From Styela clava (lineage: Eukaryota), in contig NC_135253.1 of assembly GCF_964204865.1 (NCBI RefSeq), positions 6,572,001 to 6,636,000 of the forward strand: a DNA stretch of 64,000 nucleotides. The letters run 5' to 3'. Made by a program: the position numbers and the translations under genes. The notes beneath the pieces were generated by a model. The model had not been told where the DNA came from. It searched no databases and worked only from the letters and a program-made list of their open reading frames with translations. Shown here one piece after another: positions 1-64,000 of the stretch (within the stretch, counting starts at the first letter, position 1; every line of letters begins with the position of its first letter).

Positions 1-63
1 CCAACCGATGTATAATTTTTTTTTACGTAATTGGATATAACATTAGCACGTTTGAAATTCCAG

Positions 64-3000
64 TGGGATCTCGTATGCGACCGAGCATGGATATTGCCTC
101 TTATTACAATGTTATACATGAGTGGAGTTCTTGTTGGTTCACTTATGGGAGGATCGTTATCTGACAGGTTCGTAACTGTAATGACTATTTATGTAATCCT
201 AGTTTGAATACTTTGCAATATTAACATAAGCGTAAGAAAGATATTACTATCTAAAAATTTGAAATGAACGGCGTTCCACTTACTCCCGAACAAGCATCAT
301 AAATTCCTGCGGATAATATAATTTGACTTTCTCTCGTGAGAAGGATTGTTTTTAGATTCAATGAAGTATGCTTAGATAACGGTCGTAACGTATGAATAGT
401 AATGAATAAAACGCTTTTCTTCCTGTAAATAATTGGCCGATAAAAACCTTTGAATGTTTAAAATGCAAAAGAAAAGGTACATTCACGATGGGCAAATATT
501 AGCCTTATCGTGTCGTTTTTGTGCGAATTCCTGTTTGAAAGATTAAACTAGGCTTAAGATCACTAATATTTTAACCCTGTGACCCCAGCGTGAATATCCT
601 GTGAAAATATTTTTTAAATTTGCTCAAATGGTACCAAGATGGTGAATTTTGTAGTAAATTCTGACGGTCGTTCCATTATTTTAAAATGCCTAGATCAGTG
701 GTTCTCAACCTGTGGTACGCGTACCTCTAGTGGTACACGGGAGCTTTTCAAGCGGTGCGCGAGCAGATTTGAATTATTGCAACAATTAACCTTTCAGTTG
801 GCTAAAATATGCCGGCAACGCTTTATCTTCCTTACTGTATGTATTCGCTGAACAGCGTTTATGTATGTTTCCCTGAGCATCAGTTTTCTTGTTTATTTCC
901 GTAACTATAACCAATCAGCAATAAGTCAATAATGACGCAAAACGTAACAATTACAATTTCTGCACTCAGCCGCTTAGACACTTCTGTCGCTCAAACAGAT
1001 ATTCAAGCATGGTTGCAAACATTGCCTCGTTTTTGTAGTTTTGAGTGATATTTGTCAGTTTTCAGTTGTGTTTCAAGAAAATAATAGTGAATTTATTAAA
1101 TTAATTGTCATTATGTCCTCCGCGGAGCTTCACTTTAGTTGCAGTGATCGAAAGTGAATCTCGCAAATGCTGCGATGGACAGGGTTAAACTTAGCTATAT
1201 CAGTACCTGCAAACGGCACATGATTGATTAATTTTAATAAAAATTATGGTTTTAAACACGTGTTCCAGTTTATATGCGCCAAAATACCAAAACACTCTCA
1301 GAATAAGCATAAAGTTTGCAATAGTAAAGTATAGTAATTTTTCCGGGGTCAATAGTCGGGAAACGTCCATGGCACTGGTGTGCTGTCGGTGCTCTATTGC
1401 CCACTTTAAGCGATATGGGCATGTTTTTGTTTGTTTTGCGTGTTACGCCACAAACGATTTAGTGCCACATTATAAAATACACACATAGCATAATAGCATG
1501 TTTCTTGTGTCTCTTTCCCCACGCCAAAAAGGAGCTTTGTCGGTGGTACGCGGCCATAGTAAAAAAACAGTAAAGTGGTACGCGGTCGGTAAAAGGTTGA
1601 GAACCACTGGCCTAGAGGATTGCCCCAACCTGTTTAATCTTATATTTCAGGTTTGGACGAAAGCCTACATTTCTCTTCGGTACGTTGTTTATGTTCGTCT
1701 TTCTCGGATTGTGTGGCGTTTCAACTTCCCCACAAATGTTTGCAGGGTTTTTATTCTGTGCAGGCGCAACAGGATTCATCAATTATCTTACGGCATTCAC
1801 TATATGTAAGTGGTTAAGTAAGCTAGGTTGAAATGTATTTATTTTCTATACGTGATGCGTGTCTTGCACAATAAAGACAGGAAAAACATTTAGTAGCTTC
1901 TCATCCATGATAGTACAGAGCCATCTTGCAAGTGTATAAAATGCCGCATAATTAATTTATATAGTATGTATCTGAAGTGAATATCGAATTATATCAAATA
2001 CTGTAGTAATGTTTATGCCCACACTAGCTTGCGCGAATTTGGAAATACTAATTTTGCCTGTTTCAGATATATATATATTTATATGTGTCGTTTTTTCCAG
2101 CTGCCGAAATCATAAGCACAAAAGATCGAGTAGTCACTGGTACGCTAACTGTTGGTGGTTTTGCGATTGGTTACATGATCCTACCTGTCTTTGCATATTA
2201 CATCGGGAATTGGAGAGTGCTCTGTTATGTACTGGCATCTCTTGGTGTTGTATTTATTCCGTATATTTGGTGAGATGATGTTTATACTATTCGTTAGGCC
2301 CGCGTTCGCATTTCTGTATCAAGCAGTACTTCTCCAAATTATCATCGACAAAAATATAAATATGTGTTCCCTTCCCGATTCAGAGGGGTGGGATTTATTT
2401 TGGAAACTTCATGATATACAAAGTTTGTCTGACTGAGTAAGGAAATGACTGACAGTTTTTGCAACACAATAGAAATGAACAGTTTATTGGTGAAAGTAAC
2501 ACCAGGTCGCTTTTCCAGTACAACAACAGACAGATCTGGTTTACTTGCCAAATGTCTCAATTTAACCCGATTTGAACAAAATTCATCTCTGACAGATAAA
2601 TTTTATTCACTTTCATTTTGTCTCACTAAATAGCTCACCTGAGATATTGTATTGATCATATTATTTTACCCTGTCCTGCATTTGATTTACTGTTGCTATA
2701 CTTACGCAATGAGTTGAGGAGTATTCAAAACATATTTGAACGACCAAAATCGTTTCTCGGTAGTATTACCAGTATAAAAGTAGTGAATTTTTCTAATCTT
2801 TCCAATCTAATAAGTTACCAATATAAATCATGTTTCAGGTTAGCAAGCGAGTCTCCCCGTTGGCTGTTTACCAGGGGACGAAGAGAGGAATTCATTGCCC
2901 TTTTCATGAAAATTGCTGAAACAAATGGACTCGGCAAAGACAAGGCCAAAAGTCTGATACAGAATTTCTTTTCTGCAGAGGTGAATTAGACCAACTGTAT

Positions 3001-6000
3001 CTAAAAACAGATAGATGTGTTAGTGCTCAAACGACTTATATATGAAGGTGGCGGATACGAGCTTCTGCATAAGGAGAACTACGGTTGATTTGATGATGCG
3101 TTGGTGGCGGAGGGGGGAAGTTGTAATGCGCATCAAACAAGCGTGGTTCGGTGGCTCAACTAAACATAGTTCAAAGGGTGTTTCGTTATTTCAGGCGTCT
3201 GTCACGACAAGCCGTTGTAGCCTTGCTATTAAAGAAATACTTAATAATCCAATTGGACGGACGGACGGACACATACGAGAAAAAATTCTTTAAAAAATAT
3301 TTGGTTGCTTTTCATATTGTTTTGTCCACCGGAGTATGATTCTGAGCGTTGTTGGTAATAGAAAGTGTTTACTTATCTCCCTATTTGTAGTGTAATTATT
3401 GCTGTATTATTGCATTATCGATAGGCTTATCTCCATACTCATGTTCACGTTTTGCAGGATTCGATGCAAGAATGTGGTCTGCTCAGCGAAAACGAGATCA
3501 AAAAAAAAGATGAACCAGATCGCGTAGTAATTCGATCGAAACAAGAATCTTTTACATACATCGATCTGTTTCGCACCGGTGTTGTACGATCAAGAACTCT
3601 AACAATGTGGTTTACCTGGTGTGTATTTAATTTTTAAATCAGTAGTAGTGTTTCAGTTAATATGAAGTTGAATTTTTGTTCTTTCGCGTTTTGTATATTG
3701 GAGGTGATTTTCGTCATTGATACCTAACTCCGAGCCCAATCAGCACACAAATATAATCGCTATTACTTTTTGTCGACATTATGGGGCATAAAAAGAAATT
3801 TCATTCACTATTGAAATGAATACTGAACAAACAGAAAAACTAACAACGAAACTGTGGAAAGCCTGCTGTAAATTTTCCAGTATTTTACGGTGACTCTGTA
3901 GGTCCTCATGACATTGTCTTTTATGTAATTGAGCAAAATGCCAAGCATATGTCTGGTCCATATTAGATGTGTTCAAAAAAGCTTACAAATTGGATCAAAC
4001 TGAATTGGAAATACAATACTTGACAAAACCCCTTTTCTCTGTATCGTTTCTACTGCGTAGTTGTTTTAGTCTGGTAAATATTATGTTGAGTAGAATGTTT
4101 AGTTGCAGTCCATCGATGAATATAGATGCAAGAAAGCTTGATAATTTTACAATAATGAATGAAAATACAAAAGGTATGCAAAGGTGAGACTAGTCGTGTG
4201 TGATTTGGACACAATAAACCACTCGTCTCCATTCTCTCTACCTTCAAAAGAGCAATAATTATGCATTTAGATCACTAAAATTTGACGAAACAAAAATTCT
4301 AATTTACTCATTCATTCAAATCAAAAGTCGCAACATACCACACAATGAATATCCCAAACATTATCAATAGTTATTCAATCCTTGCGTTGGATCTCAAGTC
4401 CCATGATTTTTATTTTTGTATGAATTAGTAACTCTGTATACTGTATTTTGGAGGCGTTTTTGTAGTACGGGCTTTTATTAAAAGTTATTGCTGCTTCATA
4501 ATTTACTGCATGACTTAGATAACTGCATATAGTGCTTCAACCAAACCCGTTTTTAGGTTCGTGTGTTCAGTTGTGTATTACGGTGTGGCGTTCAACACTT
4601 CAAACATGGGAGGGAACCCCTATATCAACTGCTTCGTGGCCGCCGCTGTGGAGATACCGGCGTACGCCATGGTCATCGGTCTCCTGAAATGGCGCGGTCG
4701 GAAACCAATCCTCATCTCTACTCTACTGGTGGCAGGCCTGTCATGTTCAGCAGTTCCCTACCTGAAACAGAGTACATACCTTCCTCTGAGTTTTATTGTT
4801 TTAGTTACATTATTTATTATCGGAGCGATATTCCCATCCACCGGACAAGCAAAGATAGCTTTTTAGTCATCTATTTTGAGCACACCAATAACGAATTTTT
4901 CTGTGATTTGACGTAGTTTAGTTATAGCATTCGCTTTTGCTTCAAACAGGTAAGTTCCTGTTTGCCCCAGTCAACGTTCAAGCGTTGCACACTAAAACAC
5001 TCTTATTTAAACGCCAGTGTTCCATTTAATGGCCAATTTTTTATTAACTATGATTACCTATTATTTTGAAGTGCATTAAACTATGGTATACTATATCTTT
5101 ACCTGTTTATTTATTTCTCAGTTAACCAAGATATGGCAATCACGTTTGCGATGATTGGAAAATTATCAGTGTCTGGAGCATTCGGCATTATCTTCATTGT
5201 CTGTTCAGAACTCTTTCCCACGCTCATGCGCAGTATGGGAGTTGGTTCGTCGTCCATGGCGGCGAGAGTTGGAGGAATGGTTGCGCCTTATATACTTTAT
5301 CTAGGTAAACTTTTTATTTTCTTGTCTACTAAAATACATAGTTGTTGATCTTTTGCTATTCGGTTATAAATATGATAAACTTTCTTCACTTTCTGTACTA
5401 TCGTTTTCAATCACCACGAGCCAATCGTTTGTTATTGAAACATAAGAAAAATATACAGGGTTGTGCTGTGTTTAACTTCGCAGTGCCCCGTTATTTTACT
5501 GTGGAACATTTCGTTATAGTATAAAGCAGACATGGGCAAAGTACGACCCGCGGGCCAATTCCGCCCCCCTGGGTAATTCAATCTGGCTCGCTGGATGCTG
5601 GCACAACCAAACTGAAACCAAATTATGATGTTTTAGTTAAAAATAGCTCAAGGAATTTGTTGAGATTGCGGTTAAATTTAGCTTTGGCAGGTTTATTGTT
5701 TTCATCTGTTGCTTTTGTAACAATGTAAACCTTGTTCATAAAACATGGCTCTTTACGTCATACTTACATGGCTTGCCAGTTTAAGTGGGAATTTTTTTTG
5801 GCCCGTGATCCCAAAACCGTACCCACCCCTGATATAAATTCAATTTAACGAATACTCCCAATGTGCATTGGTATTCAGCAAAACTATTTATCATCTACGT
5901 CATAGGTTCTCAAAGTGCTCCGTACGGAGCCCCAGGGCTCCGCGAGAGAAACCCAGGGGCTCCGCGAGCTATTCGATTACTTTTCAAAATACTGACTAAT

Positions 6001-8823
6001 TTTGTAACTGTTCAAAGAAGCAATAACAGCTTTGATAAAATCTGACAACAATATAGCCTCGAAATATGGCACAGAGGCGGAATTTAAAAATGACATTATT
6101 TATAAGCAGGAGCGCAGCCAGGATTCTTAAGAGGGAGGTGGTTCAAAATTAGAATCGAAAATTTCCGCGCAACATTCGCGATTAAAAAACGGATAACGGG
6201 ATTTCTGTTGCGTAAAATATTCAATCCATGACCGATGCCAGCATTTAAAGTGTCACGTCGTTATAATGTAATTGTGTTCATCTTTACTCACCTTTGATTC
6301 GAAATTACTATTAGGATTACTAAAATGAAAGAATACTATTCTAAAATAACATAAAATATGTGATAAACTGCCAACTATAAATAAATTGGAGTCGTATTTT
6401 TGCGATCTTGGGATTTGTCAAACTTGATTTGTTCTTTCGCACTTGAGATTATATTTAAGCAAGATATCGCCGTTTGAAAAATCACAATGTCTGGTCAAAA
6501 TACGAACAATTGAAATATATTTTATTGCATTCGGCTCCATCGGTAGTTTTAGAATGAAAATGGTACATCGCGGATCGCGCGCACAATTGATTGCGTACGG
6601 TTCCGTCGGCAGTTTCAAATTGGGAAAAAAAAATACATCGCACGCACAATTGACTGTGTTTCGATTTTGCAGTTACTACGATGAAAATCTAACATAACAG
6701 CAAATTTTGTGATTTACAATGTCTATAAAAGCGTTTTCAATCTACGGTGAGTCTGCTGAAACCAAACGTGTAATCTTCCATTTTAAGTTTTAGTATTAAT
6801 ATTTTAGAATGCCGCTTTTCAATCAAGAAATTTGAGTTGCGGATCTACCTCTTCATTAATTATTATTTTTAGCAGTTCGTCGCCGATGACTATAAAATGG
6901 TAACATATTTTTCACATTGAACTCATAATTCCCCACGAGAACAAAAAAGCAATTAACGTCGTCATTGTGTAACAATACATGTATATATATGCCGAGGGAA
7001 ATTTTTGATTTAGGGAGAATAAACAACGGCGTAAAGATGTAGGTTCAAAAACACGCCGCCATGCTGAGGAAAAAAATCGGCGATTGTAACAAAATGCAAT
7101 CGCGCACATTATTAGCGGCATTTTGGGTCTTCCAAAAATGTCAAAAGGGAGAAGATTCGACCCCTAATTTATTAGTATGTTTGTCAAGTGTCAAATTTAC
7201 AGCTTTAGTATATATAATTTATGTTTGAAATTTAGATTTATTTATAACTTGTATTAACCCTATCAAAAAAGGTTCAGCATTTAAATTGAGTAAAGTACTT
7301 TTAACTTGCTCAGGAATATTAATCAGAAAGTAACAATTTTAACATTTATTTTGGGGCTCCGTGAATAATAGTCAACAATTTCAAGGGCTCCGCGACACAA
7401 AAAGTTTGAGAACCCCTGATCTACGTTATTATTCACCACTTGATTTTCCCACGTGTATTGGCTTAATGACCATGCGAATAACTCCCAAATACCGCCTTGT
7501 TATCTTGAACGACGATGTTCACATTTTTGAGATAACATTATAAACATGACCATATTTTCAACTCTGTGCCAATATAGATTTACAATCAAAATAACGTGAA
7601 TTCGGTCAAACAATTGGCTATATGCTATTCGACTGACATTCTATTAAATGGTATATGATAAAGAATACTCGATGGAATGTAACAGTGAGCGATATTTACT
7701 TGTTTTGGAACTCCTTAAATCAGGGGTCGGCAACCTTTTGTCGCTGCGGGCCAAAATTAAGGTTGCAAGTCATTGGCGGCCGCACATATTTTAATTAAGA
7801 AAGTTGAAAAACCGAACGGATGGTACTTTTCATAATAAAAATGAAGCAGTGATACATCTCTCGAATAGAGTATAGATTTATTTCCTCATTGCATCTCATA
7901 AAATTCCATTTGAATATTTTCAGCGCCATTGAACCATTTGCACTTAGCATAAACTTTTCTGCGTTTTGCTGCCATTTGCTTATTAATTTGCTTATTATAT
8001 GCTCATTAAACGAGTAATTGTAAATTATATAATTGTTAGGTTATAATTAGGGCTGGGCATTTAGAATCGAATATTCGAATCGAATAGTAAATTATTCGAA
8101 TCGGTTCAGAGCGAAATTTCGAATCGCCGCCATCTTGTTTTTTTCCTCTCCGTCAATTGTCGAGGTAAATTTCTCAATTTTTTTTTATGAAGTCATATTT
8201 TTTCAACGCAATTCTGACATAGGACTCTTTTCTGTAGTGAGTTATTGATAAAAACGTGTTTTTTATCGTGTGTGAACGCTCAGCAATCAGTCTGAGTGAT
8301 GTATTTTACGTTTCTAGTAATTTTTGTGTATAGAGGACCAAATACAAGAAGAAAGTTACATACGATTATATATATCCCAAGTATTCGAGATTCGATTCGA
8401 TTCGAAAAAAATATTCGATTCGATTCTGAAATCATCAGGTATTCGAAAATGCCCAGCCCTAGTTATAATATAATTTAGTCTGAAGTATATATTCGTCAAA
8501 ACGGATGTTTTGTTACTATGGGTTAGTGAAGCGTCACGGGCCGGATTATAGTGCTCCGCGGGACGGATGCGGCCCGCGGGCCGTAGGTTGCCGACCCCTG
8601 CCTTGAATGAACGAAAAATTTTATATTTACAGGAAAGACATATCCAAGTGCACCATACCTCATAATGGGCTTGCTGTCGTTATGTGCAGCCATAACTAAC
8701 ACCCTTCTACCTGAAACTAAAGACGCTGTGTTGCCAGAAAAAATTGAAGATCTAGAGCCGTTAGTATATTCTAAATCATTTTGTATAATACAACTCGATC
8801 CAATATATTCAAAGTTCTGTTGA
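64..8823 (+). CDS. SLC22-family (organic cation/anion/carnitine) MFS transporter, 5'-truncated by the window, 8 visible exons
   Basis: Exons with phase-consistent AG/GT sites: 64-167 (WDLVCDRAW...GGSLSDR), 1651-1805 (FGRKPTF), 2101-2269 (AEIISTKDR...NWRVL), 2839-2980 (ESPRWL), 3458-3618 (TYIDLFRT), 4557-4771 (SVVYYG...GRKP), 5122-5304 (ELFPTLMRSMGVG...ARVGGMVAPY), 8633-8823 (LLPETK...stop). These are hallmark SLC22 motifs. The C-terminal end could instead splice at 8764. Confidence 0.93.
696..1609. mobile_element. Non-autonomous hAT (Charlie/Buster-like) MITE in an SLC22 intron
   Basis: TIRs CAGTGGTTCTCAACCT / AGGTTGAGAACCACTG; 8-bp TSD gcctagat / gcctagag. Confidence 0.9.
5527..5831. mobile_element. 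Short degenerate hAT MITE
   Basis: Ends CAGACATGGGCAAAGTACGACCCGCGGGCC ... GTACCCACCCCTG; flanks gtataaag / atataaat (6/8 match). Confidence 0.7.
5901..7418. mobile_element. Non-autonomous hAT element (~1.5 kb), possibly with further insertions inside
   Basis: TIRs CATAGGTTCTCAAAGT / AGTTTGAGAACCCCTG; perfect 8-bp TSD atctacgt; subterminal GGGCTCCG repeats at both ends. Confidence 0.88.
7721..8600. mobile_element. hAT MITE (CAGGGGTCGGCAACC family) carrying a nested element
   Basis: TIR CAGGGGTCGGCAACCT / AGGTTGCCGACCCCTG; TSD ccttaaat / ccttgaat; a paralogous copy lies at 28728-29145. Confidence 0.92.
8048..8461. mobile_element. Nested hAT (Ac-like TAGGGCTG end) MITE
   Basis: TIR TAGGGCTGGGCATTT / AAATGCCCAGCCCTA; perfect TSD gttataat; subterminal (TTCGA/TCGAA)n repeats. 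Confidence 0.92.
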
Positions 8824-11800
8824 ATAAAGATTTTATAAATTGACATTTTGAGCAACTATTTAAATCTCTATTTTTCTGAAGTATATTATGTATTTTACAT
8901 TGTCAATGGTAAAATACGCCGTACCAGAGCGCATTGTCGACTTAATCACATCAACTACACTTAGGTATTTTTTTAAATCTCTAAATTAAAAGGATTCATG
9001 ATTTTGTCAACATATTATGGAATGGTCTTTCTTCCGCGATCACTACAATTTAACCATGAAGTGGCGATTTTCCCCGGGTCAAGACAGCATTTTTTTTGTT
9101 TAGGATTCATTTTCTGCCTTGCGTCAAACTCAAAAAGCTGAGGAAAAGAAAATTAGAATCAAATCTATGTTGACAACTACGTCATCCGGAAAAGACATTC
9201 ATTTTTTTATTATTTCTCCTTCTTTCCTTTTTTATTGAGATTTAGCAGTGTAGACAATTTTGGTGAGGCAATTTTGACAGGAAAATGCAGTGGACGGGCG
9301 CAGTGGTACTCGTCATACTTCTCAAAGGTTCGCATGTGGTCAAACCATGCTTGGGAAAATTTCTATGTTATTCTATTTTTATCATCCTTTTTTGTGAAGT
9401 TTTAATTGTGATAAAACCGTGACCTAGCAATATCAAATATTGAAGGATTATGTTTGACTGTGAATGTTTATATTACAAAAGTAAGGTGAAATTTTTATTA
9501 TACCTCTTTACAATTCTTAAGGGAATGGTGTTTATACACAGTTTTCACAAGATTTTTTGTCTGTTCAATTTCAGGGTTAACCGATCAGAGTTAGGCTATT
9601 GCTATTTCATATGCCCATGCCATGTTTAAATTGCGCTCATCTGTAATTAAACTGAACTCCATAATTACTTTATCGTACTTGTGTAGACAGTTCAAACATT
9701 ATTTCACTTTAGATATCTTCATACTACATGTAGTTTTTGTACCAAAATTTCAACCATGCACATCTGTACGAAATGTTTGGTGTCAGTATCGGCCTACTTG
9801 GTGCTGTTTAGAAGTATCCTGCAGTTTGGGAAATTTGGCCTTTGCACGTGCTTGCAGGACTGACTTATACATTCCAACGTCGGGCGCTAGTGTGGCGAAG
9901 TGGAACTATCTTGAGTTAGGGTTAGATATTAGTTTGTTCCTGTGAATTAGCCATGAGTTACGAACTACAAATATATATATATCGCGTATTTGGTTTTGAT
10001 ACCTCATTAACACAGAAAAGTTCGGTGAAATACGCAAGTGGATATTTGCTGCAGACTAAATTAAATTTACATTCGTATACTTATTAGTGATTTGACACTA
10101 AATGAGGATATGGATGATTGGCTAAAGCGTTGTTGTTATTCCGGTTGTTGGTGCGTGCGCAAAAACTAGTTTTCTCTGTAACTAATGGATCAGTCTGTTT
10201 TCATTTATCAGTACTGCGTATTTTTTCACTTTTCCTATGAGATCCTATTTTAATTCACGTGGGCACTGTTTTTATCTCGTTTATCTACATTTCGACGTGG
10301 CTATCAGCACTGCAGTAAGTTTTGACTCTTTCGTGTCTGTATATTTGATTGCGAATGCATTTCCATATTCCGTATGGGCCGCACAGACACCGGCACAGCA
10401 GTTAGTTAGGACACCCTCGTGTCTGCATATTTGAGAATTGCTCCCTTTTTTTTTATAAATTCAGCGAACAAGAGAGCTTATTCCGGCATTTGCAAAGACA
10501 GTCGAGTGAGAAATTATACGACAGCGTAGTAAATCTCTAATTATCACTCATTATTTAATCATTATGTGCTTGAAGTTAGTCGCGATCTGTGGAAAGTTTT
10601 AATTCTAGGCATGTTTATGACATTTTGTGGTGAAAAGCATTTCTGTTTTGCTAAACTTCCAGGCAGAAATATTCCCCGACCGGTAATGTCTCGGATCGTT
10701 ATCTATCAATTGCCTATACGGTACTCGTTTTTGCAAATGAACGGAGTAAAACAGCTTTGTAGGCGGTCCGGTCCTTATTGTTGAAATTTGTTCAATCGCA
10801 TTCACGGATTTATTGTTTCATTTGTTTTTAACAGATGTCTAGAAAAGAACAACGCGCTTACGTCGTCCGGGTCAATAAAAATTCACAAATATTAGTTACC
10901 ATCTACATGCAATGTAACTATCTCAATATTATTCTTTGCTTGGCAATTGTGAAAAAAAGAAATGCCGTGTTGATTTTATTATATGTCTATACATAATAAA
11001 CAAACTCACTTGTTTATTTTGGGTTTCTTTTTAGGATAAAAAAAAATATCGCGTAATTCTTTTAAAAGGGCCTCTGTTGTTGAATATCGTACGGATATTA
11101 TGATAATCACAGAAAAGATCTTTGTTTGTTGTACTTGTGTATACAATAGAATATTATATACACATGCACTCATTCCTAGCAATTTGCGGCTAAACGATTG
11201 TGTGGCTGGCATTATCATAACAAAATAGGAACCGAGGAAGGGGTGAAACAAAATAAATCGTGATTGTATTTAAATATATAAAAATAAAAAACCGTTTTGG
11301 TTATACTTCAGCAAGTTCATTTACGGGCGTTTACCAGGAACTGTTTCGATAATTGTGTCTTGTAAATAAAAGATTATATATACATGCGCGCACGATACAG
11401 AAACTACTTTAACAGCGAAAGCCAGGTTAACCACAAAAGAAAGTATACTCATATATATCACAATTATCAGTTGGGCCATCACGTATCCAACGATTTCTGA
11501 GTTTGATAGGAGAGGGTTTAAAAAATATATGAGAGTTATGTATTAGGTTTGGAAAAATTAACATTTTAAAAATATGACAAATATAATGATAAACAATAAT
11601 ACAATAACTGTTACGACACGTTGTTTAAATGTAGCGCAAATAACTTTATTCTATGCAAATAGTTCAGCTTGATTTACTGTTGATATCATTATGAGCCTGA
11701 CTAAGTATTGTGAACCTGGGGACTCGTGTTCATACAAAAAATGTGAACGGAATGCAAATTAGGGGAACACTGCTAATCTCAGGTCGAAATGCATTTACTC

Positions 11801-12273
11801 GAAACTCTTGTCGAGGAGCAACGCCAATCACCATCCACAGACAAGGTGACATATGATCGTCGTCCAAATAATCTCTTTTTAAATAGCTGTATTTTATTGC
11901 CCGCTAAGACCTTTTTATATTTACGTTTTCTTATTACTGCAGAACAACATTCTATTAAGTGATGACGATGCTTAAATAATACAAAATTTGATATATTCAA
12001 AGTATTTCCAACGTAATGATAGCAACAACACAAAAGTGAATATTATAACTAAAATTTAAAAAAATGTCAAGGTTTCCACTAATAATTGAGCAATATACTT
12101 ATCAGATAAAATCAAACAAGTTGCCCGAATCATTCAGAGCTCCTCAATTCTTTATTTTTTGCCGTCACTACCTACACCTTTTCCAATGCCAGCCCAGATT
12201 CTTTGAAAATCTTTGATTTGCCATAACTGATGACTTTGAATAAATGTCACTGCAATGAATCTACCTCATTATC

Positions 12274-13405
12274 CTACGGCCAGCAGTTTTTCTCGCACAG
12301 TTTGCAGGATACGTGTAGCCTCATCATACTTTTTGCTCTTTTTCGTCCTGTTTCATACCAAGGAGCCGATCGTTTGTCTAGAAATATATATACAATGTAA
12401 ATACTAAAAAGAAGGGATCTTATACAGAACCTACAAAAAATTATGAATGGAACAAAGTTTTATGAATGGAAAATGCGTTATCAAATAATTTTCAGCTCAA
12501 AGCCATAATAGTTTGAGCATTTAATTGAGTTATCAAGCTTTTATATTTTTATATGTCCAACACGCGAAACGCCAACCGGGGTTATTAAAAAGATTTTTTT
12601 GTGCTTGTTACATTTTTTTATCAATCATCTGTTCAGTTTTTTTGTAATGTTGAATGATAGCTATAAAAATATTAATACAATCTTAAAATACCTCTTCCAA
12701 CAGTGGCATCATCTGTAATGCTTCTTTTCGACAAAAACGAAACATGGCATCTGTCATGGATTGTACTGCACGCGTTTTCAACCACAGGTCCACATGCCTT
12801 CATAATGGTTTCGTATATTTTTCTGTGAATTTAATTATTAAACAGTTAAACAAAATAAAAGATGTAGTTTTTAAAATATTTATAGAGCAAATCTACAACA
12901 TGCCAAATGTCACCAACTACTGACCAAACTGCCGGTATCTATATTATTCCCTGTTATAATATGATTGATTCTAAAAAATCCCGTTCTCCATATTATTTTA
13001 TTCGAAAATAGTACGTTAAAAGATAAAACTTATTATTATTGCATTTATGCAAGTAAGAAACGCAGACTCGGAATGAAAATTATTGTAATTATTTTTCTGC
13101 AATGTTGGGACTCTCAATTATAATAATACCGTTATTGCTGACCTGCGTCTCTGTCTCTCTGGTCTATGAGTAGGTTGCAGGGTTGTTACTTCTGGTGCTT
13201 CCGTTTCTGCTGATAGGCGGATCACATGTGCAATTTTTCGTTTTGACATGGCGAATTTCTTTTGTAAGTATTTCATTTTATCAAACATATTCATCTGATT
13301 GAAATGTCTCACATAAGCAGGAGTTGCATCCATAGCTACCACAACAAACACAATTGTGATGGACAATATTAATAACACCCTTTGGCTTGTAATAATAGTC
13401 GACAT
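12274..13405 (-). CDS. Secreted prepropeptide (candidate peptide-hormone/neuropeptide precursor), 3 exons, 165 aa
   Basis: Exons 13405-13143 (AG|GTCAGC, phase 2), 12822-12692 (CACAG| ... G|GTATTT, phase 1) and 12377-12274 (TTCTAG| ... TAG) join into one frame: MSTIITSQRVLLILSITIVFVVVAMDA-TPAYVRHF...PERQRRR-KIYETIMKACGPVVENACSTIHDRCHVSFLS-KR-SITDDATVGRD-KR-SAPWYETG-RKR-AKSMMRLHVSCKLCEKNCWP*. It has a hydrophobic signal peptide, several basic sites and 6 Cys. Confidence 0.75.
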
Positions 13406-13536
13406 CTTAGGTAACAAAAGACTTTTAGTTATTCAAGAGATAATTTTACCGCCAATATCGTCTCTAGAAATTGCTTCGTTCAATTGCCTTGTTGAATTTC
13501 TAATTAGCTTTCGATTGTAGCCGTAATTCTAAGGAA

Positions 13537-13547
13537 TTATATATATA
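13537..13547 (-). promoter_or_regulatory. Candidate TATA box of the prepropeptide gene
   Basis: TATATATATAA on the minus strand, ~130 nt upstream of the ATG at 13405. Confidence 0.35.
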
Positions 13548-15149
13548 CACACGCTGCGTTACTTCTTCCGTCGAAACGTATTGCAAAATAATTGCCTCCA
13601 GCAAATTGCGACTCGTATTTAAAGAATTTCCATCAGGCGTAAAAAAGGGAATTTCTAAGAATATGCACTACCATCAAAATTGGTTTCATTTTTGCGTTAT
13701 CTATGAAACATGTATGGCGGTTGATGTAAGGATTTATATCTGATGGAATTTGTATGATAACCGAAAACAAATACATATATTTGCCTAATTTTCGGTACAG
13801 GTACTTGAACAGATTAATATGACGTCACACTTTCACGTCATGAAATCGCAAGTGATAGCTTTCTCAATTTGCAACAGACTTATATCTGCAAATTGCACAA
13901 AACAAGCAATTACCAAACCGAGATTTGGCAGGTGCACAAGCACAACAAATTTAAAGATATTGACGCAATTCATTAAACGAAGCGAATTATTGAGCAACAT
14001 ACATTTCGTAATTTTGTATCGCAGAAGGTATTTTTTCCAGGTTAATGAATCTTTAAGATTCAAGAAAAAAAAATATTTCTAGTCTTCTTATTACAAACCA
14101 TATTTTTCCGTAAGACTGGCATTATTTTCAATTCTTGGACCGAATTTGGATATGCATATATAATAATGTTTTTTTCCATTTTCGTCAGTGCCTATTTCTA
14201 TTGTACATTGCCTATGATTAAAATAAAAACTATGTGATTTTCCTGTTTTCTTTGTGCTGTATTCAGGATCTGTTTGCTATTCTAAATATGTCACAAAATC
14301 AACTGTGGATTGCTCTGAAAATTTGAGTTTTTTTGTAAATGTCAAAACAAGAGCTATCCCTCTTGTTTTAATACAAAGACAGGCAAACAAACGACATACA
14401 CATAAAATTGAACAAAACAAGTGGATCTTTTCAAACAGATTTTATGATCGTTATTGTCTTCGACTCTACGTGACTGAGATCAGGGTCAATTTGTGTAAAT
14501 AACTCTTTTGCACGGAGGCGTGGAAATTTATTTAAGGTTAGGTTATTGAAGATTTGTTCGCGCGAAATTGCATATAAGATTAAAATATATTTTCAAATTT
14601 TGAAGTGGCTCTAGCATCTTTTCCTCATTTATACCGAAATTATTTTCATTGTAACCTATTTATTAATCAATATGTTTTCGTATTTTTGTTGACTTAATAA
14701 TTAACTCTCTCCATGAACTCTCTGCCTATAGGTTTCACTCCCTTACGCAACTTGATGTAGAATAGGCGAACAAAATTAGTTATCTCCATATTGGTACACA
14801 CACTTCTGGAGCGCCTTTTGCATTGTTACAACCTATTTAGTTGAGTATTCTAACATTATAATTCAAAATATTGATGCTAAAATATTTGCTACTATTCAGA
14901 AAAAATACAATATCAGTGACGTCATTTTCTACAATGAATTGAAGGAGTTGCTCGGCATTTTAGCCTGTACTGGTCCTACACTGAACATATTGTTTCAAAA
15001 ACTGTTGTTTGTTTCATTATTAGTTTCGAACGTGACTGGATACTCGAGATAGTCGTTTGAACATGATATTTTATGTATAGGCTGTATTTTTAAGCTGAAG
15101 ATTTATGCGATCGATTTTACTGTCCGACAAAAAAGGGTTTTCTCATGGT

Positions 15150-16060
15150 GTCTAAGATGTTTTAACCCTTTTTTTCTGACAATTCGAGGGCGCTGATCCC
15201 AGAAATGCTGTTACTTCTTCTCTATCAGGTCTAGTTTTTGTGCTATCCTCTATATATTCCTCTCTGTGGGAAGCCGATAGCTACAGTAAAAATAGGCAAA
15301 TTGAGGAAACAACATTTCTTCTGTAATTTTATTGAACATATTCATGGAATCTAACTAAAATATCCACAATTAAAGCTGGAAGTTGTAAAAAATGCTGACT
15401 TTAGATGTCATCAGCTATAATTGACGTATCACTGAACTTCTAGAATGGGAGGCATCATCGCGCTTTGATAAACCAACAGTGGTCTGCAATCATGGTGGCA
15501 TCCCAACGGCCTTGATAGAGAACTTTCAAGTCGCTGAAATCTTGCCGGAAGCGCTCTCCTTGCTCAGCGCTAACATCACCTAGATTTTCTGGAAACGGGC
15601 AAGATGGCCGTGCAAGATTTTAACTTGATGCTCATATTTGCACCCAACTGACGGAGACTTGTGAGTAGTGTTTCAACAAGCCATTTGTAGTTGGGCGCCT
15701 TTGTTTTTCCCGATGATTCAAACGATGTTCCGGAAGTATTCGTACCAAGATGACGCATAATCAGAACAACCCCAACCTGGTACACATACTACATACAGGT
15801 TTTGCGCCATCTTGGTACAAATACTTCGGAAGCACCTTGTAAACGCCGTCCAAGCACTTAAAGATGGAAATTTTTTGCAAATATACTTGAGACAGACGCC
15901 AATCTTTCTCAAGAGCCTTCACAAAATGTTTCATGATGCCAAGCTTCATGTGAAGAGGAGGAAACACAATTTTGGAACGCTCGACCAAAGAAGGAGCCAG
16001 AACATTGAGAGAGCCAGGAATCAACTGCGCATAGGCCAATAATTGAATAACCTCGGATGT
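15150..16060 (-). pseudogene. Decayed DNA-transposon transposase (C-terminal part) and likely element end; superfamily not determined (possibly Sola-type)
   Basis: Frameshifted pieces in order: PSLVERSKIVFPPLHMKLGIMKHFVKALEKD / CLKYICKKFPSLS / KAPNYKWLVETLLTSLRQLGANMSIKL / FPENLGDVSAEQGERFRQD...YQGRWDATMIADHCW. I recognise this motif series from a widespread invertebrate transposase family. Boundaries are approximate. Confidence 0.75.
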
Positions 16061-16329
16061 AAATTACAAGTCGGTATTTCTTGCGAGTAATCTCACTTAC
16101 CGGTCCCGCAGCTTTGTCAAACCTTTTTTCTTTTTTTGTGTATTAGAACAGTGCAACGTAACACTTTTTATATTACAAACTGTTTGCGAAACACCAAATG
16201 AAAATTGAAGATTTTCTGGAATCAAAGATTCCAATCCCAACTAATAATATTCTTGATCCTATACTTAATAGGGGAATCACAAAGAGTAACGACTCGAGTT
16301 AGTAAAACGATTAACATATCAGCTCTGCA

Positions 16330-16624
16330 ATAAGCTAAAATTACAAATAAATGTTTTTGAAATCGGACCACAGTATAAGTATGACTCTATAGTGACACCG
16401 AGTGTCCCATCACTAATTAATTAATAACTTGCTAATTATACGACATAAATCGTCCATCGTTAAAAATCAATAGACTTCTGGTCCGAGATATGATGAATGC
16501 ACATGCAAAATTTGGAGCAGAGTCAACCTCGCCTTCTTGAGATATCGCGTTCATCTAACAGACAAACAAACAGACATACAAATACCTATCTACATACTTA
16601 CCGATCTTAAGATCGATAAGTAAT
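16330..16624 (+). mobile_element. Non-autonomous Helitron/Helentron-like element
   Basis: AAATTTGGAG...GAGATATCGCG followed by an (ACAG/ACAA)n microsatellite and a near-perfect terminal palindrome CTTACCGATCTTAAGATCGATAAG (16597-16620). The 5' boundary is uncertain. Confidence 0.5.
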
Positions 16625-17897
16625 AACTGATTATAGAATCGAGAGAGCAAACAAAACCTCAAGTGAGGTTTGAAGCGTACAGATTTTAGATGGAAAGGTA
16701 TTGATAAAAGAAGTAGTACGTGTTCGCTCATCCAAAAGTAAAAAAATAAGTCGAAGCACGAACGCACACACTCATCGAGACATGATGAGGTTGGAAGTGA
16801 AAAAAGCGAGACTTAAAATCAATTAAATTACTCGGTAAAAGGAAAATATAAAAAAAAAATGAATAAATTCTGCTGCCACATCAAATTAATAATTTTATGA
16901 GGATTGTCAAATTGGATACCGACTTAGTCAACAAGAGTTATGTACTGTGGATAGAAAAACATTCATCAAAAGATATCGTCAAGCTGAATATAATTGGAGT
17001 CGCCTAATGCCAAATTGCTCAATCAGAATTGCCAAGTTGGATGTATGAAGAAGGTGGGCTAGACCTGCTTCACTCACCAAATAGAAGCCAAAACTAGCCA
17101 CATCAACGTCCAAATTATTATAAATTCTATTAATCAATAAAAGTACCGGTAATTAAAATTAATTAGGGCGGCTTAAATATAAAAGAGAATTGTTTTGACG
17201 GGCCAAAAGCTTTCATCAACAATATTTAGGCTTGCTTGGACAAGAACCAAATTTCCATTTTGCGATTGAGGGGCGACAAAGGCGTAAGTAAGACTGGGGC
17301 CACGATCCTCGTCGTCTTTCGCCTTCAGTATAGTTTTAAATATCTATCTGCCTTGGCAAAGGTAATCGATGTAAAGCGCTGACTTATAAGCATTGCTGTT
17401 ACAACACTTTCTACTGTGCCTATATAGTCGTACTTTTCACACGGGACTCGAACATAATGAACGAATTGAATAACGTTTGCAAACTGCCTTCCTCTGACAA
17501 ATCCTAATGGCTAAATTTTTGTTATATCTTAAAACCTCATAACCATAACTGATACTCTTAGATGTCGAAGGTAGCGATGTTGAATTTTACTGTCACGCAA
17601 CAGACTCCATTTGAAACGAAATATTCTTTAGTTTGTTTAATTTGTTTTCGATGAAGAAATAGGAAAAAAACAAAAAATTTATAGTAATTCTGAATCAAGG
17701 AACATTCGGTTCTAAATGCCTGTTCATATTATGAAACAGTTTTCTATTAATAAGGCAGTCGGTAGGAAATGCCCATAGAAAAATTTGAGGGTTAATATTA
17801 CAGCATTAAGCAATGCAAGTCTGCTATCGCCAGTTGAGCCAATGTAAAACACATTTTCAAGTCAAGATTCATATCGTTATTGCAAACATTTTTCATG

Positions 17898-19541
17898 TCA
17901 TAACACCTTGGCCATATATGGTCCTTCCGTTTCATAACCAAGTTTTCTGTAATAGTTCCGTGTACCAACACCAGAGATGACTAGAATCTTAGTTGAACCA
18001 TGTTCCTCCTTTGAAATTCTTTCTGCCTCTTCCATCAACAAGGTCCCGAATCCTTGGTGCTGAAACTTACCAGGATCTCTGCAACTCACTGGAACAACAC
18101 TCCCATAAACATGCAATTCTCGAACAATAGAAACACCTTTTCCCTTGACTTCAGGTCTGGAAGAATCGTCAGAACATTTTCTCAACCTCAATAAACCAAT
18201 CAAAATATCTTGCTCGGGGTCTTCATAGCTTAAAAATACTTCCCAGCCACCATTAGCATAATAGTCTCTTCTAATGAGCTCAACTTCGTATGGTTGTACT
18301 TTTTGGTGGATTTCTTGTATTCCTACTTCCCTAGTGCGAACATCTCTGCATTTGGTGCCAAAATCTTCCATCCGAGCTAATGCGAGCTCTCTCAAGTTTC
18401 CATGTTCCACTCCCGATGTTACTAGAGGCATGGGAATATCACGCTGCACACGATAAACCCTGGTCCATGGGGGTACAAGAGCAAGAATGCGAGCAACCAA
18501 GTCAATTAATGTTGAAGGAGGATAACTTTTATATCTACCAGTTTTCCATAATTCATATAAGCCCGTACCACGGATGACGAGAGTGGGGTACAGTTTTATG
18601 CCATCGGGTCTGAAATTTGGATTTTCAAAAAATTCAATGAATTGTTCGATGTCTCTTTCCAAATTAACATTAGGTAAATCTGGCATCATATGTGCCACTA
18701 CTTTAAATCCAGCATCTTTAGATAGTTGGAAACTTTCAGTGACCGCTTTCACGGTATGACCACGATTTGTGTCTCTTGCAATATCTTCATACACACTTTG
18801 AACACCGATCTCGAGTCTGGTACAACCATACAAAAGCATGTCACTCAGATGCTTTTTTAAACAATAATCCGGCCGTGTTTCTATTGTAATACCAATGCAC
18901 TTAGTTATACTTTTTTCTGAATACTTAACGGCCTCTGCAACATCATTGCTAGTATGGCCGGACAAAGCATCATGTAAATTTCTTATAAAATAGTCTCTAT
19001 ACGATTCAGGCAAGGACATAAATGTGCCTCCCATAACAATGAATTCAACTTTATCGACAGAATGTCCTAGTTGTTTCAGCTGCTCAACGCGATGTCTTGT
19101 TTGCAAATAAGGGTCATATCTTGCCCTTATGGCTCGCATTGATGTAGGTTCATACCCTGTGTAAGATTGAGTGGAATATTCAAAATCAGAGTCTGGTCCA
19201 CCTGGGCAATACACACAAATATTTCCTGTCATATTTATATGGGGACATCGATGAGGTTTACACATGACTGCAACTATTGCAACACCACTTGCAGTCCTCA
19301 CTGGTTTGGCACGTAACTTGGGAAGAAGTACTTTTTTATATTTATGTGGAACAGCAGCTATAATGTCTGTTAGTCTTGGCTGAGATGATAATCCATATTT
19401 GCTTGATATTTTACATTTGAGCTTGTTTAAATTTACATCCTTTTTTTCTTTGTGAGCTTCGATCAATTGATTGATGATATCCGCAATGGTAACAGCCATC
19501 AATTCATTTTGAGTGGCTGAAGAAAATTCATTCTTCCCCAT
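17898..19541 (-). CDS. ELP3: Elongator complex protein 3 (radical-SAM + GNAT tRNA-modifying enzyme), intronless CDS, 547 aa
   Basis: [22 protein letters not shown] (CX9CX2C), [29 protein letters not shown]. The ATG at 19541 (MGKNEF) follows a splice acceptor TTTGCAG at 19569. Confidence 0.98.
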
Positions 19542-20199
19542 TTTAGAAATTGTTAAAGTATAATTTTTCTGCAAATAAGGATAGATAATTGACACTATTA
19601 AAAAAAACTAGTACATATATAAAATTTTTGAATCATCAGCAGAAATATTACAATTCTGTTTCAACAGGCTTCCTCCCGCAGAAGAGTAGGCTATATTTAA
19701 AAAAAAACATGTTGGCTATATAATGTTCAAAACATGAAATGAACATAACTGTATGAAGTGCTCATGACCATGGAATAAAGAGTCAATGTCAAAACTAGAT
19801 CCGTATGACAATTTATTTAAGTTATTTGTAAAAAATTTATAATTTTAAAGTAATATCACATGACTGGAATTAAAGGTTTACCTCATTCATTATATTTATA
19901 TACTTGCAAAATAGTGATTTGGCTCTTATCATAATTATTATATGGAACCCCAAAAATTTAAAATTCATAATAATGAACAATTAGGTATAACCCAAATAAT
20001 ATTATTTTATAAGATAAGTTGTTAGTATAAGTCACAAAATCATGCATAATAAATACAATACAACAATCTTCACAAGCCACAGCATCAGATACGAAAAATG
20101 AATTATTCAACTGAAATATACAAATACATCTTCAATATAACGAGGACTGTAATTATGAAAACTGCAATAAAAAAAAAAGTTCAGTCTGATTGAGCCAAA

Positions 20200-21138
20200 T
20201 TAACAATTTACACTTTCTTCCATGCTTAGATTACTATTAACTATTTCACGTTTCTCCCTCAGCTTTTCCAAGAAATAATTGATACGTTGAACTTGCAGAG
20301 ATGCATCTTTTGAGATCTGAATGCCATTCAGATCCTGGCAGGTAGAAGATGCATCTGCCTGTACACTGGCCGTCTTAATATGTGAATAGGCATTTTGGTA
20401 AAGCAGTATTGCACCATAGAAATCCCATATTGAAAATTCGGGCCACAAAGCTTTGAGAAATGATAAATATGAAAAAGTGCTTTGCCAAAGTAAGAAATCA
20501 CTCAAACGAACTTCTCCAGAAGTTCTTATCAATAAATCCACGGCTGGAATTTGTAATGTTTGCGAGATCAAGTTCTGTGAAACATCACTGGGTAATAGAA
20601 AACCCATTTGCACACCCCAAGCAATTTCTCTTGTGGCCTCGGTCATTTCCAATCTTGATATATATGCTACACATATATTAAGCCGACACTTATTGTGTGA
20701 CTTTGTCATATTTTGTATTTTAGCTGCCATTTGTCTAAGATCGAGAGAAAGCATGTTAAGTTCTCCAACTATTCGTACTCTCACACCATGAGCTTCCAGT
20801 TGATCTTTCTCCTCCAGAATTTTAGCAAACTTTTGGCGAGCTAGCTCCATCAAGCTATCAACTTCTTCTTTTGATCTCTTAAAATTTTCAGCACTGAAAG
20901 CATATACTGTGACCTCCTCAACACCAAGATCTTGACACCATTTCAGAGTTTCCGCCAGCTTGTCAAAACCTTTTGAATGTCCCTCAATCCTTTGGACATG
21001 CTTTTTCGCTGCAAAACGTCTATTGCCATCCATGATAAACGCAACATGTTTTGGAATAGGTCCATATCGAATAACTTTTAAGCAAAGCTTCTGAACCCAT
21101 GACAGTTCCAATCTGTCATCCTCAAGTATGAGCGACAT
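20200..21138 (-). CDS. DHDDS: Dehydrodolichyl diphosphate synthase (cis-prenyltransferase), intronless CDS, 312 aa
   Basis: PKHVAFIMDGNRR, TVYAFSAENFKRSKEEV, LLIRTSGEVRLSDFLLWQ, LWPEFS; first ATG at 21138. Confidence 0.96.
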   Translation of the reverse strand: MSLILEDDRLELSWVQKLCLKVIRYGPIPKHVAFIMDGNRRFAAKKHVQRIEGHSKGFDKLAETLKWCQDLGVEEVTVYAFSAENFKRSKEEVDSLMELARQKFAKILEEKDQLEAHGVRVRIVGELNMLSLDLRQMAAKIQNMTKSHNKCRLNICVAYISRLEMTEATREIAWGVQMGFLLPSDVSQNLISQTLQIPAVDLLIRTSGEVRLSDFLLWQSTFSYLSFLKALWPEFSIWDFYGAILLYQNAYSHIKTASVQADASSTCQDLNGIQISKDASLQVQRINYFLEKLREKREIVNSNLSMEESVNC

Positions 21139-21199
21139 ATCGACAACCAGGCAACTGCTTGAAAGAGAACTGCATTCACCTAGCGAAAAATGACAACGA

Positions 21200-21620
21200 A
21201 ACAATCCAAAATTTGGTGGATTAACTCATACGGTGTAATCAGGTAACGACCGATATAAAAATGGCTTAGCTAGAAAAATTTCGATAAGTATTCTTATAAC
21301 TGCCTTTTTTCAGATAAAAGATATAACTAATTATAAAATAGCTTTTGTTAACTCTTCCCCGTCCTATCATTGAAAAACGTCACCATATACATGTGGAAAT
21401 CTTGACGACATCGCATACACTGAACACTAAAGGCGCTGACGCGCCACAGACCAATGCGTCGACACGTCATTTCGGTGTTCGTATCTCCCTTCGCAGGGTC
21501 TTGAACTTTTTCTATATTTTGCGCTGCCTTGACTGAAGTGTGATGGATTTTGTTACATTCATATGAAGTCGAAAAAACGCAATGTTGGCAATTCGAAAAA
21601 AGACTTTACCGAAAGGATAC
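21200..21620. promoter_or_regulatory. Probable bidirectional promoter region between DHDDS (-) and COPZ1 (+)
   Basis: Head-to-head genes with a locally CpG-rich patch (e.g. GCTGACGCGCC, GCGTCGACACGTCA) between CpG-poor CDSs. Confidence 0.45.
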
Positions 21621-22494
21621 TCTAGGAAAAAATAATATAATATATAAATGAAAATTTGGCGTTTAGCTAATATGGACCTTTTAAATATTTGGACAACTGC
21701 AGGTTGATGCTGTAATTGATAAGCGAAGTTTTTAAAGATCAACCAAGAAGAAAATTACCCTAAAATACTGTTATTTGGAGTTCTAAAACTGCTCAAGGTT
21801 TAGTTAATATTATTTTTTGGCTTGGCAATTATAGTTGTTTTCATGCATAATGTATTGAATAAAAATATATTTGTAGTTGACATATTTATTGAAGTTGATT
21901 AATCCTTTTGCAAATATTTAACGATAAATGTGCTGTAATCTTATTAATAGCATGAAATAATAGGGTGGAAAATTGTCAGGGGGTTTCCATAATAGCTCTA
22001 AAATCTGTTATTCGAATTATCTCATCGACTTGGGTTATTATCGAACTACTGTTATACTATATATAACGGAACATAAGTAGTGAATATTTATGCACGGATT
22101 TTAAGTCACGATGTGTTGTCATATTGCTTGCAGCTCTTGTAATCTGTGAAGATCAAACAAATTGATTGGCTGATTATTTTACAATAGATATGAGGTTGGT
22201 TGTTCTTCAAAGCATCCCTTTGCTACCTATCCTAATTTCCAATGGCTGAAGGGTACGATAAGGCTTAATAAAATGACTTGAAATATATGTTTTGCCTATG
22301 TATGCCACATGATTTATTTTTAAATAGGGTGTTTTAAGATTGTATTTTGCATGCAATTAAATTTTGATTTCAAATATTCTGAAGCTAAATTCATTGGACA
22401 TTTTTAATGCTACTTTTTGAGGATATATATCTGATCGTAAATTGTTTTCAGTTACAAAAGTATTATTTGATTACAAACAGATTATATAATAATT

Positions 22495-23025
22495 ATGGAG
22501 GGCAATCTTTTGCCATCTCTAGACACTATAAAAGCTGTAATCATCTTGGATAATGATGGAGAAAGATTAATTGCCAAATATTATGATGACACCTATCCCT
22601 CATCAAGAGAACAGAAGTTGTTTGAGAAGAACTTGTTCAAGAAGACTGCAAAATCTGACTCAGAAATAGCATTATTGGAAGGGCTGACAGTTGTGTATAA
22701 AAACAATGTTGATCTATTTTTCTATGTTGTTGGAAGTTCACAAGAAAATGAGCTGATGCTTATGTCAGTTCTCAACTGCATATTTGACACAATGAATATT
22801 ATTTTGCGCAAAAATGTGGAAAAACGAGTTCTACTTCGTCATCTCGATAGTGGGTTCCTGGTTGTTGATGAAGTCATCGATGGGGGTGTCATAATGGCAG
22901 TGGATCCAACTTCTGTCGCAGATCGAATAATCATGAGAGGAGAGGATATACCACTCACAGAACAAACTGTAGCACAGGTTTTACAATCAGCCAAAGACCA
23001 AATCAAATGGTCCTTGTTGAAATGA
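22495..23025 (+). CDS. COPZ1: Coatomer subunit zeta, intronless CDS, 176 aa
   Basis: [71 protein letters not shown]; splice acceptor TTTTCAG at 22451. Confidence 0.97.
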
Positions 23026-24808
23026 TGGATTTGTCCCATGGTATTGTTTATAGAAGATGCCTGATATACAGGATCAAAATGCAATAGACTTACTCAGTCA
23101 AATCAGAGCTACAATTACAAAGTTGGATTTAATTTTGTTTGTAGCTTCTGGCTATTGAGGAATCAAATGACTGATACATTTCTAACAAAACAATAGGAAT
23201 GCTGTAAACACTCTTTATTAAAAATACAAACTTGGTGTAATAAAAAGTATTTTTTGAAAATTAATCTTACCACATACATGCATCGTATATGTTCTCATCA
23301 TATGGTCTCTTGCGAAGAATTTCACATTGAAATTCGGGTGTTGTCTAGCACATTTTTATTAGCCTATAACATATCAACAATCTTACACGTAAAGATTTAT
23401 GATGCTTTTGAATTAGTTTTCATTCATGGACTGACTAGACTCCTCCAGTCAAATGACCCTTTTATAGGTAAATTCATAAAACGTCTTGTAATATCTGGTA
23501 CTTAATGGCCCACAACTCTTCATTTTGGGATGAATACTGACTTGTAGAATAATGAGTATTGAGAGTAAAATTTAAAAAAGAACTTGGGACTTTGAATTTT
23601 TTTGCACATATTCGAAGAGCCAACAACCAGAGATGCCCCACAGCACATTACCTTTGCTAACAATCAAGAATAATTTCATTTATCTAAAAATTTGACATTT
23701 CAAGGTCGAAAGAAAAATAAGACTTGAATTTTGACAATGTAGAAAATAAAAATGTTCATTTTCATTATTGTATGTATGTATATATAAATACAGGAGCAGA
23801 GATTGGATATATATCATATATTTTGGTGATTTTCTGTTGAACTGGATCCTGGAAATACAGTGATACCACATACCAGTAGTCTAGCATAATTCTTGTGACT
23901 ACCTAAACTTATTTGCGCCCCTCGCGGCAGTGAAGATTGCTGTATGGTTACTGTGACAGACCCATTCTACTTCGTATCCGTATAGATGTGCGGTGCTCTT
24001 GGCGACTACTGAATTGTTAAAGTATTGAGTCGTTCGACTACAAAGGCAATCCCTGCTAAAGCTGCAAAAAACAGACCAATTTATTACATTTGTACAAAAC
24101 CTATATTTACTGTCAGAGGAATTAGAATATAATATAAAGAGTTCTATTTGACTGAAAAACAAACTGTATGCAAATTAAATGCTGCTCAACAAAACGAACT
24201 GTCAGTATTAGGTTGCGACTTTGCTATCTATTTCGAATGCATTCAAAACTAGTCATATTTGATATAATAAATAATTTGAATTTAGGAAAAATTTAGAACA
24301 ATTTTGATTAAAAATTAGGGATTTGAGTAGTCAAACTAACAGAAAACCATAACCTTTTATTTATGTCGTTTCAGGTGGGATCAACATAAAGATATGGTTT
24401 TTCATTTAATTTTCCACATAAAGTCTGCCCCAATTATGAATGTATTTATATTCAAAATAGTAAAATATTCTGTTTTGACCATCCCTATCTACAATCATTC
24501 CATAGATCACAAACTTGCTTTGAGTGAATTTTCATATTGTGTCATAGCCTAATTTCAGCAAGTTTAATTTCTTATTGAAGATGTACTATTGGGGCAAGAG
24601 ATGGATGATTGACTTTGATTGCATTACGGTCATATTGTTAGCAGCAGTCTGTATATTACGCTACCCATGGTGATAGATAGAGATTTTCCTTCAGTGAAAA
24701 ATTTACACCTCTTAACAAGGACTATGGCATTTCAAGGAGAAATTATTAAAGCTTATCATAAAGCCATGCATGTCTGGTTATTCCTCGAGGCAACTTTCCA
24801 CAAGCATG

Positions 24809-25402
24809 TTATGGCACATCAGCAATATCAGTGGCGAAATGTTCACCCTCTTTCATCATATTCCAAAGCTTGTCTTGCATTGTGTTCATATCCTTGGCCT
24901 CAAAACAGAACGGCTGTATTCCATCTTCTGTCTTAAAAGCACCTTTTGTACTTGATGACCCTTTGCATGTGTCAACGTCCCATTCAAGTTTTGTGATGTT
25001 TTTAAAAAGGCTACATATATATTGGTTTTTAGAAGTGACTGTTACTAACTCTTTCAATAGAGATAGTTGTTCCTCTAATTGTAAGTCAATATCATCCCGA
25101 GTTTTCTGAAGACGCTGCTTTTCTTCAACAAGCTTTTCCATCATTATTTTTTCATCCTCCTTCTCTGTAGTCGCTTTTTCAATTTGTGAAGTCAGTTCTT
25201 CATTTTTTAACTTCTGGCTCGATTTAGCTTCATTCGAAGGTTTTTGAAGGTGGCAAACTGTTTCATTTATCTTATTCGATAAACCAGCTAGTTGAGAGAC
25301 AATTGAAGTCACATCAGTATTGTCTGGCTCCTCAATGCTTGGTGTTGTGAGGATTTCCAATGCTGAATCATATATTTGTTGACGTTTGGTTGATTTGTTC
25401 AT
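24809..25402 (-). CDS. SPC24: Kinetochore protein Spc24 (NDC80 complex), intronless CDS, 197 aa
   Basis: N-terminal coiled coil, then a C-terminal domain QYICSLFKNITKLEWD...KG...IQPF...QDKLWNMM resembling the Spc24 pattern (LY..I.KIEWD...KG...QP...D.LW). Length is typical of Spc24. Confidence 0.75.
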   Translation of the reverse strand: MNKSTKRQQIYDSALEILTTPSIEEPDNTDVTSIVSQLAGLSNKINETVCHLQKPSNEAKSSQKLKNEELTSQIEKATTEKEDEKIMMEKLVEEKQRLQKTRDDIDLQLEEQLSLLKELVTVTSKNQYICSLFKNITKLEWDVDTCKGSSSTKGAFKTEDGIQPFCFEAKDMNTMQDKLWNMMKEGEHFATDIADVP

Positions 25403-26116
25403 TATTTAGTGTGAACTAGGCTATGTGACAAACAGCTGCATTATTAATTCACGATAAATAAATTTAAAGACTAAAGTACAATGGTGAGTAGGCTACTAGA
25501 ATATAAATTACACTGGCACCAGTAATATTTCTTTGTGGTCTTTTTAATTTGTCACTATTCCTGTATACTGGTATAGGCTAGGTGAAGGCTTGAGCACTCG
25601 CAATATTGCCATTCGTAAAGCATCACATGCAGACGTAAGTGAATATTAAATTACTGTCATATAGCAGTATAGGGAAGGAAACTCAAGTATTGAAGTTAAG
25701 AGGCGCAGTTCTTACCACTTCATGGCAGCTCCTGCCACGAACGAACCGCGGCAGCTCTTGCCATGGTTTTATAGCGCTATTCTGTAATCAGTATTAACGG
25801 TATATTCACAAACTAATGTACCAAATTCTAATTGATCATGCGGAATTATATCTACTTAAATCCTAACCCTAACCCCAAATCCATCAAGACTGTATCCATA
25901 AGAAAAACGTTCCAACTTACCCAATATTTGTCACCCTAAGGGACAGCCCTGTCCTTACGGCCCACCTGCCGCGGTTACGGCAGCAAAATTTTACCTGCCA
26001 TTGGTTTTCAATTTGCTGCCGCGGTAACGGCAGCTCGACATTGGTTTGTGGCAGCTAAAAAGTCAGTCGCCATAGGTTTGGCCGTAGCGGCCATGGTATG
26101 GAAATACCGCCATGGG

Positions 26117-26283
26117 GGTCTTACTACTTACTGAATACAGCGCGAAACACCGCAAAGAGCGCAAAACAGCGCGAAACAGCGCAAAAGAGCGCGAAACAGC
26201 GCAAAATAGCGCGAAACAGAGGAAACCAGCGCGAAACAGAAGGAAACCAGCGCAAAACAGAGGGAAACAGCGCAAAACAGAAG
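26117..26283 (+). repeat. 10-bp minisatellite arm (CAGCGCRAAA)n, left half of an inverted pair
   Basis: GGTCTTACTACTTACTGAATACAGCGCGAAACACCGCAAAGAGCGCAAAACAGCGCGAAAC... Confidence 0.9.
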
Positions 26284-26726
26284 ACGCAGTCATTACCACC
26301 TCCTGCCACGAAAGAACCACGGCGCCTCTCGCCATGGTTTTATGGCGCTATTTACAAGGTTATGTACCGGAGTATAGGTCATCACGCGGAATTTTATCTA
26401 CCTTTTTGGTGCTCCAGAAGTATGTGCAGCAAAATGTCGCACAACCTGAATCCGCTTCACACACACATACTATTTTTAGGTTGTGCGCCATCTTGGTGCA
26501 CATACTTCTGGAGGTCCCTTTTTACCTAACCCTAACCCTAAAGCCAACCATATCCATGTGAAAAATGTTCTAAATTATGGTACCCAAAATGTGTCTCCAA
26601 CAGGGGCAGACCTGCCATTACAGCATTACTGGCTACATACGTTGGTTTGTGTTTTTAATTTGCTGCCGTGGTACTCCAACTCAAAACAAGGTGCCCCGAA
26701 CTCATTGCAAAATTTTTTTCTGCTTC

Positions 26727-26893
26727 ACACTGTTTCCTTCTGTTTTGCGCTCTTTCGCGCTGTTTTGCGCTGTTTCCACACTGTTTTGCGCTGTTTCCCT
26801 CTGTTTTGCGCTGTTTCGCGCTGTTTTGCGCTGTTTCGCGCTGTTTTGCGCTCTTTGCGGTGTTTCGCGCTGTATTCAGTAAGTAGTAAGACC
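26727..26893 (-). repeat. 10-bp minisatellite arm, right half (reverse complement of 26117-26283)
   Basis: ...GCGCTCTTTGCGGTGTTTCGCGCTGTATTCAGTAAGTAGTAAGACC is the exact reverse complement of the left arm's outer end. Confidence 0.9.
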
Positions 26894-27930
26894 GCCGCCA
26901 TGGTTTTGCGGCAGCTGCAGACGCCATAGAATACTTAAAACTGCACTTGGAAGTTAAAGGGTAAGTCAAGAATAACGATTAATTTCAATGGTTTATCAAC
27001 GATGTTTTAGTGACCTGACCAACTGACCATATCCCTATCAATTCCGTTACTACAGTAGTCTACTACTGTACTAGAAGTTGTGAGAATTTTTATTGTGTTT
27101 TATGTTTGATTGTATACCGGTACGGTACTAATGACTTGATGATGATCAAATTTTCACTATCTTACAGTCTTAATTAGGGAACCTGATTCTGATTTTTCTA
27201 ATTTGTGTGCAAATATACACTTCTTCCGTCTGTAAACTGTGCTATGATATTATTAAAATATTCGTACTCTTTCCAATTCTAGACTCTTAGGTATCATGAA
27301 TAGATAGTAGTATGTAGTACAAATATATTTGCAGATAAAATATCAGCAGCACAACAACTCAACCCTGTGTCGCATACTGCGGCACATAGAACTGTAGAAG
27401 GAATTATTGTAAACAACCGCACTACCGAAAGGAGCTTGGCGCTTCCACTGAACTATTTGTGTCCACAATCAAAACAATTTTACGCGCTCGAAAATTTTGA
27501 ACACCAGGTGTCGCTATAATACTTAGGATATTCATATTTTTTATTGCATATATTTTTTTTTTTATATTTTCATCATGTTTAATCTTTATTGTGTATACAT
27601 TTGATTATTGTTGTTTGAATACACGGTTTGTTAATATTTGAGCATTTCAGAGTGCGTAAGACCAAAATAAAATTGTTGCTTATGGCAAACAACTGAGTTG
27701 TTCAAATCCTTATTGGAGCAGTCGCACACCAATTCCTGAACTAATTATGTTTCGTTTATCAGTGCGATTCTGAAATGATATTTTTTAATATTTGGACACT
27801 AAGTAGGACTTTACATATTTTTAAAATGATTTTTTTCGATAACAGTCAATATAAATTCTTTACCGACTATCAAGGGGAGCGCATCTTCAAATTTCGCCAC
27901 GGGCGTCACTTTACGTAGATACGCTACTGA

Positions 27931-28310
27931 TCAAGATAAATTTTCAGCAAAGATAACTCCTGGAAATTTTATTCCTCTCATTCTTTTGATTTCATTACCA
28001 TTGAGCAGTAATGGTCTCGTATAACTAATTTTAGGTTGTTGTTGTTGTTTTGTTCTTAGTTTGCAACTGCGAATAGATCTTCCAAGATTTTCCCCATACA
28101 GATTCAAATCAGTGTCATCAGCTAACATGATCGACTCTGAGAATTTCAGACACCTACACATGTCATTAATGTAAACTAAAAAAAATAATGGGCTAAAACT
28201 TAGCTCTTCGAGGATCTTCACTTAGCCGCTAAGTGAAGATCCTTGAAGAGCTTCATAACACAAATACAACTAGAGAATGAATTTTTATTTGCACAACTTA
28301 TTTTCTATCT
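27931..28310 (-). pseudogene. Non-LTR retrotransposon (LINE) reverse-transcriptase relic
   Basis: ALQGSSLS...SPLFFLVYINDM...SIMLADDTDL...IKFPGVIF, matching the PQGSxLxPxLFxxYIND, (Y/F)ADD and KFLGV RT motifs; stops and frameshifts are present. Confidence 0.8.
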
Positions 28311-28639
28311 TGCAGGTAGCTCCTGACCCAATTAAATAGGATTAAAGGACTGGTCAATGATGTTAAAAAGCTTCAGAAATGGCACTTCGCCATAAATTTA
28401 AGTTCCGCATATGCTTGCTCCTCCGGCGAAAGCTAAAATTTAATTATGGAACAATTCGCATCAAAATAACTTGTTCACAAATCTGCTTGTACGAGCTTCT
28501 TGGTTGTGGGACACTGATGATGTTACCCCCTATAACTGTATCGCTTCATCTTGAAGCGATTACTCGCCCTGATAATGTCGTTTTTTTGAAGACAAGCTCG
28601 TTAGTGATGTTTTTTCCCACACAAGTTTTCTTTGAAGCC

Positions 28640-29285
28640 ATAATCGATAAGGCGGGCTAATCATATGGCGAACCACAGTCTTCCGTCTGATTACCAGTCC
28701 ATTTCGTGTAGGCCCTACACTGTGGGGCAGGGGTCGGCAACCTTTTGTCGCTCGCGGGCCAAAATCAAAGGTTGTAAGTCATTGGAAGGCCGCACATATT
28801 TTTAGAATGTTAAAAATCGAATGGATGACCGATGAATCACATTTTATCACACAGATCAAAAGTTTAATTTTAAGCAGCGCGCGAAGACTGACCATTTGAA
28901 TATTTTTTGCGCCATTAAACCATTTGCACTTAGCATCAACTTTTATGCGTTTTGTTGTCATTTGTCTAAATTATAATTAAATTATATGCTCATTAAACGA
29001 GTAATTGTGAATTATATACTTGTTACGGTATAATATAATTTAGTCTACACGTTAATTCATTTGCGTAAAGAATATAATCGACAAAACAGCTATAATTCAG
29101 TGAAGCGTTGCGGGCCAGATCCGGCCCGCAGGTTGCCGACCCCTGCTGTAGGGGATTGCTGGCCAGTAATTTGATGGGGGAGGAAGCCGTAACCGACCAG
29201 CGGTTACGTGAACCACCCTATTGCTGCGACGAGTCCAGCAATCCTCTCGAACATGAATACCGGTACCCCTGGATTCGAACGGTTT
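28640..29285 (-). mobile_element. tRNA-derived SINE copy interrupted by a hAT MITE
   Basis: CATATGGCGAACCAC (28662) and GAGGAAGCCGTAACCGACCAGCGGTTACGTGAACCACCC...GATTCGAAC match the reverse complement of the SINE at 34319-34636. Confidence 0.8.
28728..29145. mobile_element. hAT MITE (same family as 7721-8600, without the nested insert)
   Basis: TIR CAGGGGTCGGCAACCT / AGGTTGCCGACCCCTG; TSD ctgtgggg / ctgtaggg; interior colinear with 7721-8600. Confidence 0.92.
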
Positions 29286-29805
29286 TAGCGTGCATTCATT
29301 CTCGAGTACCGGAGTCAAATTTATACATATTTTAGTGTCGTTGGCGGGTACCGGTATCGGAAATCAAGTAAAACAAACATTTCGAATAATAGTCTTGTAA
29401 TTTAGAGTGAAGATCACTATGATTTTCCATACCAACCCGACTTTATTGATGTTTATCGCCTGGTTAACAGTCCCGATTTGCGTAATGTATTTTTGTCTCT
29501 TCAATTTTTCCAGATGCTTGGACTATGAAGCAAGCAGAAACTGAGATTCCAACGGTGAATGGTAATTGTCTGGGCTATTTATTACACACCCATTTCAGTC
29601 ATTGTCAATAATATGTCAAATTTAATATTATAAATCAACATGAACAGTAACACTCTGTGCTTACTGAGTAGGTAAAGGCCTTGTGTTCCACTGAATCAGA
29701 CTGGGCTTAAAATACTTATCAAATACGATCAGATGAAAGGTCCACTCATAAAGATTCACAGTAAAAATTATGGTACAAATAAATCAAGATATTGTTTATG
29801 AATCC

Positions 29806-32056
29806 TCAGGCATATCCTGATAAAACATTGAAAAAATGATAAATTTCCTCAAAATCATACACTGCCACTTCAGTATTACACACAGAACATTTTACAGGAT
29901 GGTAACCATCAGTTCTATTATTGGATTGGTTATCAGTTCTTGAAAATGCAGACGAATCAAGTTCAGGATCCTCAGCTTGTGCAGATTTTGCTCTCCTTTT
30001 GTGACGTTTGAATTCTCGTTTCTTCTTCTCTTTGTAGTGAAGCAGCTCATCATACTTGATGTCACAGTTCATTACAAACATCGCACGATATTGGTTTTGA
30101 TATACTGAATGTCTGCATATTTAAGATAAAAATAAAAGTAATAACATGCATTTATTCCTGAAATCTGTGACGCAATAGGATACGATTTACATATTTATCC
30201 AGGGGGAGTGGGAAGCCGATAAGACTGCTCAACCATATGTCGAACCACGGCCTCTCGTCCGGTTACCATTTCATGTCAGGTATGGGATTAGTTAGTTATT
30301 TGTATTTCGGAAGCATAGACTCGATTGTAGAGGAAGCTGTAACCGACCAGCGGTTACGTGAACCACCCTACGGCAGCGAGGAGTCCAGAAATCCTCTCGC
30401 ACATAAACCCCTTGCATGTGATTCAAACCTGCGAACCCACACAGAGTAATTAGAGGTGCGGTGGCGAGCGTATTCCTAACACTTAGCACGATAAGCCACA
30501 CCGCCGTGCCAATGCTGGTAAGCGAATAGCAAAATAGTTATTTTACAAACCTTTGACAATTAACACACAGGGTTGTCATGCATGCTGGACATGTAAGAAT
30601 CGCATCACTTGTTTCTTGATTTTTGCTGGCTGTATTTGTTGCATTTTCATTATTCGAAGGTCTAAAATAAATATATATAGTATAGTACATATACTAAACT
30701 TAAAAGTAATTTTCTCTCCTGAAATAAAAATTCACCTCTTTGTTTGCATATCAATCCACTTTTGATCTTCATCATCAGCACGAGGGTCGTAAAACAGTTC
30801 ATCATCTGTCATCTTCTGCTTTTTGCACTTATCTTCATCTAATGAAAGAAAAAACACATCCTTTCCATCAATATTAGAAGCATGTATATCGAGATTTTAT
30901 CCAGTTATGTAGTAAATTATGTAGATGTGATATTTATGAATTTGAAGACAATGTTTCTCATAACCTAAATATTAATTTCCTTCTTGCTAAAACTTCCTGT
31001 GAACTGTAATCATCAGAAATCATAACAGAATTTTTTTCACATATAGTTTACATAGTAGTTTCTCAGCTCAAGGATAAAACCATATACGATTAGGTTAACA
31101 TGGTTCAATGGAAAAAAGTATAGAAACTCACTCTCTCCCTCATCTGAATCAAAATATATGTCATCATAATAGCCAGGTTGTGAAGACGTGGCAACAGATG
31201 TTTGATTTGGGGGTTGTTCCTTGCTTACTGTTAAAAAACATTAATTCATCATTCATCACGGAAAAAGAATAAGTCTGTCACAAGACATCAGAGGGAAAGT
31301 TTTTGAATACATTTAGTTAACATTAACATATTAACATATTGGTGCTCTATGCAAGTAATATAATAACACATGAGTTGGAAAATGAGAAAGAGGAATTAAT
31401 GGAAAACTATGACTGTTAATAAAACATAATATGATTCAGCGTACTTTTTTTCAGTTACTGTCTCAAAATATCGGGTTATTGCAAAAATCAGATCTAGAAG
31501 TGATGTGTTAGAATTATAATCATCATGGTTGGCATACTTAATGATATTTCACCTGATTTTTTCCATGCGCTTTCCATTGCCTTGACTTTTGCTTCCAATT
31601 CATCTTTCATTACTTTTTCGAAATCATCATCAGATGAAGAGGCTTCATCACCTGCATTACGTAATATTTAACTCACATATATTTGACTTATTTCCCCAAA
31701 AAACGAGCAGAAAATTACAAACCTGTGAGAGATTTCAGAACTTTTCGTTTCTGTTCTGGTGTACCGCGTAGAAAAACATTTACTTCATCCAATTCTTCTT
31801 CATCAGAACTATACAAATACAGTGAGGAATGATAAAAAGAAGTGAGTAATGGTGAGCCACCAGTGATTGAGATTAGTTGAGCGAATGTTTTAGGAACTAT
31901 TCTGAATATGTCGAGCATTTTGAGAATTTCTTCAAGAAAATTATCACTATTTTGAGAAAAAATTTCTTCTCAAACTAACCTGTCCTGTCGAATTTCGTCA
32001 TCATCAGAATCATTGCTGATATAATAACTATATCCATCAATTTCAGAATTTGTCAT
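29806..32056 (-). CDS. EAPP: E2F-associated phosphoprotein, 7 exons
   Basis: Phase-consistent exons 32056-31980, 31808-31723 (VFLRGTPEQKRK), 31651-31553 (SSDDDFEKVM), 31227-31132 (YYDDIYFDSD), 30838-30736 (DELFYDP...DQKWID), 30661-30551 (SDAILTCPACMTTLCVNCQR), 30112-29806 (QYRAMFVMNC...YHPVKCSVCNTEVAVYDFEEIYHFFNVL). Confidence 0.95.
30175..30510 (-). mobile_element. Full-length tRNA-derived SINE in EAPP intron 6
   Basis: Reverse complement of the 34319-34636 SINE from the tRNA head (GGCGGTGTGGCTT...AGGAATACGCT...GGTTTGAATC) to the GATAAATATGTAAATC tail. Confidence 0.88.
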
Positions 32057-32327
32057 CTTGTCTTATAATTTGCCTAATAGTTTCAGAGAAAAAGTAGTCA
32101 GAATGTGAATTAGAGCATGCAATCATAAACATGAATGCTAACTATGGAAAAATATCTAACAGAGACATGAATATTAACTTCCTCATACTTTATAGGATGT
32201 AAATGAACATGACTTGTACATGATTCATGACATTGATTTTATATTAGGTTGGGTATCGACAAGTGCATATAAAAAAACACAAAAATGTTCTTACTACCAC
32301 ATACTAAATATGGCATGAATAAGATTT

Positions 32328-33047
32328 TTAAAATTTGACAATTTTCGGCTTTTTTATAATCGGTTGTGCATTTTTTAATTCGTCGTCACTTTCATATAGA
32401 GTTATTTCATCATCTACACTGACATGTTCGAGTTTATTATTATGATCACAACCACTGACAGATCCAGTTAACCGATAAGCATTAACTTCCCCTTTAATTC
32501 GCCTTTCGGGGCAATCTCTTTTATAGTGGTCAACTGAACCACAAAGTTTACAGCAACCACCATTTGGATAAAGTCCTCTAGGATTGTCTGGGCAAGTTTT
32601 CGAAAGATGACCTTCTTCCCCACAAATAAAACATTTTGCGAATGCAAATTCATTTCCATTTTGTATCTTTGCAGTACATGTATGCGACTTATGTTCAGTT
32701 GAACCACACTTGAAGCAAATCCCTGTCCCCTGCTCATTATCTTGCTGCAATTTAGGACAGTCTGCCATTCCATGTCCGGGCATTCGACAGTGAAAACAAA
32801 CCATACCATCTATTTTACGCCGATGTCTCTTGACTCTCCTATTTTCTGATCTTTTATTCTTCTTGATCGCAACTTTTTGGACAGCATTCCTTTGTACATT
32901 TGAAATTGATTTCTGAGAACCGACTCTGAATTTAGTACTTTGATGGCCAGCAAAGTTAGAATTTGAAGCATGTTTACTCCCAATATCTTCCCACTTTGAG
33001 CCTTGTTCAACCTTCTGGCCACTCTTAGATCTAGCCCACCTCGTCAT
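32328..33047 (-). CDS. ZCCHC9: Zinc finger CCHC domain-containing protein 9, intronless CDS
   Basis: Starts MTRWARS; four CCHC knuckles (CFHCRMPGHGMADC, CFKCGSTEHKSHTC, CFICGEEGHLSKTCPDNPRGLY, CKLCGSVDHYKRDC); ends KKPKIVKF. Splice acceptor TTTTTTTAG at 33092. Confidence 0.95.
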   Translation of the reverse strand: MTRWARSKSGQKVEQGSKWEDIGSKHASNSNFAGHQSTKFRVGSQKSISNVQRNAVQKVAIKKNKRSENRRVKRHRRKIDGMVCFHCRMPGHGMADCPKLQQDNEQGTGICFKCGSTEHKSHTCTAKIQNGNEFAFAKCFICGEEGHLSKTCPDNPRGLYPNGGCCKLCGSVDHYKRDCPERRIKGEVNAYRLTGSVSGCDHNNKLEHVSVDDEITLYESDDELKNAQPIIKKPKIVKF

Positions 33048-33599
33048 ACTTGAATAAAACTTTTTAACTCTTCCAAATGGATTATATGTAGCTAAAAAAA
33101 TATTTACCATGGTCAACAATTTAAGGCTTCCGAATTCCCACCAATTTCAGAATTTTAATGCAAAATAAATTATGGTATTGCTTTGTCAGAATACGATTTC
33201 CATATTTCAGTATTTAGCTACGGAGGTGAGGAGTTTAATGATCATTTCATACATAATTGCTTTTGGCACACCATGCAAAGCGTCAGGAATACAACTGTCA
33301 CAGCACCAACGATCATCCTGCCTGGGTTGGAGGATACTGGACTCTTTGTCGTGGTGAGGTGGTTCACCAGAGTTACTCCAGCCCACACTCACCCTGTGGT
33401 CAATGGGTTAACCAACTATTTTACTCACTTTATAAACGTTATTTCAGAAAACTCCATAATACACACAATTTATAAATTGAGAATGCCAGGGCGCAAGAGC
33501 AAAACATTTAAACCAACTCACCAGCACACACACACACACACAAACCTTGTTAAACAAGACTTGGGTCAGAAATAAACGTATTGAAACGATGAAATTTTG

Positions 33600-33960
33600 A
33601 AACTTAATACGGTACCGTACAACCGAAAACTCCGATTTTCATACCTCAAGTCCAGAAGTCCGTAAACTCAAATTGTCATGTCAAAATTTCCGCTACCAGT
33701 AAGCTACGGTACCGGTATGTCCCTATTAAAATGGCTACCGGTATGCTTTTGCCTACATGGCGAGCATAGCCATTTTATAACTAGCGGTACATAAAGACAG
33801 AAAGACGTATTTTCTGCGATTCTGTGGATCCGAATTTCGATCTACAGACAGACAGGAGATTCTGCTGCTCAACGCTCAACGATATCCGTGATAAACCACG
33901 TGACTGTATGTTTGGAGTTCCAGTTGTCCATTCCATACGAACGCCTGAAGGGGTTAGTCG
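33600..33960. promoter_or_regulatory. Probable bidirectional promoter between ZCCHC9 (-) and EMC8/9 (+)
   Basis: Head-to-head genes; CpG-rich patch; outward-facing 5'-UTR donor candidates (GAG|GTATGA on - at 33644; GG|GTTAGT on + near 33952); E-box CACGTG at 33897. Confidence 0.5.
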
Positions 33961-34318
33961 TTCTGCAGGCGCTATTTTGCTACAGTTCTAGCTACATTTT
34001 TGATTAGATTTCATCCTGAAAAACTGGGGTTGCACTCTGATGGTGAAATATTTGGATAAATGTTTTTTGCGTTAGTTACAAATTTACAACTTGGTTCATA
34101 GCTTACGGTACCTTATTTTTACAGCTTCACGGTAACTACATTTTAATAATATTTACCGGTACTCTTTTCTCATTGTTCAGTAAGTTTCCTTTTGAGCAAA
34201 TACTGAAATATGTTTATTTTTTTGATAGGGAGGGATTAAGATACTGGTACTGTTTATAATTTTACCCTTATAACTGTATAATTTAGTTACCAAGTTGTGT
34301 GTTCAGTGAACATGTACC

Positions 34319-34636
34319 GGCGGCGGTGTGGCTCAACGGGCTAAGCGTTAGGAATACGCTACTCTTCGTGGGTTCGCAGGTTCGAATCCTATGCAGGGAT
34401 GGTTATGTGCGAGAGGATTGCTGGACTCCTCGCCGTCGTTGGGTGGTTCACGTAACCGCTGGTCGGTTACGGCTTCCTCCACCACCAAGTCCATGCTTCC
34501 GAAAACAAACAATACAGTAAATCTAATCCCATATCCGACTTGGAATGGTAACCGGACGAGAGGCCGTGGTTCGCCATATGGATAAGCCGTCGTATCGGCT
34601 TTCCTCTCCCCCGGGATAAATATGTAAATCCTATCC
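34319..34636 (+). mobile_element. tRNA-derived SINE (reference copy), probably in the EMC8/9 5'-UTR intron
   Basis: Pol III A-box TGGCTCAACGGG (34329-34340), stem-loop AGCGT-TAGGAAT-ACGCT, B-box GGTTCGAATCC (34379-34389), then a ~240-bp body repeated many times in this window. Confidence 0.9.
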
Positions 34637-34804
34637 CCGGCACCACTTAATTTGGCAGCCTCCTTTTAATTATGTACGGTACTTACCTTTATTTCGAACC
34701 CTTTCTAGGCTTTGGCACATCTTAAATATCGTATATAATTCGTTTACATTTTCTTAAGTCTATAAGTACTGTAATTAAATTAGACACACAATTAAAACTT
34801 TGCA

Positions 34805-35404
34805 ATGGCATCGAGAACTATTGAGGTTTCTTGTAAAGCTCTTACAAAGATCCAATTACATGCTGCAAAATATCCACATTGTGGAGTAAATGGAGTCCTG
34901 CTTGCATGCAAACATTCATTTGCAGAAAGCAAAATATTAAATTTTGTGGACGCAGTGCCATTGTTTCATCAAGCATTGCAATTGACACCAATGCTTGAAA
35001 TTGCTCTGATGAATATTGATTCTTATTGCTCATCTCATGGACTTTACATAGCTGGATACTACCAAGCACCAAAGTATTTGAAAAAAAATAATGATTCGCC
35101 TGGAATCTTTACATGTCGAATTGCAGATAAAGTAAAGGAGAATTTCGGTGAATCTGTTCTTGTTATGATTGACAATCTGGAAATTCCAAATAACAAGTCA
35201 TTGAAATTTTACGAGCGAGCATCTGATGCTAAATGGAAGCCACGTCAATCTTCTGTTTCTTTCGAGGATGGAAGTGAAGATGCCTTGCAGGACTTTCTAG
35301 ACCGGAATGTTCATAAAGATTTGGTAGATTTTGACAATCATCTTGATGACATTTCTTTGCATTGGTTAAACAATGATATCAACCAATTAATTGTGATGAA
35401 ATGA
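34805..35404 (+). CDS. EMC8: ER membrane protein complex subunit 8/9 (UPF0172), intronless CDS, 199 aa
   Basis: LHAAKYPHCGVNGVLL, DAVPLFH, LTPMLEIAL, IAGYYQA, LVDFDNHLDDISLHWLN. EMC8 versus EMC9 cannot be resolved. Confidence 0.93.
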   Translation: MASRTIEVSCKALTKIQLHAAKYPHCGVNGVLLACKHSFAESKILNFVDAVPLFHQALQLTPMLEIALMNIDSYCSSHGLYIAGYYQAPKYLKKNNDSPGIFTCRIADKVKENFGESVLVMIDNLEIPNNKSLKFYERASDAKWKPRQSSVSFEDGSEDALQDFLDRNVHKDLVDFDNHLDDISLHWLNNDINQLIVMK

Positions 35405-35981
35405 CAATGTCAGAATGCGGAATTAATAAGAATCTGATAGCTGATGATTTGCATTAAAACTAGAATCACATACAAATGATAATGCTGAGCAACATTTTTT
35501 GTTTTGAATTTTCCCATTAAAGGGAGTCTATATGATTTCACATTTAAATTTCATTCATTAGTTCTATAGCAGGTGGTATAATCTTGTTAAATTTCTCATT
35601 TTTCTCAAAGTCTTGGAACATTGATATTCAAAACTAGTTCAGTATTTTGTTATATCATTTTATCATAATATGCATTGCAAAAATCACATTTTGCATAAAG
35701 TGGTATCCTTGTCTGCTGTTACAGTAATTTCTCATTGAAATGTTAACTAAATGCTTTTCATGGTACTATCTGTCATGTTATGTTTTTATTGAATAATAAT
35801 TGAATATTTATTGTGTTGTGGTGTCAGTTTGATAGAAATAGAATACTTTTTTTGATGTTATTATTTTTGCTGCTTGAATTATCTATCATATGTCCCACGT
35901 GCATTATACAAAAGTCAAAATGTGAATATTAATATTGTTAAATGCAGATGCAAAGATTTATTTACCAATAATAGCGTTATC

Positions 35982-36488
35982 ATGGTCCGGTTGAAACATC
36001 GTTATTTTCTAATTAGACTTGTGTTTGATGACCAAAAGTTTGGACATAATATTGAACCGTATCAAATATATGGAAGGATTAAAAATGCTGTGGAGACAAT
36101 ACATGGTGATCATGGACTAGCATGTGTGGATGTTTCACTTAGTGTAAAGTACATTAATGTGTACACTAATATTGTGCTGATCAAGACTAGAAGACAGTTT
36201 CATAGACTGGTTTGGTCTTCATTGCCATTTATCACATATGTAACCGAAAATCTTGGAAAGCGACCTAAAAAAATACCCTGTTTTCTGCACACTCTTCATG
36301 TTGGTGGATCAATCAGAAGTTGTCAAAAATTTTTAATAAAGTACCATAGAAAGAAACTGGACTCAATTTTGGATCAATGTTCAACTCCCGGTGAAAAAAG
36401 GAGAGTTAAAAAATCAATTGAGAGTGCTAGTCTGGAAACAGAAGATCCTGGCAAAAACTCTGAAGAAGAAAGCAGTGGCAGTGATTAG
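35982..36488 (+). CDS. POP5: RNase P/MRP protein subunit POP5, intronless CDS, 168 aa
   Basis: MVRLKHRYFL, HGDHGLAC, VKYINVYTNIVL, LVWSSLPFIT, PCFLHTLHVGGSIRSCQKFLI; ATG at 35982. Confidence 0.95.
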   Translation: MVRLKHRYFLIRLVFDDQKFGHNIEPYQIYGRIKNAVETIHGDHGLACVDVSLSVKYINVYTNIVLIKTRRQFHRLVWSSLPFITYVTENLGKRPKKIPCFLHTLHVGGSIRSCQKFLIKYHRKKLDSILDQCSTPGEKRRVKKSIESASLETEDPGKNSEEESSGSD

Positions 36489-36745
36489 GACATGTCGGAG
36501 AGCAGTGCTTTCTGTTAAGGTACTAATTATACTGCGAGTCCAGTTGCATGTAGTTGGTTTGTTGAAAAATCGACAATTATTTTTTATGTTGAGATTTGTA
36601 ATTGAAACATTTTAAAGAAACCCCACGATTTGTAACGGTACTATCTATTCAATTTTTGCATTTTAAATGTGAATGCCATATTCAATGGTGATTTTCTTTA
36701 TTTTATATTTAGATTTAACTGGGTTGAGTTACAGTTGTGGACGTC

Positions 36746-38053
36746 ATGAGGCTTACTCCTTATATGCAGAGGCATAAAGTGTCAAAGTACATGATTGGAG
36801 GTGTTTTGGATAAAGATGCCTCTATTGTCTCAACATGCAAAAGCCATCGCTTGATGCTGCATGCTCAACTTATCAGTTCTTCTGGTACTGGCTCATATAA
36901 TATCCTTCCTATGGGCCTGAGAGCACTTGATAAACTGTATAAGATAATTGACAATGAAATGTTGAATATAGGATGTTTGAAAATGAGTTTGTCATCTCTG
37001 TGCAGTGCAGCACTTTGGAAAAAATCCAAGAGATGGGAAGCTTTTGGAGATGAACTCGTGAAACTTAAAATGTCCAATACTGAATATTGTTTAAACCCAA
37101 CACACGAGGAGGTTGTGACAAATATGGTAGCATCCACTGGATTGATTCCAGCAAAAAATTTACCTATGAAACTTTATCAAATAACATCGAAATTTAGGGA
37201 TGAGCCTCGGCCTCGTTTCGGATTGTTGCGATGTAGAGAATTTCTGATGAAGGATCTGTATACATTTGATAAAGATACAGAATCAGCAATGGAAACCTAT
37301 GAACTAGTCACACAAGCATATGAAAGAATACTAAAAACATTGAAATTGAAATATATAAGAGCTGCCTCATCTTGTGGCAACATGGGTGGAAAATTAAGTC
37401 ATGAATATCTAATTCCTGCTGATATTGGAGAGGATAAAATATATGTATCTGAAGATGGGGATGCCTGGAATGCTGAATACGATGAATCTTTGGCTTTGAA
37501 AAGTTCTCAAACAACTGAAATTCAAGCCATTGAAATAGGCCACACATTTCTCTTAGGCCAATTGTATTCTCAGATCTTTGGGGCAAATTTAATATCACCT
37601 GATTCAACGCGATTGCCATTACAAATGGGATGTTATGGGCTTGGCGTAACAAGGATTCTAGCTGGATGTGTTGAACATTTCTCTAATGATGATAGCATTC
37701 GGTGGCCATATGCAATATCCCCTTTCAAAGTTTGCATTATCCCTCCAAAACAAGGAAGCAAAGAACAAAAACACTTTCAGAATATGGATATTGACCCTTA
37801 TAAAGAAATGGAGGAAAATTCCCTTTTAGAGGGTGATGTCATTATTGATGACAGAGATAATTACACAATCGGAAAGAGATTACATGATGCCAAGTTTATT
37901 GGGTATCCAGTAGTTCTCATAATTGGCAAGCATATCTTAGATGAACATTCCAAAGTTGAAGTCTTATTACAAAACAAAAATGAAAGTATATCCCTTCCAC
38001 TATCAGAAGTGGTGCCGGTAATAATCAAAGAATTTGAAGAAGATAGTTATTAA
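36746..38053 (+). CDS. PARS2: Prolyl-tRNA synthetase, mitochondrial, intronless CDS
   Basis: KSHRLML, YCLNPTHEEVVT, LYQITSKFRDEPRPRFGLLRCREFLMKDLYTFD, MGGKLSHEY, IEIGHTFLLG, QMGCYGLGVTRI, IDDR...IGKRL. Bacterial-type ProRS lacking the large editing insertion. First ATG at 36746, after a splice acceptor at 36712. Confidence 0.94.
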   Translation: MRLTPYMQRHKVSKYMIGGVLDKDASIVSTCKSHRLMLHAQLISSSGTGSYNILPMGLRALDKLYKIIDNEMLNIGCLKMSLSSLCSAALWKKSKRWEAFGDELVKLKMSNTEYCLNPTHEEVVTNMVASTGLIPAKNLPMKLYQITSKFRDEPRPRFGLLRCREFLMKDLYTFDKDTESAMETYELVTQAYERILKTLKLKYIRAASSCGNMGGKLSHEYLIPADIGEDKIYVSEDGDAWNAEYDESLALKSSQTTEIQAIEIGHTFLLGQLYSQIFGANLISPDSTRLPLQMGCYGLGVTRILAGCVEHFSNDDSIRWPYAISPFKVCIIPPKQGSKEQKHFQNMDIDPYKEMEENSLLEGDVIIDDRDNYTIGKRLHDAKFIGYPVVLIIGKHILDEHSKVEVLLQNKNESISLPLSEVVPVIIKEFEEDSY

Positions 38054-38634
38054 ACTGACCATATTGTCAATTTATGTATTTTTGCCTATTTGATCATTTG
38101 AAATCCTGGAATGAAAAAACGTTCAATTACCAAAAACAATTGCATTGTATAAGATGGTTGCAAAGTAATTCGGTGCACCTGTGAAGATGAAATCAATTTA
38201 TCAGAGATTATCTCGCGCAGGTGTGTAAGTTTTAATGGAACAATCCATTGACCAGCTCGACTTTCCATAGTGGTCCATTACCTGATGTGGGCAGGTATTT
38301 CCTAAATCCCAACTATCGACCATGAGTCGATTAGCAATGCTCCTGCTAACCAATTTATTTTTCTGTTGTTGAAATGATAATGATGGTGGAGAAGAGAGGT
38401 GAATATGAGAAAACTGATACGGTGTGGTGGTGTGTATCGAGCAGGCCCGGGCTATTTTCACATGAGGAAATTCATTAATTGCAGCAAACATTTTTACCAA
38501 ACTTGAATCTCGGCCAAGTTCTGATTCAAGTAAGAATTTCCGTAATATATAAAAAGCAAGTTTATTCACATATCAAGTCAATATTTGGTTACTGGGTAGG
38601 GCTGCGCGCACGGCAATTGCGGGCTGCTGGATCT

Positions 38635-38760
38635 ACGATGTGGCGCATCGTGGTAAGCGTTAGGAATACGCTAGCATGGATACCCTTCGTGGGTTCGAAT
38701 TCCGTGGTGGATAATTATGCGTAACTCGCTGGTAGGTAACGTCGTCCTCCAAGTCCATAG
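38635..38760 (+). mobile_element. Truncated tRNA-SINE head
   Basis: TGTGGCGCATCGTGGTAAGCGTTAGGAATACGCT...GGGTTCGAATTCC...CCAAGTCCAT. Confidence 0.75.
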
Positions 38761-38765
38761 TCTAA

Positions 38766-39035
38766 AACTGGTTCTCAAACGTTTTAAGCCACGACCCCTT
38801 TTTTGGGTTTGTCAAGTCTCGCGCCCACCTCAAAAATAACTGGCTAATAATATGTTACAAATAGTATAGTAATGAAAATATGTTTTATTAAAAAAATACG
38901 TGGATGGAACTTAAATATCCGAAATAGAGAAACGTAAATATCCAAAATAAGACGGGCAAGATCTAATCTAACAAATATTTTCATTTTCTAATTAGCTTTT
39001 TAGGCCCCTCGCGCCCCACCGTCTGATAACCACTG
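38766..39035. mobile_element. Degenerate hAT MITE
   Basis: Ends resemble CAGTGGTTCTCAAAC (TGGTTCTCAAAC ... TGATAACCACTG); TSD is not clean. Confidence 0.5.
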
Positions 39036-39625
39036 TTCTAGACGGATCCGATAGGCTTGACAATTTGGGAACAACATACGTGAACGGCGTACCTCTTCTC
39101 ACGAAAAGAAATCCCATATTCCCCGACATGTGCGCCCTCATTTAACTTTAGCCCAGTCATCTAATCACTGATGGAATCAATCACTCTTACTTCAATTTTT
39201 TGTCATCTTACTCGACATTTTTCTGTAATGTACAAATGATTAACCTAAATGTCAATTAGACTCAAACTGTTTTAGTGTATGTGGTAACACCTTTTATTCT
39301 ATGTTATCGCAAATTAGGCTGAAACAATAATGGAAATATTAGGTTTATTGCAAATAATTCAAGACTTGGAAGCGAACTATTCATGCCCTCTCCTTATTTA
39401 CCAATCATTTTATGTATAAAGAGTGTTATCGGCTTATCGCACCGTCCAGTCGAATTCAACTTTTGATAGCCCGAACACTAATAAATATTGAACCCCAAGA
39501 GAAATGAACTTCTTGTTGATATACTACGACAGAAAATTGGGAACAGTTATAATATTGCTATTGGCCCTGCAACTACTATTTATTGTTAAACAGGCAGTTA
39601 AACTTTACCTGCTTTGCATTTCAAT

Positions 39626-39648
39626 TATATATATATATATATATATAT
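39626..39648. repeat. (TA)n microsatellite
   Basis: Direct TA run of ~22 bp. Confidence 0.85.
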
Positions 39649-42600
39649 ACTATAAATCTATAATATGCGTAGCGGACATGACTATGTTTGCCTTATCAAA
39701 CAGTAATCGACATACTTGGATAACATTCTGACTTTTGCATGTACATGTTTACATTTTAACATGAGCATAATGTGCGCCGATGTTGCGTGAATTTCAACAA
39801 CTTTTTAGTGGGCCGTTTAGTGAAATTCGAAACATCAATATGGGTACCTATAATAATAAAGTAACGTTTCTAAGATTTCCGAATGGACCTATTAACTTGA
39901 ATATGAAAGAACGCTATCAAGTCAATTCTATCAAATTTTAGAACGGATACGCAGTGACGAATGTGACGACATTTCAGAAGTTTTATTTAAAGCAAGAATA
40001 ACATAGACACGTTAGAAAAATACAAATAAAAAAAATACAACGAATGCCAGAGCCAGGAGCAAATATATTGTTCACTTTTTTATTATTATTTTACGGTGGC
40101 GATAAAGACGATCACAACCGTCACGAAAGATAATAATTAGAATGAAATTAATTTGGAAATTTGGGTTGCAATTCCGTTCCCAACGACTCGTCGACAATGA
40201 TTGCACGATAGCTTCCGAGTTTGTCGTAAAGAACTCGCACCTCGTTCTGCGGAACATAAATAATTAACATCGATGTCCACCAGAGCGCATGACGTGATAC
40301 ATGTGTGCTAAGGATAACCGACATTAGGATATAGGGGGCACCAAAATCACAAAACATACTTTAGCCTATGCCCTATATCAGTGGTTCCCAATCTTTTTTT
40401 TTGCGACCCCAATTTTTTTAAAATCAAAGCCCACAGATACTCGCGACCCCACAACTAGAAACGTTGAGCAACTTCAGAAATCAGTACTGTGTATCATTTT
40501 AATTACCTCAATGGGAACAATGTAGCCTACCTGTATATCAACTGAAAGTGGACGTTGACGGTGAACATTGGCCCAAAAATATACGAACGAGTTCGGCAAT
40601 GCGCCGGAAAACTGGGGAACTTCGGAAGATTTGATAACACATGGCATTGTAATGAAAACCACAGTGTAAAAATCTCTTAGATCAGAATTATAACGCTTCT
40701 TTCGCAAAGCATAGACGGACTTGATAAAATGTGGTAGATTGTAAGAAAGCTTAAGATACCTCGGAAATAGTAAGATTCGGAGATAGTAGGATGCTTCTAA
40801 TTATACATAAATTTTAAATCTCATTTAGTATCTTCCAACAGTGTCTTTATCATTTTTAGTACAATGTTAACATATTACAGATTGATCCATTATTAATTTC
40901 AAAGTAAAACAGAGCATGAGGGTAAAATAGGAAAAACATGTACAGAATCACATCTTTCTGGTGCCTTTCATTATGCTAGAACTTATTGTAGTTTTGTGTT
41001 TGACTACTCGGAATGCGTCGATTCTTATTCAGTTATACGAGTTCCAGTACCCGTGCTTTAGTACCCAACTAGATTAAAACAAAGGTGATTGAAATTCAAG
41101 AAAGAAAAAAAAAAGTAATCCAATCCATTTCTAATCACAATAATTAGTAGGTAAAGATATATTATTATATCTGTTCAACATTCCCATAAAAATAATTTTG
41201 TGCAAGTGAAAAGTCCCCCAATTAATATTTTGTTGAGGTCTATTAATAAGAAATTAAATTCCCTTTTATCCTTTTACTCCTTTTATAACTAGCATAATTG
41301 CGTTCTAGCGAATGCGTATTTAGGGTTAATATGAAACTTATATCAATTCGGTTGTTTTAGAAAATACGTGTAAATTTAATAAAATTAAAACTCAACCATA
41401 ATGCAATTTAAGCCTGTGAAAGCACAAAAAGTACGACATAAAGTGTGCAAGAATGTTCATTTTTTCAAACTCAATAAAAAGTGGATGAATGTGGAGCTAG
41501 TATGGCAAAATATAACGTAAAGTATAACATATTATTCTATTTTTGTATTCCATGACTTTCGTTTTGTTAAAAATATTGTCCCAAATATTATATGCAACAA
41601 ATAACGTCATCCGAAGTGTGTAGGGGATTACCCAGGGGAGCTTATCAGTTACAGACGTTTCTTTTTCAACATTGCGCAGATGAATTATGAAGGGAACTGG
41701 TTTTATATTTTTATTCAATTGACTTATGTGCTAAACTTGTTGCTAAAAAGTGAAATCGGATAGATGATATTATATCTGTATAGTGGTTAAAATCTGCCGT
41801 ACACGGAACGCGGGAGTTCTTTTGAATCCGTTTCGCATGAGTAATTTTTTGTTTCTCCACAGACTTGTGCTGGTTCTATCAGCTGACTATTTCCCCAGAC
41901 AATCGAATTCAGTTGCAGCTGCTTTCTGGCGGTATCACAGGTTAACTACCTAATTAGTGAGACAATGACAGAACTGGGTTAGCATGCGTTAGAATTAATT
42001 TGTACAACATTCCGATATAGCCTTTTGAGTTTACAGGTTCATAGGATGTGAAAATTTCACAATATTTCTCTATACAAGGCTGTAAACAAGCTTTTGAGTC
42101 CTGCACAATCTGACTGTGTAAAATTTAGGTATTGTTGTTGAGTCACTCGCATATGATAGTCTACTGAACGGAGAGCAGAATTCAAATACTGAAATGTTTC
42201 CAAGCATAGGTTTAACTGCTTATAACTGTATAAGTTACATCAGTAATTGCCAGGTTGGGGAATACTGCAGTACTGGATAATAGGTACCAAATGCAACATG
42301 CTGACATGGGACTTTCAATCTGACATCTGATTTCGTGTTTCAGATTTTATTTGCATAAACGGTCAAAACTGACTTAGATATTTATTTCTGTATTTAGGCC
42401 TACAGATTAATGAAAGAGATATACCCATATAGGAAATTAAATAATATATAAATTTGCAATTACAGAATTATAGGCTATTTATATGTTCTGGCATTTAAGG
42501 TTATTTGTATGGTAGAGTAAAATATAAACAAACTACTTACTACTGTACTACAGTATGGACCATAAACTGTAAAATTTAGACTATAATTTTAATGATGTTT

Positions 42601-42904
42601 GCTGATACTACTTTTATTTTATTGCAAATATACAAATAGGCTATTTGCCTAGTTACCGTAGAATTATGCAACCAAACATATTGTATATGATAATGATTTC
42701 TTTTCTTTTGGAATAATCTCTCTATTTTCATAATATTCTGATAGTACTGTTTTATTATCAACAATGTGATTTGTATCTAATATTATTTAGATTTTTAAAA
42801 TTAAATCTCCTTTTTAGCATGCATTGTTCATATATGTAGTTGCATGTTGCATAATTGTATACCGTAATTTTGTGGAATAATTTGTAAAAAAGTAATTGAT
42901 AATA

Positions 42905-45900
42905 ATGGATGATGAGGAGAGAAAAAGAAAGCTTGAAGCTGGCAAGGCAAAGGTTGGACGGCAAAATTTCTCTTTATTATTGATGTAATATTTTCAAAAT
43001 GGTTAAATTTTCGAAATGCTAATAGGTTACTTTCAATTTTCCCAGATTTTCCTCGAGTCCCATGTGGCCTGATATTTTACCGCAAATTTAGCTGAATTCT
43101 AAAATTCACAGGCCCATCTTTATAGGGCTTTGGGAATAAATTTTTTGAACATTGTATTGTGGTGGCATGTGGTTGGTGAGGATATTTGTATATCACTGTA
43201 AAATGATTTTATCTATTTATTTGGTCTTATTACATTTTTTTTCAGCTTGCAAGTTTTCAAAAGAAGAGAAGAACTGGGAAATCCCCTAGAGTCAAACGAC
43301 GCAAAGATAAAGATACTTCAGGTATGGATATGGTTCATTTCATGAATATTGCATTTCTATAAATTGATTAATAATTTCAACTATAAAATGAATAGTTGCT
43401 TAAAATTGAAGCACCAAGAAAACATTGCTTTTATTACCATGCCTTTTTATACTACAGATTTATATAAACATAGCAGTTTTTATTTGAACAAAAATTACGG
43501 TAAAACATTGAAACTTTTTCTGTTATTAGCCCACCACTAAATTTCATATCTTTTTTCTAATACCGTAAGTAAAAGTATCGATAAAAAAAAACCATGGGTT
43601 TGAATCTATCCTTAGCTATGCTAACCAAACCTAGGAACCTAATTAGTATCAAAGAAAATTTGTGATGGTAAATAACAGCATAGTAACCAAAATTGTATTG
43701 AAAATCAGTATCCAAAATAGTATTGAAATCAGTGATGCAATTCCCATTTATGTATATCAAACTCTATTTTAATAATATGTCAAAAACTTAATATCCTCTT
43801 GAATGATGCATTTTTGTGCTGTTTTACCTATATGTATATATTTTCACAATAAAAGCGACTGATGAAGCATTAAAATCAGCTGGAGCGGGTGATAGTATTG
43901 CGGTGCAGACTGGATCTGACAATACTGAACATAGATTAGCCTTATCTGAAGATTCCGATGTATCTACAACAGCTGATGAAATTTCAACAGAGGTAGATGA
44001 AAATTTGGTATCTCTCAACTTTTCTAATTGTAAATGCAATTTGATGCTGTGAAGATGATCAAAAGATATACCTAAATGGATGCAAATTTCAAAATTGATT
44101 GGGAATTTTCTATTTACTTTTTCTCAGTAATGAATAATAGTCCAGTTTGTGATGATATTTTTATATATTTGAATCTTTAGACCTATGAAATGCAGGCATC
44201 TAATTCCCACTATTAAAACCAAATCAGAGTAAATGACAATATGTTATATACAGGATGACCCCAAAAAACAGAAGCCAGGTCACCTTGAACATATTTTAGA
44301 AGGAACTAAACTTTTTTGGGTAACTTAAAACATTTTAGATTACTGAAACTTCTGGGTAATATATTACACAAATATAAGTTCAGGTGGTAAATAATTTTTT
44401 TTTTATTTTCATTTAATAAGTGAACATGATAAGATTGATTCAAGAACTTTATGGGTCACCCTGAAATGTGAAATATTTCTCCAAAAATGAAACAGTTCTA
44501 TTGCGCACTTATAGTTTTTGACAAATAAAATATACTGATTTTTAGGAAGAAGCAAGTTATGCTGGAGGTCTTTCTCCAAGAGAGAGAATTCAGGAACTTG
44601 AACTAACTGTATCAGATCAACAGATTGCGTTGCAAAAATTAACATTGGAAAATAAGCAGCTTCGAGATAAAGAAGGTAATGGATATAATCATACCATTAA
44701 ATTGATGAACGGTAAATTGAAAATATTTAATTATGGAAGCGATTAATGTTCTACCCCCAAATCTGACATATCTTTTAGATAAGGAATACTCTTTGGGTAA
44801 ATTTGTCAAATGAGTTTGTTTGGGTTTAATTTCAGTGTGCAAAAATGTTGTTAACAGCATTTTTTTGGCTGGTAGTTCAGTGTTTGGGATTCAATTGATA
44901 GGACCATGTGAAGCAGTTTTATAGCGGTATACGGTATCTATTATTACCTTAAGATAATAAATGCAAATATTTCGAATTATTCCTAATAGTAGGCTTGATC
45001 AACTTTGAAAGTTCTCTTATATGTCTTGCATCAAGTTGTATATTATTGTCTTTTGAAATCAGTAGATGCAAACAACTTTTTTAATATTTGTGTTCTGACT
45101 TAATTTTTCATTTATAGGGGAACTTGAAGAGACATTATTAGCTAGAGACTCTGTGATTGGAGAATTAAGAAAAAATGTTTCAGAAACTGCTTCTCATGTA
45201 AAACAACTTCAAGAAAATCTTTCCAGTGCTACAGAATCTGTACGTGCTTCAGATGGTGACCAAAACGAGGTAGGTCTTTCTAGTTATGAAACGATTTTTG
45301 CCAATATAGAAAGCTGATGAATTCGATTTAGTGGTATTTTATTGAATCTTGTAATTGCTACGTACCGTGTTTCCCTGTCTAGATTACTGAAACTTCTTGG
45401 TGCAATCATACACAAACAGAAGTTGAAGATTTGAATATATTTTCTTCAATTTCTTAGAAATAATTAAGAAATTTATCAGTTTTATTTTTTTCAAGTCACC
45501 CTGTACATGTTGGATTTTACTGTATATGTTTTACTGTGTAACTTCATAATATATGTTTCAACTGAATCCTTATCATTAATAAACAGATTGTGTCTCAACT
45601 TGTGGAAGCCAGAAAAGATCTGAAAACTTATGTTGATGCTATTCATGGCCAAGAAGAAGCAATGAAACAAATGGCATCCAAACTTGAACAAAAAAGTATA
45701 GAAGCTGAGGAGGCTCATGAACTATGCAGATCACTTAAAGTTGAATTAGATAAAACAAGACCAACTCAGACATTCAGCATTGATGATACCCAGTCAGGTT
45801 AGCTGCACAACCTCGTTTTAGTCTATAGCCTACATATATAAATAAATGTATATCTTCGCATATAAGCTACTAAAACAGCCCTAAAACGATGAATTTATGG

Positions 45901-48900
45901 AAATTCGCATATAAGCCGACCTTACAAATCTTAACATGCCGTATGCACCTATCATATCACATAGCGTAAACAATCAAGCGATCATGTGTATGACAACCAA
46001 TCACACACTGTTATTGCTGTCATAGTGTAAACACGCACACGATTTAGTTGGGTTTTATCTGCACACAGCTATTATGATCATTTGCAAATATAAGTTGTTT
46101 ATTTACTATAATCCTTTTTTTTCTCGGTTTTATGAAATGACTATTATGGATTGCTGTCCAACGAATTAAGTTTAAAAAAAATAATTAATTTTTGAAAAAG
46201 TGCAATTTCAAAGATTAACATAAATTATTAAAATCTAAATTTTTAATTTATGTCACATTTGTGAGGTCAGATTTAGCTTATGTATTCAGAATTTCCATTA
46301 ATCAAAATTTATTGTAAAACAAGAGCATAAAGCATTGTGGCACAACATTGCGGATGTATCTTTCGCTTCCCTCAGATATAAGTTTTTTCATCATTAATAA
46401 ACACTGCAATTAAGCATTCTGAAACTGAACAATTGCATGTGTATAAACATATTATTACATTTGCATCAATTTTTTCATGTATCGGATAAATAAATATATT
46501 TTTTTATTTTAAGATGCTATCCAGGCATTACGCTCTGAATTAGAAGAACAACATGGCCATCAAATTGCTTTGTTGAAGAAGGAACTTGATAAAGCTCGTG
46601 AAGAGATTACTGAACTACAAGAAAGAGAGGTTTGTGTTAGATTTTTGCTACAATGTGCAATGACTATCTCAGTATAAACTGATTTATTATATTTCATAAA
46701 TATTCAAATCGATATAAAAGTTCTGGAAATTTTCAAAAAAAATGACAAGAAAATATTAAATTTTTGAATAAATGAAAACATTGGTAAAAATAATTAAAAT
46801 TGTAGTGTATTTATATTAAACTGAAAACAATTTGAATTCAAGTCCTGTTTAGATTTTATGGCTTGGATGACACAAATTTATTAATTTTATATCAATCATT
46901 CTTAGTTTGATTTTTGGTGCACAGAATGGGATTCTAATCTTTCACTACTTTAGTGTTCTGGTTAACAATTTCTACCGACCATAGTAAATAATATAAACAA
47001 TACATCTTTTCCCACCTATTATTTTGTTGATATTCTATACTTAACAGTCCTATTACCACAATACAATCATTGCCTTTAAACTGAAAAATGTCCGTTGGCT
47101 TTTATGCTTCAGTGGTAACTGATCTGCCTCCTGTATCAAAACAAGGTTGTCACGAATCACGCTGTACTATCTTTTTGTTTTTTAAGTACTTTTCGGGTTA
47201 TTCTAATAATGGTGAAAAGGTATTTAAGTTAAAGTCACAACTGTATTATAAACTTAGTGTCCTATTCAATTTTCCCTACCAGTCTTGATTTTATTTTTCG
47301 CCCAACTTACAGAAAACATACATATACATAATATGACTATGATTTTAATAATAAATTGAATACTTCATATTTCCTAGTTGAAATTGATACCATATAAAAC
47401 CAAAACTACAAAATATCATGTTCATTTCTATTTTGCGTTTTATAATTCTCTAACTGTGATTTCAAGTATTTAGATATTTCTTATTGTAGTAATTTTTATA
47501 CATACTGGTTATATATATATATATATCTATATGAAGTAGGAGCTAACTTGAACAAATTCATAACAATAAGACTCGACGCATGCCTGTCTAGAACAAAATT
47601 TATAATAAGGACACTCAGCTTTTAACGGATTCTTCACAACTTCACAAATAAGGATTTAAACTGTCTAGCCCACTTGACCACCACTTATACAATTTCGAAA
47701 CTCTTTTGCGTAATCATATTTGAGGATTCCAAACCTTTAAATATTGTCATACTTGTTAAAAAATCGAGCATTTATTAGTTATGGCCACACTTGAGGGATG
47801 GGTATATCGTCTTTTTTCTAAATGATCTAATATATGAACCATACTTGGGTTTGAAATGAAATTTATACAAATACGCATGGGGGTTTGTTTTTATAGGGCA
47901 AACATAATGATATTTGCACACTTTTACTATCACCGGTCTTCAAACAGACTTTATTGTTTAACTCCCTTCTTAAACACATAGACGCTTTAAAGCTGTTGTT
48001 AACGTCTCAAGCATTTCAAATATAAACTTCTTTCTTTTTGGATCGAGTTTCATATTCTTTTAATATTTTCACAACTGAAGCGGACAATTCAAATTTGAAA
48101 AACACAGCAGGATTTTGTTTTGGGTTTTATTGTTTGTATCGCGTACAGCATCTAGTAAATGTGAAATAGAGAAGCGTGTTTTGTATCAAGATTAACCTAT
48201 CCTATTGGAACGAATAAGGAATTTTGAATTGATTGTAAAATTGTTACTGCTGTTGTGCTGTTGATGTTATTTGAAAGTTTATTATTTTTAATTAAATGTT
48301 ATAGATTAGCAAGGTTTAGTTTGTTTGTGTTCAATCAAGTTAATAGGCTTTAGTATTGGAAGTAGATATTTATAGGGAAGTTTATAAAATTACTGAAGCG
48401 CAAAGCGTAAGCTATGATTTATATGTGCGGTATAGAGGAACTTGCAGTGTATACTGTAAAGTGTTATTTTATGGTCGATATAAAGATTGGTATTTTAGAA
48501 AAAATGCGTTTAAATTGTGCATTATTCATTATTTAATAGTTGCATAGTCATTATTATAGTTTATAACAATTTGGGAATACAATTTCATGTATTACTCGAT
48601 TTCTACTTCAGATTTATTGTTAATATAATATTATTGACTTTTTTGATATGTGCGAACTGGATAAAGGTAGGCTGTGATAATATGTTTGGTATATCTGTAG
48701 TAGTTTGTTCTATATTAAATATGGACATGTAGGCTATACATTTAAGCATAATGTTATTAAATACTTTGATTTGCTTACATACTGTCATTGACTTTTATTA
48801 AACTACCGGTATTTTGTTTGTGAATATTTTTTACCATTAAGATATTTTCTTGTATATATTTGTTATTAATAGACAAAAGTATTTTTATAAATTAAATTAA

Positions 48901-51900
48901 GTGTTTATTCATTTTTCACATCCCCTTCTATGTACTGCTGTAGCCTACTTGGGAACAAACCACCATAAGCCTCTACATAATTAGTTGCCAATAATTCTGT
49001 AGTTTAAATATTTTGTAGTTATTAAATTATTAACACACTTAATATTTCCAGGAGAGGAGATTGCTTGAAGATAACGATTTGTCATCATCAACAATGGATG
49101 AATCAGATATTCGTGCATTCAAAGAGCAAATCTCTCAATTGAGTTTGCAACTTGAAGGTTCATTCAGAGAGTTGGACAGACAGAAACGAGATCATGATAT
49201 TGAAGTAAGCTACTATTTTAAACTTTCTAGTATAAATTGTGTTATATACCTTGTTCTAATAGACTTTAAAGACAAGGCTTGATATTTGAAATATTTGGGG
49301 ATATTTTTTTGTAAAATATGGAATTTGCCATGTCCCTGATAACGGAGGAGGGTCCAGACATTTGGGCATTGTGGGTGAAAAATCTCGGCCTCAGCTCACA
49401 TGTCCAAATCCTCACCTTAGATGTGTAATGATCTTGGCGGGGAAAGCCCTGACAATGTAGGTCATGTTAGAAAAATGTCAGTAAAATTTTTTAGTTTCTC
49501 ACGTAACAGTGGCTGCTTGTCTGGAGTCTTGTTTAGAGTTAATTTATGGAAAATCTTATAAAAAAAAAGTTTTGTCTAGCGGTTAATATGTTTAATATTT
49601 CACAACCCAAATAGTGTTTGTTTAAGATTGTTATTTCAGCTGGTTTTCTCATATCTGTTTCATTGTTTTTAGGTTGTGAAACTAAATCAGAGATTAATTG
49701 GCACAATAGATGAATATGAAGCCAAAATTCAAGCTGAAAAAGAAAATGTTGCTGAATTAGAAAACAGACTTGACATGTCTGACACTGGTAATTGTCTTAG
49801 ATATCAAATTTCTTTTTCTATACTTAGTCCAGCGTTTCATACATTTTTCAGTTTGTAACACACTTTTATTGTCAATTCATGAGAAGTGCTTCCTCGAACA
49901 GATTTTGAAAATTTAGCTCGGCCATGTCACTGTGTTAAAACACACTTGATTTATGAATCCTGTGCAGCTGTGCTATTTGGTTATATTAATATCATCACCT
50001 CCCAGACTTGCCAAGTTATCTGGGGATGTTTTTCGTCAAGAAAATTGGTATAACTTTCTCAATCAATCATGTTTATTCGTTTTGGAACGAAAATAACAAG
50101 TTGGCTCATACCTGCTGCCAATGAGACTATTTCTTGCTTTTTCCAATTATTGTAATGTCAATGAAATCGCAATATTCTGCAATCCTATGCTTTATTGAAT
50201 CTTCTTGGATTGCAATCAACTTTTGCTCAATTCTACTTTCTTTTCAGTGAGTTCTGAAATTCAGTCATCGTTCAGTAAACAGCTTCAACAATTAGAAGAA
50301 GAAAGAGATGAACTCAAATCACAATTGAGAGAGGCACAAAGTGCAGCGAGAGAAAATGCTAATTCTGCCAAATTAATTGAAGTAAGCTATCATTTAAGTT
50401 AGATGATTTATTGGATCGATTTGCTTAATGTTCTTGTTTGGGTTATGAGATTTTGCTTATTTAGACTGGTAATACAGCAATCTATTTTAATATGCAGCAT
50501 TGAATATGGGAAAAGAAGGATATGCTAGCTAGAGCGCTTTTAATTTTTTTTCCAATTTTCATTTGCGGGGAGCTGATATTTCACTCCAAATTTTGCTGTT
50601 TTTTATAGTTGTCACCTTCATATGCCATCCGGTACATATTTTCATATGACATCTTGTATAATTTTTTTAAGATTTGCTGTAATTTTAATGACCTTGCAGC
50701 AGTCAATCAATCCCCATTTTAGTAGATTTAAGTACTTGCTCCACTGAGCTATTTTTCGATATTTATTATACTTTTATATTATTTACTTTTTTTAGGATCT
50801 TGAGGACCAATTAACCACATACAAGGCTGAAGTTGAAGAAACAGAAAAAAGATTGGAAGAAAGAAATAAACAAAGCAGAAAACAACAAGATGAATTGGAC
50901 AGAAGGAAAGATGAAATACATAAGCAGGTGAATTCTTTTAAAGTTCTTTATCTTGTTTGGTTTGAATGTTAAAAAAGTTTTCACATTGGTAAGTTCAAGA
51001 GTGTGCCAAAAGTATGGAAATGCAAAGAATATGGAAATGACGGTTGGGATAGAATATTCATATTTATCCAAGGTGAGAGGGAAGACATAAGACGGATTAA
51101 TCATATGGCGAACCATGGCCTCCCGACCAATTATCAGTCCATGTCGGGTATGGCATTAGTTAGCCAGTTATTTTCTTTTAGATGCATGGACTTGATGGAA
51201 AGTCATTACTCGACACCTCAAAACCAAACAGTGCTAAGTCCACTTTTCCAAAAAATGACATTTTTCAATTGCTGATTTTCCTGGACTTAGCTCTAGGTGC
51301 TCTAGATCTCAAGACAGCTATGGACATAACCCTGCTTTTTTTAGGGAATTTGAGAACTAAACAGAGCTGTGTCTACTATAGTGGACTTAACTCTGGATAA
51401 CTGCATTGTAAGTTGGGGCTAAGTCCGTTTTTTGGACATAGCTCCTCTCAAAAAATATAATACAAAGCGCTAAGTCCATACCAGCCTCTATAATAACATA
51501 ATAAAGGGGCCCTAAGTCCAATAAAATTGTTTCTGGTCCAGAAAATTGAGAGCCAAAAAGGGTTAAGTCCAAAAAAAAAAAAACCCCCAAAAAATTGGGG
51601 CGGAGCACAAATTTTTTTATACCATCCAAATATGGCCTTCATTGTAACTTTGGTGGACCATAAAAACTAGACATCCTCGATGTAAGGTATTAGAGAAATA
51701 AAAAAAAGAAACAAAAAAAAAACGTTTTCTGCGTTTTTCTCAAAACTGGAAAAATGGACTTAGCCCAATTTGGATTTCATGCGTCGAACTGACAAGTGAC
51801 GCCGAAGAGGTAACTGTGGCGGTGAAGAGTCCAGCAATTCTGTCGCACGTAACTAACCTCGCATGGGATTCGAACCTGCGAACCCACACAGGGTAATCAG

Positions 51901-54900
51901 AGGTGCTGTGACGAGCATATTCCTAACGCTTAGCATGATGTGCCACGCCCACACCACTGAGCCTGTTATTCTATAGTGTTTATATTATAATATTTATAAA
52001 TTATATATACTTTTTAGATATCAGTATTTGTATCTTAATGCCTTATTTATGTTTTCTATTAATTGTTTCATTCTTACTTTGCTATTCTGACAACAACAAT
52101 AGCATCATTGTTATTAGGATTTGCCATTTATCTTTATTATTGATTATAATTCACACACAATGTAAATAATAAAGAGTTTGTCTGTGTTTGTTTGTGGATA
52201 AAGACTCGTTGTTGTTTGTGAGCATTGCTAATATTTCCTGTGGAATGATTATAACTCTTTGATTAATCATTAAATATCTTGTCTCAACATGCCAGTGGTA
52301 GTCATAGAAATTATTGAAATATTACTTTGAACACTGTTTGCTGTAATATAATTTGGTAAAAGTCATCAAAGTTGAACTAGATTCTGGGCTCTGGCATTTT
52401 GCTGTATTATTAATTCCATAAATCAACACGTCGATCGCCGCTTCTCGGGTAGTCGATCGCGTTTGATGTTATGTGAATTTAAATTTACCCTGGGTGCTAT
52501 ACATATACTATCAAATTAAATGTAACATAAAAAATACAAATTTTTTATATTCACTAAAGAATTGTGCCCACAGAACCGAGATTATTAGCGGCAATGGAAT
52601 TTTTGTGAGCGTGTGTTTAGTTATCTGCATATTCAGCATTCAATCGTTTTTGTGTATCACCTTATTACCGAACAGTCAATTGCGAGCTATTTTAAAAAAT
52701 TTTTGTTGGTCACAGTCAAAAAAAGGTTGGCTTGTATTATATCATAAGATTAATTTTTTGAAATAATTTTCCAAAAAAATCATGATGAATTTTAGTACAG
52801 TAATAAATACGGTACATCTGTTTGTATTCCTAATAATAATCATTCGCCAATCGCCTAGCAATTGTTGAGCAATACATCATGAACAACAGTGTAAAATTAT
52901 GGTAGATTATAGAAACTCTGCAAAAATATATTTAAATGAGTCCAAATTTTTCATGCAGGAGAAAGAAACCAAAAGACTTGTTGCAGAAATTACAAATATG
53001 AAAGAAGAAATTTCAGAAGTCAAAGATAAAGTCAGAGAACAAGAAGAGGAATATAATATTTTGATTCAAAAAGTTAGTTGTATTTTAGAACATATTGTTG
53101 AAAAATTAAATCATTTTTTGTATTATCCAACATGCCAATAAAAGTGCAAAAAGTTGAAATTTTCATGCTTGAATTATGACTTCATAATTTGTGTCCACTC
53201 GCTTAGGATATATTTATTATTGTATTCCACTTCTGTTCTGAATAATTTATGCCAATGTTTATTGAAATTAAATGTTCACAGTTGACGAGTTGAGGAATGT
53301 AGTTTTGGTAATTTACATCGACTAGCAGATAGGCGGTTTTAGCCATTTTTTTTATTGATACCATTGACAGAGATGCCTAAATTGGATTTGGTTTTCTTTT
53401 CTAGTTAAGGTTAATCAAAGGACTTTATTTTCATTGAAATCATAATATACGTCTTATTTTACTATTTCAATGGTTTTATCAAGTAAATGTACAATTTAAA
53501 GGTTGATTTGATTTATTTTTAGAATTTTTGGAGAACTTTTTTAATACCACTAATTGATAGCAATTTTTCTATTTGATTTCCTGTACATTTTTAATTGTGA
53601 ATATTTTATTATCTCTCATTGTACATTCACTTTACAAAGCTTTCATTCACTTTAGCATGCATCAGATATTGAGTCTTTAGAAGAACAACATCGACGTAAT
53701 ATCGAGGAAGTTCTTCAGGATTCGAGTCAACAGGCCGATGAAGACATTCTAATCGCAAAAGATGAAGTGAGAAAAGAAATGGAGGAAATAATTCAAGAAA
53801 TAAAAGATGATCATTCAAATGAATTAAAAGCTGTTCAGAATCAAAATCATAGCCAGGTTGGTAGATAAATATCATCTAAATAGTTTGGTATATTTTATAT
53901 AGATTTTGTTTTTTGAGGGGCGATAATTACATCTTGGTAAGAGTTGATGTATGTTCTATTTGAAGTTATCTGGGTTGGAACACAATATCTCCAATATATA
54001 GCTCTTTTGCTTACAATTACTTTTATCTATGAAGACCCTGAGCACTTTTTGACGCATAGGTAGTCAGAAAGCTTAGGCTTAATGACTGAGTACTGCAGTT
54101 GTCTGAGAAAAATTTAGTTTACATCACAGTTTCTTCACTGTGGCATCTTTGTTCGCATTAGAATTTGCTTTAGACGAGTTATAAAAGTATACATAAATGT
54201 AAGGTTGGAAGGTCTGTTAGTAATATAGCAGCAATCATAATGTGCTGCATTCCAATATTTGAACTTGATGAAATATTCATTAGAAAAAGTCAGGAATAAC
54301 AAATTAGTTTTATCTGGTTTATTGTATATAAACAAAGTGATAAATGCATTTAATGTGGGATAGAAATGCATTAACAACGATTTACTGAACCCTCCTAGTG
54401 CGGTGATTATTTCCTCATGGGATTCGACCTGCGAGCCCACACAGGGTAATCAGAGGTGTGATAACAAGCATGTGTAAGCTGTATTGTATTGACACCAAAT
54501 GTATGTCTGATCTTATTCCATTATTATTTTGTTTCAGCTGAGGTCGGGTTACCATTTTATATGAAATATTCGAATACTAAATTTCTCTTCTGTGGGTTTG
54601 CAAAGTAAAATAACCATCTCATTAGCAAAATAGCTGCTTTGTTAGTGTCTGATCATTTTAGGTCCTTAGTTAAAATCCTCTGTGAAAAAAATGTTAGATG
54701 TCTTTTTGTTGTCGTTGGGGATTCCCAGATACAAATAATTTGGTGGTCTGAATTTTTTTCATCATTCTTTCATTTTTGAATATTTCTCATCTAAAGTCAA
54801 CTTTCAAGAGGATAAGTTATGTTATGTGCTTCATTTTACATGAAAATGTAATTTCAATTGCCTTTATTCTCAAAATAAAGCTTTCAACAATATTTCAAAT

Positions 54901-57900
54901 TTCATGTAAATTTGTTCTTTGACCTCTTCAGCTGTCACTACGCATGGTTTTTAAATTTTACTTAAGAAAATTGATAAAAACAAAAGTCATTTTCATTTCT
55001 GTTTTCATTGAATTCCAATTACGTTATTTTTTTTTATTAGAAATACAATATTCATGATCTTTACATACAGTCACAATTTCTTAAGCCACCTTGCGTTAAA
55101 TAATTGATTATTCCTTGCGAATTTATTATGCAGGCTAATTTTGAAAAATTCCCAATAGCAGTTTGCGCTTTAGGCTTTCATTTAGTTCTAGTCAATTTAA
55201 AGCTGTTGTGTATTAGGATGTAGCTAGATTTTGAAAGTTTTTATTAGGGGGAATGGGATTCTGGTTGAAGGTTTTCTACTTCAGATTATAAATTTCACTA
55301 TTTACTGATTCACTTCTGGGTATGGAGACTTTAGTGAGAATTAAAGTGGATTGTCAAAGTGATATTTTCTGTTTGTATTTAACAAGCTCCAGCTACTCAC
55401 AACAACTACCTAGTTTAGGCAGTATTTTAATCTTTTTTTGTTAATTTCAATTTTGAGAACACAGAAAACTTGTACTTTGTGCAATACATCAGTTTAAAAC
55501 AGTATTTCTGAAACATGTCTTTCTCAATAGAGATTTGAGAAAAGTTGAGCGGCAGGAATTTAGAACATATATGTCCTAAACAAAAATAATCTTATTCATA
55601 TTCAATTTTTTAAATCTCGATTACTTTCAATTATCAAAATTTTCATATAAAAAAAAAAATGAAAGCAAAAAGAAAGAAATTGAATATAAATTGTGTTAAC
55701 ATGTTCTCTGCTGAACATAACCAAATTTGAATACCGGTATATTCAATATTTCATACTTTTGGCCATCCATGGCTTAGAAATGGTGAGCAACAGATGTCAA
55801 GGTTTAAGTTTTGCTTCACGTTTGCTAAAAATGGAATAAATTTTAATATGAGTTTTATTATTTTATTGCTCTTTAAACTGAAAATAATTTTGTTAGCTAG
55901 AAGTAGGTATTATGCAGTCAACAGAGATGGATACTTCTCAGTTAGTTTCATCATTTCTTGAGACCGATCGCTCAAGTGAGGTTTCAACCTCAGTTCATCA
56001 TTGTACATTATGCGGTTGTTACAAAGTAGTTTCTCGAACTTATAAAAGTGAATTACAACTGGTTAAATATGGAACTATGTGTGAAACGGAGACTCAAAAA
56101 CCTAGTGATCTTTCAACTCCTTTCGCTCCGAGTCCAGTGTCTTCTATTTCGTCATGTGACGGTAGCACTGGTAGTTGTATTTGTCACGGACATATAGTTG
56201 TTAAAGAAGTCACAAATTCCTCAAATTCAAAATCGTCTGATAGTAATAGCAGTAGTTGTAAAAGATGTAGAAAAACATGCAGAATATTTCTTGGAAAAGT
56301 AGGTGTTATATCATTTGTTATAGAACTGCTAAGCTATCATATTTGTTGGGTCTATCAATTGACTACTTTGTTTATATTCATGTTAGAATTGTAGTCTATT
56401 CGGTTAGATGAATTAGTTCAATCTTTAAATGATTGACTATTCTGAATAAAGAAGCGAGAAAGCAAGAAATGTTTGGGCTTTTATTGGTTGGTTTATTTCT
56501 GCTTAAGAATTTTGGGAAATATTTAATGCGTAATATAGTTGTCGCAACTGTTCATTTATTTCTACATAATTTAATATAGGTCAAATTTCAATTGTATTGA
56601 TGAGGTTTTATGATACTTTTATTTACTGTATAATCAATTTGATATTGTCGAAGATTATGCAAAATGTATAGTAAATTTTGGATTAAATATCTGTTTGGGT
56701 TTGTACATCCTTATTTGTTATACTGATGATCAGGTTGAATTATATCTTTCAGATGGATGAATTTAAGAAAGAAATGGAAAACAAACTACAAGCTGTTAAG
56801 GATACTCTCGAACAGGAAAAGAAAAGTCAAATGGGAACAGTGAAAGATGTATGTGTGGTTTTTTAGTTCGATTTTGTTTTGTTAAAGATTGGGTAGATAA
56901 CAAAATCCAACCGTAATCATTATTTTGAATAATTCATTTTCATGTTTGCTTTACATTACATCTACAGTTTTAGCAGAGTTCAAGTTGCTATTTATGGTAC
57001 ATTGAAAAGATGGTTTAAGGAAGTCCAACTATACAAATATGATTTTGTTATATATTTGTGCATTGCACTCATATCCTTTGAGCTCATAATTATCCAAGGT
57101 TTAACTTGGCTTTGGATACTTTAGTTTGTTAATGTATGGAAGTGTAATTGTTACAGTTCAGTGTGCTTATTCTTTCAGTTGTCCTACTTTAGTTGTCAAA
57201 ATTTTATATTATTTCAAATACTGACTGTGAATTTTTATTTATTTATTTTCAGGTTCATGAGAGAACTCGGGAAAGAGAGTTTGATCAAATCAAACAAGCT
57301 CATGAAGAAGAGATTGCGAGAATGCAACAAGATTATGAAACAGCAATTGAGTCTTTGAATCAGGAACATGAAAAAGTATTGGAACAATTCAAAGAACGTT
57401 TTAATGAAGAGAAAATACTCGAAGGAAACCGAATTCGCAGAGAAATGGAGGTTTGGATTTTCAAGTTTATTGATTGAATCAAGCAATGCTACGGAGTTTG
57501 TGTATCAGTCATGAGTCTGAGTTTTTCTTGTCTCCTCTTGAGTTGGAGTCAGAGTTGATTCTTCGAACTCCCTTGAATCATGAATCCAAGTCAGAATCTC
57601 AGAAATTCATTGCCGAAAATCGAAGGCAAAATTTTCTACAAAAAAAATCAAACAAATTAAGGTGGAAATGCTGAGGTATATTTCCAATATTTAGAAAGTT
57701 ATTTGTTGGCCAATCAAGTAGTAGTCATACTGTTGAGTATTTTTGAAACAAGATTCACTAAATATTAACTAAAGAAGGCTGGTATGTACATGATTTTCAC
57801 AGTAGTTAGACTAATACTCTGATTATTATTGACTTTTAATTGTTGTATACGTTTTTATTGTTCCTTGTTTTTACCATCTTTTTATAGGAAGATTTTGCCT

Positions 57901-60900
57901 CCAAGATGCAGCAGCTGCACGAAGAAAATGAGCAACAGAAAGAAAAAGACATCGACAGCATAAAACTTGATTTGCAAGAAAAACATGCAGAAGAAATAAA
58001 TCAGTTGGAGAAAATACATTCATCAAGAACTAAAGGTACAGTGAAATATATTTTATGTGCCGTCTATTATTTATATAGATGTATGTTTTATGTGTCTAAT
58101 GTTTAGAAAATTCTATATTTCCATTACCATGATGTAGCTGAAAAGGTCTGTGCAATCCGTGAAAAAATTCTGGTTTGACACAGTTTTTCACTTCATGTGC
58201 CTAGTCTCTGTGGTAGAAACTGAGCCAATTTTAGTCGTTTGAGGTGTAGTTATACAAAGGGCTAGTTTCCAAAAGCATTTCGAATCGAGCCATTTATATT
58301 TTTTGCTCATCCAGGGTGTTTTTATGAAACGAATGTCGGAATGTGTTGGTTGAACACCCTATATAAAGTAATTTTTCACTCAACTGGGTTAATTTGAGCC
58401 AGGTATAGAGTATTTTAAAGTGGGTTTGAAGTCAACTTGTGCTTTTCTAATGTTAAAAATAAATCTTCGCAGTTCTATTTTCACAAACAAAATTGAGTTT
58501 GCTCTGTTAGAACATAAAAGCTCAAAAAAAATTTCATGATTTTTTTAGAGTCGGAAGATGATGTTCTACAGAAACAAAATGAAATGTGGGAAACTAAAAT
58601 AAGGGAACAAGCAGAAGAACATAAGGAGGAATTGGAAAATTTAACAAAAGAACATGAGCAGAGTAGGAATCTATTACAAGAAGAACATCAATCAAAATTA
58701 ACTGAACTTGAGGTGCTTTTTAATCTTTCAATTATTGTGATTTAAAAAAGCAATTCTCCTTAAGCATAAAGACATGACAATTATTTTTTTCCATAAGATC
58801 GTCAGTAACTTTGCTCCGATAAAGGCACTGTATAGTAATAGTCTAGTAGTAAGAATGTTGGACTTAACCAAACTGCTATTAAAACTTGTTGTACTTTACC
58901 CAGAGTATAATAAATTAAATATTGAAAATAAATCAAATACTGGGGAATGCATATTTAGAAGGATTCTAATCTTTAGAAAAATAGGAACGTAATGCGAATC
59001 AGTGGCGCCGCTTTTATATAGCCTTGTTCTCAGTGAAGATACGAAAATGCGACATACAAAAAATCCTAATCTCTGATTTTGATGATGACAGGTTCAATAT
59101 TAAATTAGCTTGGAATTGGGATTATATATTTCAAACCATCAGATTCAGGAATGTGAAAAGCATTCAATTCAAATAAAATTTAGTCATAATCCTATTTTCA
59201 AAAAATTTGTTGTTAAAATTTAAATATCATATATTATTGTTTTACTGCAAAATTGGTCTGGTTTATTATTTGGAAATTGAAATCAGTTGCAGCTGATGCA
59301 GAATTATAGAATATTGAATTAGTTATTACCCTGATTACCCTGTTTGGTTCAAATCCCATGGAGGATAATTACGGTATGTGCAAGAGCAGGGGTGGGCAAC
59401 TTCTCTAGTCGGCGGGCCAGGTGTGGTAAAATGAAGTTCTCGGCGGGCCGGATTATAACATGAATAGTATTTAATATCTTAACACATATTTATTCGCTAA
59501 TGCAAGAAAGAAAATTATAAATCGTGTTTAAAGTTAAGTTTAAACTACAAAAAAATAGAGACCAAAAACACATAATGAATTTATCATAATGTACTAAAGT
59601 ATAATAATGTAATATAATAATGTACTGATGTACAGTCAACGGGCCGGTCAAAATCTCGTCTCAGGCCTGGACCTCGGCCCGCGGGTCGTATGTTGCCCAC
59701 CCCTGTGCAAGAGGATTGTTGTTCTCCTCATAGTAAGTAGTTAGGTGGTTCACCTATCCGCTGGTTGGTTACGGTTTTCTCCACTATCAGGTCCATGCGT
59801 CTGAAACAAATAACTGGACAACTATATCTTTATTCAACATGAACTGGTAACCGGACGGCTTTCCTCTCCTAGGTGATAAATATTAAATTTCCATAAGATA
59901 TAAACACTTTAGTGAAAATGCTTTCTGAGATAGGCCTACAAGCTAACCACTAAGATAGTTTGTCCCATTTTGTCAAATGAATTAAAAATTCTAATATATA
60001 AACGTTTGCAGAACGAGCATAAAACAAGATTGGAAGCGAGAGAAGAGGAAATGAAAAAATTACTACAGGAACAGAGAGAAGAACAAGAGTCGGCAATACA
60101 GTTGATTAAAGATGAAGGTTTTGCTCGGGAACAGAATGAAAAACAAGTTGCAGAGCAGGTATTGAAAAAAATTATCTAAATTATAACCTATGAATGACTA
60201 TAAAATCCTTTACCTTCCAATTGACACTTTTCAACAGAATGAGCTGGTCAGTTCGAAGTCTCTTCTGAGTTTTACCATTCATATTTGAAAGTTGATTCAG
60301 ATTTTTTAAATTTTATTAAGAATTTTTGTTCCATTCGAGGTCTATGTAAAAATCAGAGTCACTTGTTTGTATGGCTCTTGGTGAATGGTCATATTCAGAT
60401 GTGATATGTTTTTGACTCCAGACTTCTGGTTTGCCCTCGTAATAAAATCTTCTTTCTTCTCCAGACTTCTCTCCCTTGAGATAGATGCAATATGCTATTT
60501 GATTTCCAGTTGTAGTTGTCTTCGTCAATGTAATTAGTAATCTGTACCCAACTGTTTAAAACTGAAATAGGAGTTTAAAATTCTGCTTCCATATTGTTTG
60601 TTTTTCTATCTTTCAATAGTATTGTTATTTTACTGTAAGCTTAATAGTATTATTTCATTTTTATTATTTTGTTCGAGTCTGTTACAAATTTTTATATTGT
60701 ATAAATATCTTTTTATTCATTTAGATGGAAGCTCTACAACTTCAGTTAACAGAAGCAACTGTTAAATTAGAAGAAGAATATAGTGAAAAATTATCTGCCT
60801 TGGAATCAGAACATAAAGACAAAAAAATAAAATTGGAAGAAGAATGTCACAGATTAAAAGAAACCGTGGATGAAATCAACAAAGAAAGAGAGGAAATAAT

Positions 60901-63838
60901 AAATCAAGCTGAAGGTAACTATTAGTATTCTAAAGATTGAATGAGGATACTGCATTTGGCCCAGAGCAGGGGTGGCCAACCTGCGGCTCTTTCCCCGGTT
61001 TCATGCGGCTCTTTTTGCCCTGGATATTTTAATGAAAGAATTACTTCAAATACAGTTTCTCTTAAATATGTTTCGATTAAACATCTAATGCTAAGTAATT
61101 ATGAAGCTCTGTTACTTGAATAATTTATTTGAATTATGATTCTCTTTTAAATTTATAGACAATGGTTTCTAAATGAAATTAAATCAGCATTATTTTGTTG
61201 ATGTTTACCTTTAGAAAGTAGAAAAAGATTGGAATCGCTTCATCATGAAGAAATGTTAGAATTGAGAGAACAATTAGAAACTCATGTGCATGAACATAAA
61301 GAAAAGTTAAAACGAATGCAAGTTGAAATGGAATCCAGTCGTACTTCTAGATCTCAGTTACAGGTATTTTAATTTGAATTTTTGTGGTATCTCTATTTTG
61401 ACTATTTGTTTTTTTACCCATTTAATGAGATATTACATCTACTTATACTATTCTCTACTTATATATAATTTCATATTTCAATCTCAACTCACACCCAGCG
61501 TTTAAAAAATTGCGTTCTATGCCAAGGTTGTTAGATGCTGTTTCTTCTCACTAACTCTGTATGCGTTGCGGTTGCTTGCCCTGAGCCTTACATTCTCAAA
61601 ACTATGGTTGAAATGAAATTATCAGTTAACAGAAAGTCTTGATAAATTTAAAAACCATAAAATTCAAGTTCTATTTCTATTTTTCAAGGTACTTCATTTC
61701 TTATTGCTGTTATATTATGTGAAACAGTTGGTGATATATTAAATTGTGTATAATATTTATATATATATCGTTTGTAGTTTTTATACCAACTCTTTAACTA
61801 TGAATACGTGTTTTTCACATTCATCTTGAGAGGAAAGGCAATTAGACGTTCTCATGTTTGATTACCAGTCCAGAACGAATATGGGAATAGTATGGTATAC
61901 AAGTCTAATGCATCGATACATAGACTCAGATGGTTGATAATGTCGTAACCTACCAGCAGTTACCTGCTCAGCAATGCTCTCATACATACTTATTCTTGAT
62001 GAGATTTGAACCTGTGAAATTACAATGCATGGTAATCATCATCGATAATGCAATTGTATTCTTAAAATTTAGTACTTTGCGCGAACCGGCAAGCCAAATC
62101 ATCGATTCTTTCAAATTTTTAGGAACTGAAGGAAGAACTAGTTGCTCGAAATGCTACTGTTGAGCAAGTGGAATTACTGAAATCAGAATTCAACGAAAAA
62201 GAAAAAGTTTTGTTGTCGGAACATGAACAGTTTGTTGAAAATTTAAAAGAAGAACATGAAGCAGAATTATCAAGCATGAGGTTTGAAAAAATGAATTTTT
62301 TTTTGCGTTTGAAAATATTAAATCATTAAACTATATAATTAAATCATGCTTGTAGCATGTTTGAATTTTTTTTTATACATTTGGCATGTTTTGCAAATTC
62401 ACATTTCAAAATGGACATAAAAGTACATTTTTGGACATTTCTGACTTGATTGTGAATGGATTTTTATTGCATAAATTAGGTATGTAAGCATGCCAAATGA
62501 ATAACATTATGCACTGCAATATTTTAAGTATTGGGACCTATTCATTTGAGGTGCTTTCTGAAAATCATCAAAATATAAACGAAAATTTACTTTTTCTTCA
62601 GAGTCGTAACTATATTTCTTATATAATTTCGTGTATCTGTAATTTCAATGAAAAAATTGTAACCTAACTGTTACTCAAAAAACAACACTACTTCAAAAAC
62701 AATATTTTTCTTAAAATCCCTGTTCTTCGAAAAACCAAATTACTATTATATGAAATATATACAAAATTATAAAACAATTTTTAAAATTCAATTCAACTGC
62801 AATTTTTAAAATTCCTGCCCTCAAATAGAAAGCAACTCGAAGCGAATTTGCCTTCTGAATCTGGTGATTACGAACAATATAGAAGTGATCTCGAGAAAGA
62901 ATTGATTGAATACAAAGAAAAACTTGCTGCGGCACAAGCGAATCTTGCATCAATATCAGCATCATCACCCATGAGACCAATGTCATCTGCTTCTGATTAT
63001 GATCCTGCTAATATTTCTGCAATGAAAAAAGATATAAGAAAGTATGAAAATTTATCATCAGTGTTTTTATAAACTATTCAACGATTGGTAAAATATTTTT
63101 TTGCATGAAATCTCAATTTGAGCGAATCATTTCTGAAGGAGAGGAAAGCCAAAATGGTGAACCACGGCCTCTTGTTTGGTTACCAGTCTATGTCGGGTAT
63201 GAGAATAGTTAATAGTTTGTTAGTTAATTTGTTACAGATATGCAGGCTTCATGATGTAGGATACCGTACCCGACCAGCGGTTGGTTACCTGAACCACTCT
63301 ATGACAGCGAGGAGTCCAGCAATCCTATAGTATATAATCATCGCAACAAACTGGAAAAGTTTTGATCCTTCCAAAATAATAACTCTTTATAGCTTTTACA
63401 TGGCCTTGTTTGGAGTAAAAGTCACAATAAAACATTGTATAAAAATTCTTGATGTTAATTGCGACTTTGCTTTTCCATTAGTGCTTTGACTATCACTCAC
63501 ATTTCTGATGTTTCTGGGATTGGTGACGAACTTGAGGAAGGTGTTCTTCATATGACAACCGAAGATGAGGAGATGTTGGAAGAGGGAGAACTTCCTACTC
63601 TAGAAGAGGGAGATCTGATTGAGAGCAAGGAGAGTCAAGTAACAGAGCAGGAGAAGGACGAAGATGAGTCATCTTCATCTTCTTCTTCTTCATCAGATGA
63701 GGATTCTGTTCATGAGGAGAAAGAAGAGGTAGTTGCTCAACTGCAAGATTCACAACAACTCGGTGAGAGTGTTGATATTGGAAATGAAATTGAGATTTTA
63801 ACATCAAAAGTAGAGGAATTGCAGAATGAGTTGCTTCA
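42905..63838 (+). CDS. AKAP9: AKAP9/pericentrin-like centrosomal coiled-coil scaffold; 5' part, continues past the window end
   Basis: N-terminus MDDEERKRKLEAGKAK|LASFQKKR matches the AKAP9/PCNT start. Phase-consistent exons: 42905-42952, 43246-43321, 43856-44007, 44546-44675, 45118-45269, 45587-45797, 46514-46629, 49052-49204, 49673-49787, 50248-50381, 50796-50927, 52959-53072, 53656-53856, 56753-56848, 57253-57450, 57888-58035, 58549-58712, 60012-60158, 60725-60914, 61215-61363, 62123-62280, 62829-63041, 63482-63838, mostly E/K/Q-rich coiled coil. The diagnostic PACT domain is not in the window. Confidence 0.78.
51047..51955 (-). mobile_element. tRNA-SINE copy split by a TIR element
   Basis: SINE 3' half at 51047-51200 (CATATGGCGAACCATGGCCTC) and 5' half at 51800-51955 (GGGATTCGAACCTGCGAACCCACAC...TTCCTAACGCTTAGC). 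Confidence 0.82.
51202..51793. mobile_element. Non-autonomous TIR element with imperfect ~45-bp TIRs
   Basis: The left end GTCATTACTCGACACCTCAAAACCAAACAGTGCTAAGTCCACTTTTCCA resembles the reverse complement of the right end, GTCAGTTCGACGCATGAAATCCAAATTGGGCTAAGTCCATTTTTCCA. Repeated internal CTAAGTCC/GGACTTAG motifs. Confidence 0.65.
55897..56298 (+). CDS. Candidate in-frame Cys/Ser-rich alternative exon (cassette or alternative first exon) of the AKAP9-like gene
   Basis: TTTGTTAG| acceptor and AAA|GTAGGT donor are both phase 0, matching flanking exons 53656-53856 and 56753-56848. 134 open codons in an AT-rich intron; internal ATG at 55912. Confidence 0.55.
59330..59890 (+). mobile_element. 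tRNA-SINE copy interrupted by a hAT MITE
   Basis: GGTTCAAATCCCATG...TATGTGCAAGAG | MITE | TGCAAGAGGATTG...GGTGGTTCAC...CGCTGGTTGGTTACGG...GGTAACCGGACG. Confidence 0.8.
59387..59705. mobile_element. hAT MITE
   Basis: TIR CAGGGGTGGGCAAC / GTTGCCCACCCCTG; perfect 8-bp TSD tgcaagag. Confidence 0.92.
63130..63330 (-). mobile_element. Partial tRNA-SINE copy (further degenerate copies near 33270-33400, 54380-54470, 61830-62040)
   Basis: GGAGAGGAAAGCC...GAACCACGGCCTC...CGACCAGCGGTT...GAGGAGTCCAGCAATCCT match the SINE body. Confidence 0.75.
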
Positions 63839-64000
63839 GTGAGTAGAATATATCATTGCTTAAACATGAAAGATTTTTGGAACCAAAGTGTACAAAAATT
63901 CATTTTCTTCAACAAATGAACTTTTAGACTTCGAATTTTTTGTACGGATTTTTGTTAACATTGTGGTTGTCATTTTTCTTTCATATCTAATATCTGGTCA

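Follow-up and report, generated by a model that had tools for sequence, protein, structure and literature searches.

The 64,000 nucleotides of Styela clava DNA analyzed here (contig NC_135253.1, positions 6,572,001 to 6,636,000; hereafter the window) contain a three-exon gene that, on the evidence of its sequence, is a member of an unnamed family spanning all three ascidian orders. As the original prediction had proposed, the gene appears to encode an undescribed secreted precursor in which a chain, a connecting peptide and a second chain follow one another and the Cys pattern is not that of insulin; the cysteines recur in 12/12 family cores and a dibasic site in 10/10 full-length sequences, and the linker between the chains is variable. 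We lean toward the interpretation that these proteins are prohormone-like ligands of ascidians, cut into two disulfide-linked chains with a hormone-like or paracrine role. A broader proposal, which we advance tentatively, is that they form a hormone family of ancient origin, found throughout the ascidians, with at least seven genes in Styela and a new cystine framework in which each of two chains has three Cys.

The coding sequence lies on the minus strand at 13405-13143, 12822-12692 and 12377-12274 (263, 131 and 104 nt), giving 165 aa and a stop codon. Exon 1 (13143-13576) comprises a 5′ UTR reaching at least to 13576 and the coding part 13405-13143, which specifies the predicted signal peptide, the propeptide and most of a furin-type site, RQRRR. 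Exon 2 (12692-12822) encodes chain 1, a first KR and the beginning of an acidic spacer, while the coding part of exon 3 (12274-12377) supplies the end of the spacer, a second KR, SAPWYETG, RKR, chain 2 and the stop. Both introns are GT-AG; intron 1 (12823-13142, 320 nt) is in phase 2 and intron 2 (12378-12691, 314 nt), within the spacer, is in phase 1. An upstream ATG is absent from 13620-13406, and the 3′ UTR extends at least to 12143.

Junctions were examined in four of 13 sequencing runs (X1, X4, X6 and X10). The RNA status of X1, X4 and X6, which come from three studies, is a guess: nine of the 13 runs were guessed to be RNA and none is recorded as RNA. Of the three likely-RNA runs, X1 and X4 join the junction across intron 1 (12822/13143) and all three join that across intron 2 (12377/12692); the control run X10, of unknown kind, covers the introns and joins neither junction. 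A single 800-nt X1 contig, running from 13576 to 12143, takes in all three exons and covers exon 1 (13143-13576) without a break. Since precise GT-AG skips occur in three studies, splicing is the plain reading, and the three-exon model is correct. The product is identical to XP_077967855.1 (LOC144422019), listed by NCBI for Styela clava as “uncharacterized”, and the gene is therefore already annotated, though under that label. Translation, junctions and NCBI model thus agree with the exon structure first read from the DNA, including the two junctions that the original prediction had singled out for confirmation and its remark that the ORF track lacks exons 2 and 3: the 80-aa ORF list has exon 1 only. 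Among the differences listed between contigs and window, the allelic variants in the coding sequence are V102I (12782), a silent change at Y46 (13268) and D42N (13282), which spare all Cys and basic sites; two of these three classed variants are non-synonymous (V102I and D42N), too few to judge.

The edge of a very high-copy repeat, found in hundreds to thousands of contigs per run, lies at about 14743-14800, ~1.3 kb upstream of the ATG. About 7 kb past the 3′ end, on the opposite strand (~1976-5348, plus), are the exons of what we take, from their motifs, to be an SLC22/organic-cation-transporter-like gene. The region 17898-38053 is dense in long single-exon ORFs that are presumably housekeeping-like, their motifs suggesting to us an ELP3-like protein (17898-19607), a cis-prenyltransferase-like protein (20200-21225), a coatomer-zeta-like protein (22471-23025), a zinc-knuckle protein (32328-33146), an EMC8/9-like protein (34796-35404), a Pop5-like protein (35856-36488) and a prolyl-tRNA-synthetase-like protein (36728-38053).

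All of the precursor elements first described for this gene, from the hydrophobic N-terminal stretch and RQRRR through the two three-Cys segments to KR, KR, SAPWYETG and RKR, are present in the product. The predicted signal peptide (13325-13405, about aa 1-27) has its hydropathy peak at aa 13-26, where the 11-residue value reaches 3.2, and a hydrophobic N-terminal segment is also found in the aligned full-length family members. RQRRR (aa 84-88) spans 13143-13156, with 12822 completing the last codon; most members are basic upstream of chain 1, although the canonical RxxR present here is not universal. Predicted chain 1 (12729-12821, aa 89-119) carries Cys98, Cys106 and Cys113 as C-x7-C-x6-C in an amphipathic helix pattern and is followed by the first KR (12723-12728, aa 120-121). 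After the second KR (aa 133-134) come SAPWYETG (12346-12369, aa 135-142), RKR (aa 143-145) and predicted chain 2 (12277-12336, aa 146-165), in which Cys156, Cys159 and Cys163 lie within R-h-x-h-[STHN]-C-x2-C-x3-C-W, the best-conserved part of the protein.

Genome searches with single exons or proteins recovered six further copies, bringing the number in S. clava to seven; since the genome search scores top candidates only, seven is a lower bound. P2 (12.171 Mb), P3 (12.160 Mb), P4 (13.827 Mb) and P5 (2.856 Mb) lie on contig C17, and P6 (~4571776-4573260, minus strand, locus L034) and P7 (4563062-4563654, plus strand, L039) form a converging pair ~8 kb apart on C13, with longer chain-1 exons. 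P2-P4 are the NCBI uncharacterized genes LOC120332736, LOC120332693 and LOC120332729, whose models agree with our exon calls; P5-P7 were not among the database proteins returned by homolog searches. The window copy and P2-P5 each have a signal-peptide exon; a phase-2 intron lies directly ahead of segment 1, and a phase-1 intron interrupts the spacer. For P6 and P7 the two Cys exons were located, with an intron in the spacer between them, and first exons were not found. By inspection of the sequences, the position of intron 2 is kept in 7/7 Styela copies. Loci L003 and L021, in which the family motif is absent, were dropped, as were L035 and L037, which proved to be false family loci.

Relatives in other ascidians were sought with an HMM of alignment A7, searched against 1.84 billion representative proteins at E≤1e-3. 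The 11 matches consist of four query members, four uncharacterized proteins of Clavelina lepadiformis (best E 3e-16), one protein of Ciona savignyi (P0011, UniRef100_H2ZPD3), one unnamed ENA record (P0010) and one false match. P0010 holds an exon-2-like part only and stands outside all counts; the false match, P0014, is an unrelated repeat protein of 464 aa with repeated CxxC and was rejected as a member. In UniRef, H2ZPD3 carries the name “60S ribosomal protein L34”, yet it has a signal-like N terminus and the full six-Cys frame of the family; this name seems to be an annotation error brought about by its basic stretch. Styela, Clavelina and Ciona represent Stolidobranchia, Aplousobranchia and Phlebobranchia, three ascidian orders. 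No named non-tunicate match was found among the 1.84 billion representatives; as the threshold needs ~36 bits, which could miss a short diverged core, “ascidian-specific” holds only at this sensitivity.

Other searches were less productive. Single-sequence homolog searches brought back only the protein itself (1/4 candidates; 1/19), a fragment profile brought three more paralogs (4/461), and a metagenome scan with P0001 gave 214 pattern matches, of which 0 were confirmed. A tree from 40 core columns has long branches and is mostly unresolved, with one of nine inner branches well supported, and we therefore claim no orthology. Because six paralogs and five proteins of other ascidians keep the Cys pattern, the gene is not a chance assembly of exons. 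The six gene and protein identifiers tried are not named in any paper of the open literature searched; topic searches over titles and abstract starts gave no description of such a family, and a relevant passage is absent from the accessible part of PMC13746493. A Ciona robusta ortholog may figure in a published gene list outside the searched literature. The cystine framework and the family appear to be undescribed, whereas the convertase-processed, disulfide-linked two-chain peptide is already known as a kind.

What the family conserves was measured in 12 cores (seven Styela, four Clavelina, one Ciona) and 10 full-length sequences; members are 113-185 aa long. All six Cys and a final Trp are invariant in 12/12 cores, as C-x7-C-x6-C and then a C-terminal C-x2-C-x3-C-W, and the protein ends 0-1 residue past this Trp in the full-length sequences. 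Hydrophobic residues occupy C1+4, C2+3, C4-4 and C4-2 in 12/12 cores, and C4-5 is basic in 10/12. A dibasic site lies 4-6 residues past Cys3 in all 10 full sequences (nine KR; one RK, in P5), KR also follows segment 1 in P6 and P7, and the residue next after the dibasic site is Ser or Asp. The conservation of Cys and cleavage sites that the original prediction had asked of related species is thus found for the six Cys and for the dibasic site after segment 1. The distance from C3 to C4 is 41-58 residues (41-50 in 9/10). A later KR follows 7-20 aa on in 9/10, P0009 lacking it, and in these nine the spacer that follows the first KR has a charge of 0 to -9, neutral or acidic; over the 22 residues ahead of C4, 10/10 sequences carry a net positive charge (+2 to +12). 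Chain 1 is preceded by a propeptide that is almost lacking in P0009 and P0012 and has up to about 60 residues elsewhere. With Cys left out, pairwise identity averages 0.30 in chain 2 and 0.16 in chain 1, against 0.12 in the spacer and 0.10 at the position of SAPWYETG.

How might such a precursor be processed? The signal peptide would direct it into the ER, where it would fold as a single chain; the three Cys of segment 1 would pair with those of segment 2, or around them, and the linker of 41-58 aa would serve as connecting peptide. Furin/PC1/PC2-type enzymes would then remove the variable propeptide and cut at L-x-K-R and at the basic run before chain 2, carboxypeptidase would trim the chain ends, and a two-chain peptide of about 30 plus 15-20 aa, the longer chain helical, would be released. 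A receptor would probably bind at its conserved R-h-x-h-S/T-C-x2-C-x3-C-W surface, and leftover basic residues may tether the product to heparan sulfate. With three Cys, a chain cannot pair all of them internally, and therefore at least one disulfide would join the chains if all six are oxidised; from the Cys counts, a two-chain product is likely after cleavage. We infer the disulfide linkage, the processing and the hormone role from the precursor sequences and from what is established for prohormones.

The pattern of conservation bears on what the product does. A poorly conserved C-peptide is typical of relaxin-family and other peptide-hormone precursors, according to the accessible text of PMC551602, while the precursors of centrocins, antimicrobial peptides (AMPs) of sea urchins, conserve their pro and interchain regions, according to that of PMC4805251. 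Since the ascidian family keeps its chains around a drifting linker, as relaxins do and opposite to centrocins, a receptor ligand is favoured over a defence peptide or a matrix factor. Several observations count against a two-chain ligand. The second cleavage site is less uniform than the first, P5 has RK at site 1, and chain 1 is only slightly more conserved than the spacer. The polybasic run before chain 2 could also be a retention or membrane-binding motif instead of a cut site.

The amidated peptide fares less well. It had been predicted that SAPWYET-amide is co-released with the two chains, a Gly-dibasic site serving as the amidation signal. The peptide occurs in 1/12 members only and its flanking cassette is not conserved: a clean KR-x(3-12)-G-dibasic cassette is present in two of nine database proteins tested, the second holding an unrelated basic nonapeptide (in P3), and P5 has no Gly-dibasic site anywhere. 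In the family there is thus no conserved peptide between a dibasic site and a Gly-dibasic site of the kind that marks amidated neuropeptide precursors. W-F-D occurs in P6 and W-Y-D in P7, two copies close to one another, at residues 6-8 of exon 3, not far from the W-Y-E of the window copy, although this W-[YF]-[DE] lacks cleavage or amidation flanks. An aromatic-acidic spacer motif may matter in part of the family. SAPWYET-amide may be a by-product in Styela, and that it is a functional, conserved product seems quite unlikely to us; the amidated peptide picked out originally is not the conserved signal.

Sequence and domain searches placed the family in no known group. Judged by its sequence pattern, chain 1 may form an amphipathic helix and the residues ahead of Cys4 an alternating, strand-like stretch, and AlphaFold2, run on 6- and 12-row alignments, put helices at both regions; both runs reached a pTM of 0.30 and left the linker unresolved along with much of the core, and we therefore take no structural claim from these models. 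Foldseek with the low-pTM models gave no match, and VIA-align matched generic long helices to the signal-peptide helix only, which says nothing about the fold. The ESM Atlas gave no usable feature match, and its structural matches were to bacterial or viral entries (TM ≤0.53, from a model with pTM 0.34). Pfam gave nothing for P0001 and weak unrelated matches only for other members, and PDB sequence searches gave three weak N-terminal matches, the chain-1 and chain-2 profiles matching nothing. Motifs of ShKT, trissin, calcitonin, CHH, eclosion hormone and natriuretic peptides are absent from 4/4 Styela proteins. Endothelin precursors resemble the family in having two Cys-rich segments, and the C-H of the endothelin motif recurs at the last Cys of segment 1 in 7/12. 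However, the endothelin C-x-C-x7-C-x3-C is absent from 4/4 Styela proteins, and 0/13 sub-cutoff genome matches of the Endothelin HMM (PF00322) lie at a family locus. A clear match to a described family had been named as one finding that would overturn the proposal; the insulin, endothelin, turgencin and clusterin motifs all failed to fit, and Pfam and PDB offered no convincing match.

Among the alternatives to a two-chain ligand, one is a family of two- or single-chain cationic host-defence peptides with centrocin-like processing and a turgencin-like C-terminal helix, which we regard as unlikely. Cationic character, paralog expansion and a C-terminal half like that of turgencin A fit a defence role. 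The chains of the tested proteins are neutral to cationic and there are seven paralogs, but chain 1 of the window copy has a net charge of 0. To our knowledge, fast-evolving AMPs rarely keep one frame unchanged through three orders, which also counts against this explanation. Centrocin precursors, like those of the family, run signal, pro, heavy chain, interchain, light chain and yield disulfide-linked heterodimers (accessible text of PMC4805251). Yet the accessible account gives the centrocin heavy and light chains a single disulfide where the family has three Cys per chain, and pro and interchain regions, not chains, are what centrocins conserve; the A7 HMM search returned no centrocin match. 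Turgencins A and B also come from an ascidian and have six non-adjacent Cys and a C-x2-C-x3-C tail, turgencin A sharing the 5-mer CKLCE with the window copy (accessible text of PMC7024374). They are described there as single amidated chains of 35-36 aa in which an N-terminal half, C-x3-C-x4-C, is joined by a 7-8-aa loop, whereas the family has a predicted cleavable linker of 41-58 aa and ends in Trp. Turgencin Cys are connected 1-6, 2-5 and 3-4, and the peptides are antibacterial. The C-x3-C-x4-C half is absent from the four Styela proteins tested, and only the C-terminal half of C-x3-C-x4-C-x7/8-C-x2-C-x3-C, sought in one chain, is present. A further group of Cys-containing peptides, the St-CRPs, are 18-19-aa peptides with defensin-like connectivity in the part of PMC13208793 available to us. 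Sequence alone cannot separate a signalling from a defence role.

No more probable, in our judgment, is a secreted factor that is cut once or never; held to heparan sulfate or to the tunic matrix by its polybasic stretch, it would serve as a matrix protein or a short-range growth factor. The polybasic run before chain 2 in 10/10 sequences (+2 to +12), the C3-C4 distance of 41-50 in nine of them and the variable second KR fit such a factor. However, the dibasic site 4-6 aa past Cys3, followed by Ser or Asp, in these 10 and in P6 and P7, and the lack of conservation in the linker sequence are more readily reconciled with the cleaved two-chain ligand.

The closest likeness in processing logic is to insulin/relaxin precursors, including Ciona INS-L1-3, and it is very doubtful that the family is an offshoot of that superfamily with rewired cysteines. 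Family members and insulin-type precursors alike would have a signal, a chain, a dibasic site, a variable connecting peptide, a basic site and a second chain (the layout is read from the sequence and the cleavage is predicted), with six invariant Cys, the last near the C terminus. In insulins, the B chain has C-x11-C and the A chain CC-x3-C-x8-C. Both motifs are absent from 4/4 Styela proteins, the 12 cores showing C-x7-C-x6-C and C-x2-C-x3-C-W, that is, 3+3 Cys instead of 2+4; unlike insulin, the family also has an extra N-terminal propeptide and a polybasic run, and has no HMM match. A B-C-A-like layout, a Gly after the first Cys in 7/12, hydrophobic residues at +4 and +11 in 12/12 and a Cys at +8 could point to a common origin. 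We take +4, +8 and +11 to match insulin B-helix core positions, and the phase-1 intron within the spacer is presumably placed as in insulin genes; but any amphipathic helix would show such spacing. Pfam Insulin (PF00049) was not listed for the 12 alignment rows at E≤1, with filters dropping most matches above ~0.1, and in the Styela genome the matches of the Insulin HMM are three loci outside the family. These are L044 (C6:3057192-3057263), with a canonical B-chain motif, L046 (C2:16884850-16884933), with a canonical A-chain motif, and L045, with neither. The three insulin-like genes of Ciona are the known set in the accessible text of PMC12702675. The family would thus work like an insulin-type precursor but, by its Cys pattern, is not a member.

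Origin as a miniature of the clusterin disulfide domain is highly improbable: although clusterin (7zet), at E 1.3, is the sole PDB entry that the family profile matches at E≤10, a clusterin-like gene with C-x-P-V-L in its first cluster lies ~350 kb from P2/P3, and clusterin too is furin-cut into two chains joined by antiparallel inter-chain disulfides (accessible part of PMC12527946), with a first Cys cluster superficially like chain 1, the similarity is not significant (hhalign probability 0.5, E 0.11; 6.5 bits for the clusterin-like segment on the chain-1 HMM against 12.4-36.4 for left-out true members; 153 of 2000 Cys-fixed shuffles scoring as high), the chain-1-only profile has no PDB match, clusterin is about 450 aa long with two five-Cys clusters (the second one different), five disulfides, and coiled-coil and alpha/beta roll domains where the family has 3+3 Cys in 113-185 aa, PF01093 is not listed for members, and the second cluster (C-x9-C-x9-C-x7-C) and intron positions of the clusterin-like gene differ.

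That clusterin-like S. clava gene (C17:~11809128-11815020, plus strand; loci L028, L029 and L030) has a signal exon, a mid-gene polybasic site and the second cluster just given. Its first Cys exon matches Pfam Clusterin at E 6e-4 (19.4 bits, below the 23.6 cut-off), and the only PDB match of that exon is human clusterin (E 0.048); the second-cluster exon alone has no clusterin match. Each cluster is one Cys short, as though a single disulfide had been lost together with both of its Cys. Clusterin is termed a vertebrate protein in the accessible part of PMC12527946, and among titles in the literature with both “clusterin” and “Ciona” none is on such a tunicate gene.

If the tentative proposal of an ancient hormone family holds, the family would be a second, independent chordate invention of the insulin-style arrangement of chain, C-peptide and chain, and its members would be ligands of one or more orphan tunicate receptors. 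Being common to three ascidian orders, the family is a defined target to localise, to knock out in Ciona and to synthesise for receptor deorphanisation, and a solved structure would distinguish a second origin of the insulin-type precursor design from a rewiring of it.
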